A DNA stretch of 64,000 nt from Ophelia neglecta (lineage: Eukaryota). A program made the position numbers and the translations under genes. Of the stretch, positions 1 to 64,000 are shown piece after piece (within the stretch, counting starts at the first letter, position 1; each line of letters starts with the position of its first letter). The notes beneath the pieces were generated by a model. That model had not been told where the DNA came from. It saw only the letters and a program-made list of their open reading frames with translations, and ran no database searches. The stretch covers positions 76,942,001-77,006,000 of the forward strand of contig OZ260662.1 of the NCBI GenBank assembly GCA_965285935.1, in the 5' to 3' direction.

Positions 1-65
1 AACTGATTCATTTTTATTGGTCTAAGCAATAAATTGTGAGCAGTTCTCTTAATCATATTTTGCAG

Positions 66-3000
66 GCAAGTTTGTCTCTATGAGCATGTTGCCACAAGAC
101 TCAGTGCATTTGTTGCCTCAATACCGGCTAAATACTTCTCGCTTGTGGTAAGTGTCATTAGTAAATCTAATATTTTGAATATAAAATGTCAGTAATTACA
201 TTGTTATCTAATTGTTAAGGTTTGTTCTTCAGTAACAGAGTATACACTGTATACACTGGTCCACTGTGTCTTTGAAATGGTTCAGCTGTTTCTTGGTCCT
301 ATTAAGTAAGCCTTCCCTGTGTGTTAAGGACTTAAGGTGAAGGTGATAGACTTGATGATAGCTGATCATTGCTGGCTGTCACACCCTGGAGCTGCCCTCA
401 GTCCTAGCCTGTGTTCTTAGTCATTTGACCCTGACACTTGCTCAGACAGCTGGGAGTGTCCTCAGTGACATTGGGAGTGTATTTACATAGCAATTAGGTT
501 GAGCATATATTATGTGGCATTAAATGTATGTTTGTTTGTAAGGTTAATGCTTTAAGCTGCCTGAAGAGTGACATTGGCATTGGTTGACCAGGTAACCCCT
601 GTTTGAACTGAGAACCAGATCTGCTCTGGTGTACCTTTAATCAGGTCATGCAGAGTGTATTCGCATACACACTGCTACACCCATATATTGTTTTATAAAC
701 ACTGACCGGCTTGATTGTTGGACATTTTACTAGCCTCCATCCAGTCTTGCAGTTCTTTTCACCAGCATTTTTCGGTGAACCGTCTGCCACAGTTGTCGGA
801 TAACAAGCAACCAGAATATTGTACAGCTGTGCGAGTGTGCCACCATGTCTTCTGTGTACAGCAGTGCCTCTCCTCCAACAGATGGGACTGTCATGTCCTA
901 CGATTATCAAGGCTACCAAACCAGCTACCCCATGCAATATGCTGACTACTATTCCTGCATGGGTTATGGCTACTACGAGCCTGTGTCTTGTAAGAGTGAC
1001 CATATGTCCTCCTATATGGTGTCTCCCTTCCCAGTTAGTTCCCAGCAGAATGGACATTGTGTTCCCAGAATGATTAATTCATGTTTGTCCATTGGTAGTC
1101 CAGACTCTGGATACGATAGTCTTCAAAGATCTCGCACACCGTCACCTGTTATGGCACAGCCACCTTTATGTGCTCCCTATACTACTGACACTTACCACCA
1201 CTGTCCAGCCATTAAGCCTGAAGTAGTAACACAGGTTGCAAGCACACTATCTACCAACATATCACCTAGCAGTACGTTAATGGATCCCCCTAGCCTTATT
1301 GACAGGTATCAGAAGCCAGATGACTCTTACATTGCCATGGTGTCCATGGCGATCCTCAGCGCGCCCAGTGAGACTATGATACTGGCTAACATCTACAAAC
1401 ATATGCAGGAGAACTATCCGTATTTCAAAACAGCCAAGTGTTCCTGGCGTAACAGTGTACGTCACAATCTATCCACTCATGGTTGTTTTATCAAAACCCG
1501 TCGAGCCTGTAATGGTAAAGGCTTCTTCTGGGGCATCCATCCATCGTGCCTTGAGAGCTTCAGATGTGGTGACTTTGATCGTCGTTTGGCAAAACGTCGC
1601 GTTCAGCACAGCTTCAAGGGTCGCCGGGCCTCGCCAGTCATCACAGCCTCGCCCAGTGTGGATCCCAAGGGCGGACCCCAGTCTCCAGACTCCGGGTACT
1701 CCAGTCCACCCCACGATCACCAAGACCTTCGTGAAGAAGCTGATTATGTTGCCATGGAAACCACCCCTGTTACTAGATACCACTCCATTCTGGACAGACA
1801 GGTGATCAAACGCCCCACTAAGAAGCAGAGAACTGAACTCTACAATGCCTGTGCTCATCTTCTGGGATACTGCTAAATTTTCCAAACCATCATTAAAGTT
1901 TGGCGTTTAAAATTTGTGTAAAATCAACTTGTATATGGAGCTTGTTCAGCACCTTGCCTGAACACTGTCAGCTGTCAAAGAATTATTTTTCCGGAAATAT
2001 TTATTGGGCAATTTGCTGGACAGTTGTGATTACGACTACAGTTAATAAGTTCTGATTTATCGTTATAGATATTGCCATGTGATATAATTTGACCGACCAG
2101 TATTTGACATTTTATAAAGTGCTTACTAAATGTTGTTTTTATATTTAACATTTATATTTAAATTGAAGTGTGTTTACATTGTTTGTTATATTAAACTGTT
2201 GATGCATAAATGTTCTTTACTGTTTTGTTATCTGTTGATTAGTTTGATCTATCGTTGAAACTGTAATTTTCTTAACAACCATATGTTTACCAATCATCTT
2301 AGATGAGATATTATGCACAAAGGTCAGTGGCCTAGGGTCCCTTTTGGTAGAATCCAAACATTAACAAAGTTGATTTACATCAATTACAAACTTTGTCTTG
2401 GGCCCTAAACTTTCTTTTCACTTGCCTTTTAGACATCTGTATTGAGCTAAGTTTTGGGGTGATTTTATGTGTTTAATCTCTTTACAGCATAAATTCATCA
2501 CTTATATAATTGAATTTTGATAATAATATATGGTGGCTGGATTGAGAAATCAATATGCAGGAGTGTCACGCAAGTGTAGATATCCTACAAATGCCAGCCA
2601 GAATCACATCAGGAGCAGTCAGCCCCTGTAGCTAATGTGATAATTAAGGTGCTAGCTAACTAATGATATTTTGATCAACACATTTACAACTCTTCCTCTG
2701 ATTTTTAGGTATATTCTAGTAAATGTTTGACCCAAAAAATCCTGGTGAAGTTTGTCGCCAGCATATCAGAGTTCATGTTTACAGTTCACTGATAACCAAC
2801 AGTTACTGTTCTGACAAATAAGATGAAGAACAAAAATCTACCCCTCAAATACTCCAAATAGGCCATTTTCTTTGAAAAAAGGGTGGGAAAGGTTTTTATG
2901 GGGACCCAGGATGAACAGCTCCTAATAACACATATAAGTGGCACCACCTGTAATTAAATTCTGGGTTCTGCTTCTTAATGTTTATTTATATTTCTTTTCT

Positions 3001-6000
3001 TCATGTGACAGGTTCCTGCTCATAAAAAGTAAACAAGATATCTACTGTGTAATAAAACAAGTACATTTATCTATATGTACATCTGTTAAGAAAATATCTG
3101 CAGAAAAGAATGACTGATTGGAATGTTTTGCTTTCTCCTTTAAGGAGGAAACTCTATTAGAGAATGTTTTGTCCAAAAATGAGTTGACTGCATGTACAGC
3201 AATAGATGTTTGGTGTTTTGCCGCTAGGTAAGTAGTAGCTGCAATAAATATAAGAAGTATAGATAATCCCTTTTTATCTCTGAAACATTCATTTCTTCCT
3301 CCTTTCAAAGCTAGCTTTGATTTCAGATATGGAACGGCAGACCTCTGCCGAGATCAGTGCCATTTCCTAACAAACCTCCTTATCACCAATGCCTTCTCCC
3401 CTTCCCCTGAGTGCTGCCATCTGGTGGTGCTCATCAAGAGATTATTTAAATTCTTAGCTCCACAGCACCAGGTAAGCTCAAGAAGCTCTTAAATACCTTT
3501 TTCTGATAGGCATTTTTATCCAGCTCTGCCTTTGTATAAAATATTAAGGGCGCCTTCTTATGTTGTCCTCCAGCAGTTATTTTTATGGCCGAACATAAAA
3601 ACAATCGATGGATACTTGCTAAGCTTTCCCTGTGCATATTAAATGAAAGTTTAGCCAAACACAAGGGCATATAACAGATTGCTTCCAGCCCTTCCTGATT
3701 GTGACAGCATGTCTTTAGCCCAATAGTCTTAAACTAGTCTATACTCACCCAATACCAAATCAATTTATTACTATCTTGTTCATTTCTTGTTTTTTAGAAT
3801 CCTGATGTATTCCTCATTTGTATAAAACATTAAAGTGAGAATCCAGCTATGAGTTTCAAGAACACAACAAAATTGCAGGTGCCATTGCATTTTCAGCTGC
3901 TGTAGTACATGACTCACCCTGTCCATCTTCAGGACTTTCACTATTTAATATGTTTATTCCACTACACTGAAAAATTTAATTATAGATTAATATTGTTAAC
4001 ACCAATGCCTGTAAAACCAAGGATTTTTTTAAAGCACCAATTTTCATAGTATTATTATTATTATTACATTTTATATTTCCTTTATATATTTATATACATG
4101 TATATTTATATGTTTGGTATGCATCTCTTCTGTTTCAGTCCTTTTGTATTTTTGTTCCTGTTGACATATATTGTCTGTTTACTTATTTTGTACTTATTTT
4201 ACATATTTATTAGTGCCTTGACAAAAATCAACAATTTGAATTGAATAATTATTTGTTTTCAGGAAGAGTTCCTACAATCCTTCCCTGTCTCATCCCATTT
4301 TGGCCTGTGGAGTTACATCAGCTTCGAGTTCCTGCCGTCCTCTCAGATGGAACCAGTTGTGGAGACCGTGCTAACACAAGCCTCAGCTATTATTCAGCAC
4401 TGGCTGAATACAACCCAGAACACTGCAAGTGATGCTCTTAAACTAGTAAGTGTACTAGAAAGATGATTTCCCTATGCTCTCTTCTTATCCCTGGGCCCAT
4501 TGCCCACTGCAAACATGTCCTCCTCAGGCAAAAAGCCTATGTCCATCCTATGTCTTCAGCCATGGTTGTCGTTTCCCAGAGAAGATCCCTTCTCCCCCCC
4601 CCCCCCCCCCCATTTATGGAGTTTTAATACACCACAGCCTCTCGTTATAAGCTTTGCATTAGCTTTTTACACAAGCTCAAATGCTGGGACTTAGCCCATG
4701 TGTGCTCATTGGCTTGATCTACTCTAATAGGGAATCCCATTGGTGGAAGTGGAATTCACTGGCATGATTATTTTCATTTTTACACATTTGCTTTTTTAAG
4801 TAACAAATTGATCCTCAGGTCATTAATAAAACACATGTACTAGATGCAGTCTATCACATAGCAAAATAGCAAATTGTCGATCCCAAAAGTAAATATTCCA
4901 TACTTTAAGGCTTTATTATGGTAATAATAGATAACTCTATTGCAAAGCATTGCCAGTTGAGTGCATTGTAAATAATAAGCAATTGTGTAATGTGTAGTTT
5001 GAAAACTTAATTGAGAGAATGGCTAGCTGTAATTTATAATAACTTGTAATTACCTGCTTATGTCTTTTACTGTATTTCAGAGTCAGGCATGTCTCTGCCT
5101 GAGATCTGTGTATTCTGCCTTGTTTAAGGCAAATGACACTGTTCCCTCATCACATCATCAGACAATCAAAGAAACCTGCACCAAGGTATTCCTGGCGGTC
5201 AGTGTAGAAGATGTCAGTAACTACACTGTCATGAGATTAATGGTGTCCAACTTGGTAGAAGTATTAGCATACATTGCTTTTGGCCAAGATGATGCTGAAA
5301 TATTGAAGGTCAGTATCTCTCAGTATCGCAAAGTATCGCAAAGTTCATTGGACCATGTTTACAATGGACCCAGTTGACCGACATCCAGTACTAGAAATAT
5401 TTAAATGTGTGTATTTTTTAATGTTTGCAGACATAAGTTAAAAGCATTTTACCAGCACCCGTGTTGATTGTAGTGTTCAACAATGAAGGAAGTTTTACGC
5501 TTTGTTGTGCAAGTATAGGTTCAGTGAGAAGTTATAGGACTCGAATTATATAATAATGTCACTTCAACAGGACTATATGCTATTTTAGGCAAATGAATGT
5601 AGTATTACTTTTTTCAGATATTGTCTCACTTGTCAATTCTCCTTTCTACAAGTGATACCATGAAGTTTGCCTCTTTGGTCTACCTTCAAGCCCTGGGGAG
5701 GAAAGTTTTTTCACCTTCTTTTGAGGTAGATATTTCAGTAGTGTAATTAAATGACAGTTTTACTAGGCTTTTGTCTTATTTTGTATCATTTATGTGAAAA
5801 TAGTATGGTGCGTCTGTTAAAAGTTTAAAATGAAAAGAGGTTTTTAAATGTTTTCAAGAAATATGTCTTATATTTAGGCCAAACTTAGTGTACAAATGCA
5901 CATATTTACCAATATTATTACCCTTAAATACTGCATGTGCAATGGCAAAAAACACTGGCTCTGAAAACACGCTTCAGTGGTTTAAATGAATCAGTGAATT

Positions 6001-7458
6001 TCAGCAAACCCAGATCCTCCAGCTGGTTCCTGTGATATTCAGCCAGTTGCTGTCAGATGATTCCCCTGCAGTCCACCAGAGGTCCTTGGAGGTGTTCTCC
6101 GTCTTTGCGGAGGAGACAACCCATGAGACTATGGTACCTGATAGCATTCAGTCAAATGACAGGGTTCAAGAGGCTGTGGTCACATATCTCAATCAGGTAC
6201 ATGGCTATACTACATGTGTAGTAACCTGCTATTTTTCTTATTGTATGTATAAGCAGTAACTCCATGTGTGAGGAGTAATCAACACTGTAAAGCAGGCTGA
6301 TATTAATTAGCCATGCTGATATGCAGGTGATGGTTATGTAGCTGATACTGTTTCAGCAGACGCATAGAACAATCAAGTTGTTTTCTGTATACCTGATACC
6401 ATAAATCATAGTTTATAAACGTGTCAGGTGCATTATCAACATCTAAACTTCTAGTGTAGTGATAATACTACTAGTTGACTTGCTTTTTCATGTATAATAT
6501 TGATTAGATAAAATCGTATACAGAATTCAACCTCTGGGGAATGAGTTTGAGGGTTTTTGCAGGATATTTCCCGACCCTCCAGGACTTGTGGGCATCTCCC
6601 TCTATCTACTGTTAAATACCAGCCCCACTCACAAAATTTTTGCCATTAACCCTCAGAAAACAAATTAATTTACCCAGTAGGCATTGATGATGCCAGTCTC
6701 AACCCTATAAATCTACTATGAATTTTGATATACTATAGTTATGTAAAAATTTCAATTAATTATTACATATCTATTTGAAGCTTGCAAACAATGGGTCATT
6801 AACAGCATGTGATCTGTCAGTCATCCAACAGCAGACTGATGAACTGCACAGCTACCATAAATCAAGCTCTGAGGACTTGTATACAGCTAGTGAATGGCCT
6901 TCAGGGAGTGCCCCAGCACGAACAGCAGACCAAGCGGTAGGCCCTTTACATGTTCACATACTTGTATAGATAAGTTTGTAGATCTCTTAGAAACAAAGAC
7001 TTAACAGTCAGTTTTGAGTGGTATATATGTACAGATATTTATGGAGAAACAAGCAGGCCTGTGCTTAAGTGCTTAAGGTTGGCGCTACATAATTTATTGC
7101 TGATCTTTGACATGCAGTATTATAATTTGGTTAATTTAACATGCCTTCCTCATCCATTAGTTTTTGTACCCTATTTTTGTCCTTGTGCCTTATTTGCTTT
7201 GAATGAAAATGCTGACATTTGCACTTTATTTAAACTATTTGAATTTTTATACACCAGGACAAAGCCCCTGCCAGCAAGAGAGCAAGACAGGAACCAGAAC
7301 CGCCTGCGGATTCTGATTTCAAGGAGGTTTTAAAAACTCTACAAAACTGTGTAGATTCACTGTGTAGCTGGAGAGCACAGCACCCCTTCCCTCAGTGGGT
7401 CACAGAGGACATTAAAAAGGTCCACCAGCAAATGGAAAATAGGCTCTATACCAGTTGA
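66..7458 (+). CDS. FIRRM: FIRRM / C1orf112 homolog, 3' portion (5' exons lie before the window)
   Basis: GT-AG exons in consistent phase: 66-147, 3145-3227, 3327-3471, 4263-4445, 5081-5308, 5618-5725, 6005-6196, 6781-6936, 7258-7458 (TGA). Spliced peptide includes LYEHVATRL, AIDVWCFAARYGTADLC, LIKRLFKFLAPQHQ, FAEETTHE and PASKRARQE, matching human C1orf112 motifs as I recall them (AMDAWCFLARYGTAELC, LLKRLFFFMAPPHQ, FAEGTNHE, PAAKRARQE). Confidence 0.9.
694..699 (+). promoter_or_regulatory. Candidate TATA box for the nested Fox gene
   Basis: TATAAA about 150 nt upstream of the Fox ATG; motif only. Confidence 0.4.
845..1876 (+). CDS. Intronless forkhead-box transcription factor, FoxQ2-like (343 aa), nested in a FIRRM intron
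   Basis: Forkhead domain KPDDSYIAMVSMAIL...SWRNSVRHNLS...NGKGFFWGIHPSCLESFRCGDFDRRLAKRRV. The W-x-IHP...GDF-x-RR tail is typical of FoxQ2. Perfect Kozak GCCACCATG; in-frame TGA upstream at 776-778. Confidence 0.9.
   Translation: MSSVYSSASPPTDGTVMSYDYQGYQTSYPMQYADYYSCMGYGYYEPVSCKSDHMSSYMVSPFPVSSQQNGHCVPRMINSCLSIGSPDSGYDSLQRSRTPSPVMAQPPLCAPYTTDTYHHCPAIKPEVVTQVASTLSTNISPSSTLMDPPSLIDRYQKPDDSYIAMVSMAILSAPSETMILANIYKHMQENYPYFKTAKCSWRNSVRHNLSTHGCFIKTRRACNGKGFFWGIHPSCLESFRCGDFDRRLAKRRVQHSFKGRRASPVITASPSVDPKGGPQSPDSGYSSPPHDHQDLREEADYVAMETTPVTRYHSILDRQVIKRPTKKQRTELYNACAHLLGYC
2190..2195 (+). terminator. Candidate poly(A) signal (ATTAAA) of the Fox gene
   Basis: ATTAAA followed by a GT-rich tract at ~2211-2236; I saw no AATAAA in the 400 nt after the stop. 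Confidence 0.45.
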
Positions 7459-7654
7459 TGATTCATTGGTTGGATTCCGTATCAAGTCTATCAGCAAACG
7501 GAGAGTTAACAATGACTATTAAATGAAGATCCCAAATTTTAAAGTAATATAATATCAATACACAAGTGTCACTTTTCTGACCATGATTACTGATATGTTA
7601 TGTAGTTTTAGTGTTTAAATATTCTTTGTATTGGACATTATATATACATTTGTA

Positions 7655-7660
7655 AATAAA
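7655..7660 (+). terminator. Candidate poly(A) signal of FIRRM
   Basis: AATAAA ~200 nt after the stop, followed by a T-rich tract; second AATAAA at 7699-7704. Confidence 0.5.
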
Positions 7661-9803
7661 TGAGAAGACATTTTATTTGTTATTTTTTTTATTTTGTTAA
7701 TAAATAATCAAATATATGCTCATCTTCATAAATAATTTTACTGTGCTAGAACAAGTATGCATGGTAGTAAAATACAACTAAAACATTACATCAGGTAGAA
7801 GCCTTGTTAGTAACAATCGAGGAAACAGTGTCATATAACACAGTGTTAGACGCAGACGTGTTCAGTACATTTAATACCATTGTAATTTCCTACACCTGTA
7901 CAGGCTGAGACAGCAGATTTCTGTACATACACCTTCATAACACACATTTAAAAACTTGGGGAGATTCATTCACAAATGAAAGCTACAAAAGAACTTCCAT
8001 TTTCACAATCAAACAACTAATATTTGGAACAGGAGTAAATATGTGTTCAATGAAATAAAAATGGATCTAATTTTGAACCAAATGATTTTTTTTCAAGATT
8101 CTCCAGATTAAGTTAAATTTATGCAAAATGAGGGAAACTCAAAGCAGTTAAAACAAACAAAAAAACATTAAAAGTCTAGTTCAGATAAATACAATGGATT
8201 AGTATCAAATACAAAGCATAGCAATGCTAGTGGAACTACAATAAATAAACATTAATTAATAATACAGGGATGGCAGTGAGATGACTACAGTACTATGGCC
8301 TTGCGGACGACATCTTTCATTGAAAAAGCAAAATCAGCTTCTGATGAAACCATTTGGAATCACTTTCTCTTTTTAAACAAATCCTTTTAAATTGCACCAA
8401 GGAAAGAAAAAATGACTAACTTAAACAGTACTTTTATGTCCACCTTTGCTGCAATTAATATGGCCTTCAGGTGAAAGAAAAGAAACATCCTCACATAAGC
8501 ATTTTTATCCAAACAATTAAAATCCCTACTGACTAGCAATGATTAGTGTTTATTTGCAATGTGAGAACAAAAGTGAAATTAATACTAGAATTTTAACTGA
8601 TTTTCCAAGTGTCAAGCTAATGAACAATAACCAGTTAGTTTGCTGCGATATACATATGCTAAATGTTACAGATGAGTAAAACTTCAGTCAGTGCCAACCA
8701 AGTTAGCAAGTGGTACAAAAGTTCAACTTGGTTGAGGCAGACAGTGACACAGTTTCCTTGGAGATCATTTAACTATTTGGTTTTTACACTAAATCAGCTT
8801 GTGACTTTGAGATATCCCTGTTGTACACTTTAAGTACATATACTTGTTCAGTGTGAGCTTTCCAGGGGGAGTGTAATCAGGGTCAGGCGGAAACAAACCC
8901 TCCAAATAACATAAACTGGTTAACAGCAGGTACTCCCCCCCCCCCCCCCTCCCCCTCGGTACCAGAGATCAGTCGTCTGCTAGTACTTAGTTCCTTAAGA
9001 CTTACTCTGCAGTAGTCCACATGCTGTCAATATATCACCAGATTTCAGCAAATGAATTGAAAATATGTTGATGCCCTTTTGCCTTATTTGGAATAGAGCT
9101 TGCATGTCAAGCTGCTGATTATAATAATGAAACAAATAAACCCAAATAGTAACTGTGTCTTACACATCTTACTTATTCTGGAATTAATAACGGTTAACTA
9201 ACACTAATACCTATGCATGTTAGTTATGACTAGAGAGCCCAGAGATTGGGAGATGTGTGTCACATGATACTGCTGGGTGATAAACATGTTAAAAGCTCAG
9301 GCAATAAGACATCAACAAAATGTCTGGAAATGTAGTTTGAAATTGGAATGGCTTTTTGCTTAGACTTAAGTACATATACATTGTGTTAATGTATGGTCGC
9401 AAATAATTGTTAAGAATATGGAATGCATTGTACAGTGTTGTTATCAATTAATTGGTAGTCCCAAACAGACGTACACTCACATTGGTACCAACAACTAAAC
9501 GACACTAGTTATTGGGTATACATCAGACGACACCTACAGCTATCGCCATAGAAACAAGGAGGGTTTCAATTATTCCAGGAATGTTAGAAGAGCTGTCTTT
9601 GGTTCAACAGCATTATAGTACAAAACCTTCAGGAGAAAGTTTCCCCTAATGAAATATCACCTGCTTATCTGGTCTGCAGTAACTTTGGGAGGAGTCTGCA
9701 AGTTATAGTCTAGTGAGTGGTGAACTCCAATAGGATATTTATATACACACATTTGAGAAATTGTATAGTTTGTGGCATCTAGAAAAGCGACACTGATGAG
9801 AGT

Positions 9804-20052
<10,249 letters not shown>

Positions 20053-20158
20053 GGTCGGTTATGTCAGGGTACTCCCAGCACAAGATCACGTCTACTATGT
20101 TCGACAAAACTACCGAATTTGGATGAGAAATGAGCGAAATAAAGGGCTTCCTTTTCAC

Positions 20159-20250
20159 AATGGCGGTAACAGCACGTGTTAGAGGGTTACAGAGTCTCGG
20201 CCAATCAGCTTCTTTCAGCCGCCGGAAACATTACCTTCAGCCCCGCCTCC
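20159..20250. promoter_or_regulatory. CpG-rich proximal promoter of ZMYND19
   Basis: Motif cluster 110-200 nt upstream of the ATG: ATGGCG (YY1-like, ~20160), CACGTG (20173-20178), CCAAT (20201-20205), CCGGAA (ETS-like, 20222-20227), CCCCGCC (20241-20247). Confidence 0.55.
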
Positions 20251-20930
20251 TTTGCACAGGCTTGTGTTCCGAGTTGTTGTCAGCAGATTGTGTTTGTTTA
20301 CGTGTACCGCGTGCCATGTGCCAAAAAAAAGGTTACATTACACCTGTGGGTTCCTTTTGCAGATTGGGGATAGTCTTTAATGACAGAAGGTTGTCACCTG
20401 TATGACATTTAGATTAGGGTACGGCAAGGTGCTATACACATTTTGATATCTCGACAATTCTGTGATCAGCTGTTGATAAGAAATGTGAAACTCTGACACC
20501 AGATATTTCTGTTTATTCCAAGGCGGCTGCCTCACAAAGCTCTTGATCTGACCGCTGATTGCAATCGTCACTGCATTACTGCAGTCTTCGTGCGGGTCTG
20601 TTTGCATGTACCGGCTGTACAGTAAAAGTGAAAATAGGACTAATGAATTACCATTTAATAAAAAGGAAAAATAAACAATCTTAATGTTTATTGATATATA
20701 TCTATATTATAGGGTAGGCCTAGTTCAGTAGCATATAATAGTAAGTAGCAAATTAAGCGAGGAGGTCTCTGTTTTCGGTTCACAGTTTTAAATTGGGCAC
20801 ATCCCGAATATCCGTATTTTTATAATCTGGATTTTCTCATCAGACTTAAGGTTTTCCCATATCCCGATAATTTGAAATAATGAATCCCGATTCACGGGAT
20901 ATTAAACAGAACATTCAGAACATACTGAAT

Positions 20931-21110
20931 CCCCGGGGGGGGGGGGGGCACTTACTGTATGTAGGTAAATGGGTATGTGCCGCCCGAATGACCCTTTTTT
21001 CCCTACATTTTCTCTCTCAATGACCCCTATTTTACAACGTTTTCTCTCTGGATGGCCGTTTGAAAGTTGTTTTTTTTCTCTCAAATGACCCTTATTCCAC
21101 AGTCCTAATT
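20931..21110. mobile_element. Degenerate repeat end, possibly a DNA transposon remnant
   Basis: CCCGGG(G)n-CACTT...GGGTATGTGCCGC followed by repeated ATGACCC motifs. A related motif occurs on the opposite strand at ~38680-38743. Confidence 0.4.
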
Positions 21111-24100
21111 TTTTTTATCCCCTTCTGTTTTGTCAATGTTTGTCACAAACCTTTTGTAAACCAACAGATTAAAAGTTATGGCCTTAGACTATGGAATAAC
21201 GAGGACAATAAATGAAGATACGGAAAGCATAGGAAACGACTTCACTGCATATGAAGAATGCAGGGAAATTGCTTTTCTCTAGTAGTGTTAGAACATGTAT
21301 AATCATAAATATTTGTCTGATTTAGGAATTTATATGTATGCGTTGGTTAATCTTTATTAACTTCTAGCTTTGCATGATAGCTTAATTGAACCATTATCTC
21401 TGTAGGAATACATAGGTCTATATGTATACGTTTGCTAATTCTTATTAATAATCTAGTTTAGCATTACAGTTTACATTTTTTTTCTCTATCATAAAAACAC
21501 TAAATATAGTTTGGAATAATTTCATCTGCTCCTTGTTTTATCCAGACCAGCCTATTAGGTGATACTTTTTCCTGGCACCCTTTTCCCTGATGATTTTATT
21601 TCTTGGGAAAATTGATACTTTTTACCTGATACTTATTTCCTGATACTTTCTGTGTGTGCACCCAATTCTGTGATCCCCTACCAATCCCCCCCCCCCTCCC
21701 ATCCCACCCCAATATATCATTGAAGTGCATAGCTAACTTTTCCTTTTGTCAAAATTAATTAAGATGTGACTTCCCAAACCTATAAGGATACTGGGTTGTA
21801 CCCAGATAGCATGTATTAAAATGTGTTTCCACTTGTGTTACAAGTGACTTACATAACTTGCATTTTCACAAGCCAAAGAGCAAATATGTTGCAATGGGTT
21901 TGTTCCACTTCCAAATGTGACACATTTTAAAGAAACAGTTTGATAAAAAAGAGCATGGCTCAATGTAACAAAATGAATCAACCAGGATCTTTGATAAAGT
22001 AATTCAGCTGGTCTAGGTTGCGTGAACATGTAAAAGGCTCAATATTGGCAGAAGAATGCCTTTTAATTCTACTTTCATAAACAAATTTTCCAGCCTGAAA
22101 CACATAAAAAGTCTGCATGGATATGGCCATTGCTTAGTTTACAGCTAGATCTGGGCAAATAAGACAATACAAAAATTAGACATTGGAGCCCAATACATAA
22201 CACAAATTTATTCTTTGAAAAATAATTGGGGAATGCAACTAAAGTTCCAGGGTTGATATTTATATCCTTTGAATTGCTATGATATAAAAGTCAAATATTT
22301 TCTTTCAGGACTGATGAGGGGTCCAATTTTTTTATTGTTGACCAACATTTCAATAAACTACATAAAATCGCTCACATTTTGTTTGGCAAAAAACAACATA
22401 TACGTATGGTACTTTTCAGCTGTCATCATTCGTAAATGGTATCAAAATAATACCACGGTACTCACATATCTACTGTAAAGACTGACCAGATGAGGGCAGC
22501 AATGAGGGCACAATGAACAATTTGATTTTAACAAAGAGGAAACCAAATTATTTAATTTTAAGCTGTTTTACAGGTACTGTATGGGTAGCATGTGTAGCAT
22601 GTAGAGTTGATATTTAGATTCTGGTTAACAGAATATATTTTATATGATCTGTTGCAACACTTCATGCCAATGCCAAGGTCTTATGGGAAACACTGAAGTA
22701 CATGTATATAGTAACAAAAATCCCTGAGGGGTAAGACCATTACAATCTGCTGGTAAATATATGTACTAACATTGTATTCAGTGTGTACCTACACTTATGG
22801 TGCATGTGGTCAGCTATTAGTAATACTCAATTAGATTCTAAAGACCTTACTTTGAGCCATGAACAATCAAAACTTTGGTCATCAAACCTGAATAGCAAAG
22901 TGCCCTTAAAGTGAGCTCACATAAGTGACCAAAACCTGTAGCACTATTCATTTGTGCTATTGCAGCACAAATTGTTTTCCTATAATTCAAATATATTGTA
23001 CTTTTTACCTGAATTCATATAAAGCCATTTTCAAATGAACTACTTTTCAAAAGGTAGCATGCTTGGTTATCTGAAGCAAGCTATGTTCATGTACTAATAC
23101 ATGTGAGACACCTAATACATGTGTAACACTCTTACATCTTGTTTTGATAACTGCACAGCCTGGATTCTTCTTCAGGGGAAGTGCTAACCTCAATATTGAG
23201 TAACATCGCACTGGATTAAAACATTTAACAAGCGTAGACCAATAACAATCAGGTGTGGTTCCAGTTGCATTGATTTTCCAGTTAGGGTAGATATACAAGG
23301 AAATATTTCTATTTCATTCTATTTCAATGGTGAATGACATTTTTTGTTGCAGCATTGCAGGTTGCAGCTTGAAACAGAAAACTATCTTTATCAATCTAGC
23401 CAAAGCATTAGAATTTCTTGGCCGTTTTTCTACAGACAAACAGTGTACCAGAACCACACACATTTTGTTGTTTAGCCTTAGTATGACTAGCAACAATTAG
23501 AGTTATTTCCAAACACTATTCTCAAAGCACCATCATCTGTTATACTTAATTCACTTTTCTTTAACACAACAATTAACTGAGATTACAGAGTAATAGCTCC
23601 AAAAATCAACAAAGGGACCCAGTATTTAGGTTTCTGATTGTAGTATCTCAATATATACCTTTCAATACACTGAAGAACAATCAATGGTTTCAAATAGAGA
23701 ACTCCTAATGTGAATACATTGATTTAAATTAGCATGCCCTATGCCTTTTTTCAGGCCAAAAAACCTCAGTTTCTGAATATTGTTTTTTTCTATGTTTCAT
23801 TTCAACATGCATTCACCACATATATACATATCAGAGACTAATGATACACATTTATAAAAGACCAGATAAATATTTATACCTAGATATACATTTAATGTAA
23901 TCACACCAATTTTTATATTCGATCCAAAACACTACTTAAGAAAAGTCTTCATTTATATATCTCCATTCAACAAATTACTGATAAAGATCTATGTCCTGTA
24001 TAAATAAAAATAATTCAATAGTTGATGTTTTTCTACATAATTTTATATTTACACAATGAAATACAGTGCACATGTAAGTATGACTGTATTTGTGATACAA

Positions 24101-25115
24101 ATTTGATTCTTCCAAAGTCTTGTATTTCAGATAATACAATAATATATAAATTCTAGTAGAGATATCATGGCTGTGGGAACAGCTGGAATGTTAATCGGAC
24201 GGAATGAAATAAATACAATGTACTAAAAACTTCATGTATATATCTATAATTTAAGTTGTATATTCATAAATAAATCTGACTATGATAGAAATAATACAAC
24301 AGTGTGCATCCCTATGAAAAAAAGACTGGAACAAATACTGAGAAAACATGCCACAAAACTTAATATTTCACCTTTCTAATTCCTCTTGCATTTAATGATG
24401 AAAGATGAGGCTATGAAAAATACTGCTAAGTTATATCAATCCTGTATGATATCATGGCAAGTATACAAACACAATAAAAACTAAAGTCAGCAGTACACAC
24501 TTAATCACATAGGTAGGAAAAACATTACTTATTAAATGTATATTTCGTCTACTCAAATAAAACATTTTCTTAGCAATAAGAACACATGCAAGTAGTAAAG
24601 CTTTGGAATGTAACATGTCATGTAAATGTTAAATGAGAGATCAACAGTATAATAATGACTAAACTCCCACTCTGTGGGAGTTGGCAACAACCAGCCGGCA
24701 AGCAACAACAGCCTCTACACTACAATGACATCTAGTTCCTAAGAGATAAAATAGTAAACATAGCGGAAATCTGTAGCTCCCTTTCTTGTAAGACTAAACT
24801 GGAGGACTGTCTGTAGGATAGGAGAGGTGGTGTTAAGTTGAGTGCATTCTCTCTAAGTCTATGATACCCTGCAGGCGAGCTAGTGGCCTGTTACAAGTAT
24901 GTGTGGACCCGTCTGAGGCAAATGATCTAGATTAACTGACTATGTAACTCTCCTACCTAGATAGTCACCTAATAACATCTTAACACTGACCACACTTCAT
25001 TGCCTAGATTAAGTACTGGCAGTTAAGCCACCCCTTGATGCTTAGATCTCGGTCTTTTCTAGTTATAAGCAAAGTTTGGTTGGCCTGGAGTCTTTTCAGC
25101 CCTCCTGCTGCAATT

Positions 25116-28100
25116 CTAGAACTGTGCTTTGGGTAAAATACAATAGCCTTCATCAGCTTTAGTCTTCAGTTGCAGAATATGAATACCAGCATTAAAACTG
25201 GAAACTGCAAGACTGAAAGAAATAGACACTATTGCATATAAGATTATTGGGCAAAGATCAGTATGCATGTTGATATATGTAAATCACTATTCAATTATGC
25301 TGTTAAAGATTATAATAATGTCTATCATATGAATGTATATCATGAAGATGAGAATAGGATTTTCATTTATAGTATCTTCATCATTGTATCAATTTTTTGC
25401 ATGATGAATAATTTGATATATATTCCAAATATGTCAAAAGATAAAGAAATTTAAAACAATAAATGTAAACCAATATTACCTCCCATCAGTGTATGGCCCA
25501 AGGGATGACAAGGGCCCTGACCCAGGAATGTCATAGCAGGCTATACACTCTGAATAGAATAACATTGAAAAATGTAAAATACACATGGGTGCAGGGATTA
25601 TATATTAACTAGGAAACTGTGACTGTTGTAATTCTTTTTAGTTTCACCTATAATAAAGGCATTTGACAAACACTTGTGATTACATACTTTAAAAAAATAT
25701 AATTTTAAAACATATATTTACCTTTGGTGTCACGATCCCACAGCCGTACACTGCAGTCATTGGAGCTGGTCACAACTAGATTACGATTACCACTGACACT
25801 GGAGGGGATGAACGCACATGCTCCAACTGACTCGTAATGACCCTTGAATTCATGGACAATTGAAGAATTTCTCACATCCCACAGCTAAAAGTATAATCCA
25901 AAAGTTTTAGCTGCTCGAGAGTTTAAAAATACTATTATCATACATACCCTTGCATAACCTTTTTTTTTTTTTTTTTTTTAAGGAATCAAAAGTACTATTC
26001 CTGGGTGAATTCTTTTCTTTAACAGATTTACAGTACTCAACATAAATTTGGTACAAATATATTTGAACAGTGAAATCATTCCATTCAGTAAAAGAGAGGT
26101 CAAAGGCATTTAATAGCCTAGACTTGATTATCATTTTGCTCGTTTGATTACACAATATAAGGCAGCATTCCTATTTCTTGTTTGGCTTCTGCCTTTGACT
26201 TGTTTCTCTTTTCCTACATACCGTAGCCTCACATCCTTGTCCCCCGAAGCCATTACTACAGGACAGAATATAGTTGTGGTCTTCACTGATGTCACAGCAA
26301 GTCTGGATGTATTGTTTCTTGGGAAATGTCTTGGTTACTTCTAATGTACGACCGTCCCACAACCTGAAAATGTATTCAGTCAATGACCAGCCCTACTAAT
26401 ACACTGTTTTGTTCTAGTACAGCTGTATAAATAGTGTGCTTGGCCAATTATAATAATTCATAGGTAAGGATGTGCTGGCTTATGTCTATGAAAATCTTGA
26501 AATAAAAATGTGTAATTAGAGAAGTAGATTTTACCGGACTTCCTTATCTTCCCCAGTCTGAGCAATGACATCTGTCCCAGCCGCCCATTTGACATGGGTA
26601 ATCTGTAAAACAAAATCCCAGCATTACTTCCATATGGGCATTCATTATCCAGACTTAAATATCTCTTATAAAAATGAACAAAATCTACTCTAACCAAGTT
26701 CCTGGAAATTGAGTTTTGGAGAACACACTGTCCAGTCTCAACGCTCCACAGCTTCATAAAATTGTCTCTGGATCCAGTGCAAAGCTGACTGTTTTCTGTC
26801 ATAATTAAAGAATACATCTTATATTAATTAAAATAGATTAAACACTAAGATCAGTTATCTAACAGGTCAAATTTAGCTAAAAAATGAAAGATGAAGAACA
26901 CAGCATTGTAATTTACCAGCATTAATGGTTAATCCGGTGACAACCATTTCATGACCCACAAAACTCAAGACAGGGTCAGAGATTCCAGACTGCCACATGT
27001 TAACATACTTGTCTCGCGAGGCACTCAAGTATGCATTGGCCTTAGCTGCATACAATACTTTAGTAACTTCCTTTTCATGGCCAGTCCATTTGCACAAGAC
27101 AGTTCCCTCTTTAAAATTATACAGCGCCACTGACTGCAAAAAATGATTCAATCATTAAATTTGTTTTAGAGTTACCAAGTACAATGCATAACTGTTAACC
27201 CAATTCCTCTTGGTTACCAGCAAAATCATAGTGAATCACTGATAGATATATTACAGCAGTTAATTTTAACTGATATATATAAACTTAAATTTCATCCCAA
27301 CTAGGGAAAATCCTTCCAAAATCTTTTTTCCTCTACAAACACTTGAAATTGAATAAAATAAGTGAAAAATTAAAATTTCACAATTTTGTTTTCCAATTTG
27401 GCACTGAAAAAATAGTCAAAGTCATATATAAAACAAAGCCATCAGAATCACAATAACATTGTGTCCTGACCCATACACTCCACACTACATTCAAAAGTAA
27501 ATCTTCACAAAAAATAGTATTTTTGGCATTTTGTCATTTTATTGCAACCAGACATATAGATAAAATGCATCTTTGCAATTCCGCACTATTACAGTTTGGG
27601 CATATGATAAGACTGAAAGGCTTATCAATATTGTTTCTTATCACAAGAATGTTTGCCAGACTCGTATGTAAGGGAGATATTGGCACATTCCTAGGGCACA
27701 GCCTCCTATGTGTTCTTTCATTGTGGTTTATGTAGACACCAGAAGTAAGATGGCGAGGTCAGTTGTCTGGCCATCATCATGACTTACAGTACATGCCAGT
27801 CTTTTTTCTTGACATTGAACAGCAAGATAGCTGATCATCTTAAACCACCCATGTGTCTAAGTAAGCATATGAGAAAGCATTGACTTTCAAGAGTTTGGTA
27901 CATCTGAAGGTCAGCATTTGCTTTCTGTGCCTATAGCACAAATTGGTCTGCCAATTCTAGGTCCTCTGAACATTTCATTAATCTACACACCCTGTCAGTG
28001 CAGGATTATAAATACATTAAGATTTGCACCAAGAACTAACCAGTTAATTTTAATGCTATATTACTTCCTCCCTGTCCATTTTAGCTCCACAGCATTGAAA

Positions 28101-29257
28101 ACTTCCATGATATTTTACTAAAAACTTTGCTGCCCCGACTGGGGAAGTAGCATAGGCAGTAAGATCTTATTACTTCAATTAAATACTGCATTCTTGAGGT
28201 CATATACATGTACATTTGACATAACGTGTCTCTACTGGGTACTGAGTTGAACAGTAGTATACATTTTTCATGCCTTCGATAAACCAAGTTCCTTATTTGT
28301 AAATGTGATTTTGGCAAGTACAAGTATTGCCACTATCGTGACCTGTCACAGCTTTTCTCTCCCATGCCTATACATTCGGTGTTGTAAATGCAGTAGTCAC
28401 TGGGAGGTTACAGCTCCGTCAGGTCAGATATTGTATTTCCACCCCTGGCAAAAAACAATCTTACCTTCAATTTATGGCTCTTTCACCTGTGCATTACTCG
28501 TGGGGTTGTAACGTGTGTTACATACATGTAAATAAGAGTGTAAACAACCAAATAGCATACCTTATCCTGACTACCTGAGAGACAGATGTTAGTTGATACA
28601 GGATGTACAGATGTAACGCCATCTGTGTGGATTGGTGGAAATACTTTGGTCTGGTATGGATCCTGTATGTCTTCGGCTTCAGTGACATATTTTTCTGATC
28701 GCCTGTAGCATAAAATAGCCGTGAAAGCAATTATTTTTGCCTCTGACATAGGAATTGTGCAATTGTGGCCACTAGCAAAAAATTAGCATATATATTATCT
28801 TTATAAATAAATATTTGTTCACTTTTATGCCTAAACAAATGTTTGATACATCAATCTTAATTTAAAGCATTCATAATTAAATTCAAAGACCAAATATAGG
28901 CTTATCAGTGATAAACATTCTTTTGAACTTCTAACTAATTATGCCTCCTGTTTTAAACTCTGTGGGTATAGATCAGCCGCTCAATGTGGAGACCGGGAGA
29001 GCACTGAGGTGAGAAATTCGGAGAAGCTGTCCGGTCATATTCATTCACAGAGGCTAGCTCTCCAGCGTAGGTAGCCCCCGTGGTAACTGCAGGCCTTCAT
29101 CTGTTCATGAATAGCCTGTTTTATTTAACTATTTATCTTGTAAGTACCATTTTCGGTTTTGTTGACATTGTCATGCATGTATGAGAACGGTCAACAACTT
29201 CAACGCTTACCCTTTCTTTGGCGATCTGGACGGCGACTTACTAAATAATTTCCCCAT
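25116..29257 (-). CDS. WDR31: WD repeat-containing protein 31
   Basis: Exons (minus): 29257-29211, 28702-28561, 27133-26917, 26795-26695, 26602-26535, 26363-26222, 25884-25722, 25549-25480, 25212-25116 (TAG); phases consistent. WD40 repeats with WDR31-like motifs [44 protein letters not shown] and SFNAGIH. Confidence 0.93.
28982..29113 (-). ncRNA. Candidate structured intronic RNA (H/ACA-like layout) in WDR31 intron 1
   Basis: Two adjacent hairpins. One has an 11-bp helix that is complete only on the minus strand through G-U pairs. An ANANNA-like hinge (AUAUGA) lies between them, and ACA follows the second hairpin. Folded by eye only. Confidence 0.3.
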
Positions 29258-29299
29258 TCCTTGTGGAAAGCATGAACATTTGTCCATTCCTTCTACTTT

Positions 29300-29410
29300 T
29301 TGACAGCCGGAAGTCATGGATTCCTTCTGGTCGTAATGCGCATGTCTGTATAGAGGGTCAAATTGCCGAATGGTTATGCGTTATCAGGTTATGTAAGGTT
29401 GAGGAAGTCA
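29300..29410. promoter_or_regulatory. Probable bidirectional promoter of WDR31 and the MFS gene
   Basis: CCGGAAGT (ETS/GABP-like, 29307-29314), TGCGCATG (NRF1-like, 29337-29344) and GGAAGT (29403-29408) lie between divergent ATGs 952 bp apart. Confidence 0.55.
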
Positions 29411-30208
29411 TGATCATGTGAGGCAAGTTAAAAACTTCAAAAGGAGCGTGATAGTGTCGAGCAAGGAGTTACAATATGCATTTAAGTTGTTAACAGAGTC
29501 ATAGATTTGATACTGGATTAAAAGGTGAGAGATGACAAACAAAAAACCCACATTATAATGACTAATTGAAGATGCTGGTACCCACCTTCCAGAACCACGC
29601 ACATTGGTATTCCGCACATTCTATGGTATAAAATGTTCTAGCTCCTTTCCTTCTACTACCAGATGTCCGAACCATCATAATCATCAAATTGTTTTTAAAA
29701 TATTATGCGGGTACACTGAGATGTAGTTATTACAGCACCAGCCAGTACGGCGGGGGGGGGGGGGTGGTTGGTTGGGATGGTAGGGTGTGTTACAAGATAA
29801 AAACTGTGAGTGCTTTTAACCTTTGTATTTGAGGCTGGGTCCCCATGTAGATCTATGTCTTCGACTCTTGGCATGTGTAGCAAAATGCTTCCCAGCAAAT
29901 CTTCAAAAATTGTTGTTAATTTTCCATGAATGTCTCAATTTTGGCCACCCCAGAAAATGCAGTATGTCCTTAAGGACATACTGCATTTTCTGGTGTGATT
30001 GGCTTCATACCAGCAGAAGCAGGCTTTGGTACTGATTCAGTTTTCAATTTAGAGACATATTCATTCAGTTACGGTTTTGGACAGGGACACCACATGATAC
30101 AACGTAGGATTGGATCTAGTTATCAGCCATTTTTGAAGCACAAGTACATGTATAGCCAGCTTAAGTCCGTTTTGTTTAAAAATGGCCAGTTCTCAATATG
30201 AAGGTGAC

Positions 30209-33200
30209 ATGTCGGAAAAATCACCTCTACCGATGAAGCCATTAGTTTATAATGGCCCCCATGGGACAGATTCAGATGATAGTAAAGAAAAGGAGTAAGA
30301 AAACCAGATATTCTGCATTTAGTTAACTACCAACTGTATAATATATAGCAGATTAAGAAGCTAATTACATAAAGTTGTATATGCATGTTATGTATACATT
30401 TAAAACCATTTGGCATCTATGCACTTTTGGCAGAACTGTAGTATGATGCCACATGATTCTAGTAAGTGCAATGTACTCTAATTTATTTTCATGATATTAA
30501 TAGGACAGTGGAAATTTTATTGTTCACTGGATCCCAGATGAATTAGTATAGCCTCGTCAAAAAGCGTTCGGAGAGCAAACCAAATAAAAGTTGTACAGCG
30601 TAATAATTCTATTTGATCAATGTTCAATAGGCTTCAGGTAAGTTATTGTATTAATTGTAGAAAGATGACTAAGTTTAAACTATTTCGGAACTTTTTACTT
30701 TACAGACCACCAAGGATGGCTGACACAAGAAAAGCAATAGCATACAGCATATATGTGCTGATTTTGCTTTTAATAGCCTATCTGCTCAATCAGTTGGACA
30801 GGTATATGATCAGTATTTGTACTAAGCCAATGGCTCAGGATATTCATTATGGAGATCAAGCTTGCATGCAGAATAGCAGTCAAAGTTCTTCTGGAAGAAT
30901 AAATTGTACTTCGACAAATGAAATAAGGTAAGTTTGAAATTCTTGGAATGTGCTTTAGATTGAAACAGTGTTGAAAGTACTAGCAAATGATTGTAAGAGC
31001 CAGAAAAGAAGTTAATTTTGGCTGTACTTTTATGTTTTTGTCTGTTGCTAGTAAAAAGTTTGGCTGTTTGGTATTTAGGCATTGCTACAATTAATGAAGC
31101 AGCAAGGATTAACATTACATTAAAATCAAGAATTATTGTGACACGTGCATTTAATATGAACTAAGTTTATTCTACCAACATAGTGATGGCTGGGGTTTCA
31201 TTTTACCAAAGACTTTTTGCATAACCAAGTATGCTGTGGTTTTTCCAACATGAAAGATAAATCACACTGTCATTCTTTTTCTATTTATTGCTTTTCTGAC
31301 ATTCAAACAATCATATGCTGACCCTATTTTAGTGAACCAACTAAATAATACAAGTAGACACATTCATTTTAACAATAATCATTTGTTTCTTTACAGCTGC
31401 GTTCGCGAAACAGACAAACAAGGAACCCAACACGTTTGTGAATGGAATTACAATGGTCAGGGTATAGAGTATGAGTTACTGGCTGGCCCAGTCTTCATTG
31501 TAGTTTACACTATCGCCGGAATTCCTCTTGGTTTTTTGGCTGATGTGTACAACAGGAAAAATATGCTTGCTGGTCTTTTGACTTTTTGGTCATTGATGAC
31601 TGTTCTTACTGGACTTGCCAAAGAATACTGGCATTTAGCAATCCTAAGATTTGCATTAGGTATTGGCCAGGCTGGATGCACCCCTCTCGCTACTTCATTA
31701 ATCGCTGACTACTTTGATATTAGCTGGAGGGCGTCTGCCATTGGGGTATACAACTGGGGAATCTATTTTGGGTATAGCTTAGCTTATGCTGTAGGAAATT
31801 TTGTGACATCAGCTGATATTCTTGGTCAGGTTTGTGTATTTACACATATTTCATTTGAATAGTAACATCATATAACATCAGTTTGAAATCAGTATGTAAC
31901 TTTTTAAAGCATTGAATCAGATGTGTCAATTTTTTTAGCAAAAGGTATATTATTTGGAACTTGTGGATATAATACTACTAACAAATGTGGTTGTCATGTA
32001 TATTTATGGACTATATGGTTTTCCAGGGATGGCGATGGGCATTCTATGTAAGCGGTATCCCAGGTCTTATCATCGGACCACTCATGTTCTTCTCTGTTAA
32101 AGAGCCTGAACGTCAAGTAAAAAAGAATTCTAAGGACTCTGCTGACTTGGAGGGACTGCTTGGGCCTGATACTGAAGTCACTTGTTGTAAAAAGGCAGCA
32201 GTGGTATTTAAAACATTCCTCAGCCCCTCTTTGCTACTACTTTGTTTGGCAGGCTCACTCAGAAATGCTGGTAGGTGATTGGGAATTGCTTTGCATAATT
32301 AGCGGGTATAATGTTTCTATTACATCTATATGCTTTGTGTGAGGGTATACTAGTATTCTTCCTGAGCCTCTCTTTCAATTTCGCTCTAACACTGAGAACA
32401 TTCCATTCAACCTGCAATAGAGAGATGCTGGTTCAAGGATTAAAACAAAAACTTCTGAGATCAAAGCCCCCAAAACAATGTCTTAAAATCCCAATAGAAT
32501 TTATTAAGCTGGTATGTGCTTTATGTAGTGAAATACATGAACCTCTTATCTTCTTTGGTGTTTTATATGTTCACAGAATCCATGCTTTTCAATTATTTTA
32601 TACATGCATGGCTATTATGATTATTGCCAGAAAGTCTGATTTTGCATGTGTATAATCATTTTTACATGCATTAGGTCTAGTGGTGATAAATCTTATTATA
32701 TATTTTTGTATATATTCAATCAATTCCCTGGCATTGGCTGGCAAAATTCAGTTTAAGGCATAGTTGAAATTGTTAGATTTAATAAGGGATATGTCCATGC
32801 TTGGCACCTTTATCACTGATAATCAATGATGGGTGCAAGTGGAAACAAGAAAAAAACAAACAGTTTACCAATTTTCCTTGTGCTTTTTATAAAAGGAGTC
32901 CAGAAGATTGTAGATTACTTTGAAGTCAATATTCTTTTTATTTTTACTTGATCACATGTTTTGAAATGCATTTTTCAGCTGGCTATGTATGGGCCTACAA
33001 CACTCAGGTGTACTATGAAAGTATTCACCAGACTCCAGAAGAGATAGGAAAATATATGGCCTGGATTCCACTTGTTGGAGGCTCCATAGGGGTAGTGTTG
33101 GGCGGTTTCATCTCTGACAGAGTGGTCAAGAGGGTTGGTCCCTATGCCCGAATAGTTGTGATTGTAGTCAGCCAGGTATGTAACATGTATTTTTGGTCAA

Positions 33201-34773
33201 TCCATTCACATAAAAGTTTTATAATAGATATTAAGCTACGGTGTCAACACAGGATTTTGTTTGAGCCAAAGATATGTCACACATGGCCGTAGCTGTCATA
33301 CCATGTTATTGATCGACATTATTTACATTTCAGTTATTGGCCGCCCCCTTTGTGGCTGGAGCCCTTTTCCTTGACCCTCCTTATGCTTACCTTATTCTCA
33401 TACCAGGGTACATTATTGGTAAGGATCACTGTATTTAATAATTAATATTACTTATACATGTTAATATATAATAAAACATGTAACAATCCTGGCCAATGTG
33501 ATTTAATTCCAATATTTAAAGTTACTTAAATAAATAATGTTCTTGCATCTTCTTTGAAAAGGTCATTTTTATTCAATGTGAACGGATTTATTTCCCATCA
33601 ACTGTGATTAGTTACCTACTCCCTGTGTACCCCTTTATCCTATGCCCCCCCCCTCTCCCCCAACAGAGCATTTAGGCTACTCATTGAATTATTTCTGCAT
33701 GAATTAAGGATTTAATATTCTGCACCTTTTTATTCCTTTTTCCCAGTGTGATTGGTCAGCAAATGACATATTTTTAGAGGAAATTTCAGATTTAAAAAAA
33801 AGTATTCTTTTAACCACACTATAGTAATAGTGACATTTTAATTATCTTTTGTAGATATAGGCCTACTCTGTACATGTATTAATAATTTCAATTATTATTT
33901 GATTTCAGGTGAGATGTGGGTTGGTATCACCTTGACTGTGCTAGTTGAGCTGGTGCCCACCAGCCTGAGAACTGTGGCAGTAGCAGTATATCTCTTTATT
34001 ATCAGTAACATTGGCGGCAATGTCCCACTGTTGGTACCAATTATACAGACCTCTTTCATCAATATTGGATACACTACAGTAGATGCTCTAAGAGGTAAAG
34101 TATTGTGGTTCAACATGATTTTTAGAATTATTAAGTTTTAAATTAATAACATTTGTATTTGTTGCAGTTGCTATTTCATATGTGAGCCTATAAGGTTGAT
34201 AGGGATGGGTTATAATGGTTTTAAAAGTTTGTTTGCTCTAAAGTACTGACTCAGAGGGTGTTCATATTTGTGTGTCTTTGTGTGGGGTTTGGGGGGGGGG
34301 CTGGGGCGGTGTTAAATCTTTTGATTGATTACTCCTAAAATTATTTACTGCCTAATGAATTGTCCCATGTCCCTCCTGTTAAGATCAAATAGTGTGTTAT
34401 GGGCACCACTGCTTTAGTTAATTGATACTTATTCATTGAATTAGTATTTATAGAATTATTTATTTTAACTGCAAATATTTATAAATATGGCAAAAAATTT
34501 AAACTAAATACCTTACCCATTATTTGTGTTAAACATAGATCTTGTTTGGTATAATATTTGTTTTTTCATTAACATAGATTACTTACCAGTTCTGAAATTT
34601 AATATATATATTTTTTTCTAATCTTAGCTGCCCTGTACATCTTGTATCCTGGCATGTACGTGGCCGGGGCAATTTTCTACTTCTTCACCATCCTGGTTAT
34701 GAAGTGGGACCTCAAGAGAGTTCAGAACAACTACGAATCAATTGAAGAAGATGTAGTGATTGAAAGTGATTAG
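30209..34773 (+). CDS. Major facilitator superfamily transporter, spinster-like
   Basis: Exons: 30209-30294, 30706-30927, 31397-31829, 32027-32270, 32979-33175, 33334-33418, 33909-34094, 34628-34773 (TAG); all GT-AG and in phase. MFS motifs LLNQLDRY, GFLADVYNRK (motif A), RFALGIGQA, LIADYF, GWRWAF, KEPER and GGFISDR. Confidence 0.9.
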
Positions 34774-35684
34774 CCAATAGCATTGACCAGGGTTTTCTTT
34801 TGTAAGAATCTCGATCTTGTGAAAAATCTCTATGGCTGAGGATTCAAGTTTCAAGAATATTCCTTACCTATTCTTTCCTTGCATTTTCCCTATTTTGCCT
34901 GTCATGACAAAGATTTTTCTGCACATAACCACCCATGACCTGTTGCATCTTTTATTACCTTAAATCGTATGTCATTCCCTGTATATACCGTATACACATG
35001 TGAAGGATATAATCATGTAATTTTTCTCTTGTGCTAATAACAATATGAATGTCATTGCATTAATTTTTTTAATGCAATTACTGTTTGAAATTGATTGAAC
35101 ATGTTTACAAGTCACACATTTAAATTCTGGAGGGTAGTGTATGAAATTTGGTTAAGCCAATATGTAGTATTACTTTGTCATATCTTTTTCAATAATTTTA
35201 AGTGGTATTTATAGATGTTTTATAAATTTGTATGTTCCAATTTTATATGCATATACATTATACATATATTGGCAAACTATTGTCTGTGCGAAACAGCTGA
35301 TATTTACAATGGCAAAACTGTTTCTTTTGGGGGGTGCAAACACATATCTCTATATAGAGAGAGGGCTCTACCACAATTTATTAAAACAGATGGTTTTATA
35401 CCTACCTTTATATTTACCATATGTGATTTATGTATCATTTAAAGTGGTTGTAATTAGAATAATAAATGCACTTGTTTAAATTGATGAGTAATAACCTTCA
35501 TTCTTATCTAACGACTTTAATGAGTGTATTTAGGATACAAGAAGAACATGGTGGTTAGAAACACGATTTTTCGGGATAGATAATACATCGCCTCACCAGT
35601 TGACTACATTGGAATGCCAAGAAAGGAAAGAAAAAAGGTCCAGAATTTAAACATCCCCATTCCCTCTTCCCACACTCTCTAAAC

Positions 35685-35950
35685 CCATGGTTCCCAAACT
35701 ATGGGTAAATTACCCCCCTGGAGGTAAAGAGGCCCTTCCTGGGGGGTAACGAGGGCCCCGTTTTTCAACTTTTTATTTTTTTGCCGGCTGCATTGAACCG
35801 AACTTGCATTGTACCAAACTTTGTACCGAGCTTGCAATAAAATAGACAATTGTGAATGAAACATTTTGAAATTTGTTGTCAGGGGGTAATGATGAGACAC
35901 ATTCAGGATGATGTTTTGGGTAATGGTCTGAAAAAGTTTGGGAACCACTG
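35685..35950. mobile_element. hAT-type non-autonomous DNA transposon (MITE, 266 bp)
   Basis: 16-bp TIRs CCATGGTTCCCAAACT / AGTTTGGGAACCACTG (14/16 match), flanked by an exact 8-bp TSD CTCTAAAC (35677-35684 and 35951-35958). Confidence 0.88.
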
Positions 35951-36315
35951 CTCTAAACCCTCTCTGTGACCATGAATATTTATTACTAAAAGAGGTGCTA
36001 TTACATGTATGCTTAATATGCACCACAATGTAAATTGTCATCACATCTAAGTACATTGTTTGAGAGGCTGTAAGGGATATCCTCAACATGTACGAGTGGT
36101 TGACTCAACGGGTAGTATTAGTAAAAGGTTGAATCGACCAGTGTTCAAATAGCGTATTGTAATGGCAAAATTAAACGAGTTTTTAAAATAAGATGATATA
36201 TAATATATATAATCTTCAGGCTCCGTCCAATGTGATCAAGTCAAGTCAAAATATATTGTACAGTTAAATTTGTAAAAGCTATTTTTTCACTGTGAAAAGA
36301 GATTGGGATAATGTC

Positions 36316-36457
36316 CTCTTCATCATGATATGGGGCAATCATATGAACTAATAGTGATCCCTAACTCCTCCCCCTCTACCCCCCCCCCTCTCTTCATCAT
36401 GATATGGAGCAATTATATAACTAATAGTGATACTTAACTCCTCCCTCCCCCCCCCCT
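36316..36457. repeat. Two-copy ~72-bp tandem duplication ending in poly-C
   Basis: CTCTTCATCATGATATGG..CAAT..ATA..AACTAATAGTGAT..TAACTCCTCCC + C-run occurs twice in tandem. Confidence 0.8.
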
Positions 36458-38742
36458 CCGCCCACCAATTTGAACCCCCCTCTTTTTGGATGTGCCAGGT
36501 ATTGGAACTAGGACTTGTATTATGCAAGTCAGATATGCCTATTGCTCTGTTGTCTGGCCTCTCTGGTACTTTCCAGTGACAGGCTTTCTACCTGCTGGCA
36601 CCAAACTGGCAGCATGAGTCCTGAAACCACTGGAGATTTTAATGATTTAAGATGAGCAAAAAGACCAAACTTATGGGTAAGATAACAAATAATGATACTG
36701 GATAATGCAGATAAGTTTGTTGCATGAGTATGTTACTGTATAGGGCCTATATGGGAATACTATTTCAGGCTAAATTAAAAGATATCCTTGTCTCAAATCA
36801 AGGTGGCTATGGTCAAATAGTTGGCCAGCCATGTGCTACCCCTGAATGCATTTGACTGTACATACAATTCACTCGGAGCACATGAAAAAGGTAGCCGATG
36901 CATTTGAAAGGGGATGGAAAGGTGTATTTCCACATTCATTCAAATAGCTAAACATTTTTGCTAACAATTAACTTCTGCAAGTCCACTGGGATTTGGTCAA
37001 TGAGCATTTCTTAATTATAAAATGCATCTGTTCTAACATAATTTTTTTTTTGGGCCAAAGATTTCATAATTAGATTAAATGCAAGTTGCCCAGGTAGTTA
37101 AATGTTATTCTCAGCACTTTCTTTGCAAAATCGGTTGAGGAAAGCAATTTTTCTTTTAAATTCCTAAGTTTTAAAACTAATGTTTGGGCAAAGGGTATCC
37201 AAGAGAGCCTTTTTTCTATTTTAGGAAAAAAAAAGTAAGACCATCCTCCACCAACCCACAACCTTGAGCTACAAAATTGGGTTATGAAAAGCTGATATTT
37301 GTCTGCCATGCTACTTACACTCATCATCTGACTGTGGGCAGTCCTGCCAGTATGAAATAACAATGACTGGAGAAGTCAGAGCTGGTAAAGATTTTAGGAA
37401 AAATATTGGGTTTTCGCATCTGATAAAAAAAGTTAGTCTCTAAGGGTCAGGGCAAAAGGTTGGTTTTTAAGTAAAAACAAAAATGGTCTGTGTGTAGGCC
37501 TAAGTATTAAAAAAAAATCTGCTAGGGTCAACGGGAAATTGGTGTCAAGAGTTGGTATTATGTAGTGGGGATATCATGAAACAGTAAATCTTGGGGGCAC
37601 AAAGCTCTCAGGTTAAATTTTACACACAAATACATACTGTATTTTTCTGAGCCATTTTAAGAAAGTTTTTCAAACCCAAAACAGACATACAGAAATAGTA
37701 GTTTAGGGGTAAAAAAGGATAAAGTTGCATAACTACAATAAAAATGATTTGATCAGTTCAATTCATATATGGATTGATAGAGTTACCAGTAATCTCTAGT
37801 TAATAACAACTAGCATGCTTTTACACTTTAATTAATAACAACAAGGCATACTTTGGCAGTTTAGAAGTTTATTTGTTTATACTGATAAATCCATCAAGGT
37901 GTATATTTGCAGTATATCCATGCATTTCCAATAAATGTAAGGCTACACAGGTTTCAGGAGTGGTACAGCTTGTTTGTTAGCAATTAAATATCCTTCATTT
38001 TTGCCCACTCACTAAAGTGCTTAAAAAATGATGGACTTTCGAAATACCTGTAAATAGTGATGAACCTGGTTCTGGCTAGGTCATGGCATTATGAAATCAA
38101 TGTTCCAGAAGTCAATGTGATCTAAAACATAACTGTGAAGACCGCAGAACCTTTACTTGTACAAATTCTCTAGGCAAGAACACATACATTCTTAAGAGAT
38201 ACTCTCTCTAGGCCTTTTTTACAACCTTCAGTTTGTGAAACAACTTATGGTTCATTGTATACACAGCATGAATAAATACAAATGTACTCATAACGCATGT
38301 TTATGTGTGTAATGTATACAATTAAGTGACCATTCCATTTCTACCAAACTCTGTGTAAAGGCACAAGAACCAACTTTTCAATTTTCACTTCAACAAACAA
38401 TAATTTTGACTGTTTGTACTTGGTTGCATGTACATCAGAATGCAAGCAATATTTTAAAGCTTTATTTGATGGATGCAAAGTTTTATCCATCCCTTATCAG
38501 AGTGGTGTGAAACTGTTTGCAAATATAGAGAACATCTTTAACAAGTAAAATGGTTTGTAAGGCTACAGGTCAAAACATTATTATCTTAAATGGTATTTTT
38601 ATCAAAAAACTTCAAAATTATCAAAAGGGTACCTTTATGAGGTCTTTCTCTATCATAATGACACCCATTTTCAAAGCATTGCGGATCATACCCGCCCTAA
38701 AATATTGGAAGTCCCCATCCCACCCCCCACCCCCATGCCCGG

Positions 38743-38820
38743 GGAATGGGCAATTGGTGGTAACCAGACGACATGTATGAAATTTTGTTTCAACTTGTGT
38801 TACAACCGACTTACACAAGC
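38743..38820 (+). repeat. Dispersed repeat fragment, copy 1
   Basis: GAATGGG...CCAGACGACATGT...TTTCAACTTGTGTTACAACCGACTT, similar to ~58121-58195. Confidence 0.7.
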
Positions 38821-40427
38821 GCTCTTCCAGGGAGCTTCATAATTGTGCCACGTGCATGCACTTGGTTTGTGGAACAAAAATCACCATTATTATTAAAAGT
38901 TCATCTTAAGACTTACAGAATACAACAGAAGGAGGCAAAAATACTTGCCTTAGATATGATTATTTACTAGTAAGTTAATATAATATCATATATAATGTAA
39001 ATGTACAGTATGTGGTTTGTTGCAAAAACCATACTTATGAAGAACGATATAAAAACTAAACATTATGTGAATAACATGCACAGACATTTCCTGACCTTTG
39101 AGGGGGAGGAGGGAGGGCAGGGGCACTGTGGTTACTTTGCCCAGCGCTACTGGTGCCTGTTGGAATCAGTATCTACATGATCCCTAAATGCTGGACATTA
39201 TGGTGCCTATAATGTTTGTAGACAATGTGTATCCCTTTAACTGTAGACTTTTACAGACAGGCGAATTGGTCATTAAAATATGAATACTTCTTTACAAATC
39301 AGTTGTCACAATAATTAAAAAAGTTTCCAATATGATTCATTTTACCACCAAAATTTTGCATTGTTGGCTATTCTAATGTGCTCTAAGTCTCAATAAACTT
39401 TATTCTTATTTACTCAAAGCAAAAAATGCAATGGTAATGGTAGGGAGTGCCATGAGTGGGAATGATGCCAAAAAGGCTCGTTACAAATGTCTTCTGGGTC
39501 AGGAAAATGTGTGAATACATCTAAAATACAAGATATAGAATTGAAGTTAGCATCTCAAAAAGAACAATAAAAATGAATTGTACATGTTAATAAATGTCAG
39601 TAAAACAAAGGTCTACAAACCGAATAAAAAGATGGTACACGAGTATGTTTACAATTCTGAGTATCCAAGTAAGCACTCTTTTAGGTGCTTGGAGGCATTG
39701 ATGGCTGTCCGATGGTGGCGCTGATGGTACACTATGGTATGCTGTGCTTGCCAGTTTGTAGTAGGCCTATGCATATACATCTAGTACAAAAACATCTGTA
39801 GCCAATACGTAAATATATATTGAATAATGTTAATTATTTTATATGCCATTTAACCATGGCTAATTCATGACTTGGGGCATTGTTTTTGATGACAAAAAAA
39901 AGCAAACAAACTGCCAAAACGCAGCAGTCACAATTTGGAAACAATATGCAAATTTTCCAGTACAGACAGGTCAAATCAAGAAGGTCTTTGTGTGACACTC
40001 AGCAGTGTCTTAAATTTTAAAGCCGCTGTGTGATTTATGAAAGGACAACATATCGAAAGATTTTGAAATTAAAAGATGCACCTTGTTCTCGAAATAGGAG
40101 GGTTTGTGGCACTACCAGTGAAACACATCAACTTAACAAAGACGATCAATATTATAGGTGCATACTACTTGTTTGAGGTATCTTGGATACTGAGAATTAT
40201 TTTCATTTACAATTGTTTTTGGTGAAGATAATATCATATCAGTTTTAATTTAAATGGGCTAATGCTTTGAAACCTACAGAGTTAAAATAAATAGGACTGC
40301 AGGTAATTTGAAATGTTCTCCATTCCCTCTGGTTAATACAGTTAGCATTTTACATGTTTTTAACTGCAAACAAATAATAAGTTTATTTGTGGGATGGACT
40401 TTTCCATAATTTTTATCCTGCCAGTAT

Positions 40428-57151
<16,724 letters not shown>

Positions 57152-58120
57152 TTTGAACGTCCTTCACCTGTCGACCTTTCGCCTAACCCGGTAGCAATCG
57201 TATATTACTCTCAAACTCTAGCTGCTGACCATTCTAAATGATAGGGAGAAATGTCATCTGGGAGAAATTAAAAGGGATGATTAAAGTGAGCCTATCATAA
57301 TAATTGTATGAGTTACTATGATTAACATGTGTTTAGAAAAGTTTACAAAGTGAGCAAATATATACGTTCTTTCAGCCAGGAGAGTATATACCTCCCTGGC
57401 CTTGACCTAAGGTTCAAGTTGAGATGGCCATGGTCGTGTTCAAAGGGAGTTTGTTGCTATTTATGTTTACATATCCAGTGATTACTTCGGGATATAAACA
57501 TGTCATTCTAATGCACGGCGTTTTAGCTAGCCCCAGTGAATATGACGAGCTATTGGGATGGATAAACAAGGTATTGTAGCATTTATCCACTGGAATATCG
57601 GTCAAGATAGTACCAGGTCGGGGAGATGCTAGTTGGGGAGTGTTCACGCAGGCTATGTTGTGGGACTTTTCAAGATTTATGAGACTTTTCTTAGTCTTAC
57701 AAAACTTGGACCCCAAATCAACTTTTTCCCCTATTTGAAAGTCTTACAAACCTTTCTATCATCAAGTCTCACAAAATTTTGTCCATCAATATGGACACAT
57801 GTGTCCAAATATGATTGGATTCTGCTAGCTGGTAGTGCCCCCTACAGCATCATTTAACTTTCAGTACTGTGATGTCATCAAAAAAGTGTTACATTTTTGA
57901 TACATTGAAACAAGCCCAGTCTGGGTACAAGTTGGACCCAGACATAGGGATTTTACCCTAGGCCCAAAAAAAATATGGTGCCGTATCTTTAATAAGTACA
58001 AGAAATGAACCATTTTCAGACAGATAGGCTAGAACAGGTAAATGTGTCTGATTATATCATTAAATCGCATAAACCACCCTTCCTTTATTCATAATTGATG
58101 AAAATGCGATTTCCAAGCCT

Positions 58121-58195
58121 GAATGGGAATTTGGTTGTAGCCAGACGGCATGTGTTAAAATGTATTTCAACTTATGTTACAACCGACTTGCACGC
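58121..58195 (+). repeat. Dispersed repeat fragment, copy 2
   Basis: GAATGGG...CCAGACGGCATGT...TTTCAACTTATGTTACAACCGACTT, similar to ~38743-38820. Confidence 0.7.
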
Positions 58196-58724
58196 CCTAT
58201 CAGCTTCTTGGCCAAGGTCAATGACAATCACACCTCCTTTTCAACAAATAAGGGCCATCCTAACCGCTAACATCAAGCAGGCATACTTTAGAATTAATTG
58301 CATTTGGTAAACAGTGTCAGAAATTCATGTCATGAAAAAGTTTTATTGGCACGTGCCTTGATATTATCAATTTTGTCAGCCTTGTTCTAACTATAAGGTA
58401 CAATTCTTGCATTTAATACATTTTCTCTGTAAAAAGTGCTCATGGTCTATAAGCAAAGACCCCCTTTTTATCCAGTTAAGTTTGACATAGATGTGTGGAT
58501 AGAAATGCCTATACCTATAATTGATTGGTTTAATGTAAAATAAATCAAATTTAGTATGTGAAAAGCCATAAGTATGCTTCATTTAATCAAACTTTGTACA
58601 AAGTGGAAGCTGTTAACAGATAATAACCATGCATGGCTTAGAAAAATACCAAGTCAAAAGGTACTGTTGCTTATAAACACCATGTGCTCGCAAGTGTTCT
58701 TTTTTCACTGTATCGTTACACCCC

Positions 58725-59130
58725 TAGGGACTACCACATTTTATGAGACTTTTCTTGGACATATTTTGTTGGACTAGCAACCTGGGTGTGGTTTATAAGA
58801 CTTTGTCCTAGACACATTTTGTGGGACTAGCATCTTGGAGACTTGGACATGGTTTATAAGACTTTGTCCTGGATACATATTGTGGGACTAGTGTTTTGGA
58901 CATGGTTAATGAGACTGTCCTAGACACATTTTGTGGGACTAGTATTTTGGACATGGTTTATGAGAGTTTGTTCTGGTCACATTTTGTTCAACTAGCATGT
59001 TAGACATGCTTTATGAGACTTTGTATTGAACACGTTTTGTGGGACTAGTGTTATAGACATGGTCTATGAGACTTTCTTTATAGGACTTATACTTACACAA
59101 ATCATGTAAACATTTTTTTGGGACTAGTGT
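58725..59130 (+). repeat. ~53-54 bp satellite/minisatellite array, left block
   Basis: Tandem TTATGAGACTTTGTCCTGGACACATTTTGTGGGACTAGTGTTTTGGACATGGT-like units. Confidence 0.9.
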
Positions 59131-62100
59131 CATAGTACCTCTGCAATTTTCAAACAAATCAAAATTAATGAGATCAGCTCCCAGTGACACACCCCCGTCA
59201 ATCAAAAAAGCCCATCCATCTGTCTCTCCCCATATTTTGGACGACTGCCCCTCCCGGAGTAGACGCTATATAGGCCCTTGCCAGAGACATCATTCTCAGG
59301 TGTGATACAAACTTGAAATGTATAAATAATGATACCACTTTCCAAAATGTTTACTTATACAAATGGCATATGAAGGAATATGACCAAGGGAAAAAGGAAG
59401 AATAGGACCCCACAGAAGGCAGGAAAAAAGGACAGCCCTGAAAATAAGCGAGCCAAATTGGGGGTTGGCAAACCAGCCCAAGACTTGGAAGCGGAGTCAG
59501 CCAAGAGTGACGACGATATGGATGACACCAATGTAAGTCAAAGCCTTCAACCCATGTCAGTACCAAATACCCCCGAAATACTCGACCCCCTCGATAACGA
59601 CTCCGCTGATGATAGAACCATACTTCTGGCAGTTTTAAATCAGATACAGTTGATGCATAAGGGAATGAGCCAGTTGAATGATTGTCATGACTTGATAGAA
59701 AAGAAACTGAACTCGCTAGTCGAAAGTACCAAGAAAAATCAAACTTCTATTAGGGAATTGAAAGCCTCAGTCAATTTGTCCAAAACAAAGTTCGAAGTTG
59801 TTGATAAGAAGGTGGCTGACTTGGAAAAAGATTTTGATGGGAAAACTGTTCTTATTGATCAGCTTAAAGAACGTGTAGATAAATTGAATGCCAATAAGTC
59901 TTCATCTGAAAATGCATTGATAATACGAAGCCTGCCTAGGCATACAGAAATGCCAGGTACGACCATGCAGAACGACAAAGATCGGCTTCTGTTTCAAATC
60001 ACTGACCTGCTTCGTTCTCTTGACGTAATAGGTGATATAACAGAGGTGAATGCACTGAGTAAGAATGGCAACATGGCTCGCGTTCGTCTGTCGTCCGCGG
60101 AGGCATCGATACCTGATAGGGACAACTTTACATATGTATCTCGTTTGGTTGCTCAGTGGTGGACTATATGTGTGCTCCTTTTGAACATTTACACTTTTTT
60201 TTTTAACTTTGAAGTAAGGCTGGTCTCTAGTATTGTTGCAGCGAATTCCATTTCTCCTTCCGTGAGCAGTCAAATGTCCGATTAATCAGTTTTGTCTTGT
60301 GAGTTTCTCTAACCATTTAATTTTGTTAGTATGGATGAAGAACCTAGAAGGAATACAGCCAGAGAAAATCCAAATCGGCAACAGGGCATTAAAAGGAAAA
60401 TTGAAACAAGAAGAAAATACAACATTCCAAATTTGACAGGGACTGAATTCTGCAGTGACATGTTATTAACTCAATAAATAGACTAGAATGACTACATGAT
60501 TCATAGGAGAAAAGAGACGATGTGTAAAATGATCTGGTCACTGTGACTCATATGCACATGGACTCCTGTATTCCATTCAAAGATATACGGGACAACAGAC
60601 TAAACAAATGCCTGCGTAGACATGGAAAACCGTGATGGAATGAACAATTGAATGCCCTTTGGGGAGAGGCTTGTGCTACAGAAAATATCTAGAACATAAG
60701 GGTTCTAATAGGACATGACGTCAGTTAAAATTGTCTTTCAATGAGGCGAGGCCCCACTTTGACAGAACATACAGAAGGCTGAAGAGGCAATACAATGACA
60801 GCAAACAACAGGAAACAATTTATAACTTTCACTCAAACCTAAGGCAATTTTGGGATGAACTCCGCAAGCTAGGCCCGCACAATAAACAGAACATCCCAAA
60901 GTAGGTGTATGGAACGAACGGTGAGATAATAACTGAAGTGGACCGTGTCCTACAAACGTGGGAAATTGAATATAAATCGCTCTTCTCCGGCGAAACAGCA
61001 CACAGTTTTAACGACACTTTCTTGGCAAAAATCCAAAGTCTGCGTGACAAATGGGAAAAGGATTATACTAAAATTGCAGAGAACGACGAATTCCTATACG
61101 TTGGAGGCACTGGAGAAAGTTTTGCCCCGCTTAATGCGGATATAACCTATGAGGAAACTCGCACAGCTTTATCAATGGCTATAAATAGGAAGGCTGTAGG
61201 GGTTGATAATTTACCGAACAAAGTTTTGAAACCCCGCTATTGTGCAACGCTCTTCATAAGCTGTTCTGTATTATATTTGATACCGGATTAGTCCCTGAGG
61301 TTTGGAAGAGAACCATTATTAAGCCAATACCTAAGCCCGGTAAAGATTATAGGATCCCAGGGAACTCTAGACCTATAAGCCTTATCTCAATGGCCGCCAA
61401 ACTTTTCTCTTGCATTCTGAACAAGCGGTTATCAGACTCAACCTCTTACGGGATGAACAAAATGGATTCCGAGAAATGCGCTCCTGTCTGGACCATCTGT
61501 ACTCACTGGTTACACTAATACGGAATAGAAAGCAGTGAGGAAAAGATACTTTCACTTGTTTTGTTGATTTCTCTCAAGCCTTCAACTGTATCAACCAATT
61601 TCGTCTGTTACAATTCGGTGTGACTGGTAAACTGTTTCGTGTGATAAAGAATATGTACACGGGTCTTGTCAATGCAGTATATTTGAACAGTTTTCTCACA
61701 AATTGGTTTGATTCATGTATAGGAGTAAGGCAGGGAGATGTATTGGCTCCGATTCTTTTGGGCTATTTCTTGACAATATTATCACTCAAATTAGAGGGGT
61801 CGGGCTAGGTGCTGGCATTGATGGATATTTGATATCTATATTATGCTATGCAGATGACATGGTTCTCTGCAAGACATGCAGAAACTGTTGGATGTTCTTA
61901 AGGGCTGGTGTGATTGGTGGAGAATGAGTATTAACCCCTTGAAAACTAATATTATGCACTTTCAGAAACTATCGGCTCCACAAAGTGTCTTTGATTTTAC
62001 TATAGGAGAGACCAGAAAAAAAAAGACTAAATATACATTTCGCAGTGAACATGACGGATAGCGTCGATACCCTTGCCAGGGCTGGAAGAAGAGCCCTCAC

Positions 62101-62545
62101 ATCAAAATTCTATGCACTGACATGTAATTTAACTTAAGAGAGCTTCTCTCACGTGTACAATGGTACTGTCATCCAAGTTATTGACTATGCTGCAGCGGTC
62201 TGGGGGACCACAACATGCCCAAAATGTGAAACTTTTCAGAATCAGGCCATTCGAATCTTTCGTGGGGTCAGTAAATGTGCTCCGGTTGCTGCTCTTTATC
62301 ATGACTTGAATTGGACAACACCTTATATAATACACCGTGTTGAGACTGTACGCCTGTGGTTAAGATTGTGTTCTTTGCCGGAGAATAGATTGACCCGGGA
62401 GATTTTTCAACGAGACAGGTTAATTGAATGTCATTTGTTTATCACTAGTTACCAATAACGAACAAATGATATTAAACTATTGTCCCTCGCCACAGACATT
62501 TTACGGTAACGCACAAATGAAATCACATACTCTACTTAACTTAAG
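59131..62545 (+). mobile_element. Decayed APE-type non-LTR retrotransposon (LINE; clade uncertain) with an internal deletion
   Basis: Basic/coiled-coil ORF1 from 59380. Endonuclease tail (FTYVS, GCSVVDYM, SD*S). RT fragments KAVGVDNLP, WKRTIIKPIPK, RPISL, EQNGFR, FVDFSQAF, GVRQGD, YADD and DYAAAVWG, broken by stops and frameshifts. Boundaries approximate. Confidence 0.9.
60905..62458 (+). pseudogene. Frameshifted LINE ORF2 reverse transcriptase remnant
   Basis: Successive RT motifs are spread across ORF-track fragments 60905-61291, 61240-61518, 61620-61808, 61715-61927, 61876-62061 and 62153-62458. Confidence 0.88.
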
Positions 62546-62563
62546 TCTCATAAAACATGTCCA

Positions 62564-64000
62564 TTTTGGACATGGTTTATGAGAATTGTACTTGACACCA
62601 TTTGTGGGACTACCTTGTTGGACATGTTATATGAGACCTTGTCCTGCTGTGAACATATTTTATGGGATTACTGTTTTGGACATGGTTTATAAGACTTTGT
62701 TCTGGACACATTTTGTGAGACTAGCATATTAGACACAGTTTATGAGACTTTGTCCAGGGCACATTTGTAAGACTAGTGTTTTGGACAATGTTATGAGACT
62801 ATGTCCTGGACCCATTGTGTGGGACCAGCATGCTGGACATGTTTTATGAGAAATTGTCCTCGACACATTTTGTGGGACTAGCATGTTGGACATGATTTAT
62901 GAGAATTTGTCCTGCTGCGTGCACATTTTGTGGGACTAGTGTTTTGGATATGTTTTCTAAGACTTTGTCCTGGTCACATTTTGTGGGACTAGCATTTTGG
63001 ACATGGTTAATGAGACTTTGTTCTGGACACATGTTTTGGAACTATTGTGTTGAACATGTTTTATGAGACTTCGTCCTGCGGTGAACACATTTTGTGGGAC
63101 TAATGATTTGCACATGGCTTATGAGACTTTGTTCTGGACTCATTTTGTGAGATTAGCAAATTAGACACAGTTTAAGCGATTTTGTCCAGAGCACATTTAC
63201 GGGACTAGTGTTTTGGACACTGTTTATGAGACTTTGTACTTAACACCTTTTGTGGGACTACCTTGTTAGACATGTTATATGAGACTTTAGCCTGCTGTGA
63301 ACCCATTTTATTGGACTAGTGTTTTGGTCGTGGTTTATGAGACTTTGTTTTTTTGGACACATTTTGTGAGACTAGCATATAAGATACAGTTTATGAGACT
63401 TTGTCCAGAGCACATTTGTGGGACTAGTGTTTTGGACACTGTTTATGAGACTTTGTACTTAACACCTTTTGTGGGACTACCTTGTTGGACATGTTATATG
63501 AGACTTTGTCCTGCCGTGAACACATTTTATGGGACTTGTGTTTTGGACATAGTTTATAAGACTTTGTTCTGGACACATTTTGTGAGACTAGCATATTAGA
63601 CACAGTTTATGAGACTTTGCCAGGGCACATTTGTAAGACTAGTGTTTTGGACCTGGTTTATGAGACTTTGTTTTTCTGGACACATTTTGTGAGACTAGCA
63701 TATAAGATACAGTTTATGAGACTTTGTCCAGAGCACATTTGTGGGACTAGTGTTTTGGACACTGGTTGTGAGACTTTGTACTTAACACCTTTTGTGGGAC
63801 TACCTTGTTGGACATGTTATATGAGACTTTGTCCTGCCGTGAACACATTTTATGGGACTTGTGTTTTGGACATAGTTTATAAGACTTTGTTCTGGACACA
63901 TGTTGTGAGACTAGCATATTAGACACAGTTTATGAGACTTTGCCAGGGCACATTTGTAAGACTAGTGTTTTGGACCTGGTTTATGAGACTTTGTTTTTCT
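62564..64000 (+). repeat. ~54 bp satellite array with 323-bp higher-order repeat; runs off the window
   Basis: Same unit as 58725-59130. Variant words recur at 323-bp spacing (AAGATACAG 63381/63704; GCCAGGGCA 63619/63942; AACACC 63461/63784). Confidence 0.93.

Follow-up and report, generated by a model that had tools for sequence, protein, structure and literature searches.

Within a 64,000-nt stretch of the Ophelia neglecta genome (contig OZ260662.1, positions 76,942,001 to 77,006,000; the window), one intron of FIRRM probably harbors, in sense orientation, an independent gene (Fox gene) that has no introns and encodes a divergent forkhead factor of the FoxQ2 class. Most likely, this gene would use its own promoter, located within the 700 nt that separate its ATG from the host donor, and its own poly(A) site 5' of the host acceptor, and the whole unit would be removed with the host intron by splicing. 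We infer both of these elements, as well as the host junction 147->3145, from sequence and conservation only.

The host gene FIRRM and its long intron

FIRRM (C1orf112) partners with FIGNL1 and acts in recombination as a regulator of RAD51. Evidence for the host was gathered exon by exon, with exon peptides searched singly against the Pfam family DUF4487, and gave the following features:

66-147, plus strand: FIRRM exon just 5' of the host intron (..AKYFSLV; phase-0 donor GTG/gtaagt); DUF4487 positions 247-272, E 0.043
148-3144, plus strand: predicted host intron, 2,997 nt, containing the entire Fox coding sequence; placed by flanking DUF4487 exons and splice sites
3145-3227, plus strand: FIRRM exon just 3' of the host intron (..tttaag/GAGGAA, EETLLENV..DVWCFAA; ends AG/gtaagt); DUF4487 positions 275-301, E 7.5e-6
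3327-3471, plus strand: next FIRRM exon; DUF4487 positions 303-349, E 2.8e-4
4257-6199, plus strand: further FIRRM exons with approximate bounds (~4257-4451, 5084-5275, 5615-5734, 6026-6199); DUF4487 positions 349-406 and 536-582, colinear tblastn with contig L001 of a second species

Additional exons with DUF4487 matches precede the window. In genomic order the matches run 91-221, 247-272, 275-301, 303-349, 349-406 and 536-582, distributed over at least 10 exons. The tripeptide WCF, a hallmark of the FIRRM/C1orf112 family (PMC8164572), is encoded at 3211-3219 (DVWCFAA; DVWCFIA in L001). With this tripeptide and the colinear domain, the host itself is ordinary when compared to known FIRRM, also designated C1orf112 or FLIP (Pfam DUF4487).

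The splice sites of exons 66-147, 3145-3227 and 3327-3471 are all canonical and in phase. Across the host intron the DUF4487 profile passes from position 272 to 275, placing the flanking exons contiguously in the host protein. Because positions 247-272 are directly followed by 275-301, the predicted join 147->3145 is colinear, in phase 0 and leaves no room for a missing exon; with no host residues missing, the whole Fox coding sequence therefore falls into one sense-strand intron. This agrees with the sequence-only reading, which had joined exon 66-147 in phase to 3145, colinear with C1orf112, and had placed the Fox gene in sense orientation in a single 3-kb FIRRM intron; the nesting is further backed by the matching layout in L001. 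The intron is by far the longest FIRRM intron in view, the others measuring ~100-790 nt. Neither Rfam families in window positions 1-8000 nor repeats in the host intron were found, and its non-coding parts and both flanks are single-copy in the genome.

The intron contains these features of the Fox gene:

694-699, plus strand: TATAAA, hypothetical candidate TATA box 146 nt 5' of the Fox ATG; pattern search
839-847, plus strand: GCCACCATG, Fox start codon in a strong Kozak context; sequence read
845-1876, plus strand: intronless Fox ORF, 343 aa plus stop; ATG to TAA, frame intact
1103-1120, plus strand: DSGYDS, motif of the DSGxxS type, aa 87-92; regex search
1310-1561, plus strand: forkhead (winged-helix) DNA-binding domain, aa 156-239; Pfam PF00250, E 7.1e-28
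1688-1705, plus strand: DSGYSS, second DSGxxS copy; regex search
1751-1873, plus strand: conserved C-terminal tail (..TPVTRYH..KKQRTELYNACAHLLGYC); invariant columns in common with the L001 and C7 proteins
1892, 2190 and 2953, plus strand: ATTAAA variants, candidate poly(A) signals; pattern search
3051-3056, plus strand: AATAAA, candidate poly(A) signal; pattern search

The ORF has a GC content of 0.49 compared to 0.36 for the remainder of the host intron, and its ATG within 839-847 is the first of the open frame. The complete ORF is free of introns, as had been claimed, and the TATA-like box, the Kozak start and the poly(A) candidate proposed for the gene were all found at the locus. AATAAA at 3051 is the only canonical poly(A) signal from the Fox stop to the host acceptor; TATAAA at 694-699 is without counterpart in the 5' flank of the L001 gene. 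Such short motifs (TATAAA, Kozak, ATTAAA/AATAAA) alone carry no evidential weight. The host frame encounters a stop ~45 nt into the intron, and splicing to a candidate acceptor at 752 would not bring the Fox ATG into frame. Given these different frames and a host frame that ends inside the intron, splicing from host to Fox could not generate a fusion protein, so that Fox more likely derives from a promoter of its own.

Forkhead domain and FoxQ2 class

The Fox protein matches PF00250 with 97 bits (gathering cut-off 27) over profile positions 1-87 of 88, and its domain is alignable end to end with the solved FOXL2 and HNF-3 domains. As forkhead signature we tested NSxRHNLS, whose Asn, Arg and His contact bases, together with the wing GKG-x-x-W. 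The Fox recognition helix WRNSVRHNLS and wing GKGFFW can be aligned with FOXL2 and HNF-3 gamma and are invariant in the three closest Fox relatives. By these alignments, the predicted protein keeps the helix with which forkhead domains contact DNA.

The best named matches are vertebrate FoxQ2 proteins with ~129 bits, compared to at most 78 bits for any solved human FOX class. In a forkhead phylogeny of the kind the sequence-only reading had called for (~100 alignment columns; outgroups, eight unnamed Fox domains of the same genome), Fox joined the named FoxQ2 proteins of Latimeria, Alligator and Danio in a 100/100 clade excluding these eight domains. There it falls into a divergent 98/96 subclade, which holds no named protein among the sampled sequences, and forms a 99/90 clade with its L001 counterpart and the C7 paralog. 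The EH-i-like (Groucho-binding) motif was not found by regex in the window Fox, L001 and C7 proteins, whereas the same regex detected FTIDYL in Latimeria and Danio FoxQ2. Many divergent FoxQ2 genes without EH-i-like motif have been described (PMC12828049). The earlier designation "FoxQ2-like" thus holds with respect to grouping with named FoxQ2 in the tree, but it is a loose label for a member of a divergent subclade in which this motif is absent.

Several sequence features set the protein apart from FoxQ2. The N-terminal edge of the domain reads KPDDSY instead of KPPYSY, helix 3 is followed by STHGCF unlike in FoxQ2, and DSGxxS, MTxTPV and a C-terminal LLGY are motifs of its own. Relatives of DSGxxS are present in the L001 protein (ESGYSS) and the C7 paralog (ESGYVS), and the C12 cluster as well as P0274, P0285 and P0356 share DSGY; by inference this motif may act as a phosphodegron. 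Weaker likeness to the C-terminal tail was observed in P0256 and P0285. About 18 further FoxQ2-like paralogs were found in the genome, some in tandem clusters, and Fox probably originated by duplication within this large lineage-specific expansion. The protein is fast-evolving and represents a FoxQ2-like subfamily marked by DSGxxS, MTxTPV and the LLGY tail, which has so far been seen in unannotated sequences only. Anterior or apical expression is a trait of the FoxQ2 class.

The same arrangement in a second species

L001 is an ENA contig (ERZ25069296) from an independent assembly of a second invertebrate, whose distance was judged from sequence divergence only. There, FIRRM exons at 6831-8723 are followed by a Fox ORF at 10001-11227 and by FIRRM exons at 12238-15237, all on the plus strand. 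The L001 host intron (8724-12237) is 3,514 nt long and again the longest, and intron position, phases of donor and acceptor, and Fox strand are identical to the window. The orthologue of exon 66-147 is located at 8640-8723 (68% identical), that of exon 3145-3227 begins at 12238 and agrees in acceptor phase, exon 3327-3471 is 74% identical to 12718-12867, and the window exons at ~4257-6199 gave colinear tblastn matches to 13641-15237. An inspection of the orthologous intron in another genome, as suggested earlier, hence recovered the same Fox nesting. Because a distantly related invertebrate has the same arrangement, we consider the Fox gene real and old.

Alignment of the introns of both species is confined to coding parts, and comparison of the non-coding intron parts including the 5' flank revealed no conserved promoter. 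An exhaustive Fox profile search returned one full-length relative, P0001, and the weak tail-sharing relatives P0249, P0256, P0264, P0274, P0285 and P0356 on contigs of 1.3-6 kb. On the plus strand of L048, L050 and L051 no DUF4487 exon was found by tblastn or Pfam searches of 131 open frames; contigs this short carry little weight against nesting, except that L051 extends 4 kb downstream without host exon. A word search with open frames around exon 3327-3471 of both species, in which a length filter hides full-length FIRRM, returned the L001 ORF only.

Relationship of the two genes and alternative explanations

Does FIRRM control the gene it contains? Both genes could form a functional unit, in which Fox is produced from the FIRRM promoter or pre-mRNA, e.g. 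by an alternative 3' end, or in which they regulate each other by transcriptional interference or by competition of host splicing with Fox polyadenylation. The sequence-only reading had proposed such competition, together with possible co-expression of Fox with FIRRM or its production from the FIRRM pre-mRNA. We regard a functional unit of this kind as unlikely. It is in line with the shared strand and intron in two deeply diverged species and with a canonical AATAAA ~90 nt before the host acceptor, but nesting is expected to be conserved even without coupling, and sense-nested genes driven by promoters of their own are common. Moreover, if Fox were carried on a host transcript, read-through or spliced, its ATG would follow a FIRRM frame that has already ended, making Fox a poorly translated second cistron. 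An additional hint of coupling is a complementarity of host donor and Fox ORF:

1180-1198, plus strand: 19 nt inside the Fox ORF, 18/19 complementary to the host donor site 145-163; complementarity comparison

Its match count exceeded that of all 1000 shuffles, yet its duplex energy was within the shuffle range and it has no counterpart in L001. It is probably due to chance. The bolder proposal that the sense pair is a conserved regulatory unit, with transcription or splicing of FIRRM, a gene of recombination and mitosis, gating Fox production or the reverse and the 19-nt stretch acting as a lineage-specific 5' splice site mask, appears decidedly improbable. Rather, the independent intronless Fox gene and its host would probably persist as a pair without working together, since an intronic gene cannot easily be parted from the gene around it.

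The Fox ORF could also be an unexpressed or decaying FoxQ2-like duplicate, which by chance is still open; the ~18 paralogs and the very fast evolution of its N-terminal half would fit such a fate. Between window and L001, pS of Fox is saturated at 0.67-0.84, and pN amounts to 0.27 for the forkhead domain, 0.39 for the tail and 0.54 for the N-terminal half. However, the frame is open in both species in spite of saturated synonymous sites, domain and C-terminal motifs are conserved, the remainder of the intron lacks any detectable similarity, and polymorphism leans synonymous (three synonymous variants and one non-synonymous variant in the ORF in the DNA runs), leaving little probability for decay. 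Purifying selection on the ORF is indicated by the low pN of the domain relative to the saturated synonymous sites and by alignment restricted to coding parts. As the ORF is complete, and recognition helix, subfamily motifs, frame and intron position are kept, the comparison argues that Fox is a functional gene under purifying selection and not a relic.

Finally, for an artefactual nesting, with exon 66-147 belonging to another gene or the locus being misassembled, we found nothing, and the colinearity of DUF4487 across the intron, the same exon order in L001 as an independent assembly, and unitigs spanning exon, intron and ORF reduce its probability to practically nil. Three DNA runs, all from one sample, yielded single unitigs across window positions 51-3070, with overlapping pieces extending to both sides, and had even depth across introns. 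Misassembly is ruled out by these unitigs, and the locus is free of the assembly error that the earlier reading had listed as a risk.

Automatic annotation is likely to miss the Fox gene or to fuse it with its host. The FIRRM intron between DUF4487 positions 272 and 275 offers a synteny anchor for tracing one branch of the FoxQ2 expansion, which is notorious for its rapid evolution. If the pair were a regulatory unit, a developmental regulator would be tied to proliferating or germline cells. Coupling to FIRRM would make the locus a tractable case of interplay between a host and a gene nested on its sense strand; otherwise, it is an ordinary nested gene.

Neither FIRRM nor nesting is mentioned in PMC9539403 or PMC12828049, and we found no published description of the FIRRM-Fox pair. 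Fox resembles the spiralian FoxQ2 genes (Seudre et al. 2022, PMC9539403; FoxQ2I of PMC12828049) in its clade-I forkhead domain and lack of introns. Spiralian FoxQ2 genes are often multi-copy and fast-evolving, and Fox likewise is part of a large expansion that is specific to its lineage and includes tandem clusters. In a comparison of HSP70, identities to bivalves, Owenia, a chiton and gastropods were uniformly 77-79%, probably indicating a lophotrochozoan. With respect to its location, the FIRRM-Fox nesting is a new, conserved case of an already known type of arrangement. Conserved host-nested pairs include MAB21L1/2 inside introns of NBEA/LRBA, and F8B and F8A inside F8 intron 22; in published surveys, sense-strand nesting is the minority orientation. 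As in these pairs, a complete gene is deeply retained in the intron of an unrelated host, whereas Fox differs from them in lying on the sense strand and in a conservation that covers two species only.

The FIRRM intron and its Fox gene

The sequence-only reading had placed an intronless FoxQ2-like gene on the same strand inside an intron of FIRRM (C1orf112/FLIP). We searched the peptides of the following host exons against Pfam one at a time.

FIRRM exons, all with canonical splice sites
66-147, +, ..ttttgcag/GC..CTTGTG/gtaagt, DUF4487 profile positions 247-272
3145-3227, +, ..cctttaag/GAGGAA..GCTAG/gtaagt, DUF4487 positions 275-301
3327-3471, +, ..tttcag/AT..CACCAG/gtaagc, DUF4487 positions 303-349

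DUF4487 defines the C1orf112/FIRRM/FLIP family, whose hallmark is a WCF tripeptide (PMC8164572); this tripeptide is present in exon 3145-3227 (..DVWCFAA). Searched in all six frames, the genome as a whole (animal, 762 Mb assembly; window at C2:76942001-77006000) showed DUF4487 at this one locus only; additional colinear segments lie before the window (profile positions 91-221) and further downstream (349-406, 536-582). The proposed colinearity with C1orf112 across the 147->3145 join holds, the profile running from position 272 to 275. Since just two profile positions lie between these exons, no host exon is missing, and the entire Fox coding sequence therefore lies within one 2,997-nt sense-strand FIRRM intron (148-3144). 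It is a single long sense ORF (845-1876, +, 343 aa) with a Forkhead domain at aa 156-239 (Pfam, E 7.1e-28, 97 bits) and a GC content of 0.49 versus 0.36 in the remainder of the intron. The nested gene is thus confirmed as an observation.

An assembly artefact was rejected: in each of three DNA-like runs of one sample, a single unitig covers window 51-3070, which takes in the host exon and the Fox ORF with its 5' and 3' flanks, and each non-coding flank of the intron occurs just once in the genome. Overlapping unitigs extend both ways, broken solely by two heterozygous bubbles, and no N stretches were met in the region studied. No Rfam families were found in window 1-8000.

The bubbles are short and highly heterozygous and lie at the intron ends, at 1341-1480 and 4441-4560 of L019, the locus spanning the FIRRM-Fox region (window -59 to 80 and 3041-3160). 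One has 11 SNPs and 2 indels within 140 nt, and 4 SNPs with a 4-nt insertion make up the other; hardly any variation falls in the Fox ORF between them. All three DNA runs show a spike in depth and numerous loose ends at L019 395-591 (window about -1005 to -809), a dispersed repeat within an upstream FIRRM intron.

Conservation of the nesting and constraint on the ORF

A word search with the Fox protein returned one relative matching past the domain, P0001 (43% identity over 260 aa, to the C-terminus), and in an exhaustive profile search it was the only match to the full profile of forkhead and tail (355 bits). P0001 is encoded on L001, a 55-kb ENA contig from a second species.

Features of L001, all on the same strand
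6831-7025, 7315-7488, 7799-7882, 8640-8723, FIRRM exons
10001-11227, Fox ORF
12238 to 15237, FIRRM exons after the Fox ORF

The donor (..FSLM/gtaagt) and acceptor (..ttgcag/GAAGAG) match the window in codon position and phase. At 3,514 nt, the host intron far exceeds every other FIRRM intron of L001, as its counterpart does in the window; the others measure about 100-790 nt in both species. With this contig, the nesting is supported by a second species. With blastn at word size 7, similarity between the two introns was confined to the edges of the host exons and to the Fox ORF, matching at 62% over 563 nt; the 5' flanks did not align. FIRRM exons of the two species are about 52% identical as a mean of tblastn pieces, which, in a crude comparison with 42.8% between the full human and zebrafish proteins (PMC8164572), points to a deep split. 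HSP70 of the window's genome matches bivalves, Owenia, a chiton and gastropods equally well (77-79% identity), so this genome is probably lophotrochozoan and has no close annotated relative. Six weaker relatives of the Fox protein share parts of the C-terminal tail; no DUF4487 exons were found on their contigs of 1.3-6 kb, a result that counts neither for nor against a wider occurrence of the nesting.

Beyond FIRRM, neighbours are not shared: L001 carries a DNMT1-like fragment and a histone cluster, and in the window lie retroelements along with one exon each of a WD-repeat and an MFS transporter gene. The WD-repeat exon (26458-26814, -) lies on the strand opposite to the MFS exon (31332-31862, +; MFS_1 E 8e-19), and a BEL/Pao-type LTR retrotransposon contributes an uninterrupted 1,800-aa ORF (50427-55829, -), whose domains are Pao peptidase A17, RT, integrase zinc domain, DUF1759 and DUF5641.

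Divergence between the window and L001 Fox genes (Nei-Gojobori counts)
Forkhead domain, pS 0.67, pN 0.27
C-terminal tail, pS 0.77, pN 0.39
N-terminal half, pS 0.84, pN 0.54

Synonymous sites are saturated, but domain and tail are held, a sign of purifying selection. The four ORF variants in the DNA runs, three synonymous plus S136P outside the domain, are too few for a test and lie in the right direction for constraint.

FoxQ2-like class and paralogs

Named matches to the Fox protein were almost all FoxQ2 (Latimeria, alligator, many fishes), besides short bird and reptile proteins with the NCBI names 'L2-like' or 'D4-like', all at about 110-130 bits; solved human classes (L2, A, C, G, D) reached 73-78 bits at best. 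In a tree of about 100 columns, rooted on eight other Fox domains of this genome, the window gene, the L001 gene and the genomic FoxQ2-like paralogs joined named FoxQ2 in a 100/100 clade. Inside it, a divergent 98/96 subclade of 31 rows held the window gene, the C12 clusters and otherwise unnamed metagenomic proteins only; within this, window gene, L001 gene and a C7 paralog formed a 99/90 clade, with about equal pairwise dN and no branching order given by the tree. A reverse search of the genome with Latimeria FoxQ2 placed the window gene, along with the C12 clusters, after a C9 trio and a C8 pair. The label 'FoxQ2-like' is fair, with caveats; 'FoxQ2 ortholog' would overstate the relationship.

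The genome has 41-47 forkhead matches, of which about 18 are FoxQ2-like genes, a large expansion. At least nine of these paralogs stand in tandem, intronless and about 350-460 aa long, at C12:45.19-45.28 Mb (L009-L015, L018); others lie at C12:50.66 and 50.77 Mb, C9:28.62-28.63 Mb (three) and C8:64.13 and 64.18 Mb. The closest paralog of the nested gene (C7:19070018-19071061, L008 1018-2061, 348 aa) is 50% identical to it over domain and tail, with MTCTPV and the LLGY tail in common; some 6 kb upstream of this paralog, in the same orientation, is a BTB-BACK (Kelch-like) exon.

Subfamily motifs comprise (D/E)SGxxS on the N-terminal side of the domain, KP/RP-x-D/E-SY at its edge, NLSTHGCF, GDFDRRLAK, M-T-x-TPV-T-x-YH and a terminal ..AC..LLGY. 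The window protein carries DSGYxS twice (1103-1120 and 1688-1705); a 23-nt direct repeat (1099-1121 and 1684-1706) encodes the two copies, of which the N-terminal one is conserved throughout the subfamily. The DSGxxS pattern matches that of a beta-TrCP phosphodegron, a possible role suggested by the motif alone.

Expression, host coupling and known arrangements

The Fox gene is an intact, constrained forkhead gene at a fixed position in the host intron, bounded by canonical host splice sites. The TATA-like box, Kozak context and poly(A) candidates named earlier are all present.

Candidate expression signals
694-699, +, TATAAA, candidate TATA box upstream of the Fox ATG
Fox first ATG, +, strong Kozak context
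1892, 2190 and 2953, +, ATTAAA, candidate poly(A) signals
3051, +, AATAAA, candidate poly(A) signal about 90 nt 5' of the host acceptor

These signals suggest that Fox has its own promoter and poly(A) site, and host splicing would remove the whole unit. The suggested competition of host splicing with Fox polyadenylation, and co-expression with FIRRM, are possible. A host-driven origin of the Fox protein, which would make Fox a distant second cistron, is unlikely because the host frame, read on into the intron, terminates after about 45 nt and the sole plausible acceptor upstream of the Fox ATG, at 752, is out of frame, with a stop after 16 codons. The complementarity of ORF positions 1180-1198 to the host donor region 145-163 (inverted repeat, 18/19 positions, a count reached by 0/1000 shuffles) is probably chance, since its duplex energy (-27.1 kcal/mol) lies within the shuffle range and L001 has no counterpart.

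Latimeria and Danio FoxQ2 carry the EH-i-like FTIDYL, whereas a motif search found no EH-i-like motif in the window protein; its absence is common in divergent FoxQ2 genes (PMC12828049). The two main FoxQ2 evolution papers and their supplements (PMC9539403, PMC12828049) make no mention of FIRRM, C1orf112 or nesting. A literature search for FIRRM and forkhead returned nothing relevant. The window gene also marks an undescribed branch of the FoxQ2 expansion. Nested genes are common, and sense orientation is a minority, not a rarity, among them; the FIRRM-Fox nesting is a new, conserved instance of this known arrangement.
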